Assembly (NCBI GenBank): GCA_030603385.1
Contig: JAUVXW010000015.1
Location: 16,704 to 80,703, forward strand
DNA: 64,000 bases
Source: Promethearchaeota archaeon
GTDB taxonomy: Archaea > Asgardarchaeota > Lokiarchaeia > Sigyniarchaeales > SOKP01
Direction of reading: 5' to 3'
Shown: positions 1-64,000 of the stretch, in pieces
Layout of the letters: every line of letters starts with the position of its first letter
Position numbering within the stretch: position 1 is the first letter of the stretch
Notes under the pieces: generated by a model
Databases searched by the model: none
Told to the model about the DNA's origin: nothing
What the model saw: only the letters and a program-made list of their open reading frames with translations
Position numbers and translations under genes: made by a program

Positions 1-2982
1 AATTGAAAACTTAAATGTTGCAGGATTAATATTGTCATAAAGTTTATATTCTATAGTAAAATCTTCAGATACTTTACCGTAAGGGATTACTGACACATTA
101 GTACTCTCCTGCCAGTACACTGATTGCGGGGAATCATCATTTTGCGATTGGTTTAGTATTAACTCGTTTTCTAAAAGTAATAGTGACATGATTATATCTG
201 GAGGCAAAACATATCCAGATTTTTGAGCTGTTATTTTAAGTATATAAGAAGTTTCAATTTCTAATCCATCTGTCTCAATTTCCACTTGATGTCTTCCAAT
301 ATAATCATCTTCTGTAGGCATAATATTGGATTGAACGAGTGTTGTTCCTTCAAATATTTGACATGACATTGAGTCTGCATAATCTGGTCCTATTAAATCT
401 TCAAGCCCAGAAGGTACTTCAGTAATATTCAATAGAGCTCTTAATTTTATTTTCGAACCCCAATTAACAATAATATTACTTGTTGGATTTAATGATACTA
501 TTTTTGTTTCTAATTTTTCTAGCTCTGCTGGAGCAAAATGAATCTTTATAGTATAAGCAGCTTTAGCTTCTACTGTAAAATTTGTCTCCCCTACCCTTCC
601 AGTCATAAGTTCAGATATTTCAAAGTCCCAGTTTTGTCCGTAAAAACTGATACTTAAAGAATAATTTGAATTTATAACAGAAGAATTTACCCATCTAAGC
701 GTTACATTTCCATTTAAATCCGTGGTTAAATTTACTATATTTTCACCTGAGTTAAGATTATCTAATGTTAATTTTGCTCCATCAATAGGTGTAAAAGGAG
801 ATTCATAAGTTAAAACTGTAAAGTTGACTGTTGTTAGGAGCACAGTCACATCGAGATCGCTATTTGGTGTAAGTATGTCTCCTGATGCTACTGCAATTTC
901 TTTCGGATTGTAATTAGAATCATGATACCACACCGTATAATTATATTCATAAGGAATCATATTTAACCATCGAAATGTTGCATGTCCTGTATTATCAATC
1001 GTACAATTTTGAATTGGATCTGAACTATTACCGGCTATTACCCATCCAGAATCAAGGGGAATTCCATCAATATCTACCACATTAAAGATATTTCTACTTA
1101 TGTTGCAAATTAAATTAATAGTTTGAAATGTTCCTTCTATTAGAATTGCTTCAGATGTTCTATTAATAATTATAGTATGATAAGGGAGAATATTTGATGT
1201 CATGGCTACAGTGAAATTAAACTTATCGCCAAGAGATATTAAATCTTCAAATAGAACACTCCCATTAACCTCTGCGATATCGTTCCTAATTAAATTATCA
1301 TTTTCATACATAGAAATATTTACATTGGGTATTGGATTCCCATATAAATCGATAGCGTTAACTTGAAGATCGGTAGACGGAGTATCTTCCGCACCAACAG
1401 AGTAAAAACTATTGGGATCTTCTTGGTTATTGTATTCAGTGGTAATCCAATCTGCTGAACGAACCATGTTGGAGAGTCGAAATTCGTCGATAGCACCATC
1501 AAAATATAATGATGAATTCCAAGCAATATCCAACGCTGAAGCACTGACGCCTGTTGGATCAGTTATTACTACATGATACCATGTTCCTGCAGTTACTGAA
1601 GATCCAGTTGCTCCATTAACATAAATTATTGTTGGGCCTGGAAAACTAAGGGTTTTTATTTCACTACTATCAGAATCAATTGATATTTGAGCGGTGCCAT
1701 CTAAATCAATTACGGGTGTATCTGTTGGAATACTATAATAAACAATAATCCGAATATGGTCAACTCTTAAGGCAGCGGAGAAAGAACCTGTTTTTTCTAG
1801 CCAAATTCTGAAATTGGAGTTATCAAAATCAGAAGGTGACCACGACCTACCCCATGTATCCCACGAAGCACCAGCTGTTCTATAATAATCAGTAGTACTA
1901 GTCCAGCTTTGCGGGGATTTATAGGAAGTATAAGTAATTCCCCCATCCCAAGAAAGTCTAACCCTACATCCCACTGAATAGAACTGGACCGAAGTACTTC
2001 CTTCAATGGAAACTCGAATACCATCAATAATAGCCCCAGCCGGTATACTAAAGCCAAAATTGTACCAATCTTGATCCTCATAATTAGTCAGTTCTGATGC
2101 TTTATTAAAATCATTGCTGGTGTAAGCACCAGTTGGGTCAGTCCAATCATAATAGTCATCTCCAGTAGCACTTGGGCTCTGATAACCTGTATCATAAGAA
2201 TCATACCCTGCGAGAGTAGTAGGATTCATCCAAAATTCTATAGTGTTTATTAATTCTGGGCCAACATTACCGATACTGACATAATCAGGATCGGCGTTTC
2301 CATCAAAATCTAAGCAACCGTCAATCTGTCCTGGTTCCTGATCAATGGAGCCCATTACAACAGCAGTTCCGTGATTACCGTTAATAGTTGAATCTTTAAT
2401 GTCACCTGGATTTCCAGGACCAGGATCTTCCTTTAAATGCCATACTCCTTTATAATTGGAATCCCAAACACCCGTTGGGTTTTCGTGGGATCCAATAAAA
2501 TCGGGATCTCCATAAAACAGGAATATAGTAGTATCGCTAGAAGTAGACAGCAAAGGAATACGAACCCAGGCTATCAATTCAGCTTCATTAGCACTATAAA
2601 ATGGGTCATATAGTTCTATTTCGTGATCTAACCAAGCAGTACTGTTAGCAAAAGCAATATCATCGCCATCAAACTGAGCCTTATCATCTAAGTCTGAGTC
2701 AATAATCGAGATTAACACAGGAAAATTAGCATGAGTTCCATTGACTTTATTATGATCAATTGTTATAACCTTATAATAACTAAAATCATCAGCATTCGGA
2801 AGACTGCTTGAAACAGAAAGAAATGATTCGTCCATGATGTCTTGTTCAATATCATCCTGAGTAGTATTATTCATAAATAAAGGTGTGCTAATAATTGTCG
2901 GTATTATTAATGTGATGATAAGAATTACAAGAAATCTTAATTTATTTTTTGATTTTCTCTTAATTTTTTTATTAATATTCAT
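1..2982 (-). CDS. Large secreted/surface protein with DUF2341 and LamG-like (ConA lectin) domains; partial, runs off the left edge
   Basis: Not in the ORF track; read by hand from ATG at 2982 (MNINKKIKRKSKNKLRFLVILIITLIIP, a basic plus hydrophobic signal). DUF2341-type text ITIDHNKV..NFPVLISI..DGDDIAF..LDHEIE..AWVRIP; LamG motifs GVWHL, TWYHVV, FDGAIDEFRLS; RSADWITTEYNNQ. Confidence 0.85.
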   Translation of the reverse strand, partial: MNINKKIKRKSKNKLRFLVILIITLIIPTIISTPLFMNNTTQDDIEQDIMDESFLSVSSSLPNADDFSYYKVITIDHNKVNGTHANFPVLISIIDSDLDDKAQFDGDDIAFANSTAWLDHEIELYDPFYSANEAELIAWVRIPLLSTSSDTTIFLFYGDPDFIGSHENPTGVWDSNYKGVWHLKEDPGPGNPGDIKDSTINGNHGTAVVMGSIDQEPGQIDGCLDFDGNADPDYVSIGNVGPELINTIEFWMNPTTLAGYDSYDTGYQSPSATGDDYYDWTDPTGAYTSNDFNKASELTNYEDQDWYNFGFSIPAGAIIDGIRVSIEGSTSVQFYSVGCRVRLSWDGGITYTSYKSPQSWTSTTDYYRTAGASWDTWGRSWSPSDFDNSNFRIWLEKTGSFSAALRVDHIRIIVYYSIPTDTPVIDLDGTAQISIDSDSSEIKTLSFPGPTIIYVNGATGSSVTAGTWYHVVITDPTGVSASALDIAWNSSLYFDGAIDEFRLSNMVRSADWITTEYNNQEDPNSFYSVGAEDTPSTDLQVNAIDLYGNPIPNVNISMYENDNLIRNDIAEVNGSVLFEDLISLGDKFNFTVAMTSNILPYHTIIINRTSEAILIEGTFQTINLICNISRNIFNVVDIDGIPLDSGWVIAGNSSDPIQNCTIDNTGHATFRWLNMIPYEYNYTVWYHDSNYNPKEIAVASGDILTPNSDLDVTVLLTTVNFTVLTYESPFTPIDGAKLTLDNLNSGENIVNLTTDLNGNVTLRWVNSSVINSNYSLSISFYGQNWDFEISELMTGRVGETNFTVEAKAAYTIKIHFAPAELEKLETKIVSLNPTSNIIVNWGSKIKLRALLNITEVPSGLEDLIGPDYADSMSCQIFEGTTLVQSNIMPTEDDYIGRHQVEIETDGLEIETSYILKITAQKSGYVLPPDIIMSLLLLENELILNQSQNDDSPQSVYWQESTNVSVIPYGKVSEDFTIEYKLYDNINPATFKFSI

Positions 2983-3192
2983 TTTACAGCATCCCTTTTA
3001 ATAAAAAAGTTAAAATGATATTCTTTGTAATAAAGTATAGAGTATGAGGTATATAATGTTATAGGTATCACATATCGGATAATGCAATTATATATTTTAT
3101 TTCTTTTTTTTAAAAATCACAGAATTTATAAATAAAATCTTTACTTATTGAGTTAACAAAGATACTGCTTTTATTTAATTAGGTGACATAAA

Positions 3193-5250
3193 ATTTTAAG
3201 ACAAGTATTAATCTATAAAGACTCCAATCTCATTTACAAAAGGACATACGGTATAACTATAGACTTTGAAGTTTTTAAAAATCTAATAAGTGGTATGTTT
3301 TCAAAAGTGGTTGAACAAATTTATCATATAGATTATGAAAATTATAGAATTTCTTTTGTTATAGAGAAAGATTTTAGAATTCTATTTTTATTTGTTCATG
3401 ACAAAAAAGATGATTTTATCCTTATAAAAAAAGAATTAACTAACTGTAAAGAAAAATTTTTGAAATCGTTTAAAAACATTTTAGACCAAAAAATTGACCC
3501 AAGCAGTTTAAACAAATTTAGCGTAATGGTTGATTCAATTCAAAATAAATTACCAGCGATACTATCTCTTGTAGGTTATGATGGAGTTGGTAAAACTACT
3601 ATTACAAATCTAATTAGATCAAAAGAAATCCCCATAAAACCAGCTCTACAAATCACTGGAAATATTGCAACATTAAAAATTGGAAGCTTAAATTTCATAT
3701 TAAGGGATTTTACTGGGGAACAAGATGTTGGTTTCTTATGGAACAATTTCATAAGAGGGAGTGATCTTATCCTACTTGTTACAAATTCTACTCTGGATAA
3801 TGTAGAAAACAGCAGGTTTTTCGTAAAAAAGATAGAAGAAGAAATACCAAATGCCCTTGTTATTGTATTAGGAAATAAACAAGATCTTGAAGATACTTTA
3901 AAACCACAAGAAATTGAGGATATATTAGAATTAAAAACACATGGATTAATCGCAATAGATACAGTAAATCGAGATAAGCTAATCGAAATTATAATGAATA
4001 CCATGCAAACCCAAGATATCACCACCCCATTGTTAAGTATGTCTAATGAAAGAGAAATTCTAATAAAGGAATTGGACAATGCAATACTTCAGACCGACTT
4101 TGAAAAGGCGGAAATCCTTTATAAAAAAATTATAAGGATTTGTCTAGATCTTGGAGATAATCCTCTAAATATGGAATTTTATAAGAGTTATCAAGGAATT
4201 CAGGATAAGTTAAAAGCTATTGGACCTAAACAAGAATTAGCAGAACCTCTAACAACAACACAAGATCACCAACTAAAGAGCATTAGTTCATTGGAAGGTC
4301 GTTTAAAAACATTATTGATTAATTATATTAAAAGTCTTGAAGGAATTTTAACAGTAATCATTAGTGATAGAGAGGGTTTTGTTATAACTTCGGAAAGTAG
4401 ACAGGATGCCGGGGATGAATCTCTATTGGGAGCAATAGCAGTTATGATGGATAGCTATATAGAACGAATTAAAAGAGAATTTGGGAACGAAACTACTTTT
4501 TTTAATATAACTACAATCAAAGAAAAGAAATTCACCTACGGTTCAATGGGAACGAGATCAATTTTATTAACAGTTTCCGATTTATCAACCAACGACACAG
4601 AATTACGTGTTTATACTGAATACGTAGCGGAAAAGGTAGAATCATTGTTAAAAGGAAATGATAATGTTATACTTGAGATTCCCGAAATTATTAGATTATT
4701 ATCTAAAACTAAAAGTGGTATCTTACCAACGGGGGATTATCCATTTAAACTAATTTTAACTGGTGATTTTGCAGTGGGAAAAACCTCTTTAATTTCAAGA
4801 TTTGTGCAGAATCTCTTTAAAGAAGATTATCATTCCACAGTAGGAGTAGATATTTCTAAGAAAATCGTAAAACTCGACGAAAATACAAAAGTTCAATTCA
4901 TTATATGGGACATCGGTGGTCAAATGCCTAAAATGGCACCCTATAGAAAAAAGTTTTATATGGGGGCAAATTGTGCTTTCATTGTATTAGACAGAACCAG
5001 AGCAGATAGTCTTAAAAATGTCGATAAGTGGTATAATGAAATCAAAAATTATGTCAAAAAAGAAATCAATGTCATTTTAGTTGGAAACAAGTCAGATTTA
5101 TTAGATAAAATATTAGTTAGTGAAGAAGACATAAGAGATGTGGCAAATAAGTATAGATTTAACTATATAATTACTTCTGCTAAAACTGGTGAGAGTGTTA
5201 ATGAGACGTTTTTATATATTGCTTATAAATTTTTAGCATCTTTGTTTTAA
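3193..5250 (+). CDS. Multidomain protein: longin-like, Arf-like GTPase, helical linker, roadblock/LC7, Rab-like GTPase
   Basis: Two P-loops (GYDGVGKT, GDFAVGKT); G3 DFTGE and WDIGGQ; G4 NKQD and NKSD; G5 TSAK; roadblock text VIISDREGFVI. The track starts at 3295, but the frame is open to 3187 with ATT at 3193 after GGTGA. Confidence 0.85.
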   Translation: MLRQVLIYKDSNLIYKRTYGITIDFEVFKNLISGMFSKVVEQIYHIDYENYRISFVIEKDFRILFLFVHDKKDDFILIKKELTNCKEKFLKSFKNILDQKIDPSSLNKFSVMVDSIQNKLPAILSLVGYDGVGKTTITNLIRSKEIPIKPALQITGNIATLKIGSLNFILRDFTGEQDVGFLWNNFIRGSDLILLVTNSTLDNVENSRFFVKKIEEEIPNALVIVLGNKQDLEDTLKPQEIEDILELKTHGLIAIDTVNRDKLIEIIMNTMQTQDITTPLLSMSNEREILIKELDNAILQTDFEKAEILYKKIIRICLDLGDNPLNMEFYKSYQGIQDKLKAIGPKQELAEPLTTTQDHQLKSISSLEGRLKTLLINYIKSLEGILTVIISDREGFVITSESRQDAGDESLLGAIAVMMDSYIERIKREFGNETTFFNITTIKEKKFTYGSMGTRSILLTVSDLSTNDTELRVYTEYVAEKVESLLKGNDNVILEIPEIIRLLSKTKSGILPTGDYPFKLILTGDFAVGKTSLISRFVQNLFKEDYHSTVGVDISKKIVKLDENTKVQFIIWDIGGQMPKMAPYRKKFYMGANCAFIVLDRTRADSLKNVDKWYNEIKNYVKKEINVILVGNKSDLLDKILVSEEDIRDVANKYRFNYIITSAKTGESVNETFLYIAYKFLASLF

Positions 5251-5413
5251 CATAGAGATTTATTCTTAAGAAGTTTAAACAAAACCCAATAACAACTTTT
5301 AATTCATATCTCATAATCTAAATTTTAAAATATGGATGAAAAAATTCATTTTTTGATTTCATTTTTTGATATTAAAAAGGCCATTTTAAAGTCTCGATTC
5401 AGAAATTTAATAG

Positions 5414-6202
5414 TTATTTCTCAGACTTAAGTCTGCTAATTATTCTATCTTTTCTATCCAAATCTTCTTTTAAAAGGATAATTTTATTTTTAAGCTCACG
5501 TATCTCAATGTCAAATTTTATTTTCTCTCTCTTAGGTTCCCTGTATTTAGTCAATTGATCTCTCAAATCATCAACTCGTTTTTTAGATTCATTTAGCTCC
5601 TTTTGTAATTCTTTATTTAACTCTTTTTTTATTTTTTCTTTAAAAAATTTCCCTTCCAATATTGAATTTTGAATTTTTAGTCCTTTATTTAATTCTCCCA
5701 CGATTAGATTTAAATTATTTATATGCTTCTCTTTTTCTCCAATTTCATTTTTTATATTTCCTATTAAAATTTCCTGAATATATAGTTTTTTTCGCAATTC
5801 TTTAATTAAAGTCTCCAGATTTAACAGATCTTGGGTATATTTTTCTTCCTTCCTTATTTTTTCTATAGACATCGCCGATGACTTGCTTGATTTTTTGAAT
5901 TCTTCTAGTTCCCTTTGAGCTATGGTTTTTTCTTGTCTCAAAAATCCCATACGATTTTTTAAATCTCTTATTTCCCTCTCTTTCTCTTTTAATTCAAAGT
6001 TTAATTTAGAATCAATTATATTTTGATAGTTTTCTTGAGAGGGTGTTTTTGAAATGAGTTCATGAAGTTCCATAAGCTCATCCTCATTATCGTGGATTTT
6101 TTCAAGATACATATTTATTTCTTGATTTTTTTTATCTAAATCCAAATTTAACTTACGTATCTGACTTTTCAACAGATACACATCAGTTTCATCCTCATTC
6201 AT
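5414..6202 (-). CDS. Coiled-coil protein, unknown function
   Basis: 262 aa, E/K/L-rich heptad pattern throughout. Confidence 0.7.
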   Translation of the reverse strand: MNEDETDVYLLKSQIRKLNLDLDKKNQEINMYLEKIHDNEDELMELHELISKTPSQENYQNIIDSKLNFELKEKEREIRDLKNRMGFLRQEKTIAQRELEEFKKSSKSSAMSIEKIRKEEKYTQDLLNLETLIKELRKKLYIQEILIGNIKNEIGEKEKHINNLNLIVGELNKGLKIQNSILEGKFFKEKIKKELNKELQKELNESKKRVDDLRDQLTKYREPKREKIKFDIEIRELKNKIILLKEDLDRKDRIISRLKSEK

Positions 6203-6382
6203 AAAAGATTCTACCTTAAAAAATCTGGTCCCATTTTATATAAACAATAAAATTATCAGCTTTTTTATTTATTTAAAAGTTGAGTTATTTACTTAAATAT
6301 TTTAATTAAAAATTACGATTATAAATAATTAAATCCTATTTTAGCTTAGATTCTGAGTTAAGTTATATCACACATTCTTATT

Positions 6383-7462
6383 TTAATAATCTATTTTATT
6401 ATTAAACTGGAATTTTTCATGGTTGAGTATAAAATTATTTCGATTTTCACTATAATTTATTACTGAATATAATAATATATTTATCTCTTGTTTTGTAATA
6501 ACAGGGAATTCATAGTGAATTGATTTATATTTAGTATCTTTAACTTCTTTCCTGTACTTATTAATAAATTTAACATGATGGTTTAATCTACTATGATTAA
6601 TATTAAAATTTAATTGCTTAATCTTTTTTATATTTTCTTTAAATATTTCCAAAAAATCAGGTAATAATTCATAACCAATTGAATTTCTGGTTGATATCAT
6701 CGCAGCTAATGAAGTGGTGCCTGTACCCCAGAACGGATCTAATACTTTATCTCCATATATTGAAAACATGTTAATTAAACGATAAGGTATTTCTAGTGGA
6801 AAAGCTGCTGAGCGTTCTCTAAAACTTTTTTGATTGATATTATTTTTATTTAAATTTTGAGAAATTCCTCTAATGTCTTTCCAAATATCAGAAAACCATT
6901 TATTCCTCTCTTCCCAAAAAAAAGCACTGTTATATCTATTTTCTGATTTCGAAGGAATTTTTCTTTTACTATTTCCTTTTCTAAAAATTAAAATATATTC
7001 ATGTTCAAGAGTGACATATGCATTTGGAGGCAACATCCCAGAACCTAAGAACTTATTAGGAATATTTGTCGGTTTTCTCCATAATATGCATGGTAATTCA
7101 GTAAAATCATTATTTTGGAAGAAACTAGTAATTCTAACATGATTAGGAAATAATTGAAAATTATCTCTGATTTTTCTTGTAGCGTCCCCAATATTTATGC
7201 ACGCTATTCCACCCAACTTTAAAACCCTTTCTACTTCTTTCCACACTTTTTCTAATTCTTCATGCATCAAATTGAATGCTATTTTACCGTTCCCCTCTTC
7301 AAGTGCTTGTTTAACCTCTTCATTTGAATTTGAGAAATGTGAATCCCACATCTCAATCATGGGATAGGGGGGTGAAGTTATCATTAAATCTATAGAATTT
7401 GACTCTAACTCACTCATATCGAAAGAATCTTTAAAAAATATTCTGTGTGTTGTTTTCATCAC
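6383..7462 (-). CDS. Site-specific DNA methyltransferase (beta class, N4-C/N6-A), orphan
   Basis: Catalytic TSPPY precedes the SAM-binding VLDPFWGTGTT motif; no adjacent endonuclease. Confidence 0.9.
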   Translation of the reverse strand: MMKTTHRIFFKDSFDMSELESNSIDLMITSPPYPMIEMWDSHFSNSNEEVKQALEEGNGKIAFNLMHEELEKVWKEVERVLKLGGIACINIGDATRKIRDNFQLFPNHVRITSFFQNNDFTELPCILWRKPTNIPNKFLGSGMLPPNAYVTLEHEYILIFRKGNSKRKIPSKSENRYNSAFFWEERNKWFSDIWKDIRGISQNLNKNNINQKSFRERSAAFPLEIPYRLINMFSIYGDKVLDPFWGTGTTSLAAMISTRNSIGYELLPDFLEIFKENIKKIKQLNFNINHSRLNHHVKFINKYRKEVKDTKYKSIHYEFPVITKQEINILLYSVINYSENRNNFILNHEKFQFNNKIDY

Positions 7463-7539
7463 TAAATATAAAATTCAAATTCTTTACATCAATATACTAA
7501 TCAAAATTTATATAAGTATTTATCAAATAATAGATAATT

Positions 7540-9063
7540 ATGACTCGAAGCGCTAAAGTTAACCAAGTTATTTTGATTATCCTCGATGATGTTCGGGCTG
7601 AACATTTATTCAAATGGATGAAGGAAGGAAGGCTCCCAAACATTTCTCAGCTTGCCAATAATGGTATTTCATGCCAAAATACCGTTACATCATTTCCTAG
7701 CGTCACTTTACCTTGTTACGCTGATATTATAACTGGTTCTAACTCTGAATTCTTTCCCAAAGAAGGCAGTGGTGTACCAAACTATCATTGGCTTGATCGT
7801 ACAGATCCTCCTTCTGAAAAAAGAAAACCACCTTTTATACGTAATTACAGTGAGCGACGAGATATATTTAAGATAAATAAGGATATTGGCAAACACGCTA
7901 AAACGATATTTGAACAAGCTGGTGAGGGTAATTTTTTAAGTGCGACGAGTTTTCTTTATAGAGGGTCAATTTTTACTACTTCAAAAGAATTTAAACCAGA
8001 ATTAATACTAAAAAGAATAGAGGATATCTACAAAAATCCTAAAGAAATTTTTCCTAATAAGGAGGTTCCAAAAGTTAGTGTGGGCTATATCCCCCATACC
8101 GATCATTTTATGCATGAAAGAGGATTTGACCATCCTGATTATATTAATCTAGTTTTAGATTGTGATAGGTTCATAGGATCATTAATCAAAACACTTAAAG
8201 ATACAGGATTTTATGACGGTACTGCAATAGCTATTACTGCAGATCATGGCAACTACAAAGCCCCAAATCTTTTTGATCTGGAACCCTTCTTTCATCAAAA
8301 AGGTTTAAAACCCTATAATCCTACAAAAGGTTCAGGTGATTTTGATGCGAATCTTGGTGGTGTGGGATTTTTCAACTTTAAGGGAGATACATGGTATCAC
8401 CATCCCGCACTCAATCAAATGAAGAACTATAAAACAAGTGGAGAAGGAAAATCTAAATTAGATTTATTTGAAATCCTGTGGGATATACCAGGAATAAAAT
8501 TGATGTATTATAAAGATGATGCTAATTCTGCTGAAAAAGGGATAATTTATTTGGAACGACGAGATGAAAAAAATAACAAAGTTCTAAAAGGTAGAATTGA
8601 GTATTATGGAACAGGAAAAAATCAAAAGACCAAATATGTGTTTGATGATGAAGATTTGTTTGGATATGTAAATAGTGAAAAATCTTGTGCTCTTCTTGAT
8701 AATAAGTCTCATTCTATTGATGAGTGGGTAGCGACAACTTTCCAAACGGATTTCATAAATATAATTGATCAACTACCCCGTCATTTTAAAAATCCCCGTT
8801 CATGTGATATAATGGTCTCTACAGAAGGGGAATATAACTTCAATTTTGAGCATGGAAATACAAAAGGTATTACTCCTTATTCGCATGATATTGCTAGCAG
8901 AAATTCAATGCTTGTGCCATTAATTATAGGAGGGTCTTTAGAAATTCCGAATTTGGAATTGGAATATTGTAAAACTACGGATATTGTACCCACATTATTA
9001 GATTTGTTAGGAATGAAACCTTCTTCTAGTGTGATTGGAAAATCTATATTAACCTATAAATAA
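7540..9063 (+). CDS. Alkaline phosphatase superfamily / nucleotide pyrophosphatase-phosphodiesterase
   Basis: LIILDD, FPSVT nucleophile region, DHFMH, TADHG, SHD, DIVPTLLDLLG. Confidence 0.85.
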   Translation: MTRSAKVNQVILIILDDVRAEHLFKWMKEGRLPNISQLANNGISCQNTVTSFPSVTLPCYADIITGSNSEFFPKEGSGVPNYHWLDRTDPPSEKRKPPFIRNYSERRDIFKINKDIGKHAKTIFEQAGEGNFLSATSFLYRGSIFTTSKEFKPELILKRIEDIYKNPKEIFPNKEVPKVSVGYIPHTDHFMHERGFDHPDYINLVLDCDRFIGSLIKTLKDTGFYDGTAIAITADHGNYKAPNLFDLEPFFHQKGLKPYNPTKGSGDFDANLGGVGFFNFKGDTWYHHPALNQMKNYKTSGEGKSKLDLFEILWDIPGIKLMYYKDDANSAEKGIIYLERRDEKNNKVLKGRIEYYGTGKNQKTKYVFDDEDLFGYVNSEKSCALLDNKSHSIDEWVATTFQTDFINIIDQLPRHFKNPRSCDIMVSTEGEYNFNFEHGNTKGITPYSHDIASRNSMLVPLIIGGSLEIPNLELEYCKTTDIVPTLLDLLGMKPSSSVIGKSILTYK

Positions 9064-9170
9064 GGGTTAACCATTTTTAGAATTCTCATTTGTTTGGAAT
9101 ACCCAATTAGTTTTTATTAAAGAATTCTTTTACAAAATCAATTAGGAATTTCAATTAAGAGATAATCATT

Positions 9171-11960
9171 GTGAAAGCAAATAATATAATCATTGTCCCA
9201 GAAACTCATTGGGATAGAGAATGGTACCTCCCATTTCAGGAGTTTCGGGCTAGGCTTATAATTATGATGGATAAATTATTAAAGATACTACGAACCGACC
9301 CAAATTATAAAAGTTTCACATTCGATGGGCAAACTATTGTTCTCGAAGATTATCTAGAAGTAAGACCGGAGAGAGAAGAAGAGATTAAAAAATACGTAAA
9401 AGAAGGAAGACTTTCTATTGGTCCTATGTATGTTTTACCTGATGAATTTTTAGTTAGCGGTGAATCATTAATTAGGAATCTTATTATAGGACATCAAATT
9501 GCGAGAAAATTTGGAAGAGTTATGAAAGCAGGATATATCCCTGATCCCTTTGGACATGTAGCACAATTACCTCAAATTATTCAGGGTTTTGAAATCCCAT
9601 CTATATTATTTTGGAGGGGTTTTGGAAATGAATTTAAGGACAATAATTTGAATATGGAATTTATTTGGAATGCACCAGGAAATGCAGCGTCGCTTATAGG
9701 AATTCATTTAATATATGGATATGGTTCATTGGAATCGCTAAATGGAAAATTAATTAAAGGACAATATAAACCAGCTCTCAGAAAAATCAAGTTAAGGATA
9801 GAAAATTTTGAGAAATATATCGCAACTCCTAATGTACTCCTTAATAATGGTTCAGATCATCATGAAGCTCGCCCAGAAATTCCCGAAATAGTAAAACAAT
9901 GGAACATCCTACACCCTGACAAAAAATTAAAACAAGCTGATTTTGAACATTACGTCAATAAGGTTTTAGAGTCAAATCCAAAACTAAAAGAATTTCAAGG
10001 AGAATTAAGAGGTGGAAGATACGCACATTTATTATCAGGAGTTTTTTCCACACGAATGTGGATAAAACAAAGAAATACCTCAATAGAATACCTATATGAA
10101 AAATATTCAGAACCATTATCAACAATTTCATGGATTTTAGATAAACATAATGAATTTATTTACCCAAAGGATTATATATTAGCGGGATTAAAGTGGCTTC
10201 AGAAATGTGCTCCACATGACTCAATTTGCGGATGTAGTGTGGATCAAGTTCACGATGAGATGAAAACTAGGTTTGATTGGGCAGAACAAATAGGAAACGA
10301 AGTTTTCAAGAATTCATTTCTTTATTTATCCGAACTTATTAACATTGATACCAAACATAATGGTCACAATACCTTAATAGTATATAATCCACTTCCTTGG
10401 CAACGTAAAGATATTGTTGATTTTAATACAATTTCGCGAAAAACTAATGGTGAAAAATTTCCGTATAATCTCAAATTAATTGACTTTGAAGGAAATGAAA
10501 TTGAAGCTCAAAATCATGATGTTGAAGAGGAACCTAGATTTACACGAAAGTTAGGTGTTAGTCATAGATTTTCATTTTTAGCGGAAGTTCCTGCATGTGG
10601 ATATAAAGTCTATTATGTTCTTCCAGTTGATTCAGGTTATACTTCCCCTATTGAGGGTGAAATCTTTAAGATAACAAGAGATTTTTTAGAAAACAAATTT
10701 TATAGAATTGATATAAAACCAGATGGTTTTATCACTGTTATTGATAAGGTTTCAGGAGTTACTTATGAAAAAATTTGTGAATTCGAGGATGTAGGAGACT
10801 GGGGAGATGAGTACGATTTTTCTGGTCCCTTAGAAAACCAGACCAATTTAACCTATACAACAGAAGATGTTGCTGTGTTTGATAGATCTGCGTATATAGA
10901 TGGATCAACTCAAAAAACTTATAAACTTAGATTAAATTTAAAGCTTCCTCACTCACTTACAGAAGATCGTTATAATAGGGAAGAGTGGCTTGTTGATAAT
11001 AAAATAACTATATATATCTCATTATATAAAGAGATTAAACGAATTCACTTTAAGATTGAACTTGAAAATAAAAGCAAAGACCATAGAATCCGTGTCTTAT
11101 TTCCTACTAAAATAAAGGCTGACAGAGTTTATGCTGATGGTCATTTTTATGTTGTTCCAAGAATGGTCAAATTACCTAAAGCAGATGATTGGGTTCAAAA
11201 GCCTTTACCTACAAATCATCAAAAGGACTTTGTGTCTGTTAGCGATAATTCAAGAACCTTTGCTGTAATAAATAAAGGATTACCTGAATATGAAGCTATT
11301 ATTAAAGAAAATAACACAATAACTTTTGCTATTACTCTCCTGCGATGTATTGAATGGTTGTCTCGTGATGATTTTATGACACGTAAGTCTCATGCAGGTC
11401 CAGGTTTTAACACCCCAGGGGCACAATGCCTTGGTAAACATAGCTTTGAATTATCGATTACTACTGAATCAAAACCAAACTGGTTAGATTCAGAAATACA
11501 TCTAAGAAGTAAAGAATTTAATAATCCACTTGAACCTCTCTTTCCAGTTATGGTTCATGGTCCCTTAAGAGTTGCAAATAAAGTAATTTTAAGACCATCT
11601 GGAATCATTTCTTACTTTAATAATATTAAAACGAAAGAATTAGATTCATTTTTACCTCCTGTTTTAAGTTTTCTTGCAATTGATAATAAAAGTGTAGTTT
11701 TAAGTGCATTAAAAAAATCAGAGGAAGGAGATTATCTAATTATTAGAGTATATAATATATCCTCAACTTCTCAAACGGCAACATTAACATTTTTCGATAA
11801 AATTTCGATAAAAGATGTTAAAATTGTGAATTTTTTAGAAGAGGCACCTAAACATGAAATTAAGGTAAAAATTAATTATTTTAATAACAACTTACTTGAA
11901 ATAGCATTAGAACCACACGTAATTGCTACATTTAAAGTTAGTCTTGAATTTATAAAGTGA
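9171..11960 (+). CDS. Glycoside hydrolase family 38 alpha-mannosidase
   Basis: THWDREWY, DGQT, PDPFGH, NGSDH, HDSICGCS. Confidence 0.92.
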   Translation: MKANNIIIVPETHWDREWYLPFQEFRARLIIMMDKLLKILRTDPNYKSFTFDGQTIVLEDYLEVRPEREEEIKKYVKEGRLSIGPMYVLPDEFLVSGESLIRNLIIGHQIARKFGRVMKAGYIPDPFGHVAQLPQIIQGFEIPSILFWRGFGNEFKDNNLNMEFIWNAPGNAASLIGIHLIYGYGSLESLNGKLIKGQYKPALRKIKLRIENFEKYIATPNVLLNNGSDHHEARPEIPEIVKQWNILHPDKKLKQADFEHYVNKVLESNPKLKEFQGELRGGRYAHLLSGVFSTRMWIKQRNTSIEYLYEKYSEPLSTISWILDKHNEFIYPKDYILAGLKWLQKCAPHDSICGCSVDQVHDEMKTRFDWAEQIGNEVFKNSFLYLSELINIDTKHNGHNTLIVYNPLPWQRKDIVDFNTISRKTNGEKFPYNLKLIDFEGNEIEAQNHDVEEEPRFTRKLGVSHRFSFLAEVPACGYKVYYVLPVDSGYTSPIEGEIFKITRDFLENKFYRIDIKPDGFITVIDKVSGVTYEKICEFEDVGDWGDEYDFSGPLENQTNLTYTTEDVAVFDRSAYIDGSTQKTYKLRLNLKLPHSLTEDRYNREEWLVDNKITIYISLYKEIKRIHFKIELENKSKDHRIRVLFPTKIKADRVYADGHFYVVPRMVKLPKADDWVQKPLPTNHQKDFVSVSDNSRTFAVINKGLPEYEAIIKENNTITFAITLLRCIEWLSRDDFMTRKSHAGPGFNTPGAQCLGKHSFELSITTESKPNWLDSEIHLRSKEFNNPLEPLFPVMVHGPLRVANKVILRPSGIISYFNNIKTKELDSFLPPVLSFLAIDNKSVVLSALKKSEEGDYLIIRVYNISSTSQTATLTFFDKISIKDVKIVNFLEEAPKHEIKVKINYFNNNLLEIALEPHVIATFKVSLEFIK

Positions 11961-11992
11961 TTAAAGATATGTAGAAGCAGAAAAAGAGTCAT

Positions 11993-13681
11993 TTATAGAA
12001 ATCCATAAGAAGGAAAAAAGACAACTAACATCCAAGAGTAGAAAATGCTTATGAAGATCGTAGATCCTAATATATTGCGCCCCGAATTCATATAAACCCA
12101 GGTAACTGTACAATTTTGTATTATCGAGAAAATAACCCATGCTAATAAATAAAGGGCATAAGGGGGTAAATATGCCAAATTAAGTTTCCCAACAAGTATA
12201 ATTGAAACAATAAGAAAATTATCCATGAAAATTCCAATACCTACCATTGTAAAATATTCATCATATTTATTTGAAGTTTCCAATCGACCTTGAACATTCC
12301 TAAAATAGAATTCTCTAATCAGAAAAAAGGGGAAAGATAATAGAGTTAATAATATCATTTTACCTGCACCTCTTATAGTTGGTAAAGTATTTTGCACGGA
12401 CCAATGCCAAATTGCTGCTATTGACAATATTGATATCAAAGCAATAATAATTCCAAATAATATTGAACGACCAGGTTTTATTGAGCACATTCTTTTAATC
12501 TTTATAAAAAGATCTTTGAAATAGAACTGTTCCTCCCAGTTCAATAAAAGAAAATTATATATTATAAATGATCCAATTGCAGCTCCAATAATGAGTAACA
12601 AAGTTATGCTTGTTGTAGAAAAGGCGAAATCTTCTGTGGAAATGTGTGAAAGAGATAAAAAAAAGGTAATTTGAATTAGTTCTATAGGAATAGTATAGTA
12701 TAATATTAATTTTTTTATCGAAGCTTTTCCTAATCCTTCTAAAATATCTTTCTCAGGTAAATTTACTCTATGCTTAAAAAGATAATTACTAACATAAACA
12801 ACCAATATTGAATTAAGTGCAATAACCCCTACAAGTGAGACATAAGAAAAAATTTGTAAAGCTGTGGCAGTTATGAAAATATTACTCCCCTTTTCCCCAT
12901 GAAAAGCTTGTTCAAACCATTGAATTGTTTGATAGATGATAGCATAATCTACTACTTCAGTTAAATGTCCTGCAAATGGGCTAATAAAGCCTTTAGTGTT
13001 ATTTCCGTCATTAAAATCTCCATAATACAATTCTCCAACTTTTACATCTTCTCTTCCAGTATATGACCTTAAGACTTCAAGGATCTTTTCCTCAGTCAAC
13101 CCAGGATCGTATCTCCCTGATGCTAAAAGAAAATTAGATATATTCATAATGTTTGGGGATACTGCTCCAATAGCTATAGTTGCATTAATTCTATCGGGGT
13201 ACGTCTGTGATAAATCTAGTGCTACATAAGCGCCTAATGAATGACCGACAAGCCCAATTTCTGTAATGTATGATAAATTATATTCCAAGTAATCTATTGC
13301 TGCCTTCATATCTAGAATTAACTTACTACGTTGAAAATATCCTCCAGAAGCCCCATGCCCACGAAAATCAATGTTTATGACCGTAAATCCTCGTTTAACG
13401 AGTTCTATGCTTAAGGGCTGCATATTGAGCTTACTACCAAAAAAGCCATGTCCCACTACTATTCCACCAGGACTTTTTTCTCCTTTTGGTGTGTATTTAT
13501 AAGCACTAATATATACTCCATCCTCCGACTCGAGTGCCAACGGTTTAATCGTGTATAAATTCTTCAATTCGGGAATAAAGGTTAAAATGAGTAATGGAAT
13601 TACACCAATACATACTATTGAGATACTGATGAATAAACCTAATTTTTTCTTATCGGATCTTAAATTTTTTAAGGTTACCAA
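11993..13681 (-). CDS. Alpha/beta hydrolase fused to a multi-pass membrane domain
   Basis: HGF, DFRGHGAS, GHSLG nucleophile elbow; N-terminal TM and many C-terminal hydrophobic helices. Confidence 0.85.
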   Translation of the reverse strand: MVTLKNLRSDKKKLGLFISISIVCIGVIPLLILTFIPELKNLYTIKPLALESEDGVYISAYKYTPKGEKSPGGIVVGHGFFGSKLNMQPLSIELVKRGFTVINIDFRGHGASGGYFQRSKLILDMKAAIDYLEYNLSYITEIGLVGHSLGAYVALDLSQTYPDRINATIAIGAVSPNIMNISNFLLASGRYDPGLTEEKILEVLRSYTGREDVKVGELYYGDFNDGNNTKGFISPFAGHLTEVVDYAIIYQTIQWFEQAFHGEKGSNIFITATALQIFSYVSLVGVIALNSILVVYVSNYLFKHRVNLPEKDILEGLGKASIKKLILYYTIPIELIQITFFLSLSHISTEDFAFSTTSITLLLIIGAAIGSFIIYNFLLLNWEEQFYFKDLFIKIKRMCSIKPGRSILFGIIIALISILSIAAIWHWSVQNTLPTIRGAGKMILLTLLSFPFFLIREFYFRNVQGRLETSNKYDEYFTMVGIGIFMDNFLIVSIILVGKLNLAYLPPYALYLLAWVIFSIIQNCTVTWVYMNSGRNILGSTIFISIFYSWMLVVFFPSYGFL

Positions 13682-13731
13682 ATCTCTTTTTAATCCATAT
13701 TTATTATGTTATAACTTATCGTAAAAGAATT

Positions 13732-13753
13732 TTCAAAACTCATAGAGTTTGAA
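13732..13753. promoter_or_regulatory. Near-perfect inverted repeat in a divergent promoter (candidate operator)
   Basis: TTCAAAACTC-ATA-GAGTTTGAA lies between the divergent starts at 13681 and 13868. Confidence 0.3.
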
Positions 13754-13867
13754 CTTTTCTAGTAATTAAGAATATTGATAATTTGAAATTACTTATATTC
13801 TAGTAAAATCTTTGTTTTATAATTTAGAAGGAATATCATTATTAATCAATACCAACGGTAATACCTA

Positions 13868-14935
13868 ATGAAACTTAATGAATATTTAAAAGAATATAAA
13901 GACAAGATCAACGATGCAATTAAATCTATTTTTGACTTAAAATTAAAAAATATAAAAAATAGATTTTTAGAAGATTATTATTCAGAACTAAAAGATTATT
14001 TCCTAGCCGGGGGAAAAAGGATCCGTCCACTACTATGTATCGCTACATATAATGCATTTAATGAAAGAAGGGATGAAAGAATTGTATTTCCAAGCGTGGG
14101 TACTGAATTTCTCCATAATGCGTCGTTAATACATGATGATATTATTGATAAGGATGATTTTAGACGGGGAAAACCCGCATTCCACTTGAGATTTCGAAAT
14201 TACCATGAAAAATATGAATTAAAAAGAATGATAGCAAGCGATTTCGGTAATTCTATAGGAATTATTGGAGGAGATTCAGCTTTTTTTTTAGGTTTAGAAG
14301 CTTACTTTTTTAACGATTTTAATAGGGAATTGAACTTAAATGCGATAAAATATTATAAGCAAGCCTTTATAGAAATTGCTGATGGGGTTTTAATTGAAAC
14401 TGATATGGTAAACCAAACAGATCTCACCCTTGCTGATTATATCGAAATGATTTCACTAAAAACCGGAGCTCTGATTGAGAAATCGATTTTAATAGGAGCA
14501 AATTATGCAAAAGCAGCTGATGAGTGTATTAATGATCTTTCCATCTATGGTGTAAACCTTGGTATTGTTTTTCAGATAATTGATGATATTTTAGGTACAT
14601 TTGGGGATGAAAAAGTAACTGGAAAACCAACAGATGGCGATATCCGAGAAAATAAATTAACTGCTTTAAAATTAACTGCCTTAGACAATTTAGAAAACTC
14701 AAGTAAAATACAGCTTATTGAATTACTTGAAAATCCTAGTATGACTAAAAATGATGTTCAGGAAGTTAAGGATTTGTTTATTAAAGCAGATGTAGTTAAT
14801 TCATGCAAAGAATTAGCAAACATATACTTTCAAAAAGCAAAATCATCTTTGGATAAATTGAAACCATCTATCAATCAATCTGAAGTAGAATTTTTTGAAA
14901 GTTTATTAAATTTTGTAGTGGAGAGAAAATTCTAA
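13868..14935 (+). CDS. idsA: Geranylgeranyl diphosphate synthase (polyprenyl synthetase)
   Basis: GGKRIRP, first aspartate-rich motif HDDIIDKDDFRRG, KT motif, second motif FQIIDDILG. Confidence 0.9.
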   Translation: MKLNEYLKEYKDKINDAIKSIFDLKLKNIKNRFLEDYYSELKDYFLAGGKRIRPLLCIATYNAFNERRDERIVFPSVGTEFLHNASLIHDDIIDKDDFRRGKPAFHLRFRNYHEKYELKRMIASDFGNSIGIIGGDSAFFLGLEAYFFNDFNRELNLNAIKYYKQAFIEIADGVLIETDMVNQTDLTLADYIEMISLKTGALIEKSILIGANYAKAADECINDLSIYGVNLGIVFQIIDDILGTFGDEKVTGKPTDGDIRENKLTALKLTALDNLENSSKIQLIELLENPSMTKNDVQEVKDLFIKADVVNSCKELANIYFQKAKSSLDKLKPSINQSEVEFFESLLNFVVERKF

Positions 14936-15073
14936 AGAGAAACTATCTCCATGTGATATTTTAATTTTTTTATTAATTTAATATGGAAAAAGATAAGAAC
15001 TAAAAATCATAGAAGAATTATTAAGTTCAATACTATAAATTTTCTTTTATTAAAACTATTGAGATAGAGTTAG

Positions 15074-15622
15074 ATGTTGGTAGCGATTACCGGAGCCACG
15101 GGAGTCGATTTAGCAGTTAAATTTCTAAAAACTCTGAGAGAAAAAAAGATTGAAATTGAACTTATCATCTCTAAAATTGCCGAAAAAATAATAGATATTG
15201 AAACGGATTATAAAATTTCTGATATTCGTAAAATAGCAGATAAAAACTATGATGTAGATAATCTATTATCTCCGCCAGCAAGCGGTTCCTACAAGATAGA
15301 GAGTATGGTTATAATTCCTTGTTCAATGAAAACTTTATCAGCAATAGCAAATGGATATGCAAATAATTTAATTTCAAGGGCAGCAGATGTAATGATCAAA
15401 GAAAAAAGGAAATTAATACTAGTTGTAAGAGAAACTCCATTCAGTGCGATACATCTTGAGAATATGCTTAAATTAGCAAGATTAGGAGTAATTATTTGCC
15501 CCCCAATCCCTTCATACTACATAAAACCTAAAAGCGTTGAAGAACTCATTGAATACACCATAGGAAGGATATTAGACCATATTGGGATTGAAAGTAATAT
15601 AAAAAGATGGGGGACAATATAA
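15074..15622 (+). CDS. ubiX: Flavin prenyltransferase (prFMN synthesis)
   Basis: AITGATG, ASGS, PCSMKTL, RAADVMIKE, RETP. Confidence 0.93.
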   Translation: MLVAITGATGVDLAVKFLKTLREKKIEIELIISKIAEKIIDIETDYKISDIRKIADKNYDVDNLLSPPASGSYKIESMVIIPCSMKTLSAIANGYANNLISRAADVMIKEKRKLILVVRETPFSAIHLENMLKLARLGVIICPPIPSYYIKPKSVEELIEYTIGRILDHIGIESNIKRWGTI

Positions 15623-15684
15623 GAAAGAAAAAGTTGATTATTCAGTTATTAAGATTTAAATGAATAAGGTAAGGGGAATTTTAA

Positions 15685-16092
15685 TTGAAAATGCTCCAAG
15701 ATATTTGGATTCTGTATAAATCTGGAATAGTGATTTTTCATAGAGAATTCAATGAAACTGTATCCCCTCAAGCATTTGGGGCTATGATGAGTGCGTTAAA
15801 CACTTTTGCCGAACAATTAGCTGATGGCGGATTATCCAATTTTGAATTAAATAATAAAAGATTTACAATAATTAAGAAATATGACCTTATATTTATCGCT
15901 AATTCGTCAAAACGATTTAATCAGAAAAAAATTAATCGTGAATTAGAAAAAATATCAAAAAGATTCTTGAAACTCTATTCTGAAAAATTAGAGAATTATA
16001 AAGGCCAGATTGGAGCGTTTACTCAATTTGAAGAGATTATTGTGGATTCTTTAGAAGATAATCCCCAACAATCCGTAGACGAACTTCTCTAA
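15685..16092 (+). CDS. Longin-like small protein
   Basis: IWILYKSGIVIFHR..FGAMMSALNTFAEQL pattern, typical of Asgard longin/roadblock-like proteins. Confidence 0.6.
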   Translation: MKMLQDIWILYKSGIVIFHREFNETVSPQAFGAMMSALNTFAEQLADGGLSNFELNNKRFTIIKKYDLIFIANSSKRFNQKKINRELEKISKRFLKLYSEKLENYKGQIGAFTQFEEIIVDSLEDNPQQSVDELL

Positions 16093-16215
16093 GTTTTTCC
16101 AAGTTTCAATTTTAATTAAGCTCAAGAATAAAAATTGGTCTACTGAACTTTTTAATACAAATGAAAACAATTTTATCTTAATAAGAGTAATCAAATATTA
16201 AAATAGAAAAGTGAA

Positions 16216-16440
16216 ATGAAGGAAATTAAGAAACCCATTTCAGAAAATATTGCATTACAGATATGTGAAGAGGTAAGGGAATGCAATCGTGAAAAAAAAT
16301 TTAGTTTAGCTAAAGTTCAGTGCTGGGGATGTATGAAATATTCAATTAAAAAGAATGATATAAAGCATAGATGTATATTTTCTAATGAGGATAATAGGGG
16401 TTGTCATCTAGTCAACAGAATTTATGATGTAAGATATTGA
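16216..16440 (+). CDS. Small Cys-rich hypothetical protein
   Basis: 74 aa with six Cys, including CWGC. Confidence 0.6.
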   Translation: MKEIKKPISENIALQICEEVRECNREKKFSLAKVQCWGCMKYSIKKNDIKHRCIFSNEDNRGCHLVNRIYDVRY

Positions 16441-16450
16441 AAAAATTAAA

Positions 16451-17569
16451 TTATTGGTTTAACCATCTATACAATTCACCAAGAATAACATACTTATCTC
16501 TTTCACCTTTTAATTTGGCTATTTCGTCTATATTCATTAACCAGAGACATGAACGTAATTCATTTTTTAAGGTTCTTATTTCTTTAATAGTGTGAGAAAT
16601 AGAATTATCTTTTCTATCTTTCCATGCAGATTGGAGAAAGTTATAAGCAAAACCTCCTAAATCAGCACCTAATACAATAGATTTTGCGATATCAATTCCT
16701 GTTCTTAAACCTCCCGTGGCAATTATTAGTTTTTGAGACACATTTCTAACATAAATTATGCTAATAGGTGTGGGGATCCCCCATTCCTTAAATACTTCAG
16801 CTGGATCTCGAGTATATCTTTGATTATTAAGATTTTTACGTTTTGATTCAATTGCTGCGAAACTGGTCCCACCAGCACCTCCAATATCAAAACCATCAAA
16901 ACCAAGTTTATCAAGAATTAAAGCTAATTCCTGGTTAAATCCGGTTCCAACTTCTTTTGCAATTATCGGAATATTGTTTATTTCCCGTAATTTTTGAAAA
17001 TTTTTACGGAAAAGTTTATATGAAAGATCTCCTTTATCTTGAACTAATTCATGTAAAACATTTAAATGAATTGCCATAACATCAGCATTTATCATCTCTA
17101 TACATTTGTTAAAATCCTCTAACTCAAAATTAAGGCTACTAACCTGCCCGATACCAATATTTCCGATTATAGGAATAGTAGGGGCAACATCACGGGTAAT
17201 TTTAAATGAATCTAATAATGTAGGATCTTCAAGTCCTGCACGCTGACTTCCTACACTCATTATAATATTTTCTTCTTCTGCAGCTTTAGCCAAAATTTCA
17301 TTTATTTCTTTTGAGACAGGATGACCACCAGTAATCGCTGAGATACAAATGGGTGCTGAAATTTTTTTATCATAAAACTTCACTGAAAGATCAACTTCTT
17401 CAATATCGACATCTGGAATTGGATGGTGAATCAATTTTATATCACTAAAATAGTTTTTAGAATGTTGTACGTCATGCTCTAATGGTATTTTGAGATGTTC
17501 TAATTTTCTATCCATTATCTCTTTTGAGTCATTCTCCTTTGGCATATTTTTCTTCCCTATTTGAGTCAT
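16451..17569 (-). CDS. fni: Type 2 isopentenyl-diphosphate delta-isomerase
   Basis: RKLEH, AITGG, VGSQR, HLN..HE, KEVG, GGTSF, TGGLRTG. Confidence 0.95.
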   Translation of the reverse strand: MTQIGKKNMPKENDSKEIMDRKLEHLKIPLEHDVQHSKNYFSDIKLIHHPIPDVDIEEVDLSVKFYDKKISAPICISAITGGHPVSKEINEILAKAAEEENIIMSVGSQRAGLEDPTLLDSFKITRDVAPTIPIIGNIGIGQVSSLNFELEDFNKCIEMINADVMAIHLNVLHELVQDKGDLSYKLFRKNFQKLREINNIPIIAKEVGTGFNQELALILDKLGFDGFDIGGAGGTSFAAIESKRKNLNNQRYTRDPAEVFKEWGIPTPISIIYVRNVSQKLIIATGGLRTGIDIAKSIVLGADLGGFAYNFLQSAWKDRKDNSISHTIKEIRTLKNELRSCLWLMNIDEIAKLKGERDKYVILGELYRWLNQ

Positions 17570-17587
17570 TTCACATAAAAATTGCTT

Positions 17588-18409
17588 TTAGTTAATTATT
17601 ATATTTGTACAAATTAATTTTTCATTTTTTAAAGAATTATATATATAATTTTCTTTCAATCCATTTATCAATTGCACAGGAACATTGAATTTACATATCT
17701 GTTTTATAAAATCGATTTTACCTTCAATCCCACCTGTAACATCTATTTTTTTCCCCAAGTCCGCTAAGTCCAAGTCATCTAATTCACTTGAAAATATTTT
17801 AGAGGCCAATTTTATATTTTTATCCTTAGAATCTCCATCATTAATAAAAATTCCATCGGTTTCAATTGCAAAAATAACTTTTGAGACACAATATTTTTGT
17901 AAGTTCTCACATAACTCAGAAATGATCTGATCTCCTGAAATTATAGAAAATGATCCTTGTTTATCAAAAATAATATCTCCATATAAAATGGGTAAGATTT
18001 TAAGATCTAAAGCGGTTTCAATGATGTCAATAGATTTGGCAATGATATTTTCTGCATCTTTTATAAAAATGCTGGAGGGTTGGATTGATAAAACGGGATA
18101 ATTTCGTTCTAAAAATAGGTTTACTAAATAAGAATTAAATTTAATCATAGCTTGATGGGTTTCAGTTAATCCAATAATTTGATTTGGTATAGATTTATCT
18201 AATCCTTTCGAAATATTGTATTTTTTTGCTAAAGGGTGCCCAAATGAGCCACCTCCATGAATCAATATTACTTTTTCGTTAGCATTAATAATTTGTTGAA
18301 TTGTGCTTTTAGCAACCTCCTCTCTGATAAAAAAAGGTTTATTTTTATCAGTTAATAAACTTCCACCTAACTTTAATAGTAAGATTTCATTCTTCCTTTT
18401 CAATTTCAA
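17588..18409 (-). CDS. ipk: Isopentenyl phosphate kinase
   Basis: KLGGSLLTDK, HGGGSFGH, SGD, DVTGG. Confidence 0.93.
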   Translation of the reverse strand: MKLKRKNEILLLKLGGSLLTDKNKPFFIREEVAKSTIQQIINANEKVILIHGGGSFGHPLAKKYNISKGLDKSIPNQIIGLTETHQAMIKFNSYLVNLFLERNYPVLSIQPSSIFIKDAENIIAKSIDIIETALDLKILPILYGDIIFDKQGSFSIISGDQIISELCENLQKYCVSKVIFAIETDGIFINDGDSKDKNIKLASKIFSSELDDLDLADLGKKIDVTGGIEGKIDFIKQICKFNVPVQLINGLKENYIYNSLKNEKLICTNIIIN

Positions 18410-18416
18410 CTATCTC

Positions 18417-19352
18417 TCATCCGATCATAGTTTTCCAGGCATTATATCCTTTACTTTCGATAGCATTAGCAATTTTTACTTGTTTTTCTTCATTTTCCGC
18501 TAAAGCAATAACCAAACCCCCTCGACCAGTCCCTGTCATTTTAGCACCAACAGCTCCATTCTGTAATGCTATTTCAACCAATTTTTCATTCACTTCTCCT
18601 GAAACCGTAATTTCTTGGAGAAGTTTGTGGTTTTGATTCATTAGATCTCCTATAGTAATAATATCCCCATTAATTAATGCATTTTTAGCATCTTCTGCTA
18701 AATTTTTATATTCAGCAAAAATTTTTTCGAATTTAACAGGGTACTTTTCCTTTAAACGTCGAACATCAGCAACAACTTCAGTCGTTGATGCCGTAATTCC
18801 TGTATTTGCTATTACTAAAAACATCTTTTTTAGAGCTTGTAAGAGTTCCATAGTATTTTTACCTCCACTCAAGTTTTTTTTAAACCAAATTAACCCGCCA
18901 TAAGTGGAAGCTGTGTTATCAATTCCAGAAGGGGTTCCGTGGTAAGATTTTTCTCCTTCATATGCCGCTTCATTTATTTTTTCATCCTCTAAATCAAGAT
19001 TAAAAGTATCATTAAGGGCACGAGCTAAAGATGTGCATTGAGCTGCAGAAGCCCCAACGCCACTTGCAGCAATTAAATTACCGCTAAAGGTTATTTCAAG
19101 TTTCTGATTTTTTGTATCTATTTTTAAATAATCAATAACGTTTTGTACAGATTGCATCGCCTCATCGTATTTTTGCTTTTTATAACCAGGAGTTGCTGAT
19201 CTCTGATCGTCAACCGTCCATCCATTTCCCTCAATAACTTTAACATCCGCTGTTGTGTAGGACCCTAACGCCGATGCTATTGCAGATAGTCCATAAACTA
19301 CAAAATGTTCACCGAACAAGATCGTCTTTCCGTATCCCTTTCCTGAACCCAT
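18417..19352 (-). CDS. mvk: Mevalonate kinase
   Basis: GKTILFGEHFVVYG, GVGASAA, HGTPSGIDN, KMTGTGRGG. Confidence 0.95.
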   Translation of the reverse strand: MGSGKGYGKTILFGEHFVVYGLSAIASALGSYTTADVKVIEGNGWTVDDQRSATPGYKKQKYDEAMQSVQNVIDYLKIDTKNQKLEITFSGNLIAASGVGASAAQCTSLARALNDTFNLDLEDEKINEAAYEGEKSYHGTPSGIDNTASTYGGLIWFKKNLSGGKNTMELLQALKKMFLVIANTGITASTTEVVADVRRLKEKYPVKFEKIFAEYKNLAEDAKNALINGDIITIGDLMNQNHKLLQEITVSGEVNEKLVEIALQNGAVGAKMTGTGRGGLVIALAENEEKQVKIANAIESKGYNAWKTMIG

Positions 19353-19742
19353 TTATTTTACCTCCACAGTTCCCTCTGAGCCATTGACGATGACAATCTG
19401 TCCAGTGTTTATGTTATTAATATCAATTTTATCAACACATGGGATTTCACTGATAATACATCCTACTGCTATGATAGTATCAATCTGTTTATTAACAATT
19501 GCAACGGGAGCTGTGTTATTTTTCTTCATTCTATACAATGTATATGATCCTACTGTCGATCCTTTACCAGTGGGAAAAACTAAAACTTTCCCTGTTATAG
19601 ATTGACCTTCAAGTTCGTGTCCGACCTCAACCACCTTACCTGTATCAGGATCAACACCCCCATAAAATGAAATTCCATCTTTAGTAACAATTGCTTCTGC
19701 TTCAGCAATTCCTTTAAATATTTTTCTTCCTGATAACTTCAT
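19353..19742 (-). CDS. Phosphomevalonate dehydratase small subunit (AcnX swivel domain, DUF126)
   Basis: ISFYGGVDPDTG, GKGSTVGSY; the likely start ATG at 19742 follows GGAGG and overlaps the upstream stop (ATGA). Confidence 0.9.
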   Translation of the reverse strand: MKLSGRKIFKGIAEAEAIVTKDGISFYGGVDPDTGKVVEVGHELEGQSITGKVLVFPTGKGSTVGSYTLYRMKKNNTAPVAIVNKQIDTIIAVGCIISEIPCVDKIDINNINTGQIVIVNGSEGTVEVK

Positions 19743-20932
19743 CCTGTCGCCTCCTCGATGCATTCTTCAATTGAACCAATTTTTACTTTAAACTTATTCT
19801 TTGCACGCCCGTAATAACACGCTTTTGCTGAATCTACCATAATTCCCTTAAAACGTCCTTTAATAGGGGCTACAACACAGCAAGTATCTGCTGCAAATTT
19901 TGCTCCTGCATCTTCAATTATTTTAGAATAACCTGCCTCATCAGCAATTCTTTTTGTAGGTCGAGCAGTTGTGATCCAAAATTCTTTTTTTACTTTCTTT
20001 CCATTCAATAAATTCGCAATTTTTGCGATTTCGTGGATTGAAGCATGAGGACAACCAATACTTACAAAATCTATCTCAATATCATCATCAATAAGCTCAT
20101 CTCGTGTTTTTTTCAGCGTTTCTTGGTTAATATCAACAATAATATCACTTGGCTTAGGGTATCTATTATACTCTGGAGTTATTCCTTCCATATGAAATAA
20201 TGCAGTTCCACCATAAGTAGCAACAGAAGCGCAAAAAGATTTGAGTTCTTCAACAGTTGCTCTGGAAATTCCAGTTATATAAGGTATTTTCTTTTCTAAT
20301 TCAACCAACTTGTCTCCAATTATTTTTCCTAAAACTCCAAATTCGTCTGTACCTTTAACTGGGGCATTAACTTCAAATAAAACTTCCCCGTGACGATTTT
20401 TATCCAAATGATACCCATATTTAGGTGTTTTCCCTATAATGGCTGACGCTAAAGCACTTGGACCCCCCTCACGATTAGTTCGAGCACCAATAACCGAATT
20501 AGCATAACAAACTGCACTACTTTCAGCCCAAGCAAGGTGTTGACCAAAATGAGGAGTATTTCCAATTAAGTAAGGTGTACAAGAACAGGTTGTTATAATT
20601 GCCATTTTGGCAAAAGCATCTATCGCACGATTTTGATTTTTGGCAAATTCTTTATCTATCCCTAATGCCTGCCAATTTTCGCGATCCATTCCCGCGGGAT
20701 TTAATGTTGTTAACACTCTTACTTTACCATCTTCAGCCATTTCGCTTAAAAATTCCAATCCCGCTTCACCAAGATTAGCGTAGGAAACTCCCGCTATTTG
20801 AACCCCAACAACATCTATCATGCATTCAGCATCAAAGATTTCACCTAATGTGGCTAAAATCTCCATAGATTTTTTAGCGGCTTTTCCGAATTTCCCTTCC
20901 AGCATATCCTGTTCTTCTTGTGTTAACTTCAT
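19739..20932 (-). CDS. Phosphomevalonate dehydratase large subunit (aconitase X, DUF521)
   Basis: GVSY, CSCTPY, AESSA, TNREGG, GCPH, DTCCVV, SAKA; likely start ATG at 20932 after GGAGG. Confidence 0.92.
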   Translation of the reverse strand: MKLTQEEQDMLEGKFGKAAKKSMEILATLGEIFDAECMIDVVGVQIAGVSYANLGEAGLEFLSEMAEDGKVRVLTTLNPAGMDRENWQALGIDKEFAKNQNRAIDAFAKMAIITTCSCTPYLIGNTPHFGQHLAWAESSAVCYANSVIGARTNREGGPSALASAIIGKTPKYGYHLDKNRHGEVLFEVNAPVKGTDEFGVLGKIIGDKLVELEKKIPYITGISRATVEELKSFCASVATYGGTALFHMEGITPEYNRYPKPSDIIVDINQETLKKTRDELIDDDIEIDFVSIGCPHASIHEIAKIANLLNGKKVKKEFWITTARPTKRIADEAGYSKIIEDAGAKFAADTCCVVAPIKGRFKGIMVDSAKACYYGRAKNKFKVKIGSIEECIEEATG

Positions 20933-20949
20933 TTCAACCTCCCTCAATT

Positions 20950-22260
20950 TTAAAAGTATTTATTCACATCCACCTTGGGGAATTCTACGATTTCAAAACT
21001 TTTTCCTTTGATAACTAATGGTTTAGTTAAATCAAAACCAATCTTTGTGGTCATTTTTGTACCGGGCTCTGCGCTGGGATCTAAACTACTCCCAGGTTCT
21101 TTATCTTTGATAACCATCCTGGTATTACCTTGAAACCGGGTGGCAAAACTCCATTCTACGGCTAAAGGGTCATAAATATTAATATCTTTATCGACAATAA
21201 AAACATGTTTACAGCTCGTATGTCCCGCAAAAGTTCCTTCTATTGCTTTTTTACCATCTTCTTCTGTTTTCTTATCTATTTGAACTATTGCGTGAAGCCA
21301 AGAAGATCCACCTGGACTGATATTTACATCCAAACATTTAACTCCTGTTGCATTTACCTTATTGAAGATAGTAGGTTCTCGAGGCATTCCCATTAATATC
21401 TTATGTTCTAACGCCCCTGGTAATAAGGCTTGCCATATTGCTTCCTTTCTATGAGTGATTTTTTTCACTTCAAAAATAGGTTCCTCTCTAATTATATCCA
21501 ATGTCTCAGTTAGATCAACAAATGGACCTTCGGCATGTCTCTCTTCAAAATAAACTTTTCCTTCCAGTACAAATTCTGCTTCAGCTGGGATTAAAAGATC
21601 AACAGAGTTAGCTTTTACAACTTTAATTGGTTCAAGTGCATTGGCAATTTCTAGCTCATCAACACCAATGTCTACAGAAGTAGCTCCGGCAATTAGAATG
21701 TTAGGGGTATTTCCTATACAAAAAGCCACCTCCACTTCTCCATTTTTTTCTAAAAATTTATAGAAATGGCGACCTTTGACAATTCGTGCAGCAAATTTAT
21801 CTTTTGAGTATTGCATGGCTCGATGGAAATCTAAGTTTTGTCCATAATCTGGATCTCTTGTAATTACAACAGCAGAACTTATATAATTTCCACCATCCTT
21901 ATCGCAATGAAATAAAATAGGAATCTTGTCTAAATCTACTTCTGTTTCAACAACTTCTTGACATGGTGCGTTAGCTACAATTTCTGGTTCAGAACGTTCA
22001 TCTATTGCTTTTGAAAGCATAGGTATAAGATCAGCAGGGGTGACACCAAAATAAGAGGAAATCACATCCTTAGTACAGAATACATTGCCGACAACACGGA
22101 ATTCAGATTCTTTTACATTATTAAACAATACTGGTATCGGTTCAATTGCCTTTAAAATTCCTGAGATTTCTAATTTTTTTGAAACTTCAAGATCTACCTT
22201 TCTGAGTAATCCTTCCTTGTCAATTTTATTTATATATTCTCTAAATCCCATAAAAATCAT
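20950..22260 (-). CDS. UbiD-family decarboxylase (anhydromevalonate phosphate decarboxylase)
   Basis: DGGNYI, HR, EGPFVD, SSLDPS; lies inside the mevalonate operon. Confidence 0.9.
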   Translation of the reverse strand: MIFMGFREYINKIDKEGLLRKVDLEVSKKLEISGILKAIEPIPVLFNNVKESEFRVVGNVFCTKDVISSYFGVTPADLIPMLSKAIDERSEPEIVANAPCQEVVETEVDLDKIPILFHCDKDGGNYISSAVVITRDPDYGQNLDFHRAMQYSKDKFAARIVKGRHFYKFLEKNGEVEVAFCIGNTPNILIAGATSVDIGVDELEIANALEPIKVVKANSVDLLIPAEAEFVLEGKVYFEERHAEGPFVDLTETLDIIREEPIFEVKKITHRKEAIWQALLPGALEHKILMGMPREPTIFNKVNATGVKCLDVNISPGGSSWLHAIVQIDKKTEEDGKKAIEGTFAGHTSCKHVFIVDKDINIYDPLAVEWSFATRFQGNTRMVIKDKEPGSSLDPSAEPGTKMTTKIGFDLTKPLVIKGKSFEIVEFPKVDVNKYF

Positions 22261-22341
22261 CTTCTATACATGTTTATCTTGATAATATGAATAATAATAG
22301 TGGTTTTTCTTAGAGGAGTTACAGAACCACTTTTTATAAAA

Positions 22342-23622
22342 CTAAAGGTTTTCACCATCATTTATTTTTTGTAAAATTTCTTTTGCGTAATCAACTCTTA
22401 TTTTTTTCGCTTCTATCATTTTTTTAACAACTTTTTCTATTAATTCATCAGGTACACCCGCGATCTTTGCTATGTTACGAGAATGAAGTGCCATATGACC
22501 TTTTTGAATGCCTTCCGAGGCTAAAGCCCTCAGAGCCGCAACATTTTGAGCCAAACCAAGAGCGGCACCTACCTGAGACAGTTCACTAGCACTTTTTACA
22601 TTTAGGATCTTCAAAGCTATTCGTGCCATAGGATGTATTTTTGTCATTCCCCCTATAATTCCTAGAGCAAGAGGGAGCTCAATTTCTCCAACCAGATTTC
22701 CCTTTGAATCTAACTCGAATTTAGTCAATGGAGAATATTTTCCACTTAAAGAGGCAAATGCGTGAGCACCAGATTCTATAGCTCGAGTGTCGTTTCCAGT
22801 TGCTAATGTTAAGGCAACAATACCGTTCATTATTCCTTTATTATGGGTGGTCGCACGATATGGATCAGCTACAGCAAATTCATACGCATTCAATATTCCT
22901 TCAACAACTTGGGTACCACCTAATAAATCTTTATCAAAAGTTGCTTTACTTCTAGCAATTCGATGAGTAGCTAAATTTGAAACAATTCGGAGATAGATCT
23001 TTCCTCCACATATTTCTTCTACAAAAGGACTGATAGATTCAGCCATAGTATTTACTACATTTGCCCCCATGGCATCCAAAACGTTAACCAATAAATGGAG
23101 AATAATCATCGGTCCTTTATTGGTATGAATTTCCCTTATCTCGATATCCTGAGCACCTCCACCTAACTCATTTAACAATGGATCCTGCTCATTAGCAATT
23201 TTTAATAAGGTCTTTTTATGCTTTTCCAGAGAATGCTTTGTTTCTTCTATGTCTTTTAATTGTGTTATTTGAATTTGTGATATCATTACTGATTTTACTT
23301 CTTCTGAGTGAAATCCACCATGCTTTCGAGCCATTTTTGCTGCATTTGAAGCTGCGGCTACTACTGATGGTTCTTCTATAACCATAGGGATTATATAATC
23401 TCTATCGTTTACTTTAAAGTTAAAAGCAAGACCAAACGGTAACTGATAACTCCCTACTACATTTTCAATTAATGTATCAATTTGAGTGGAAGTGAAGTAG
23501 CCTAACTCCTTCAATATTTCTAATTCTTCTGGATTTAAATGTAAAAGTTTGGATAATAGCTCATGACGCTCATCCATAGTTAGTTTGTAAAATCCAGAAA
23601 TGTCTGAACGAAATTCCTTCAT
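22342..23622 (-). CDS. mvaA: HMG-CoA reductase, class II
   Basis: ENVVG, EEPSVVAAAS, DAMGAN, THNKG, GHMALH. Confidence 0.95.
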   Translation of the reverse strand: MKEFRSDISGFYKLTMDERHELLSKLLHLNPEELEILKELGYFTSTQIDTLIENVVGSYQLPFGLAFNFKVNDRDYIIPMVIEEPSVVAAASNAAKMARKHGGFHSEEVKSVMISQIQITQLKDIEETKHSLEKHKKTLLKIANEQDPLLNELGGGAQDIEIREIHTNKGPMIILHLLVNVLDAMGANVVNTMAESISPFVEEICGGKIYLRIVSNLATHRIARSKATFDKDLLGGTQVVEGILNAYEFAVADPYRATTHNKGIMNGIVALTLATGNDTRAIESGAHAFASLSGKYSPLTKFELDSKGNLVGEIELPLALGIIGGMTKIHPMARIALKILNVKSASELSQVGAALGLAQNVAALRALASEGIQKGHMALHSRNIAKIAGVPDELIEKVVKKMIEAKKIRVDYAKEILQKINDGENL

Positions 23623-23752
23623 TAAAGTTTCACTAATTTAAAAATTAATAAATTTTTTTAAATTTTTTTAAATCTTTTCTTAATCACTTCCTTTATGAAG
23701 ATTTATATTATAAAAGTATCTAAAGAGAAGTTAACTCACATTGGATTTTGAG

Positions 23753-25387
23753 TTAATAAATGTGGTGAACAGGAATAGGTATGTAAAAAGGACTCCAATT
23801 TAATAATCCTTTTGCGTTAATGTTTTCCTCATATTCATTTTCAACTCTCCTTATTTCATATTCCAAGGAATTGCCTTTATTAACTTGACTCGCCACTCTT
23901 ACATAACCTTTACTAAGATACGTTAGGTCATTAAGCTCATTATGAACAACGGGCTCAGTTGTTAATACAGCAAATAAAGGGAAGAACCTTTTATGATATC
24001 CTGAGTGTCCCTTAGGACAGTGATCTAAACCCTTTATGTTTGGAATTATGCACCCCTCATCACAAAAATGAAGTGTAAAGCCTCTTTTATTATTTAATTC
24101 ATGTTCAGCAACCTTTCCAACTACAATTATTGGTCTAACGTCACCGTTTTTTATTAATTCGTATTCTAGAACACTTTGCTTTTTCTTTAAGTGAATATAA
24201 TCATTAATATTGGGACCATTTTGAACTATTTCTTTAAATCTATCTTGTACTTTTAAGAGGCCTGAAATACATATAGCACCTGATCCATAAGATCCAAAAT
24301 AAATAGTATCATTGACGTGAGTATGATTTTCGAGAAGGTAGATAATCTGTGCCCAAACACTAGCATTATACATGTTTCCAAAATGCATAGGAACTCGTAA
24401 TTGAGGTAAAACTCTCGCTTTTACATTGGTATTCAACCAATTTGAAAGTCTTTCTAAGTTCGCTGATGAAAATCCTCTTTCATTAAGCTTTAAATATAGA
24501 TATTCTGGCAAAACAGTAACATCATGTAAGAATGAATCAATTTTCTTTAGAATTGATGATCTAAATTGATTACGCTCAAATTTAGGTAAGTCGCTAATAT
24601 GCTTTATCCACCGTTTTAATATGATTTGTTGCATAATTTTTAATGGCAATTTAGTATATGGGGCGTGAAATGAGTAAAAATCAGCGTGAATGTCTCCGAT
24701 GTTGCTAATTAGATCGTCGTAAGCTTTTAATTGAAAGTCAATGTAAGTGGCTTGAGAATATTTCCCAAAGGCTCTTGCATTTTTCTCATTTGCAGGCCTA
24801 AAAAAGTCATTTACGTTCCCAGATATTTTGCCGAATTTCTGACTAAAGACTGCGACCCTAGGGTTTTTTGAGATAACAAATCCGATTGCGCCTGAACCTT
24901 GTGTAGGTTCGCCGGGGGAGCCTATATGATATGAAGAAATGTCCGCGCTAATGATAAGTGCTTTATTTATTATTTCTTTTTCAATCATTGCGATAGCGTT
25001 AATAATAGCTAGCGTACCACCAGCACACGCGTTGTATGTATCCATAGTAAAACTGTTGGGCGATATCCCTAACATTTCAGCAAAAATATTAGAAATGCTT
25101 TTAGCTGCATACACTTCTGTCTCCGTCCCGACGAACAATGCATCTATGCTCTTAGGAGGTATGTTTCCTCTTTGCAAAGCATTATACCCTGCCTTAAGAC
25201 CTAAAGACATTACATCCTCATCCACATCAACAACTCTCATCTCTTTAGACAAAAGCCCTTTAGCATATTTTGCGGGATCTATACCTCTTTCCACGGCAAG
25301 TTCCTCGAGCTTTACGAAATGCCTCGGAGCGTGAAAACTAAAACTGTCGATGCCAATATTTGTAAACAGATGATCGTCAGAAAGCAT
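23753..25387 (-). CDS. HMG-CoA synthase with a C-terminal DUF35-like (Zn-ribbon/OB) extension
   Basis: GTET, NACAGG, GEPTQGSGA, FHAPY, GNMY, SYGSG; about 120 extra C-terminal residues with CDEGC..CPKGH. Confidence 0.88.
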   Translation of the reverse strand: MLSDDHLFTNIGIDSFSFHAPRHFVKLEELAVERGIDPAKYAKGLLSKEMRVVDVDEDVMSLGLKAGYNALQRGNIPPKSIDALFVGTETEVYAAKSISNIFAEMLGISPNSFTMDTYNACAGGTLAIINAIAMIEKEIINKALIISADISSYHIGSPGEPTQGSGAIGFVISKNPRVAVFSQKFGKISGNVNDFFRPANEKNARAFGKYSQATYIDFQLKAYDDLISNIGDIHADFYSFHAPYTKLPLKIMQQIILKRWIKHISDLPKFERNQFRSSILKKIDSFLHDVTVLPEYLYLKLNERGFSSANLERLSNWLNTNVKARVLPQLRVPMHFGNMYNASVWAQIIYLLENHTHVNDTIYFGSYGSGAICISGLLKVQDRFKEIVQNGPNINDYIHLKKKQSVLEYELIKNGDVRPIIVVGKVAEHELNNKRGFTLHFCDEGCIIPNIKGLDHCPKGHSGYHKRFFPLFAVLTTEPVVHNELNDLTYLSKGYVRVASQVNKGNSLEYEIRRVENEYEENINAKGLLNWSPFYIPIPVHHIY

Positions 25388-25792
25388 GATTTGTATCTCG
25401 AGAAATATAAAATATTTTAAAATTTGATCAGTTAAATCTTTTTTTATTTATTTAATTAAATGTTTTAGTTAAATTCTCTATTTAAACGTTGACCATTGAA
25501 ACATATTTTCAACAATTCAAACTCTTAAAAGTGTTAAAACTTATGTAAACGATAAAAATCATCGGAAATGATTTGATATTTTCTTCCTAAAACAATCTTT
25601 AAGTATTATAGTCGTAACGAAAGAGCCTATTAAAATACAGATCAGCAATATTTCATATCCATATTGACAGGAATTTTGTTTTAAATGTAGAGAAGGCTTA
25701 GCATTAGAAATAATGATAGGTAAAACCATTTAGATAAATTTAATACCCTTAATGATATTATTAATATCAATTAACCTTTTCAAATTGTTTAG

Positions 25793-26530
25793 ATGGTATC
25801 TACTCTAGAAGAACTAAAGGAAACAGCTAAAGATAAGCTACCCAAACATGTTGGTTTAATAATCGATGGAAATCGCAGATGGGCTAAAAATAGAAATCTT
25901 GAGATTAATTTTGGCCATTTAGTTGGATATGAAAACCTTAAAAAAAGGTTATTTGATTTTTTTGAAGCAGGAATCCATTATCTAAGCTTATATATCTTAT
26001 CCCTTGAAAATTTAAGAAAGAGAAGTGCTGAAGAGCTTGAATACATTTATAAAATAATGATTAAAGCAGTAGATGCAGTAGTAAATGAATCAATTGTTAA
26101 GGATGATAAAGTGAGATTTGATATTGTAGGCAGATTGTCCTTGCTTCCTCCTACCGCTAAGGAGAAAATCCAGCAATTAATAAATTTTACTAAGGATCAC
26201 GATCAAAATTTCATAAACCTCTGTATAATGTATGATGGTCATGAAGAAATTGTAGATGCTGTAAAGAAAATAATTAATGATGGAATAAAACCAGAAAAAA
26301 TCGATGCTAAATTGATAAAAGATTATTTATATACCAGGGATTTTCCTGCATTAGATTATATTATAAGAACAGGAATGAACGATGGGGCTAGAATTTCTGG
26401 ATTTTTACTTTGGGACTCTTCTTACGCTGAGTTCAAATTTAGAAACGACTTATGGCCGGATTATAATAAAGAGATGGTAATTCAGGACTTACTTGATTAT
26501 ACAAAAAGAAGTAGGCGCATGGGAAAATAA
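25793..26530 (+). CDS. uppS: cis-prenyltransferase (undecaprenyl/polyprenyl diphosphate synthase)
   Basis: PKHVGLIIDGNRRWA, SLENL.KR, DYIIRTG, RISGFLLW, C-terminal RRMGK. Confidence 0.93.
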   Translation: MVSTLEELKETAKDKLPKHVGLIIDGNRRWAKNRNLEINFGHLVGYENLKKRLFDFFEAGIHYLSLYILSLENLRKRSAEELEYIYKIMIKAVDAVVNESIVKDDKVRFDIVGRLSLLPPTAKEKIQQLINFTKDHDQNFINLCIMYDGHEEIVDAVKKIINDGIKPEKIDAKLIKDYLYTRDFPALDYIIRTGMNDGARISGFLLWDSSYAEFKFRNDLWPDYNKEMVIQDLLDYTKRSRRMGK

Positions 26531-26642
26531 ATTAGCACTAGCTTATTTTACTCTTAATCCTTTTTATATGAGATTAAACCTAAAAATAAATATCAGAAGA
26601 ATCATTCATTATTAAAAGAGACTTTATTTTTTTGTTTATAAT

Positions 26643-28415
26643 ATGTCAAATTCAGCCACCATTATCTCATTAAATATCACAAAATTTCCACAGAATCTTT
26701 TAATTCCTGATATGGATAATGATGTTTCACTTCAAGTAATTAACAATTCAGATAAAAAAGAAAATTTTAAATTTGTTTTTGAAGGAGAAAACTTAGATAT
26801 TAATTTGAAATCACCAGAATTAAAAGATCAAATTGAATTTGCACCAAAGGAAACCAAAAATATCGATATAAGGTTAAACCCAACCGTAGGTGGTTTCGGA
26901 AAATTAACCATAAATGCATATTGGCTAAAAATTGTAGAATATACAGTTAAAGTGCAGAAAGTTAGAGAAATAGCACCAAAAAGTAAATTTCATAAGATTT
27001 TCGATAACTATAGGTTTAAGGGTGCAGAAAAGATTGATACGATGAATCCAAAAGAGTTCTTCCTAACTACAACATTAACCGAATTGCAGAAAATCGAAGA
27101 ACAATTAGAGACAATGAGAAATAATTATAAATCAACATTATCCTTAGAATCAACCAGTACAGAAGCATTTAAAAGGATTACAATTGATGTTATTGATAAA
27201 ACTATAAGACAATTGGCTAAAGGATATCTTTCGAATAAAAATTTACATGTATCTTTAAGTTTAGCTTTAGAATTATCAGATCCAAATGAACAGCTCAAAT
27301 TCTATGTTAATTTAATAAGAGCTTATGCAATAGAAAATCTAAGCGAAGCACTTCAGATCATTAAAAACTTGAATGATTTAAACCTGCAACAAAATCTATT
27401 AAAATCAGTAGTTTTTGATCAAATAGCTGTTAATCCAATTCAAGCCTTCAATTTGACGGAAAATATTACAAACTTATCTGAAAAAATTAAACTATTATTT
27501 AACATCACACAAGAGTTATATAATAACAATAAATCATCTGAATTGCTTACTGTTCTTAAAAGGATCATTGAGGTTCTCTTTAAATCACCCGAAATCAATA
27601 GTGAAGATAAAAAAGACCAAAAGCTTATTTATGATCCTCTTAAGGATGCAATAAATGGAATAGCTGAAATTGAAAGTCCTGGAGCTGCCAATACTATTAT
27701 TGAAGGAATAAGTAATATAACGCTTAAGGAAAGAATAGCAAAAGATCTATTTGACATAATTTATGAACTTGTGGATGAGATAAGAACAAAAATAGATTCC
27801 GAATTAATATTTTCTCAATATTTTCTACTTAATACTTATATTTCAAATATAAATAATGAAATTAAAAGTTTTAGCAGTATTGGTGGAAATGTAAGTAATA
27901 ATATTCTTTCAGGAGATTTCAATTTTAAATTAGTCTTTCTATCTCTTTTTAGTTTTAATTTTAGCATTTTTCCATTTATCGATCGTGTATATAATGACTT
28001 AAAATTTAATCTGAAAAAATCAATTGCATATTACATATTCCCTTCTGTCAATTATTTCCAGGATAATGAGTTAACAGTTCTTCAGAGGACATTAAACCAA
28101 TTTTTTAATAATTTTGCGAATGTACCGAGCCAGTTACTTATATTTAATTTAGATTTTATTCCCTATTTAGGAAAACCAACTGTTATTTTGTCATCCGAAT
28201 CCCAATTAAATAATAATTTAAAATCTAAAATAGAAAAACTTGGAGATACTGTTAATTTAATTATTGATGATTCGATGTTTAAAGGTGGCAAGATTTATGA
28301 CAATCTAAAGAGTATAATTCCACCAAATAGATGTGAGATTTTTAACTTAATTTTATCATATGAATTCATAAACGATTACAACGCGTTTATAGCATTTATC
28401 CAATCATTATTCTAA
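26643..28415 (+). CDS. Hypothetical protein: beta-sandwich-like N-terminus, alpha-helical repeats, alpha/beta C-terminus
   Basis: 590-aa ORF; no catalytic motif recognised. Confidence 0.6.
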   Translation: MSNSATIISLNITKFPQNLLIPDMDNDVSLQVINNSDKKENFKFVFEGENLDINLKSPELKDQIEFAPKETKNIDIRLNPTVGGFGKLTINAYWLKIVEYTVKVQKVREIAPKSKFHKIFDNYRFKGAEKIDTMNPKEFFLTTTLTELQKIEEQLETMRNNYKSTLSLESTSTEAFKRITIDVIDKTIRQLAKGYLSNKNLHVSLSLALELSDPNEQLKFYVNLIRAYAIENLSEALQIIKNLNDLNLQQNLLKSVVFDQIAVNPIQAFNLTENITNLSEKIKLLFNITQELYNNNKSSELLTVLKRIIEVLFKSPEINSEDKKDQKLIYDPLKDAINGIAEIESPGAANTIIEGISNITLKERIAKDLFDIIYELVDEIRTKIDSELIFSQYFLLNTYISNINNEIKSFSSIGGNVSNNILSGDFNFKLVFLSLFSFNFSIFPFIDRVYNDLKFNLKKSIAYYIFPSVNYFQDNELTVLQRTLNQFFNNFANVPSQLLIFNLDFIPYLGKPTVILSSESQLNNNLKSKIEKLGDTVNLIIDDSMFKGGKIYDNLKSIIPPNRCEIFNLILSYEFINDYNAFIAFIQSLF

Positions 28416-28498
28416 AAAATTAGTAATCAACCAAAATTATATAATGACAATTTATTATTTAGATAATATAATAGTGGAAAAACAGGGGTAAAGCCTTA

Positions 28499-30166
28499 AT
28501 GGCGAAAGATAAGAAAAAGAAAGAAAAAAAAAAGAAGAAACCAAAACAAGAAAGTAGTACTTTTTCTCAATTAATAACTCAAAAAGGAAAGGGAAAAGCA
28601 GGAGCTCCTATAGGTGTGGTATTAGGCCAATCTATTGATAGAAGTGCTGATAAACTGTTTCTGGGAACGGATTATAAAGAGGTACATATACCTGAAAGAC
28701 CTTGGGCTGAAATGTTAGCTGACATCGAGCATTGGACTCCACTACCTTACACACATGGTATAGAAATGGAATTAATCTTAGCAGATGACAATGGAAATTA
28801 TCCACCTGGAGATGAAATGGTTTTTCGGATGAAAGAAATCGTTAAAGATGCTATTAAAATTATGGATGAAATTCTTTACGATGGAAGAGAAGATTTTCTA
28901 CCCGTTCCTGACTATATTAGACAAAAAGTTTTAGCCAGACCATGGGGGCGAGATGACCTTGAGAAGGGTTATGCTATGGATATACGCTATACTTTGGGAG
29001 ATACCTCTGTTGATATTGATACTTTTGCTAGAGATGGGAATGTAACCGCAATTACATATATATTGGAGCTCGTAACACCCCCTTGTGTTTATGTTGAAGA
29101 ACTAGCATATTGGGCAAGTACTTTATTTTTATTAGCAAAAGTAACTTTGCCAAAAGATTTACATATCATAGCCTCTGCTATAAATCCTGCAACTCGTGAG
29201 TATCAACGAGGTTTGAGTGAGGCAGATCATTCACACATAGGTTCTTTTGAATCTGAGTTAGAGAAAATACAAGCATATTGTATGATACGGAATTTTATAC
29301 CACATATCATCGCTCTCACCTGCAATTCACCTATTTTAAACAATAAACCTACCGATGTAGTAAAAATTATCAATGGGAGGATTACTGCACCTAACTGTGT
29401 TCGCTCTTTAAGATTAAAATTTAATACAACAATGTTAAGCGGAAACAATCCGAAATATTATATCCCCTATTTGACTTCCACAGATCAAAATTCACAGAAT
29501 CATTTTCTCCAAACGGTCCAGAAAGCGAGTCTAGAAGACGGACGCTTCCAAGACGTGTTTCCTTTTACAGATTGGGGAACTATTGAAGTTAGGATAAGTG
29601 ATGCACAGATATCGATCTGTCGGAGAATAGGAATTGGAATGTTGATTCAGGCATTATGTTATAAAGCTAGAAAATTACTTCAAAATGGAAAATGGGTGCC
29701 CGATGCAGGATCCAATACAATTGCTACTAACCGCCAAAGGGCAATAGAACGTGGTTTAATTTCTCTTTTTCGACCAACTCCGGATGTTAGTCGAGAAAAG
29801 CTAGCTGAATATGATCCCGAATTTGCAGAGCAATATTTAGGACCAAAAGATCAACCAATACGTTATATGATGCAAGCCGTACAGAGAATGTTTTTCTATC
29901 TTAAAGATGAATTGAAAGAGTTAGGCTTCTTATATTCTCCATTCATGAAACCTCTTCTACAATCTGTTTTTGGAAATGTTTCTTATGCAGAACCACCAAT
30001 AACAGAAGCAGAATATCAACTTTCTCTTTATGACTATAAATTAAAAAATGGAGAAGATCCCAGCATATTAAATGATTTAATATATTTTACAATTCAATAT
30101 TGCCAAGATCCTCTAAATAATCCACTTACGGGTGTTTTAACTCTTCCAAAAGAAATGAGAGATTAA
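28499..30166 (+). CDS. Glutamate-cysteine ligase family 2 (carboxylate-amine ligase) with a Lys-rich N-terminus
   Basis: GIEMEL, ELVTPPC, HSHIG, NSP, TIEVRISDAQ. Confidence 0.8.
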   Translation: MAKDKKKKEKKKKKPKQESSTFSQLITQKGKGKAGAPIGVVLGQSIDRSADKLFLGTDYKEVHIPERPWAEMLADIEHWTPLPYTHGIEMELILADDNGNYPPGDEMVFRMKEIVKDAIKIMDEILYDGREDFLPVPDYIRQKVLARPWGRDDLEKGYAMDIRYTLGDTSVDIDTFARDGNVTAITYILELVTPPCVYVEELAYWASTLFLLAKVTLPKDLHIIASAINPATREYQRGLSEADHSHIGSFESELEKIQAYCMIRNFIPHIIALTCNSPILNNKPTDVVKIINGRITAPNCVRSLRLKFNTTMLSGNNPKYYIPYLTSTDQNSQNHFLQTVQKASLEDGRFQDVFPFTDWGTIEVRISDAQISICRRIGIGMLIQALCYKARKLLQNGKWVPDAGSNTIATNRQRAIERGLISLFRPTPDVSREKLAEYDPEFAEQYLGPKDQPIRYMMQAVQRMFFYLKDELKELGFLYSPFMKPLLQSVFGNVSYAEPPITEAEYQLSLYDYKLKNGEDPSILNDLIYFTIQYCQDPLNNPLTGVLTLPKEMRD

Positions 30167-30184
30167 TCTTCATTATTTATAGTT

Positions 30185-30206
30185 TTTAACTCTTCTAAGA
30201 GTTAAA
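30185..30206. promoter_or_regulatory. Perfect 22-bp palindrome (operator or terminator hairpin)
   Basis: TTTAACTCTT-CT-AAGAGTTAAA between the GCS2 stop and the HEPN start. Confidence 0.45.
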
Positions 30207-30292
30207 GTTTTTGATTTATTTATAACATATAAAAATTTAAGATAAGAACTATTTTCAACTATTAGAGTAATCGAAATTATAAATCTTGAAAT

Positions 30293-30814
30293 ATGAATAC
30301 TAATTTTACTCAAGGAAAAAGTTGGATCATCTCAGCAATTAGTGATATAAAAATAGTTATAAATAGCCTTCAAAATGAATATTATTCTCTCGTAGCTTTT
30401 AGAAGTCAATTTGCCGTAGAAAAATTAAATAAAGCAATATTAAGTTTTATGGGTTTGAAAGTAGAAAAAACTCATACTCCAACGGATATATTAGAAGAAG
30501 TACTTACTAGCAAGTCTTCTTTGATTATTGATGTAGAAACAAAAAAGTTACTTGAGAAAATTTCAAAATATTCAAAATTTTTTGAAAATGAAGGAGTTCA
30601 AACTAGATATGGGACAATTAAGGATGATAAATTAATTATGGCTGAAGAAATATATCAATCTTTTAAAGATATTACGAATTTCATCATCAATCTTCAAAAA
30701 ATTGTTAATTGTTATTTAAAACTTCTTAGGGAGAGCTTGAATATAACAGAAAAAGAATTTAAAGAACTTGAACAATTAGAATTATTATTGGGAGAATTAA
30801 AGCAATGGATATAA
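30293..30814 (+). CDS. HEPN domain protein
   Basis: AFRSQFAVEK..KA, KTH, TRY; overlaps the MNT gene by 10 nt. Confidence 0.85.
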   Translation: MNTNFTQGKSWIISAISDIKIVINSLQNEYYSLVAFRSQFAVEKLNKAILSFMGLKVEKTHTPTDILEEVLTSKSSLIIDVETKKLLEKISKYSKFFENEGVQTRYGTIKDDKLIMAEEIYQSFKDITNFIINLQKIVNCYLKLLRESLNITEKEFKELEQLELLLGELKQWI

Positions 30815-31293
30815 ATTTGAAATTTATAAAAAACGAGTATTTCTTAAAAAAAATAGAAAAATACTTAAATCTTTTATTTCAAATAAATAAAAAAGTAATA
30901 GGACTAATTTTATTTGGTTCATTAGCGAGAGGAGATGCAACTTATTCAATAGAAAAGAAAAGCGATATTGATTTAATTATAATTTTTAGAGACAATGAAC
31001 TCCCTATACATCATAAAAAAAGAAGTGAAATGAAACTTAAATTATTGGAATTAGCACCTTCAGGAGTAGATTCACTCTGGATGACAGAAGGAGAATTTAT
31101 AAATTTAGTCAAAATCAAAACCGATATAATCTTATATGCTTTGGATGAGGGGAGAATTTTATATGACCCAGTAGGATTGATAAGAAAACAAAAAGATACT
31201 TTATTTAAAGAATTGAAAAAAAAAGGCGTTAAAAAGGAAAGACATTATTGGGCCTGGCCGATAAAAAGTTTTGGGGAAGAAATCGAATGGTAA
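30805..31293 (+). CDS. Minimal nucleotidyltransferase (MNT antitoxin-type)
   Basis: ILFGSLARGD..SDIDLI. Confidence 0.9.
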   Translation: MDINLKFIKNEYFLKKIEKYLNLLFQINKKVIGLILFGSLARGDATYSIEKKSDIDLIIIFRDNELPIHHKKRSEMKLKLLELAPSGVDSLWMTEGEFINLVKIKTDIILYALDEGRILYDPVGLIRKQKDTLFKELKKKGVKKERHYWAWPIKSFGEEIEW

Positions 31294-31414
31294 TAGATTT
31301 TTAATAAAATTTTTAAGATTTTTTTTAAAATTAAATATAAGTTAATTAGTTAAATGCTAAAATGAATGAGGAAATAAAATATATAAAAAAATTTAAAAGA
31401 ATTGAAATAAGAAA

Positions 31415-32962
31415 ATGTTAACATGTACTTTAGAGCAAGATGGAAAAAAGCGAGTAGAACATTTACTTGTAATTGACGCACATTCTCATCTGGGTCAAGA
31501 TGTAGATGGTGCTACAATGATGAATCCTTTGGCTCCAGGCGCCGGAACCTTTGATTTTTGGGGGAATGTCCAAGGGAGGATTAAGGCAGATTGGGAAAAA
31601 ACCGGTGAACAATCTTTCACTACTTTCATGGATGGAAAAAGTACTAAAATCTCATGGTCTTTTACGCCTTACCCTTTTACGGATAGATTATATATTGCTT
31701 TAGAAAAGCTTGGAAAAAAGCATTCTGATTTGAAAGAGAAATCAAAATTTTATTCAATGATAGATCAAGGAGTATGCTTTCCTTTTCAAGATGTGTTTCG
31801 TGATAAGCATCCAGAAGCGCTATATCGAGCAAGTAATATCAATGTTTCCCGTTTTACAACTAGATTTCCTTTTTCTATGAAACTTATCGGCTATGGTCGC
31901 TGTGATCCGATGGAAGGAGAAAAAGCGGTTAATGAAGTAAGGTACGCTAGAGAAGTATTAGGACTTCGTGGGTTAAAGCTTCATCCACGCTCCGAAGGAT
32001 GGATTGATAAAATTAGTTCAGAAAAGGCTATTCAAGTTCTTATAGAAGCAGTTTCATTTTCTATGCCTGTAATTTTTGACACACGAGGAAGAGGTTCAAT
32101 ATTACAAATTGCTCAATTAATTGAATCAACTAGAAATGTATTAAAGTCAAAATACCCTGATTTACTACCCCATCTTAAAGTGATTATTGCTCATTTTGCT
32201 CAAGGGAATATTGATGATTATGACGTTTATAATGCAATAGTTCAGCCAAACACTTATGGTGATCTTTCAATGTTGCACGGTGCGGGTGCGGGGAACTTTT
32301 TTGAAAGTTTTCGAAGATGGTTTCAATCTAATAACAAAAAGAGTGTAGATAATCGAGATTGGTCAGAATATCTCCTTTATGCTAGTGATTATCCCTATTT
32401 TGGTGATGTTCATGCTCAAAAATTGATGAAATATATTATTAATAAACAATTTTTTGATACTGGTGGAACCATACAGGATGTAAAAAATATCCTTGGATTA
32501 AATCAGTTAAAAGTTTTACCGGAATATAGTGTTCCTCAAAATCAAAAAGAATTAAAGAGTCCACCGAGTATAACAGTTTCTAATCCCAATTATAAACTAA
32601 ATAATGAAAGTACTTTTCAAACTATGATAAATTCTTTAGCTAAATTAATCATCGACAATCATATTGATATTAAAAAATTTTGTTTGCAATTTAAAGATAC
32701 TTGGGCAGTGTTTAACGATGATGTATTGTTAACAATCATATCAAATAAAAATAAACAAGAAAGAAACATATTACTGATGAATTTAATTAAAGACCAAATT
32801 TCAATTTTTGCCCCATTACAATCAAATATGGAATGGAAAAAATTTGGTTATAAATATTTTGACCCTATAGATAGAGCTTTCTTTGCTACTTTGTTTAAAC
32901 AGAATTATTTATCTATGGATATAAATAAAACGGTAGAAACTTTTACACATATCTATACTTAA
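31415..32962 (+). CDS. Amidohydrolase-2 family metal-dependent hydrolase
   Basis: IDAHSHLG, GLKLHP, IIAH, YASDYPY. Confidence 0.85.
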   Translation: MLTCTLEQDGKKRVEHLLVIDAHSHLGQDVDGATMMNPLAPGAGTFDFWGNVQGRIKADWEKTGEQSFTTFMDGKSTKISWSFTPYPFTDRLYIALEKLGKKHSDLKEKSKFYSMIDQGVCFPFQDVFRDKHPEALYRASNINVSRFTTRFPFSMKLIGYGRCDPMEGEKAVNEVRYAREVLGLRGLKLHPRSEGWIDKISSEKAIQVLIEAVSFSMPVIFDTRGRGSILQIAQLIESTRNVLKSKYPDLLPHLKVIIAHFAQGNIDDYDVYNAIVQPNTYGDLSMLHGAGAGNFFESFRRWFQSNNKKSVDNRDWSEYLLYASDYPYFGDVHAQKLMKYIINKQFFDTGGTIQDVKNILGLNQLKVLPEYSVPQNQKELKSPPSITVSNPNYKLNNESTFQTMINSLAKLIIDNHIDIKKFCLQFKDTWAVFNDDVLLTIISNKNKQERNILLMNLIKDQISIFAPLQSNMEWKKFGYKYFDPIDRAFFATLFKQNYLSMDINKTVETFTHIYT

Positions 32963-33070
32963 ACAGCTTAGTTTACCAACAGAACTATTATATTAGTTAA
33001 AATATAATTTATATATAAGAACTTATAAAAAGATTTTACTTAATTAATTCGCTCCCTAAAGGGATATAAC

Positions 33071-34129
33071 TTGAGAGGAATTGTAATTCTTAATTTAAGT
33101 GAAGGTTCTGAGCCTACTATTGACATTCAATATCCAGAAAATATATGTGATGAACTGCAAATATCAACGTCAGGATTGCTGAGCCTATTTGAACAACATA
33201 AAACCGTAAAAACTGGACCTAATTATCTTGAAATGCAAATCAAGAGAAATGTTAGTGTGGCAAGTTTTTTTACGGGTCATAGCAATAGAAGCTTCCTCGG
33301 GAAACCAGAGCATTCTATAACAATCTTCCTCTCTGATGATGATACTCTTCCTAAAACTTTTAAGGGTCAAGTAAGGCGCATAGCTTATGAATTATTACCC
33401 AAAAGGCAAGAACCAGATTTCTATGATCAATTTGTAAAATATTTTGAACTTTTGAAAAAAGGAGAATTAGATCCATATTATCAACAAATGCTGGAGCTAA
33501 CTCAAGATTTAAGTTCTAAAAGAGAAAGGATAGATGATCTCGCACAAAAAGTTTCTTTATTGGTATCTGATAGATCTGATCACCTAAGGAATGTAGATGC
33601 CCTAAAAGATGAAATAAATGGCCTATATACAAAAATGGACAATTGGTCTGGCCAAATGGCGGAGTTAAATGAATACAATGTAAGTTTGACTATGAAAATT
33701 AAGGAATTGAACAAATTATCGACTCAACATAAAAATGAGCTAACTCAAAGAGATGCACAAATTACCAATCTAACTACAATATTGAATGAAAAAAGTGAAA
33801 TTGAAGAGGGTGCAGAAAAATTACTTGATCAAATAAAAATGATTAAATCTGAAAATCAAAACTTAAGTCAAGAAATCTCAAAGTTAAATGAGACTAACAA
33901 AAATTTAAAATTTCAAGTTTTAAAAGCAAATCGGGAAAATGAGTCTCACTTAGATACAATTACTAATCTGAAATTAGAAATGAGAGCCATTAGGCAACAA
34001 ATCTCTTCTGAGAATAGCAGTAAAGGCAAAAAAAAAGATGAAATTATTGAAATGAAGAAGGAATTAAAAGTACTCAGAAGAGAAAGAGACCATTATAAAG
34101 AGATCGTTAAAAAGAATAAACTCCTTTAA
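33071..34129 (+). CDS. uDENN/longin-like N-terminal domain plus long coiled coil
   Basis: GIVIL..SEG..P.IDIQYPE..VASFFTG; the C-terminal ~200 aa are heptad-rich. Confidence 0.6.
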   Translation: MRGIVILNLSEGSEPTIDIQYPENICDELQISTSGLLSLFEQHKTVKTGPNYLEMQIKRNVSVASFFTGHSNRSFLGKPEHSITIFLSDDDTLPKTFKGQVRRIAYELLPKRQEPDFYDQFVKYFELLKKGELDPYYQQMLELTQDLSSKRERIDDLAQKVSLLVSDRSDHLRNVDALKDEINGLYTKMDNWSGQMAELNEYNVSLTMKIKELNKLSTQHKNELTQRDAQITNLTTILNEKSEIEEGAEKLLDQIKMIKSENQNLSQEISKLNETNKNLKFQVLKANRENESHLDTITNLKLEMRAIRQQISSENSSKGKKKDEIIEMKKELKVLRRERDHYKEIVKKNKLL

Positions 34130-34257
34130 TTTGAATTCAACTTTTAAAGAAATTGGTTCATCTTTCTAAGATATGAAAGTTGAGAAAATTATTCTATAAT
34201 ATTTAAATGAGAATGTTACGTTGAGTAACATACAATCTATTAAAAAGGTTTGAATCA

Positions 34258-35985
34258 ATGTTAAGCAAAAATAAACCAAAATTTACAGTTTTATTAATAA
34301 CGTTTTTAACCTGTTCAATCATAACCATTACAATTGACACCAATTTTCTAGCTTCAAATGAAATTTTCGAGCCTACACCCGATTATGAGACGACATCACT
34401 GAAGATCTCTGCTACGTATTCAGATATTGTAATCAATGATATCGGGGGAACAGATTGGGAATGGGCAATAACTCAAGGGTATTGTGTTGGTTCTGGTACA
34501 GTTGGCGATCCATACATAATAGAGGATGATATATTTATCTCCTCAGCGCCTCCAGGAGATTGTCTTAGTATTTTAAATTCTGAAAAATATTTCATAATTA
34601 GAAATTGCTCTTTTAAGGTTTCAGGAGGGAACGATGCTGGACTCTATTTATTTAATGTAACAAACGGACAGATAAATAATAATTTCTTTTATGATAATTA
34701 CTACGGAATGGAATTGGAACAAGTTAATAATACTGAAATTAGAGATAGCCAAATCGTTGACAATACCCACGATGGCATATTCTTATCTGATTCTCATTAT
34801 AATACTATTTCTAACAATAATATATCAGGAAATTCAAACCAAGGCATATTGCTTGATGATAGTACCCATAACACGATTTCCAATAACGAGATAAATGATA
34901 ATGGTGCAATCGGGATTATATTAGTAACAAATAGCAATGACAACACACTTTCAGGTAATGATGCTACTAGAAATGGATATGGTATTTACATTGATACTTG
35001 TAGTGAAAACACTATTTCTAATAATGACTTAATAGATAATAATCTCTTTGGGATATATTTAGAGGATGCAGATCAAAGTGATGTAATATCAAATACAGCT
35101 AATGATCATGGTGTAGCTGGAATTTATATAGAATTGGGAAGTGATGGTAATACTATTTCAAAGAACACTGCGAATAACAACCTTGACGACGGTATTTATG
35201 TATTGGATAGTGATAATAACACTATTAAAGAAAATACAATGAATCATAATGGAGATGATGGAATTTGGGTGGATGTATGTCAAGATTCAATCGTAAATAA
35301 AAATACAGCTTATAATAATTCCGGAAATGGAATACATCTTAATAATGGTGATAACATAACTTGCACTGAAAATTTAGTTTATGAAAATCAAGAAAATGGG
35401 ATTCGATTATTTAGTACAGATAACTGCATAATTGAAGATAATAATGCTCATCATAATGGTTTGGATGGGATAAGAGTATATTCTAGTAGTACTAACAATA
35501 TTCTAAGATTTAACATTGGCCAATTTAATAATTTAAGCGGAATTCATTTACTTTCAACTAGTAATTTTAATTTGTTAATTGATAACTTAGCAACAAATAA
35601 TCAAGAACATGGGATATATATTCAAACAAGCGATAGCAACACATTGACTAGTAATACTGCTAATAATAATGAATTAAACGGAATTAATTTACTCTCCAGC
35701 GATGCCAATTCTATTGTATCCAATATTGCGAAAAATAACAAAAACGGAACATTTCTAGACAGCAGTAATAATAACATAATAACTAATAATATATTAACTG
35801 GTAATGCTGCATGTTTTAACGAAACAGGAAGCACGGGTAATATTTTTGAAGGAAATATTTGCACGAGTGTAGGAGGGGGTCTAGGAATTGATCCCACTAC
35901 AATTTTGCTTATAACTAGCATTATAGAAGGTGTTGCTATATTAGCATTAGTGTCTCTCTTTTTCATTAGAAAGCGAAAATCCTAA
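34258..35985 (+). CDS. Membrane-anchored right-handed parallel beta-helix (NosD/CASH) surface protein
   Basis: Signal peptide, GSGT.GDPYII, many GI.L..S..NTI..N repeats, C-terminal TM plus RKRKS. Confidence 0.9.
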   Translation: MLSKNKPKFTVLLITFLTCSIITITIDTNFLASNEIFEPTPDYETTSLKISATYSDIVINDIGGTDWEWAITQGYCVGSGTVGDPYIIEDDIFISSAPPGDCLSILNSEKYFIIRNCSFKVSGGNDAGLYLFNVTNGQINNNFFYDNYYGMELEQVNNTEIRDSQIVDNTHDGIFLSDSHYNTISNNNISGNSNQGILLDDSTHNTISNNEINDNGAIGIILVTNSNDNTLSGNDATRNGYGIYIDTCSENTISNNDLIDNNLFGIYLEDADQSDVISNTANDHGVAGIYIELGSDGNTISKNTANNNLDDGIYVLDSDNNTIKENTMNHNGDDGIWVDVCQDSIVNKNTAYNNSGNGIHLNNGDNITCTENLVYENQENGIRLFSTDNCIIEDNNAHHNGLDGIRVYSSSTNNILRFNIGQFNNLSGIHLLSTSNFNLLIDNLATNNQEHGIYIQTSDSNTLTSNTANNNELNGINLLSSDANSIVSNIAKNNKNGTFLDSSNNNIITNNILTGNAACFNETGSTGNIFEGNICTSVGGGLGIDPTTILLITSIIEGVAILALVSLFFIRKRKS

Positions 35986-36130
35986 TTATCTCTTCTTTTT
36001 TTTATTTTTCTGAAGAAAAATCTCAATTCTAATGCCTGATACTTTAAGAAGAGTTCAGAAGAATTTAATTAAATAATTTTGAGATAATTTTAGAAACTTT
36101 TAAAAAGAATGGGAATGCGGAGTTTTTTTC

Positions 36131-36586
36131 TTAATCGGGTGTAAGCTCGTCAAGGTCCGATAAATCCAGACCACTATCCATCATTTCTGGGCTTTCTGCT
36201 AGAAATTCATTAAGTATGTCTTTCAATTCATCTCCCGAGCGTTTCAATATTAGCCTAATTAATCCAATGTTTATGTCTGGGTCGGAGATTAAAGTTAATA
36301 CACCTTTAGGTCCACACGACGATGCAAAGATCTTTCCGCCTAAAAATTCACTCGTAACTATTTCCAAATTGCCAAGTTCCAGGTTTTTACCTTGTTCTTC
36401 TGAGGCACAAAATACTGCGCTTGCAATAGCACCAATCCCGTCAACATCGGCAGGGAAATAAGAAAATTTTGAAACACTTGCGATAGTAAGTCCTGTTCTA
36501 TCAACTAAAATAACTTTTTTGATACCACTTTCACTTTTTATAATCTTACTTAGAATATTATCGAAGCTTTTGGTGTCAATACTAAT
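36131..36586 (-). CDS. Roadblock/LC7 domain protein
   Basis: Extended by hand: SIDTKSFDNILSKIIKSESGIKKVILVDRTGLTIA..GIGAIASAVFCASEEQG..; no ATG/GTG/TTG upstream of 36367 before the in-frame stop; ATT at 36586 follows AGGTGT. Confidence 0.85.
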   Translation of the reverse strand: MSIDTKSFDNILSKIIKSESGIKKVILVDRTGLTIASVSKFSYFPADVDGIGAIASAVFCASEEQGKNLELGNLEIVTSEFLGGKIFASSCGPKGVLTLISDPDINIGLIRLILKRSGDELKDILNEFLAESPEMMDSGLDLSDLDELTPD

Positions 36587-36988
36587 TGCAATACACCTTT
36601 TTAATTGATTTTGGTAATTTGATATTTAATGTAATAATATATTCTTCAATATTTAAAATTATTATAATCATTTGAATTTATAAAATTATCTTTTTGAAAT
36701 CTTTCATGGGAAATTAAGGAAAAATTATTTTTAAGAGGAATTCTTTAAAATCAACATATTAAATTTCTAACATTTTTTATGAAAAAAATATGATGCGGGA
36801 TGATATAGAAAAGAGATTACATAGAGTAATGATAAGAATACCCCAACAAGGTTATAAGTGTCCATACTCAAAGTATTGTGATAATTCTGAAAATAGTGCT
36901 AGGTGTAATCTTTTTTATCATAAATGTTCCAAGTTTATAGATTTTAATTCACACTCTTAATAGATTAGATATGGTTTAGGTAATTGAA

Positions 36989-37792
36989 ATGGATATGGGT
37001 TTAAAAGATAAGGTTGCATTGGTTTTAGCATCAAGTAAAGGTTTAGGATTAGCCTGTGCTAAAGGACTTTATGAAGAAGGAGCAAATGTTATCATTTGCA
37101 GTCGCTCTGCAGAAAATTTAGAAAAAGCTAAAGAAGATATAGAAGATATTAATTCAATCAACAATAAGGCAAGGGTTGTACCCATTGTAGCCGATTTGAT
37201 GCATGAAAACCAGATAAAGAATCTTGTAGAAAAAACTTTAAAGGAATTTGGTAGGATAGATATTCTGATTCATAATGCTGGTGGTCCTCCATCAGGTCCT
37301 ATAGACGCAATTACAAAGGAAGACTGGTCAAATTCAATTGATTTAAACCTTCTTTCTTTCATTAAAATAACTGATTTAGTCCTTCCTACCATGAAACAGC
37401 AAAAACATGGAAAAATAATCGCAATTACATCAGTTTCGGTAAAACAACCATTAGATAATTTAGTTTTGTCAAACACGACTCGATTAGGTGTAATAGGGTT
37501 TGCTAAGACTCTTGCTAATGTATATGCTAAAGATAATGTATTAGTGAATGTTGTTTGTCCTGGGCCAACCCTTACTGACAGGATGAAAGAATTAATAAAT
37601 AAAACAGTGAAAGATACAGGAAAGACTTATGAAGATGTGGAGAAAACATGGATAGATCCCATACCATTAGGACGATTAGGTAAACCGGAGGAATTAGCTA
37701 ATTTAGTCGTGTTCTTAGCCTCAGATAAAGCTAGTTATATTACAGGGACGGTAATTCAAGTTGATGGAGGTTTTATAAAAAGTGCTTTATAA
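36989..37792 (+). CDS. Short-chain dehydrogenase/reductase
   Basis: ASSKGLG, NAGGP, S..SN..R catalytic variant, YITGTVIQVDGG. Confidence 0.9.
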   Translation: MDMGLKDKVALVLASSKGLGLACAKGLYEEGANVIICSRSAENLEKAKEDIEDINSINNKARVVPIVADLMHENQIKNLVEKTLKEFGRIDILIHNAGGPPSGPIDAITKEDWSNSIDLNLLSFIKITDLVLPTMKQQKHGKIIAITSVSVKQPLDNLVLSNTTRLGVIGFAKTLANVYAKDNVLVNVVCPGPTLTDRMKELINKTVKDTGKTYEDVEKTWIDPIPLGRLGKPEELANLVVFLASDKASYITGTVIQVDGGFIKSAL

Positions 37793-37998
37793 AAAAAATT
37801 ATTGAGATATCACTTTCATATTTCAGAAATTTAAATAATGAATTACTTATTTCTATTGATAAATGAAGAAGATTTTAATATACCATATTGATATTATTAT
37901 CCTAAATTTTCTTCTAATAACATATATAATAAAAGTTAATTAATTATTATTTCAAATTAGATTTAAAGAAATAAAGAATATAAGAATTTCATAGGTGA

Positions 37999-40900
37999 GT
38001 GAAATTGAGAGTAAAAAAGTGTAGGTTTTTGATGGTGAATGGAATTAGTAGAAAAAAGATTTTAGTTATATCGGTCTTATTTATCAGTTTCTTAATGATT
38101 CCTTTTTTAAACAATCTTAACCTAAATCGGAATTTCAATGAAAATGAGCAAAAGTATATTAAAGATGAAGATATTGTTATCCAAAATTTAAAAACTCAGG
38201 ATCTAACCACTGATAATATATTTAGTGGGATAGGAGCTGCTTGGAATGTATCTCATTGGGCTAAACGAACGGATTATGACGAATCAGTAAAATTTGGAAA
38301 CGGAACATCTTATTCAGTTTATATGGATTTAGGTACTGATTGGGAAGGTTACCAATTAAACGGAACGATTAAAGAATTATATGATAAAAGAAATTGGGTT
38401 AATGGATCTTTTAATGCTGGACCTGATGATGATAATCCTAATTGTCCCGATAATGATAGCCTTTATCTTACAGATTGGATGTTTGATTATAGAGAAACTT
38501 CAGGAGGGGCAGGTGATCCTCCTTATGAAAATACATTTTCTGGAAATTATTTCAACAGTACGAATGATCCTTCTGGTACTGGCAATGATTGCTTAGAATT
38601 GAGAATGGATGGTGAAGGAACGGGTTATGATCAATATGATAGATGTTGGTGGGAGTCAAATTTTACTCTCCCTAGGGGTGATGTAATTGAGGGAGAAGTC
38701 TCTCTTGCAATGTATCCTAAAAGCCAATATGACGAAACTCGCGATTATGGAACTCATTGGAGTATTCAAGTTATCCTAAATGGAGTAGTAATTGACGATA
38801 AAAATCTATTATGGTTAAATCAAACTGGAAAGGGTGATTGGGTTCCTTTAAAATTACAATTAACTAATTGGTTAGACAACCCTGTAGTATTTCCAAATGG
38901 TGTGAAAAATATGTCCCTTAGGATCCAATTAATAAGAAATGGGGGAACTTTATCTTATGGACCTTATGGAACATATCAACAAGTTCTTATTGATAATGTA
39001 TCCTTAACAGTAAAATCACAGGTAAATGCAACTCAAATTGGGTTACAAATGAACGAACAACCAGTATCTGATAGTAATGAATGGGGCAATGGAATAGTAG
39101 AACAAATTAGTTCTTGGACTACAACTCCTCTTGACGTTAAATTTAACAGTACTGAAGTTAGACCTTCAGAAATGGGTGGATATGAGGTAGAATTTAAAAC
39201 AGACTTAAATCTATTCGCAAAAAAAATGAATAGAGAGTCTCATTATCAACCTAACTTTTTGGGAACAAGTTTCGAGGTAAAAAATGACAGTTCCGTAGAA
39301 TGGGAATGCTATGCGCGTGTTTCTGTTCCGACAGGATATAGTGAATCTAATATGACAATCAGATTCCCTGAAGACGTTAATATAACTTGGATTTCCAATG
39401 CAGAAAAACCAAATACCAATATATTAAAATATTGTGATAATTCAACTCTAGGGATAATAAAAGTATCTAATTTTTCAGAAACACCAGATGGTTTTTGGTG
39501 GGTGAAAGGTAAATCACCTAATTATTGTACTGAGCTAAATATCTATAATGACGTTACAGGTCAATGGATTCTTAATAATACCTTCCTTAGTGGAGATTCT
39601 ATCAATATAACTGGAAAAATCGAAAGTGCTGGGCTTGATATTTCCGGATATATCGGAAATACTAAAGCAAAACTTTACATAAAATTTCCAAACGGGATGA
39701 TTTGGGCAGCAGAAAATCAAATAAAACAGGTCAATGATAATGGATTTGTATATTTTGATCCTATTATAATACCTAATAATGTACCAAATTATGAAGCAGG
39801 AGAATATGAAGCAATTATTACTTGGAATAACTCTTATTCTTCGTTTGGATTAAACGAGACTGGAATTATTTATAAAAGATTTAATGTTATTCATGATTCG
39901 ATACTTGAACCTGATCAAGGTATTTACTTCATCGAAAACGTAATAGATGATCGGATTATAAATATAAAAGTGTCTTATAAAGATAAAATAGATGTTACGG
40001 CAATAGAAAACGCATTAGTATATACAAACTTTGCAGGTGAAGACCATAATCTCACAGAAATAAGTCCAGGATTTTATTTATTCGAATTCAATGCGAGTAA
40101 AGCTAATGCTGGGAACAATACTTTAACAATTTTTGCAAACTCTACATATTTTTTGAATAAAGTAATAAATGTTACTGTTGACGTCGTAAAAGAAACTCTT
40201 CTCACCGTAGAAAATGAATTTTTTACTGTTGCATGGAATGATAATTTTACAGTGAAATTTAACTATACTGAAAAGAATACTGGAAGTGGAATAAACGCTT
40301 TTGATGATGTTAATATAACTTGGAACGGTGAATATCATTTGATCCAACCGATCGATGGACAGTATGAGCTTGAGTGTAATACATCAACTTATGATTCACT
40401 TACTCTTCAATCATTCATCATTTCTATAAATCCGTATAAGTATGAAGCTCAATCTGTTCTTATTAGAGTACAAATAACAGAATTAGAATCTTCTTTAAGT
40501 TTATTTGTAAATGATATCCCAACAAACTACAGTGATACAATTCAAGTTGAATTAGGAGAAACTATAAATATTACAGTTCAATATAAAGACAACTTAACAA
40601 CGAATCATCTTCCTAATGCAACAGTTGAGTTATTAGGAATTGACTTTCTAAATGATACAAAGGATCAGTATACTTTAATTATAGGAGAAGAAGTTTTGGA
40701 TCAGGGAATCACAGCTTTGACTATATTTGCCCAACTGGTTAATTACAAACCTCAATCAATTAACTTTTTCATTGAAGTGGCAGAAAAAGAGACAAATTTA
40801 CAATTATTATTAAATAGTGAAGAAAAAACTCTTGATCCTGTATATAATCTTACAATAGGTGAGATATTAAATATAACAGTAAAGTATACAGAACAAACTG

Positions 40901-49753: not shown

Positions 49754-50413
49754 TTAGTTAATTTGAGAAAAATGAAAGTTTCTCTCAACATATTTTAGCA
49801 CGGCACATATATTAGGAAAAGAAGTTTCCAATATCCTTGTGTTTGCTTCGCTAAGTTGTCTTTTAAGCTCCCTTTTATTAATAATACTTCTTATTTCCTG
49901 CTTTAATGCATTTCTCCAACTAGCATCTTTAGTTCCTCTTGGAACGTTAATTTTAACATTTACTTTAAGTTCAATAAATCTCTTTACTTCTTCTTCAATA
50001 CAAGCGTCTGAACCCCAGATAATACAATACAAATAGAACTCATGAGGACCAGATCTACATTTTATTAAAAATGCATCTTGGAGTGGAATAATTTCATCTC
50101 CACAATCTATACCAATTGAACTTAATTTTCTATTTATTTCGCTCTTTGGATCTTCCTCTATATGTTCCCCATCTACAATGAAAATAAAGTTGCAATATCG
50201 CCGATCAACAAGGGTTTTTATAGAATTAAGTGCACTTACACCTGATTGTTTTTTAATACCTGTACGTGGATATAATATGATTTTTTCATTATCATTGTAT
50301 TTTTCACAAATTATTTCTAATATCATTTTTTCTGGATAAGTTCCATCCCCATTAAGAATTACATGTTTTAATTCAAGACCTTTCTCATCATCTACCATTT
50401 TCAAAGCTATCAC
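49754..50413 (-). CDS. TOPRIM-like (DUF3226/RloB-like) partner of the ABC-type ATPase
   Basis: ILNGDG..E, IFIVDGE, CIEE; lies 9 nt downstream of the ATPase. Confidence 0.55.
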   Translation of the reverse strand: MIALKMVDDEKGLELKHVILNGDGTYPEKMILEIICEKYNDNEKIILYPRTGIKKQSGVSALNSIKTLVDRRYCNFIFIVDGEHIEEDPKSEINRKLSSIGIDCGDEIIPLQDAFLIKCRSGPHEFYLYCIIWGSDACIEEEVKRFIELKVNVKINVPRGTKDASWRNALKQEIRSIINKRELKRQLSEANTRILETSFPNICAVLKYVERNFHFSQIN

Positions 50414-50422
50414 GAGGAATTT

Positions 50423-51442
50423 TTAAAAATTAAATTTTCGGGGATCGGCATTTGCATTTAAGAGATCTTCAATTTCATCAAGAGTCAATTTATCATATTC
50501 TAAATTATCTTCATGTGATTTTTTTAAAAATAAAACATTACAATCTAATGGGTTTATTTCTGTCAGTTTATATAATATATCTATACTATGAGTCGATATT
50601 ACGACTTGACTGCCTGTATTTATTAACCATTTAAGAAATATGTCAATCATAGTTGGATGAAGTCCTGCTTCAAAATCATCAATTAATATTAACTCTGGAT
50701 TTATTGATTCAATTAATAACATGAGTTTTATTAATTTCTCTGCACCTGATCCAAGATCATTTATTCTTACATAAGTAAAATTATTGGGAAAGACCTTTCT
50801 AATACGCATTGGTTTTCCGAATAATATCTCACTATATTCATCATCGACACATTTATTAAGGCTCTTAGCAACTTGGACATGGATTCCCTTTTTAATTATT
50901 AAATCCTTTAATAAATCTATTTTATTTTCTATTTCTTTGATATACTGTGTATCATGTGGTATGAATAAAACCGAGGTACTAGAGCCTTTTGTGACTATTT
51001 TTAAGAATTTTTCTATATATTTAGGATGTGTTGACGGTTTTTTTTCTATTATTTTAGAAATCCTAGAAAAGAATAAATCATCTGGGCCAAAATTATAATT
51101 GAAGGCTCTTTCATTTATAGAGACTTTGAAAGCCTTATTCTTAATCCTATTATATTCAATCGATGAAGTACCTGTATATTGATAAATCAGTGTTTTGTAA
51201 GATTTAGGCTTACCCTTTGATGATTGCTCTTGGTAGTGAAGATTTCTTATAAACGATATTTTATCCATTCCAGTTATGTATTCCGAAATCTGTGGAGAGG
51301 GTAGTAAAGATAAGGCTTCCAATATTGTTGATTTTCCAGAATTATTTCTACCAATTAAAACGTTGAAATTAGAGAGTTCTATAAGAGATTTACAACTTTT
51401 TATTCCTCGAAACTCTGTAATTCTGAGATCCTTTATAATCAT
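50423..51442 (-). CDS. AAA_15/AAA_21 ABC-type ATPase
   Basis: FRGI, GRNNSGKS, DLGSG, LILIDDFEAGLHP, ISTHS. Confidence 0.9.
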   Translation of the reverse strand: MIIKDLRITEFRGIKSCKSLIELSNFNVLIGRNNSGKSTILEALSLLPSPQISEYITGMDKISFIRNLHYQEQSSKGKPKSYKTLIYQYTGTSSIEYNRIKNKAFKVSINERAFNYNFGPDDLFFSRISKIIEKKPSTHPKYIEKFLKIVTKGSSTSVLFIPHDTQYIKEIENKIDLLKDLIIKKGIHVQVAKSLNKCVDDEYSEILFGKPMRIRKVFPNNFTYVRINDLGSGAEKLIKLMLLIESINPELILIDDFEAGLHPTMIDIFLKWLINTGSQVVISTHSIDILYKLTEINPLDCNVLFLKKSHEDNLEYDKLTLDEIEDLLNANADPRKFNF

Positions 51443-51944
51443 GAATTCTCTCTATTTTTAATTATTTTTCCTATTATTAAAAATCTATTAATTAATTAAA
51501 TATGATTTTTTTTTATGGAATTTTAGACTTTTTTCGGATCCAAATTTAGTCAACGTTGATATTTTTTTAAATTTTTTTGATTGGCGTAAATTTACATCTT
51601 TTATGAATCAACAAATTTGATTATTTTCTTTCCTGATAATTATTTTATATTTAATATTTACAAAAATTTTATAGATATAATATGACCTTATTTTGATGAA
51701 ACCTTATCTAAATCTTTAATAAATTTTTTTTTCTCAAAAGTGCCCTTTCTGACAAAAACCAGGAATATTATAATAATTTTTTTTACTCTTCAAGTTGTTT
51801 TTCTTTAAAATTTAAATAACTATTTTCTATAAAAAATGTCCCTACAAAACTATTCATAATATTCGGGCTTGCAACAATTTGATATTTTGATAATAGATTT
51901 AATCCTTACGCTTGTTCTTTAAATGAGTAATGTAAATAATCAGA

Positions 51945-52787
51945 TTATAGTTGTTTGAAATCTAAAGCAGTTAGAATATTTATTGTGTCTTTAAAAAAGT
52001 GTCTAAATTTCCCTAGTTGTTTTTCCATGAATTCTTTAATAGGAATATACCCCATGATTGGTAAATATTCAAAATGAGTTCTTACGGATTTATTACCGAA
52101 TTTTGTCTTGATTTCTAATTGACCGAACTTCATACTTGATCCTCTATCATACATTCTACTCATACGTGTATCTGGAAGATATTTTGGTGATTTTTCAGGT
52201 ACTACAATCGGTCGTTTATAAGTCTTGAGCGAATCAGACATTTTTAAAGTCTTATACTCTTGTGATATATTTATCATCAATCTGTGAACGAGGTGGTGTC
52301 TATATTCTCTTATTTCCGAAAGCCAATTAAAATGGGACTTAATTTGGTCATAGATTGGTATTATTCTTCCTTTTTCAACTAATTTCATTAATGAGCTAAT
52401 TTTATCAAATTGTTTACCTTTTAAATGAAGTGACACTACTGTTGCTAAAAAATCGATGGCACTTTTCATAGCTTCAAGAAAAGCTGATAATTCATATACA
52501 TAATGATTGGCGGGTAATTCAATAGTAACAGTTACATTGATAGTTTTTCTTATTACCACCCTGTCTTCTCTCATAAATACAACATTATCCTCTTCCTCTT
52601 TTAAATATCTTAATACATTCCAAAAATGGTACTGAACCGCTTGATACTTCCGAAAGGCATACATCAATTTAGTTTCATAATTTTCCTTTTCTTCATTACT
52701 CGTAAAAATAGTTTCTGGAAATAAAGGAGCTTCATCAAGTTTCCTAAAATATTCATCTAATATTTCAAAAATATTAATTTCTGTAAT
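51945..52787 (-). CDS. HEPN-domain RNase (Cthe_2314-like)
   Basis: ELSAFL..KSAIDFLA and Rx4H motif YRHHLVH; frame is open 40 codons upstream of the track start, to ATT 52787 next to GGTGA. Confidence 0.7.
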   Translation of the reverse strand: MTEINIFEILDEYFRKLDEAPLFPETIFTSNEEKENYETKLMYAFRKYQAVQYHFWNVLRYLKEEEDNVVFMREDRVVIRKTINVTVTIELPANHYVYELSAFLEAMKSAIDFLATVVSLHLKGKQFDKISSLMKLVEKGRIIPIYDQIKSHFNWLSEIREYRHHLVHRLMINISQEYKTLKMSDSLKTYKRPIVVPEKSPKYLPDTRMSRMYDRGSSMKFGQLEIKTKFGNKSVRTHFEYLPIMGYIPIKEFMEKQLGKFRHFFKDTINILTALDFKQL

Positions 52788-52960
52788 TTTTCACCATCCT
52801 AATAAATTCTCTCTGTATTCAACAAATTTTTTAAATTCTTCCATTACTTTATTATCACTAATATATTTTTTTAAGTTTCTTATATCATGATCCTCCAAAA
52901 ATCTTAGATATTCTTTTATTAAAAATAATGGGTATAATTCCTTTTAGGTGATCATCTTTC

Positions 52961-52979
52961 CAAGGAGTTGAACTCCTTG
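52961..52979. repeat. Perfect 19-bp palindrome
   Basis: CAAGGAGTT-G-AACTCCTTG. Confidence 0.7.
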
Positions 52980-53161
52980 TGAGAGATCCAAATACAATTT
53001 TGAGTAATTTTAATTATTTAATTAATAGAGTGAATTTAACGAGAGATAAAATCCTAAAAATACATCAATTACTTTCGGAAAATCCTGATGCTTTTGCAAA
53101 GAAAATGAGAATTTTAAAACTTGAAATTTTAGCCTTAAAAAGAACGAGTATAATAATATAA
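52979..53161 (+). CDS. Small hypothetical ORF or remnant
   Basis: 60-aa ORF only. Confidence 0.25.
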   Translation: MRDPNTILSNFNYLINRVNLTRDKILKIHQLLSENPDAFAKKMRILKLEILALKRTSIII

Positions 53162-53307
53162 TTTAAATTCCTAATTATTATATAAAACTCTAATGGTCTG
53201 AAAAAGAAATTGAAGTCTATTTGAAACAGAAGTTAAATTAATTTTTTTTTATTTTTTTTATTAATTTTTGATATATTTATAAAGTTCATAGAATTAATTT
53301 TGTTATT

Positions 53308-53490
53308 ATGGTAGTTTATGATAGTGGATTATTGAAAGTAGTAGAGGAATTAAATAACTATCTTACGGGAGATGGTATAAGTATTATTAAGGAAGCTTTT
53401 GAATTTATTGATGGTAAAATTCATGATATTTACTTGCATATTAATAATCTTGATAGTAAAATAGATAAAGTAATTGAAAAAACTAAATAA
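53308..53490 (+). CDS. Small helical/coiled-coil hypothetical protein
   Basis: 60 aa with protein-like composition; upstream TTTATAAA TATA-like box and downstream T-tract. Confidence 0.45.
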   Translation: MVVYDSGLLKVVEELNNYLTGDGISIIKEAFEFIDGKIHDIYLHINNLDSKIDKVIEKTK

Positions 53491-53787
53491 ATAATTTTTT
53501 TTCTTTTTTTAACTTCAATGATTGTAAACGTTAATCTTATTAATCAATAATTATATTTCGGTTAAATATGTGAGAAATATCATAATCCTTGAAGTGTTTA
53601 CAGGATTTGATGATTTTTTTCTCCTGGAGTTAAAATTTACTCTTCAGGTAAGATTTTATTCATATAACTTAATTTAAAGCTATTTTTAGAATGTTTTTTC
53701 AAAAATATATAACAAATATTAAAGATATTTGATTTATCGAAAAAATTGATAAATGAAATTTAAAAATTAATTTGTTGCTAAAAACTT

Positions 53788-53961
53788 TTATGGCCATTGG
53801 TACCAAGTACCATCACCATCAAAAAATCCAAGTAAAAAAGCAAGAGTTATATCTTCATCCGCTCTTTTTATAATTTCTGGGAGTCCTGCTTCCATTGCTG
53901 AACTCGAGTAACCATTCCTTAAAAGTTCTTCTATCATTCTTTTAATCACATCTTTTTCCAC
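53788..53961 (-). pseudogene. LAGLIDADG homing endonuclease fragment
   Basis: Translated by hand: ..LPEIIKRADEDITLAFLLGFFDGDGTWYQWP*. Confidence 0.7.
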
Positions 53962-54119
53962 ACATCAAAAATTAATAACTTTAAATAGAATTAATCATAT
54001 AAAAAAACTTAAGACAATAAGGAATAGATGATTTTATTTTTATAGAATTGTATAATACAATTATTTATTAAATCATTATAATTAGAAATTATTCTATTAA
54101 AAATTAGGAGTTATATCTT

Positions 54120-55766
54120 ATGGTGGAAGATTTTCTTGATTTAAATTTTAGCTTAAAAAATTTCAAATCATTTAAAGACACAGAATATATCAATATAAAA
54201 CCTCTAACTATACTATGTGGTGTAAATAATAGTGGAAAGAGCTCATTGATTCAAAGTCTATTATTATTATCCCAAAGTATAAGTCACGTTAAAGAAGTAT
54301 CTGAATTACCTTTTTCTCTATTACCTGATTCCTTTAAGTATGAAGTTGCTAAATATAAAACATCTATATTATTTGAAGGAGAAAAATGTCACCTTAGTGA
54401 TTATTTCAATGTTTTAAATAAATATACAAAAGAAAAAGAAATAAATTTCAGCTTTGAATATAGTGATATTAAATTTTTAATAACATTTGTGAACATCTCT
54501 GAAGCATCAATTTTAGAAGCATTTATCAAAGAATTTACCATAAGAGGAAAAGATTATGAATTAAAAGTATTTGCTAATTTTGATAGTAATAATAGAATCC
54601 AAAATTATTCTTGTTTGATAGCAAGGATGAGTTTTAAAGATTTTCTTTTACAATCTCCTTTTGAATTCATAATTTCTATTGAAGGAGAAAAGGGTTTAGA
54701 TCAGATATACATTAATAATTATACTATTGAAAATCTCCATGTAAAATTTAATGGATTTATTCCAGAAAGATTAATTCTTCCTGTTAAAGATCTTATTATA
54801 CAAATAGGTAATATCTTCAAGGAGTATGGAGGAGAAAATAAAAAATTAAAGTCCATTAAAAAAACTATAGATAAATATTCAAAGTTTATATTTCATCAAT
54901 TAAAGGATGTTTCAGAAAAGGAAGAAATACAAGCAAATTATGCGATTTTAAATTTTAAAGATCTTATCTTCATTTTTAATTTTTTTAATAATATTCATTA
55001 TATTGGACCGTTGAGAGATGAGCCTCATAGATATTATCAATTCTTTGACATTAGAGAATTAAATATAGGAAATAAGGGACAAAACGCTCCTCAAATATTA
55101 ACATTGCAGGCGGATTCTGAAATCCCAGCTTTTAAAATTTATGAAATAAGAAATAATCAAATATTATTTAGTGAGTTCGAATGTGAAGACTTAACTCTCC
55201 AAAAAGGTTTATTAAAGTGGTTTGAAATTATTGGTTTGCCTGATATAAATCCAAAATTAGTCGAAAAAATTTTATTTAAAATAATGGTTGATTTATTAAA
55301 AAAAGATTCTGAGGTGTCTCTTCAAGATGTAGGATTTGGTATAAGTCAAATTTTGCCAGTTTATATTGAAAGTCTGAGAATGAATAAAGAACATATATTA
55401 ATTTTAGAACAACCTGAAATTCATCTTCATCCAAAAATGCAGTCAAATTTAGCAGATTTTATATTATGCATGATGCTTTCAGGCAAAAATTTTATCATAG
55501 AAACTCATAGTGAATATTTAATAAACAGGATTTGCTTGAGAATCGCTCAAGATCAAAATAATATCTTAAAAGATATGATTTCTATTGTATTTATTGATCC
55601 TCCTAAAATTAATAAAGAGAAAGGATTTGAGGGATCTAAGATTAATAGAGTTGCTTTAAATAATTACGGTGAAATTGAAAATTGGCCAATTGGCTTTTTT
55701 GATGAAATGGATTACAATAAAATATTAAGCGCTGCAATTAATAAAAGAAAAAAGGAAACATCGTGA
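54120..55766 (+). CDS. AAA_21 ATPase with C-terminal DUF3696 (defence-associated)
   Basis: NFKSF, GVNNSGKSS, HYIGPLR, DVGFGISQILPV, EQPEIHLHP, IIETHSE, G.IENWPIGFFD. Confidence 0.88.
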   Translation: MVEDFLDLNFSLKNFKSFKDTEYINIKPLTILCGVNNSGKSSLIQSLLLLSQSISHVKEVSELPFSLLPDSFKYEVAKYKTSILFEGEKCHLSDYFNVLNKYTKEKEINFSFEYSDIKFLITFVNISEASILEAFIKEFTIRGKDYELKVFANFDSNNRIQNYSCLIARMSFKDFLLQSPFEFIISIEGEKGLDQIYINNYTIENLHVKFNGFIPERLILPVKDLIIQIGNIFKEYGGENKKLKSIKKTIDKYSKFIFHQLKDVSEKEEIQANYAILNFKDLIFIFNFFNNIHYIGPLRDEPHRYYQFFDIRELNIGNKGQNAPQILTLQADSEIPAFKIYEIRNNQILFSEFECEDLTLQKGLLKWFEIIGLPDINPKLVEKILFKIMVDLLKKDSEVSLQDVGFGISQILPVYIESLRMNKEHILILEQPEIHLHPKMQSNLADFILCMMLSGKNFIIETHSEYLINRICLRIAQDQNNILKDMISIVFIDPPKINKEKGFEGSKINRVALNNYGEIENWPIGFFDEMDYNKILSAAINKRKKETS

Positions 55767-55772
55767 AAATTA

Positions 55773-56639
55773 ATGGTAAACTGCTTTATAGATCCGATAT
55801 TCCTAGCAATAAGTAATAATATTACGACTAAGCATTATTCAGATGTTATTTTTCCTATAATATATGAGTTTTGTAATAGAATCGAAGAAATAGAAAATAA
55901 TCTTAATAAAAGGATAATTGATTTCAATATTACATTTGATTTGATCCTGTTATCTATAAAATGTAATCCATATCGTTTTAGATCCTCAATATCTTGTAGT
56001 ACTTGGTTTAAAAAATTCTTGTTAAATTTTCTAAAAATCCATAGAAATTCAAATTGTGATATTATATCAAATGAGAAAGGTATCAACTTAATTATTAAAT
56101 TTGAAAATAATAATGTTCCAAGTTTAATAATTGAAAATTGGAATTCTTTTCTTAATAAATGTTCAAATTGCTCTTATACAGATGAAAGAAATTTAGAATT
56201 TCTTACTTTAGAAGGATTGGGTTCGAAAAAGGTAAAAGGAACTCCAGATTTTTTTAATTCTTACTATACTGATTTATTAAATTGGCTTAATAATCAAGAT
56301 TTTACAATAATTTCTCCTTCAAATCCCCCGGTTGTAAATATTGACCCAAATTTGAAGAAGAAAGGTAAATGGAAACATTCAACACCTAAACAAGTGATGA
56401 ATGAAATAGAAAAAATTCTAAAATGTGAATATGTAAGTGGTGTTCAACAAATAAGCAAAACCAGAAAGATTAATAGAGATCTAATGGAATTAGAAAATGA
56501 TAATCAGATTAGATTATATATTAAGGATGCTTATGGTACACAAATTTTTATAGTTACTACAACTGCCCGTAATATTTCTGAAAATCAATTTATTTATGAA
56601 AAAATTTCTGAAATTTTACCAAATTTTGAGAATAAATAA
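55773..56639 (+). CDS. Putative effector partner of the DUF3696 ATPase
   Basis: Starts 6 nt after the ATPase stop; N-terminal CFIDP strand; C-terminal WKH..ILKCEYVSGV..TTARN. Confidence 0.55.
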   Translation: MVNCFIDPIFLAISNNITTKHYSDVIFPIIYEFCNRIEEIENNLNKRIIDFNITFDLILLSIKCNPYRFRSSISCSTWFKKFLLNFLKIHRNSNCDIISNEKGINLIIKFENNNVPSLIIENWNSFLNKCSNCSYTDERNLEFLTLEGLGSKKVKGTPDFFNSYYTDLLNWLNNQDFTIISPSNPPVVNIDPNLKKKGKWKHSTPKQVMNEIEKILKCEYVSGVQQISKTRKINRDLMELENDNQIRLYIKDAYGTQIFIVTTTARNISENQFIYEKISEILPNFENK

Positions 56640-56691
56640 AAATCTTATCGGGTTAGCTTTCCTTTTAACCATTAAATCTATCAAAGACTAA

Positions 56692-56871
56692 ATGGTTTTA
56701 TTTCCCCTTTCAAATAAATTGGAAAGATTATTAGAAATGACTGATGAAGTCATCTCCAATGGAGAGAAAGTTTTAATCTTTACTCAATTTACACAAATGG
56801 GAACAATTATAAAAAAAATTTTATATCTCCAGTGGCAGGACTTTAAAAAATTAAAGAAATCCTATTTTTAA
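56692..56871 (+). pseudogene. SNF2-family helicase fragment
   Basis: SNKLERLLEMTDEVISNGEKVLIFTQFTQMG matches the motif IV region of SNF2 helicases. Confidence 0.7.
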
Positions 56872-56938
56872 GCGAAATTTCGCACGATTTTTGAAAAGTA
56901 GTATAAAAATATAATAAAAAAAAGTCTGCATATGCAGA

Positions 56939-57274
56939 TTATTTTCTCATTTCATTAACCGATTCAAAAGTTAATTTTTGACCTCTAAGCCAATCTAAAG
57001 GTAAGTTCTCTTCATTTTCACTTACAAAATCTCGAAACCATTGAATTAACTCGTGTCTATTCATGGTTTTTTCTCCGAAAAATTTATTTCTTTTAAAACA
57101 TGTTGGACAGATTTTAGCTTTTTTAGGTTTCATTTTCGGTTTTGAAACAGATACTTTTTCTCCAGGAGTAATTTTATCATCCTGACTGTCAGGAATAATT
57201 TCTTTCTCAGGTGTTTTCTTTGATTCTTCCTGGAGTTTTAATTTTTGTTTCATTAATTCTGCTAGGCTAGGCAT
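56939..57274 (-). CDS. Hypothetical protein with CxxC
   Basis: GGTGA SD, overlaps the upstream gene, CPTC. Confidence 0.6.
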   Translation of the reverse strand: MPSLAELMKQKLKLQEESKKTPEKEIIPDSQDDKITPGEKVSVSKPKMKPKKAKICPTCFKRNKFFGEKTMNRHELIQWFRDFVSENEENLPLDWLRGQKLTFESVNEMRK

Positions 57275-57599
57275 TAATTATCACCATTTCAATTTTATTG
57301 AATAATTTTTCATTTTTCTCAACGAACTTAACAATCTTAGGATCTTTCATTAGATAATTAATATTATCTTTAAAAAAATTGTTTAGAAATGCTAAATATT
57401 CTTTTGTTTTAACTGCAAAATATATATAAGGTTTTCTATCGTTTAGTCTTTCAATTTTTTTATCTTTCAATAAAGAATTTAAGTAGATATAGACGTGTTG
57501 TTTATCTATTTCTGTTAATTCATGAATTTTAGAAGAGGTTAATTCAGTTTTGGTTAATAATTCTAAAATCTGGTCTTTTTCTGATATTTTTTTTGTCAT
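57267..57599 (-). CDS. Winged helix-turn-helix protein
   Basis: ILELL...LTSSKIHELT.I....VYIYLNSL....KIER....PYIY. Confidence 0.75.
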   Translation of the reverse strand: MTKKISEKDQILELLTKTELTSSKIHELTEIDKQHVYIYLNSLLKDKKIERLNDRKPYIYFAVKTKEYLAFLNNFFKDNINYLMKDPKIVKFVEKNEKLFNKIEMVIINA

Positions 57600-57617
57600 T
57601 TTTTATCACATTTTTAA

Positions 57618-57715
57618 CTTAATAATTTATTATTAAGATAATAGAAGCATCCATATATAAACTTAATGATATTTTGTTAAGTTAAATATTGTCAACTTAA
57701 TGGTTTTTTATTAAG
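57618..57715. promoter_or_regulatory. Three operator-like palindromes CTTAA-N10-TTAAG around a TATA box
   Basis: Copies at 57618-57637, 57662-57681 and 57696-57715; minus-strand TTTATATA at about 57654-57661. Confidence 0.75.
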
Positions 57716-57927
57716 TCTTATTTTTTTAGAATGAAACGAATTAGTTTAATTTTTAAAATTAGAGAGTATAACCTTTAAAATACTAATAAAATAAGAGAAA
57801 ACAACTAAATAATATAGAGATATAAAAATATCTTTTTTACATTGAAAGAACACTTTCACGATTTTATATATAGCTTGTGATGTTTTTCACATGATATCTT
57901 GATAATATTTCCTAATCTCAAGAAAAT

Positions 57928-58392
57928 TTAACATGGTTCAAATTTGAATCCGCAACATTCACATAGATTTTCTAGATTTTCAACATATACTACCATTGAA
58001 TTATACCATTTATCTAATAATTTCTTGAATTGAACTTTTATTGATTCCATGTTTTTTGCATTGTAAACATATAGATATCCTTGTTTTTTAAAATTAGATT
58101 TAGCCTTCACGTCTCTAAACTCCTTCATTGAAATGGACTTGCGGTTAATGAGTTGTAATTTCGATAGATTTTGAACAGCTCTTTGAATTGAGCTTCTTTC
58201 CATATTTAGTTTAGATGCTATTTCAGAGGTACTCACATTATTATTTTTTAGTATATGCCCAAATACCTTAGATTCTGTTTTGTTTAAGCCTAAAATACAT
58301 TTAAATAATCTTTCACTAGAAAAGATTTCTTTTTTATCTAATAAATCATCTATTCTTTCAAATTCTTTTAGTTGTCTTTCAATTACTTCCAT
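57928..58392 (-). CDS. TrmB-like HTH transcriptional regulator with Cys-rich C-terminus
   Basis: CILGLNKTE, EIASKLNMERSSIQRAV.NL, GYLYVY; ends CECCGFKFEPC. Confidence 0.8.
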   Translation of the reverse strand: MEVIERQLKEFERIDDLLDKKEIFSSERLFKCILGLNKTESKVFGHILKNNNVSTSEIASKLNMERSSIQRAVQNLSKLQLINRKSISMKEFRDVKAKSNFKKQGYLYVYNAKNMESIKVQFKKLLDKWYNSMVVYVENLENLCECCGFKFEPC

Positions 58393-58456
58393 TAAGTATC
58401 AACTCAAATTAGTTAAAAAAATATATTTAAAAAAAATTGGTTATTTAATTGAATGC

Positions 58457-58861
58457 TTATTTTAATTTTTCTAATACTTGTTTCATTTGTTCATAATTCA
58501 AAGCGCCAATAGCTTTATTAATAACATCTCCATTCTTAATATATAATGTAGTTGGAATTCCAGTAATACTATATTTCATCGCAATTGCATTATTCTCATC
58601 CACATTGACTTTTATAAATATAAATTCATTTTTAAATTCTTCATGAAGTTTTTTGAAAACTGGCGCGAAGAACATGCATGGACCACACCAAACTGCCCAA
58701 AAATCAATAATAATTATATTATTTGGATAATCTTTCAATATTTTATTAAATTCTTCAACAGATTTTATTTCTATAATAGTTACTGGCATTGCTTGATTTT
58801 TTAATAAAGTTTTGGCTCTTTTCATTCTCAACATTTCTAGTTCTGAATCTGCTTTTTGCAT
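58457..58861 (-). CDS. trxA: Thioredoxin
   Basis: DFWAVWCGPC, IPT cis-Pro motif. Confidence 0.93.
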   Translation of the reverse strand: MQKADSELEMLRMKRAKTLLKNQAMPVTIIEIKSVEEFNKILKDYPNNIIIIDFWAVWCGPCMFFAPVFKKLHEEFKNEFIFIKVNVDENNAIAMKYSITGIPTTLYIKNGDVINKAIGALNYEQMKQVLEKLK

Positions 58862-58889
58862 TACTATACCACTTTAAATTGATATTATT

Positions 58890-58918
58890 TAAGTTGTGAA
58901 TTTTTTTTTCACAACTTA
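58890..58918. promoter_or_regulatory. Palindromic operator upstream of the trx-HTH operon
   Basis: TAAGTTGTGAA-N7-TTCACAACTTA between the TATA-like box (~58941-58949) and the start codon; related site GTGAA-N6-TTCAC at ~58960-58975. Confidence 0.65.
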
Positions 58919-59225
58919 TTAATTAATAGAATTAAAAAGGATATTTAAACGTGATTGTAGTGAAAATAATTTCACAACCTCAAAAAATAAATTTTAAAAT
59001 AGAAAAAAGTTATTCTATAGCTTCTGCAATTTCTATTACTTCTTTTATAATTTAGCATTTACTCTATTTAATAATTCTACTAATCCTCACATAAATAGAT
59101 TTAATTGATGAACTTAGAGTGAACTTTAAACCCTTGCTGAAGTTAGTCTGTTTTAACTTATATGGAAAAAAAAAATTAATACATCATATAGGAATAGATT
59201 AATTACAAGGAATATTTAATAAGTT

Positions 59226-59951
59226 ATGATACAGGCAATTACTTTCGATCTTTGGAATACGTTAATTACTAATAAATCTCATTCAGAACAAAGGGTGCAA
59301 TTTTTTTTTCAATTTTTACAGGAAAGAGAGATTTTCATTCCGTTCGATGAATTAAAAAATGCCTATGATAAAAAGTTTCATTTTTCTGAAGTAACGTTTG
59401 AAGAAATTGAATTTCGCCATATTTATACGGTAGATAGAATTTTGAATGTGCTTAAAGAGATAAAAACAGAGATTTCTAAAGTAGATTTAGATCACCTTAG
59501 GCAAGAATTTGAATCTATGATCTTACAAGATCCTCCACAATTAAAAGAGGGTGTGAAAAAAACACTGGAAGAACTTGTTTCAAGCTACCAAATAGGCTTA
59601 ATTTCAAATACTGGCGTTACACCAGGCCGAATTTTAAGTGAAGTTTTAGATGGCCATGGTATACTTGATTTTTTCGATGTATCAGTCTTTTCAGATGAAT
59701 CTGGTTTTTTTAAACCACACCCAAAGATGTTTAAAATACCCTTGAAAAAATTAAAATGTAAAGCTCAAAATGCGATTCATGTTGGTGATATATTAGAAAC
59801 GGATATTAAGGGAGCAAATGATTATAATATGTTTTCTGTATGGGTTAACGACTCAAATAAACCAAAACCAATTAATATACAACCTGATTATGAGATACAA
59901 CAAATTTATGAAGTTGTTAAAATTGTAAGTAATCACAATGAAGAGAAATAA
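59226..59951 (+). CDS. HAD superfamily hydrolase
   Basis: FDLWNTL, ISNT, KPHP, HVGDILETDI.GA. Confidence 0.9.
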   Translation: MIQAITFDLWNTLITNKSHSEQRVQFFFQFLQEREIFIPFDELKNAYDKKFHFSEVTFEEIEFRHIYTVDRILNVLKEIKTEISKVDLDHLRQEFESMILQDPPQLKEGVKKTLEELVSSYQIGLISNTGVTPGRILSEVLDGHGILDFFDVSVFSDESGFFKPHPKMFKIPLKKLKCKAQNAIHVGDILETDIKGANDYNMFSVWVNDSNKPKPINIQPDYEIQQIYEVVKIVSNHNEEK

Positions 59952-60288
59952 ACCTTGTAGAGTTATTGCTGATTATGAATCCCCATTCTCTGATCCTTTG
60001 AAACTTCATAAAGGTGACATCGTACAAATTGAAGAAAAAGAGAGTGAATGGACAGGCTGGATTTGGTGTATAAGTAAAGAAGGAAAGCAAGGATGGACTC
60101 CATATAATTATCTTGAAATTCAGGGTAAAAATGCCAAATTACTTCAGGATTATGATGCAACCGAATTAACTGTTGCTGTCGGAGAAAAATTAATAATTGA
60201 AAAAGAAGAAAGTGGTTGGTTTTGGGCTTCTAATAAAGAAGGTAAAAAAGGATGGGTACCATTAAAGAATGTCAAATTATTAGAATAA
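59938..60288 (+). CDS. Tandem SH3 domain protein
   Basis: Two repeats of DY....L....G..V.I......W.W....G..GW.P; overlaps the HAD gene. Confidence 0.85.
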   Translation: MKRNKPCRVIADYESPFSDPLKLHKGDIVQIEEKESEWTGWIWCISKEGKQGWTPYNYLEIQGKNAKLLQDYDATELTVAVGEKLIIEKEESGWFWASNKEGKKGWVPLKNVKLLE

Positions 60289-60313
60289 AAGTAATCTTTT
60301 AAGAATAATTCCT

Positions 60314-60466
60314 TTAATCACACTTACTAACAGGTAAATTATTTTCATGTTTAGCCTGATTCTTCAGATCTTCACACACTTCCATTAAATGTTCAAATAA
60401 TAGATTTCGTGTCCATTTTGGTAGCTGAATATCTACTTTTCCAAGCTTCTCTGCTAACTTTTTCAT
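60314..60466 (-). other. Small ORF (50 aa), possible gene or remnant
   Basis: MKKLAEKLGKVDIQLPKWTRNLLFEHLMEVCEDLKNQ.. Confidence 0.3.
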
Positions 60467-60628
60467 CTAAAAAGCCAAATTATAACATGTTATTAGTTTT
60501 ACAAATAAAACTTTGTTAGTTAATCAAATAATTAACTGGTTCAAATAAAGCTTAATTAAAAAACAGATTGTGAGTCATGATGCGATGAAAAATTATAATA
60601 AAACAAAAGTTATAAGCAATCAAATAAT

Positions 60629-60871
60629 TTATAGAAATTTTGATTCTTTTACAGCCCTATGAATTCTTTTAAGAGCCTCCTCTTGAATTGATCGGGGACA
60701 TGCGATATTTATCCGTTGGACACCCTCACCACCTTTACCGAACATTGAGCCATCATCCAATGCCACTTTCGCTTTTTCATGTAAAAATTTTTCCATTTGA
60801 TCAGAAGCCACCCCTAATTTTCTAAAATCAAGCCAAACAAGATATATTCCTTCAGGTTCATTTAACTTAAG
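60629..60871 (-). pseudogene. C-terminal fragment of a PatB/MalY PLP-dependent C-S lyase
   Basis: PEGIYLVWLDFR..KAKVALDDGSMFG..GEGVQRINIACPRS; no room for the N-terminal three quarters. Confidence 0.8.
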
Positions 60872-60992
60872 GCTAACATAATTATATAAAAGGCAAAAAA
60901 TGGAAAAAAAAAAAATTTAATTTAACAAAAGGATTTAATAAATAAAGTTAGATTTATAATTTTAAATAGATATACCAATAAATTAAAAAAGT

Positions 60993-62879
60993 ATGAGATT
61001 TATGCTAAATGAATATTTTGGTAAAATATTATGGATTGATCTTTCAAATGGGTCTTTTAAAGAAGATGTTCTACCAGAAGAGATTTATCGCCAATATCTT
61101 GGAGGTTATGGATTAGCAGCCAAATTAATTTATGATAATTTGCCCGCAAAAGCAGATCCCTTAGGATCTGAAGCAATTCTAGGGTTTTTTCCAGGTTTAT
61201 TAACTGGTACAGTAGCTCCTCTTAGTGGACGATATATGATTGCAGGTAAATCACCTTTAACTGGGACGTGGGGTGATGCCAACAGTGGTGGTTTTTTCGG
61301 ACCAGAAATTAAAAAATGTGGGTACGATGGGATATTAATACAAGGGATTGCTGCAACTCCAAAATATATAACGATTATTGATGATGAGGTTAAAATTTTA
61401 GACGCTTCGGAGGTTTGGGGTCTGGATGCTGTTGAAACTGAAGATAAATTAAAAGAAAAACATGGTAAAGTTCAAGTAGCATGTATAGGTCAATCAAGTG
61501 AAAAGCTCTCATTAATATCGGGTATTGTTAACGATAAAGGAAGAATTGCAGCAAGATCAGGATTCGGAGCGGTTATGGGTTCTAAAAAATTGAAAGCTAT
61601 TGTGCTTAAAGGAAATAAGAAGATTCAACTTTCAAATAAAGATTTATTACTTAGCCATACAAAAGATTATAACAATAAAATAGCAGCAACATCAGGAGGT
61701 ATGGTTAGCATATTTAAAACGTATGGTACAACAGCAGGAAATGTCTTTTCAGGAAGTTCTGGAGATACACCGATCAAAAATTGGGCTGGGAATTTAAAAG
61801 ATGACTTTCCAACTGAAAGGTTAAATAAAATTTCAGCTGGGGAGATTGATAAATTTAAGGAAAAAGATTTTGGATGTTTTTCTTGCCCCGTTCGATGTGG
61901 TGCTATAATGAAAATCCCTGAATTGAATATTGAGGAGACTCATCGTCCAGAATATGAAACTTGCGCCGCGTTTGGACCTTTATTACTGAATGATGATCTC
62001 ATGTCAATTTTTACTTTGAATGAGATATGTAATCGAGCCGGTTTAGATACTATTTCAGCTGGGGGAACAGTAGCTTTTGCAATAGAATGTTTTGAGAATG
62101 GTTTAATAAATAAGGATGATACAGATGGTCTCGAATTAACCTGGGGAAATTCACAAGAAATAATTAAATTAGTAAATATGATAATAAATCGAGAAGGAAT
62201 TGGAGATATTTTGGCAGATGGGTGTAAGAGAGCTTCTGAAAAAATTGGGAAAGGAAGCGAAAAATACGCTATCACATCTTTGGGTCAAGAGCTTGGGATG
62301 CATGATTCCAAGTTCATGAGTTCTCTTGGTTTATCTTTTGCTTTTGACCCCACCCCTGGAAGACATACTACCTCGAGTATCGATATGGTAGCTATGGGGC
62401 CTCTTGCAAGAAATGATCTAATAGAAGGATTTATCCTTCCAAAGAATTTTAGAAAGATGGGTGATGAGCGATTTGAAGCTCACATGTTAGTTAATTCCCT
62501 CTCTCAATTTTCAAACAGTCTCGGATTATGCATGTTTTCATCAATGTTCTTGAAATATCCGTTGATAGAATTAATCAAGGCTGCAACAGGATGGGATATA
62601 TCAATTGAGGAGTTAATTAAAATTGGATTAAGAATACAAACACTACGCCAGGCTTTTACAATTCGAGAAGGAGTGATACTTGCAGAGAATGAGCTACCTG
62701 GAAGGGCAATCGGTGATCCTCCATTTGAAAGCGGACCTCATCAAGGTAAAACAATAGATTATAAAAGTGATTACCAGGGTTTCTGCGAAAAAATTGGCTG
62801 GAATCCTAAGAACGGCTATCCTTTAAAAGAAACGTTAATCGATTTAAACCTTGATTTCGTCATAAAAGATCTTTATTGA
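60993..62879 (+). CDS. Aldehyde:ferredoxin oxidoreductase family (W/Mo)
   Basis: YLGGYGL, KSPLTG, ARSGFGAVMGSKKLKA, CFSCPVRC, PEYET, GLDTIS, GLC. Confidence 0.93.
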   Translation: MRFMLNEYFGKILWIDLSNGSFKEDVLPEEIYRQYLGGYGLAAKLIYDNLPAKADPLGSEAILGFFPGLLTGTVAPLSGRYMIAGKSPLTGTWGDANSGGFFGPEIKKCGYDGILIQGIAATPKYITIIDDEVKILDASEVWGLDAVETEDKLKEKHGKVQVACIGQSSEKLSLISGIVNDKGRIAARSGFGAVMGSKKLKAIVLKGNKKIQLSNKDLLLSHTKDYNNKIAATSGGMVSIFKTYGTTAGNVFSGSSGDTPIKNWAGNLKDDFPTERLNKISAGEIDKFKEKDFGCFSCPVRCGAIMKIPELNIEETHRPEYETCAAFGPLLLNDDLMSIFTLNEICNRAGLDTISAGGTVAFAIECFENGLINKDDTDGLELTWGNSQEIIKLVNMIINREGIGDILADGCKRASEKIGKGSEKYAITSLGQELGMHDSKFMSSLGLSFAFDPTPGRHTTSSIDMVAMGPLARNDLIEGFILPKNFRKMGDERFEAHMLVNSLSQFSNSLGLCMFSSMFLKYPLIELIKAATGWDISIEELIKIGLRIQTLRQAFTIREGVILAENELPGRAIGDPPFESGPHQGKTIDYKSDYQGFCEKIGWNPKNGYPLKETLIDLNLDFVIKDLY

Positions 62880-63500
62880 TAAGAAAATTAAAAAAAAAGG
62901 TAAATTTCTTTTTTATTTTTACTTTATTATTTTAATCGTTGCATTAAGATGAAAAGAAATAAGAAATCCTTATTTCTTCGGCATTTGAAGACCAATATTA
63001 ACAAAATCAACATAAAAAATTAAATAGAAATAGTTTAAATTTCAAATTCTAAAATTTTTATGCTTCAGTAAGAAGACTTGTGTAAAAATAGAAAAATAAA
63101 AAATTAAAAAAAAAATTATCTAATAAAATTTTGAATAATTGGATTGTATCCAACAACTACCTTACTTATCTTTTTTTCTTTTTTCTTCATTTTTTCAACC
63201 TTTTTTTGTTTTTTTCTTGTTATTTTAATTTAGATTGTATGCTATATTTAGTTTTATGCTATGAACTTCATGCGAAGTTCGAATCATATGGAAAGTAATA
63301 TAAGGAAGTGAAAACTAAGCGAGAGCTTTAGACTATATCAAATTCATCATCATCATAGAAATCAAAATTATTGAGATAATTGTCATTTACATGGATATCT
63401 TTTACGGTAAATATTTTTTTATTAATCGATTCATTTTTTAACACTGTTTGAACTCTACTATCTCTCTCACAATATGAAAGAAAAAATAAAACTGGTTGAA

Positions 63501-64000
63501 TTAATATTTAGTTTTCTTGACATATCCAACAAAAATAACCAAACATATTATTATGTCTAAAATTTCAGTTATAGCGACAAATAATGCATTTTCTCCGATA
63601 GTATTCTGAAATAAAACTCTTAATATATTAGATATTAGGTATCCTGTAAATCCTATTGCAACGATTAGTGGTTGTATTTGAGATAATCTTTTGTTGCGAT
63701 ATGAAAAGTAGAACATCCAAGTGGTAACTAACAATGATAAAATAATAAAAATAGCCAAATTTATCCCTGAAATAGTTGTATTAGGAGTAACAATTATTAA
63801 AATCGCTTCTACTACTGCGATTATGGTTAAAATCTTTAGTGAAAACGCGTTTCTTTCTTGAGGGTCATTGTACTTCTTGATCTTTCCATTTGCTTGAAGA
63901 AAGATAATTATCATCATGATACTTAAGAATATCATAGGAGCTAATGTAGCGATTATTACAAGTTGCCGAATTTTTAGATATAACAGAAACACATCCTGAG
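63501..64000 (-). CDS. Multi-pass membrane protein, partial (runs off the right edge)
   Basis: Several hydrophobic helices; frame is open to the window end. Confidence 0.7.
   Translation of the reverse strand, partial: QDVFLLYLKIRQLVIIATLAPMIFLSIMMIIIFLQANGKIKKYNDPQERNAFSLKILTIIAVVEAILIIVTPNTTISGINLAIFIILSLLVTTWMFYFSYRNKRLSQIQPLIVAIGFTGYLISNILRVLFQNTIGENALFVAITEILDIIICLVIFVGYVKKTKY

What the first reader, a model, noticed from the sequence alone, without database searches (positions are those of the whole stretch)
3193..5250. Single polypeptide with two different small GTPases plus longin and roadblock domains
Seen: longin-like N-terminus (~3193-3545), Arf-like GTPase with an atypical G3 (DFTGE, E in place of the catalytic Q), helical linker, roadblock (~4300-4650) and a Rab-like GTPase with canonical motifs. 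There is no C-terminal prenylation Cys. Established: longin- and roadblock-GTPase fusions occur in Asgard archaea, and eukaryotic Rag/Ragulator and longin GEFs use these modules in trans. Inference: a hard-wired GTPase cascade or Rag-like pseudo-heterodimer in one chain.
Basis: partly seen in the sequence, partly recalled or inferred. Interest (0 to 1): 0.7.

Follow-up and report, generated by a model that had tools for sequence, protein, structure and literature searches.

The report
Asgard four-domain double small GTPase
One unbroken gene of a Loki-type Asgard archaeon encodes a longin domain, an Arf-like GTPase, a roadblock domain and a Rab-like GTPase in a single chain; it arose from one ancient fusion of two genes that also exist separately, and it shows which of the many Asgard GTPases probably work together, although its function is untested.

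Summary
Window 3193-5250 (+) is one open frame of 685 codons with five parts: a longin fold, an Arf-like G domain, a helical stalk with a ~20-residue disordered linker, a roadblock fold, and a Rab-like G domain.

- **G domains.** The Arf-like domain has E176 at the catalytic Gln position. The Rab-like domain is fully canonical. There is no C-terminal Cys.
- **Start codon.** The start is a non-canonical ATT behind an AGGTGA ribosome-binding site. This feature is kept in most relatives, which explains why gene callers truncate the longin domain.
- **Family.** There are at least 106 full-length members, all from Loki-type (Promethearchaeota) MAGs. Distribution is patchy: 4 of 41 genomes of one GTDB family, and none found in 26 other Asgard families sampled.
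- **Origin.** Trees of both halves indicate a single fusion of a longin-GTPase-helical gene with a roadblock-GTPase gene. Both types persist as separate genes.
- **First G domain across the family.** It keeps the nucleotide-binding motifs but has Gln at the catalytic position in only 22 of 106 members.

Longin-GTPase and roadblock-GTPase fusions are published; I found no description of this four-domain form. The scan had already noted the same architecture and the ATT start on other genomes. I rate it a new variant of a known kind, of moderate interest.

The parts
3181..3186 (+). Shine-Dalgarno-like AGGTGA; its TGA (3184-3186) is the in-frame stop that closes the frame upstream
   Evidence: Sequence read. 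GGTG lies 5-8 nt before codon 1 in nearly all relatives.
3193..3195 (+). Probable ATT start codon
   Evidence: There is no ATG/GTG/TTG between the stop at 3184-3186 and 3295. Residue 1 (M or L) of the homologues P0009, P0010, P0022, P0080 and P0101 aligns here. ATT/ATA/ATC occupies this position in 21 of 24 loci.
3193..5250 (+). Whole gene: 685 codons plus stop (the LGRG protein, P0001)
   Evidence: Translation without a stop. At least 230 homologues, about 106 of them full length.
3193..3546 (+). Longin domain (residues 1-118), topology beta-beta-alpha-beta-beta-beta-alpha-alpha
   Evidence: AF2 models (domain alone pLDDT 85.5, pTM 0.81). Foldseek: VAMP7 longin, TM 0.74, E 6e-5. VIA-align: Z 14.3 over 112 residues at 2.5 A to the VAMP7 longin, Sec22 Z 13.2, SRX Z 11.6.
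3553..4008 (+). Arf-like GTPase domain G1 (residues 121-272): P-loop 128-135, G3 DFTG-E176 (codon 3718-3720), NKQD 228-231
   Evidence: Pfam Arf 3e-16, 59.8 bits, against Ras 1.2e-5. Best PDB sequence hits are Arf3p 7.5e-14, then Arf1 and Arf6. Motif census.
4009..4221 (+). Helical stalk (residues 273-343), part of the ancestral longin-GTPase-X module
   Evidence: Helices 274-299, 303-320 and 328-342 with pLDDT 69-88. The stalk is also conserved in LGX paralogues that carry other tails.
4222..4281 (+). Variable, predicted disordered linker (residues 344-363): the fusion joint
   Evidence: pLDDT 30-41. It is the least conserved segment, with majority-residue frequency 0.32.
4282..4662 (+). Roadblock/LC7 domain (residues 364-490), topology alpha-beta-beta-alpha-beta-beta-beta-alpha
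   Evidence: Topology. Pfam Robl_LC7 hits in 20 of 20 family members (best 1.6e-5) and MAPKK1_Int in 17 of 20 (best 1.9e-7). hhalign against six bona fide roadblock proteins of the same genome: probability 87%, E 3.9e-6, 103 columns.
4663..4731 (+). Roadblock-to-G2 connector (residues 491-513), the most conserved segment of the protein
   Evidence: Majority-residue frequency 0.82. I496, P497 and G509 are invariant.
4732..5247 (+). Rab-like GTPase domain G2 (residues 514-685) with canonical G1-G5 motifs and no C-terminal Cys
   Evidence: Pfam Ras 1.2e-40. PDB Rab1a 2.4e-31 and Thorarchaeota Rab 5.4e-31. Foldseek Rab1/Rab8, TMt 0.81-0.85. T549, D573, Q577, K633 and D635 are each kept in 106 of 106 members and N632 in 105 of 106.

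Best explanation
**What it is (shown).** The gene is real and conserved. It encodes a four-domain 'LGRG' protein: longin, Arf-like GTPase (G1), helical stalk, flexible linker, roadblock, Rab-like GTPase (G2). It arose once, in one family of Loki-type Asgard archaea. The fusion joined a longin-GTPase-helical (LGX) gene to a roadblock-GTPase (RG) gene. Both types still exist as separate genes in the same genomes.

**How it most likely works (inferred).** It is a two-switch signalling protein.
- G2 is a normal, hydrolysis-competent Rab-like switch.
- G1 still binds guanine nucleotide but lacks the usual catalytic Gln. It is therefore either a slow, long-lived switch or one that depends on a partner.
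- The longin and roadblock domains are built-in regulatory or dimerisation platforms. Their free counterparts play this role in SRX-SRbeta, MglB-MglA, Rag-Ragulator and longin GEFs.
- The covalent tether fixes 1:1 stoichiometry and co-localisation, so the state of one G domain can be read together with, or passed to, the other.
- With no lipid anchor and no amphipathic N-terminus, any membrane recruitment would have to come from a partner.
For: - **Single continuous ORF** under purifying selection in every domain.
- **Domain folds and families**.
- **Motif census of 106 members**:
  - G1 keeps the P-loop (G128 and G133 105/106, K134 104/106), N228 (106/106), K229 (100), D231 (94), the G5 Ala (99) and the G3 Asp (95).
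  - The catalytic position of G1 is Asp 50, Glu 22, Gln 22, Pro 7.
  - G2 motifs are kept in at least 93 of 106 members (the two weakest are flanking positions, G631 93 and K664 94), and Q577 is 106/106.
- **Separate LG and RG genes in the same genome**.
- **Single fusion**:
  - The RG halves of LGRG proteins form one clade (SH-aLRT 100) nested among standalone RG genes.
  - The LG halves form one clade (SH-aLRT 100) nested among LGX genes that carry other tails.
- **The joint** is a poorly conserved, predicted disordered 20-residue linker.
- **Published structural work** shows that Asgard roadblock and longin domains dimerise, and that LG, RG and LGR architectures exist (PMC10933270).
Against: - There are no biochemical or expression data.
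- Coupling between the two G domains is pure inference.
- The relative position of the halves is not confidently modelled: pTM 0.53 and a disordered linker.
- The switch-I Thr of G1 cannot be placed with certainty. A Ser/Thr is conserved in 94 of 106 members, but two residues away from the position that phmmer aligns to the switch-I Thr of Arf3p.
- In some members G3 or G4 of G1 is degenerate.
- An RG-only gene that descends from a fused paralogue is intact in this genome, so the halves may act independently.
- The gene has no operon partner that hints at a pathway.
Confidence: 0.6

Rival explanations
1. Intramolecular Rag-like pseudo-heterodimer. The longin and roadblock domains, which have related folds, pair with each other inside one chain. 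They would form a platform that carries the two G domains side by side, as the roadblock C-terminal domains do in RagA/RagC or Gtr1/Gtr2. One G domain would then lock the other.
For: - Both platform folds are present.
- The longin model also aligns to roadblock proteins: MglB Z 9.8, LAMTOR Z 9.1, and the C-terminal domain of a Lokiarchaeota Rag-like GTPase Z 9.4.
- The 20-residue flexible linker plus helical stalk would allow the chain to fold back.
- The asymmetry, one canonical and one atypical G domain, recalls Rag pairs.
Against: - The domain order (platform before G domain) is the reverse of Rag.
- G1 is Arf-like and G2 is Rab-like, not Rag.
- The full-length model gives no confident inter-half arrangement (pTM 0.53).
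- Standalone RG and LG proteins exist, and an RG-only descendant persists. These would more naturally form homodimers.
Confidence: 0.2
2. Two autonomous regulator-GTPase cassettes that are merely tethered. Each half works as its standalone relatives do. The fusion only brings them to the same place or sets equal dosage, without allosteric cross-talk.
For: - Both halves exist as independent genes in all 40 other sampled genomes of the family.
- The fusion joint is disordered and poorly conserved.
- The fusion is patchy: 4 of 41 genomes.
- It was undone at least once by loss of the LG half, leaving an intact RG gene.
Against: - The fusion has been kept through diversification into several subfamilies, down to about 45% identity.
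- All domains are under purifying selection.
- The LG halves of fused proteins sit on a long separate branch (0.36 substitutions per site). This suggests adaptation after the fusion.
Confidence: 0.25
3. G1 is a pseudo-GTPase. It would be a structural or scaffold domain that no longer cycles, and the protein would in effect be a single Rab-like switch with a large N-terminal adaptor.
For: - The catalytic Gln is missing in 84 of 106 members.
- No invariant switch-I Thr can be assigned.
- Some members have a degenerate G3 (DFTEQ, DFADD) or G4 (NKFG, NRFD, NKWE).
- The LG half evolves faster than the RG half: majority-residue frequency 0.55-0.67 against 0.76-0.82.
Against: - The P-loop Gly, Lys and Thr, the NKxD Asn, Lys and Asp, the G5 Ala and the G3 Asp are kept in 89-100% of members. 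This is not expected if nucleotide binding were lost.
- dN/dS of G1 is 0.28.
- Several active small GTPases lack the Gln, for example Rap and Sar1 (my own knowledge).
Confidence: 0.15
4. Artefact: two adjacent genes joined by a sequencing or assembly error, or a decaying gene that lost its start codon.
For: There is no canonical start codon at the 5' end. Automatic callers report a 651-residue product for the closest relatives.
Against: - The same continuous frame occurs in many independent assemblies and in more than 100 homologues.
- The 34 codons before the first ATG encode the first two longin strands. Close relatives differ there only by an in-frame 6-nt indel and three substitutions.
- The ATT start behind GGTG is conserved.
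- dN/dS is well below 1.
Confidence: 0.02

Closest known systems
Asgard longin-GTPase (LG, LGX), roadblock-GTPase (RG) and LGR proteins of Ca. Prometheoarchaeum MK-D1 and Lokiarchaeum (Tran et al. 2024, PMC10933270; Klinger et al. 2016 as cited in PMC4917890)
   Same: The building blocks are the same: a longin domain fused N-terminally to an Arf/Rag-like G domain, and a roadblock domain fused N-terminally to a Rab/Ras-like G domain. There are no prenylation Cys residues. The window's two halves are homologous to such standalone genes in its own genome.
   Different: Both cassettes are in one chain, giving two different small GTPases per polypeptide. The MK-D1 architectures named in the text and supplement I could read (G, GR, RG, LG, LGR, LGX, XGR, GXLX and others) include none with two G domains. 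I could not see Fig. 1f itself.
Rag GTPase heterodimers (RagA/B-RagC/D, Gtr1-Gtr2) on Ragulator/EGO
   Same: Two non-identical small GTPase domains are held in a fixed 1:1 unit by roadblock-type domains. The two G domains are functionally asymmetric.
   Different: Rag is two chains, each with the G domain N-terminal to its roadblock domain, and both G domains are Rag family. Here there is one chain, the platform domain comes before each G domain, one platform is a longin, and the G domains are Arf-like and Rab-like.
SRalpha SRX domain bound to SRbeta (signal recognition particle receptor)
   Same: A longin-fold domain is paired with an Arf-like GTPase. SRX is among the structural matches of the N-terminal domain: Z 11.6 to 5ck3_A and 10.8 to 1nrj_A. 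PF09439 (SRPRB) is among the precomputed Pfam hits of many family members.
   Different: SRX and SRbeta are separate chains and belong to the protein-targeting machinery. The best structural matches here are SNARE-type longins (VAMP7, Sec22), not SRX. Sequence support for SRX is negligible: 2 of 16 members at E 0.24.
MglA-MglB of Myxococcus and Thermus
   Same: A roadblock domain acts directly on a Ras-like GTPase. MglB is among the structural neighbours.
   Different: MglB is a separate dimeric GAP, whereas here the roadblock is covalently upstream of the G domain. MglA lacks the Rab-like signatures of G2.
Miro (mitochondrial Rho GTPase) and EngA/Der: other proteins with two GTPase domains in one chain (my own knowledge; EngA in PMC3466195)
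   Same: Two G domains with different properties sit in a single polypeptide.
   Different: They are unrelated in domain type and partners: Miro has EF hands between a Rho-like and a second G domain, and EngA has two TRAFAC Era-like domains plus a KH domain. Neither has longin or roadblock domains. Homotypic tandem Ras arrays also exist in metagenomic data, but they lack longin and roadblock domains.

Membership tests
Longin domain fold | Five-stranded sheet with beta-beta-alpha-beta-beta-beta-alpha-alpha order | tested here: met
   DSSP on the AF2 models gives E2-9, E12-18, H25-35, E44-47, E51-58, E63-70, H75-96, H103-117.
Longin domain fold | Structural similarity to solved longin domains across the whole domain | tested here: met
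   VAMP7 Z 14.3 (112 residues, 2.5 A), Sec22 Z 13.2, synbindin Z 12.4, AP sigma/mu N-terminal domains Z 11-12. Foldseek TM 0.74.
GAP-type longins (FLCN / SMCR8 / NPRL2 class) | GP motif in the beta1-beta2 region together with an arginine finger (as described in PMC12290439) | tested here: not met
   The beta1-beta2 loop reads K-D-S-N, and the family consensus has no Gly-Pro there. No invariant Arg exists in the longin domain; the invariant residues are Y15, F67 and D73.
Roadblock/LC7 (Pfam PF03259) | Match to the family profile | tested here: inconclusive
   The window's own domain scores 15.5 bits (E 0.014), below the 23-bit cut-off. However, all 20 aligned family members hit Robl_LC7 (best 1.6e-5) and 17 hit MAPKK1_Int (best 1.9e-7). 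Profile-profile comparison with six roadblock proteins of this genome gives probability 87%, E 3.9e-6.
Roadblock/LC7 (Pfam PF03259) | alpha-beta-beta-alpha-beta-beta-beta(-alpha) topology | tested here: met
   H364-381, E385-392, E397-402, H408-430, E435-442, E445-452, E456-463, H468-486.
Arf family (Pfam PF00025) | Profile match above the curated cut-off and better than to other Ras-superfamily profiles | tested here: met
   For G1 alone: Arf 59.8 bits (cut-off 22.3, E 3e-16) against Ras 25.4 bits. The top PDB sequence hits are all Arf or Arl.
Arf family (Pfam PF00025) | Catalytic Gln in G3 (DxxGQ) | tested here: not met
   E176 aligns with the Gln of Arf3p and Arf1. Across the family this position is Asp 50, Glu 22, Gln 22, Pro 7 of 106.
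Arf family (Pfam PF00025) | N-terminal amphipathic helix or myristoylated Gly2 for membrane binding | tested here: not met
   A 118-residue longin domain precedes the G domain.
Rab family | Closest similarity to Rab among Ras-superfamily members, with canonical G1-G5 motifs | tested here: met
   PDB: Rab1a 2.4e-31, Thorarchaeota Rab 5.4e-31, then Rab1b, Rab5 and Rab11. Foldseek top 50 are all Rab, Ypt or Sec4. The motifs are conserved.
Rab family | C-terminal Cys motif for geranylgeranylation | tested here: not met
   The protein ends ...YKFLASLF, and no Cys occurs at the C-termini of the 36 aligned members.
Rab family | RabF1-F5 family motifs | tested here: inconclusive
   Judged by eye only. 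VGVDI resembles RabF1 (IGVDF) and IIWDIGGQ resembles RabF2. The RabF3-F5 regions (YRKKFYMGA, IVLDRT) differ from the consensus as I recall it. No scoring tool was available.
Rag/Gtr family (Pfam PF04670) | Rag-type G domain followed by a C-terminal roadblock dimerisation domain | tested here: not met
   Gtr1_RagA matches only G2, at 30 bits against 139 bits for Ras. The roadblock precedes the G domain.

The most novel reading that the evidence does not exclude
The protein is a single-chain ancestor-like version of eukaryotic GTPase cross-talk. The nucleotide state of the atypical Arf-like domain, read through the longin and roadblock platform, would control loading or hydrolysis of the Rab-like domain, or the reverse. 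This would be an Arf-to-Rab or Rag-style coupled switch operating in a prokaryote. The fusion would then identify which of the roughly 60 GTPases of these archaea form a functional pair.
Probability: 0.2. Interest if true: 0.8.

Novelty: new variant of a known kind. Interest (0 to 1): 0.5.

Why it matters
- **Pairing information.** Asgard genomes carry dozens of small GTPases plus many longin and roadblock proteins. Tran et al. (PMC10933270) note that gene order gives almost no clue as to which regulator or partner goes with which GTPase. A conserved fusion of a longin-Arf-like cassette with a roadblock-Rab-like cassette supplies that missing pairing, in the manner of a 'Rosetta stone' fusion. 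It also gives a compact, soluble, experimentally tractable object.
- **Open question it could address.** It could be used to test whether coupled GTPase switches predate eukaryotes. In eukaryotes such coupling is seen in Rag heterodimers and in Arf/Rab cascades.
- **Annotation lesson.** Because of the ATT start, automatic gene calls remove the longin domain from many family members.

Tried and rejected
- **Complex prediction** of the N half (1-343) against the C half (362-685), each with its alignment, returned 'no answer' (score 0.00). This is no evidence either way.
- **Sequence profile of the longin part against PDB** found nothing. Pfam gave only noise apart from two faint SRP-alpha_N hits. 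The fold had to be shown by structure.
- **Roadblock profile against PDB** gave only weak LAMTOR3 hits, E 0.2-0.4.
- **The protein-atlas search** gave scores of 0.81-0.83, which are leads only.
- **Foldseek with the full-length model** returned only Rab chains, as expected for a multidomain query.
- **The 286-residue ORF between the two upstream RG genes** is not a remnant of an LG half. BLASTP E was above 1, and tblastn found no LG trace.
- **Locus L092**, which looked like another double GTPase, is not one open frame.
- **Klinger et al. 2016** is not held in the library. Searches for 'two GTPase domains', 'tandem' or 'dual GTPase' with Asgard, and for LokiRag names, found nothing relevant.
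- **Neighbouring genes give no functional hint**. They are a DNA methylase, a phosphodiesterase, a GH38 mannosidase and a coiled-coil protein.
Full report
**1. The observation**

The frame that contains 3193-5250 is open from 3187 to the stop at 5248-5250, and its translation has no internal stop. The mechanical ORF list starts it at the first ATG, 3295. However, 684-686-residue homologues whose first residue (M or L) aligns exactly with the ATT at 3193 (P0009, P0010, P0022, P0080 and P0101).

The ATT lies six bases after AGGTGA (3181-3186), whose TGA closes the frame. Two 94-95% identical relatives from other assemblies have the same ATT and no in-frame canonical start. In the 34 codons before the ATG they differ from the window only by an in-frame 6-nt indel and three substitutions. 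Among 24 loci of this and the sister LGX family, codon 1 is ATT, ATA or ATC behind GGTG in 21, and ATG in only three.

An earlier follow-up of this scan reached the same conclusion on another genome (e1-4846222). I tested it here and agree.

**2. Anatomy**

*Full-length model.* An AlphaFold2 model built from 36 homologues has mean pLDDT 77.9 and pTM 0.53. It shows:
- residues 2-119: beta-beta-alpha-beta-beta-beta-alpha-alpha
- residues 122-272: a G domain
- residues 274-342: three helices
- residues 344-363: a disordered stretch (pLDDT 30-41)
- residues 364-486: alpha-beta-beta-alpha-beta-beta-beta-alpha
- residues 514-683: a second G domain

*Longin domain.* The N-terminal domain folded alone has pLDDT 85.5 and pTM 0.81. 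It matches SNARE longin domains best:
- VAMP7: Z 14.3, 112 residues, 2.5 A; Foldseek TM 0.74
- then Sec22, synbindin, the AP sigma/mu subunits and the SRX domain of SRalpha (Z 11.6)

It lacks the Gly-Pro motif and has no conserved Arg of the kind described for GAP-type longins.

*Roadblock domain.* The assignment rests on three results:
- the predicted topology
- Pfam Robl_LC7 hits in all 20 aligned members and MAPKK1_Int hits in 17; the window's own score is below the cut-off
- a profile-profile match to six bona fide roadblock proteins of the same genome: 87% probability, E 3.9e-6

*G domains.*
- G1 is Arf-like: Pfam Arf 59.8 bits against Ras 25.4, and the top PDB hits are Arf3p, Arf1 and Arf6.
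- G2 is Rab-like: Pfam Ras 139 bits, PDB Rab1a 2.4e-31 and the solved Thorarchaeota Rab 5.4e-31.
- The alignment to Arf puts E176 at the catalytic Gln.
- The protein ends without Cys.

**3. Family-wide motif census**

I aligned 106 full-length members.

- G1 keeps G128 and G133 (105 each), K134 (104), T135 (98, plus 3 Ser), the G3 Asp (95) and Gly (100), N228 (106), K229 (100), D231 (94) and the G5 Ala (99).
- The catalytic position of G1 is Asp 50, Glu 22, Gln 22 and Pro 7.
- A Ser/Thr is conserved in switch I of G1 (94 of 106), but its equivalence to the Arf Thr is uncertain.
- G2 has T549, D573, Q577, K633 and D635 in all 106 members and N632 in 105.
- By majority-residue frequency, the RG half (roadblock 0.76, connector 0.82, G2 0.76) is more conserved than the LG half (longin 0.55, G1 0.67, helices 0.53). 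The joint is the least conserved part (0.32).
- Against the 79% identical orthologue, dN/dS is 0.24 (longin), 0.28 (G1), 0.13 (roadblock) and 0.15 (connector plus G2).

G1 therefore looks like a nucleotide-binding domain with an unusual catalytic site. It does not look like a decaying one.

**4. Where it occurs and how it arose**

*Database and genome counts.*
- The protein database holds at least 230 relatives of 376-1199 residues. They are annotated only as 'GTP-binding protein' or 'ADP-ribosylation factor-like protein' and come from Asgard MAGs under various submitter labels.
- In a sample of 201 genomes of the phylum, matches at E <= 1e-80 occur in all 40 other genomes of the window's own GTDB family. 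They also occur in one of three genomes of the sister family, and in none of 25 further families.
- A full-length fused gene is present in only 4 of the 41 genomes of the window's family, counting the window's own.
- Among species representatives with record titles, the full-length hits are all 'Promethearchaeota archaeon' MAGs.
- At 50% clustering the fused family collapses to about two full-length representatives.

*What the other genomes carry.*
- a standalone roadblock-GTPase gene, 48-59% identical to the C half
- a longin-GTPase-helical gene, 41-47% identical to the N half, whose tail in the nine examined is a Pro-rich repeat region ending in a coiled coil instead of the RG module

*Trees.*
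- The RG halves of fused proteins form one clade (SH-aLRT 100) nested among standalone RG genes.
- The LG halves form one clade (SH-aLRT 100, stem 0.36) nested among the LGX genes.
- This fits a single fusion followed by duplication into subfamilies. Some relatives carry two fused paralogues on one contig.
- There is one exception. The RG-only gene 7.5 kb upstream in this genome (G000:C53:12366-13328) sits inside the fused clade. It is 71-76% identical to the RG half of the second paralogue and occupies that paralogue's syntenic position, with no trace of an LG half. The fusion was therefore undone there and the RG part survived.
- The trees are quick-search trees with LG+G4, and roots are set by distant paralogues of the same genome. 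The conclusion is 'consistent with one origin', not proof.

**5. Context**

The gene stands alone.
- Upstream, transcribed divergently, is an 1839-residue protein with one predicted membrane span near residue 1360 and a weak Laminin_G_3 match.
- Downstream, convergent, is a 262-residue Lys/Glu-rich coiled-coil protein.
- This order is kept in orthologous contigs. The wider neighbourhood is kept as well, so it says little about function.
- The genome has about 60 small-GTPase matches.

**6. Mechanism**

*Shown.* The protein has two different, conserved G domains. Each is preceded by a platform domain of the longin/roadblock superfamily. The two cassettes are joined by a helical stalk and a flexible linker.

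*Inferred.*
- G2 cycles like a Rab.
- G1 binds nucleotide but hydrolyses slowly or needs a partner.
- The platform domains mediate regulation or dimerisation, as they do in SRX-SRbeta, MglB-MglA, Rag-Ragulator and longin GEFs.
- The tether couples the two switches in space and stoichiometry.

*Not established.* Whether the halves touch (Rag-like pseudo-heterodimer), act in sequence (cascade) or are merely tethered could not be settled. The full-length model is not confident about their relative position, and the complex prediction gave no answer (reported only as an attempt). The surviving RG-only descendant argues that the halves are not strictly interdependent.

**7. Comparison with what is known, and novelty**

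- Longin-Arf-like and roadblock-Ras/Rag-like fusions were reported for Lokiarchaeum (Klinger 2016, as summarised in PMC4917890).
- LG, RG, LGR and LGX architectures were catalogued by AlphaFold for MK-D1 (PMC10933270).
- Longin N-termini on Asgard Arfs are mentioned in PMC11914678.
- Multidomain ESP shuffling is described in bioRxiv 10.1101/2020.10.19.343400.
- I found no text describing a chain with both cassettes and two different G domains. I could not see the figures or the Klinger paper.
- Homotypic tandem Ras arrays exist in metagenomic data. Miro and EngA show that two G domains per chain are not unprecedented in principle.
- The scan itself has flagged this architecture on several other genomes.

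I therefore rate it a new variant of a known kind, of moderate interest. Its main value is as a natural pairing of two Asgard GTPase modules that can be tested biochemically.

Noticed in passing
window 3181-3195; also L012, L013, L016-L028, L053-L057: A non-canonical ATT (sometimes ATA or ATC) start behind GGTG is conserved in 21 of 24 longin-GTPase loci. These include the sister LGX family that carries other tails. Gene callers therefore cut off the first two longin strands in many database entries.
   Followed up: yes
G000:C53:12366-13328 (L011:12369-13334), 7.5 kb upstream of the gene and outside the window: A roadblock-GTPase-only gene nests inside the fused LGRG clade. It is 71-76% identical to the RG half of the second LGRG paralogue and sits at that paralogue's syntenic position. 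The LG half has been lost without a trace. A second RG gene lies at C53:10139-11101.
   Followed up: yes
L020-L028 (other genomes of the same family): Longin-GTPase-helical proteins of 586-776 residues have a C-terminal half made of Pro-rich repeats (PKKPE/PKPP-type). These are followed by a conserved motif (DFM/I-x-K-x-RPK...KLKTSP[FY]G) and a terminal coiled coil. Function is unknown.
   Followed up: partly
window 1-2982 (-), continuing to L011:13413-18932: An 1839-residue protein with a single predicted membrane span near residue 1360 and a weak Laminin_G_3 match is transcribed divergently from the GTPase gene across a 210-bp spacer. The arrangement is kept in orthologous contigs (L013, L014, L016).
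   Followed up: partly
window 5414-6202 (-): A 262-residue Lys/Glu-rich predicted coiled-coil protein with no Pfam family is conserved downstream in relatives. In two close relatives (L012, L013), an 83-residue HATPase_c fragment gene lies between it and the GTPase gene. The window has only 163 bp in that position.
   Followed up: no
P0129, P0149, P0161, P0172, P0182, P0185 (representative library): These proteins carry three or four tandem Ras-family domains in one chain and have no longin or roadblock domain. Their origin and taxonomy are unknown, and they could be real arrays or gene-model artefacts.
   Followed up: partly
L099, L101, L109, L114, L116, L124, L128, L130: Chloroflexota/Anaerolineae MAGs encode Rab-like GTPases that are 36-40% identical to G2 of this protein.
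   Followed up: no
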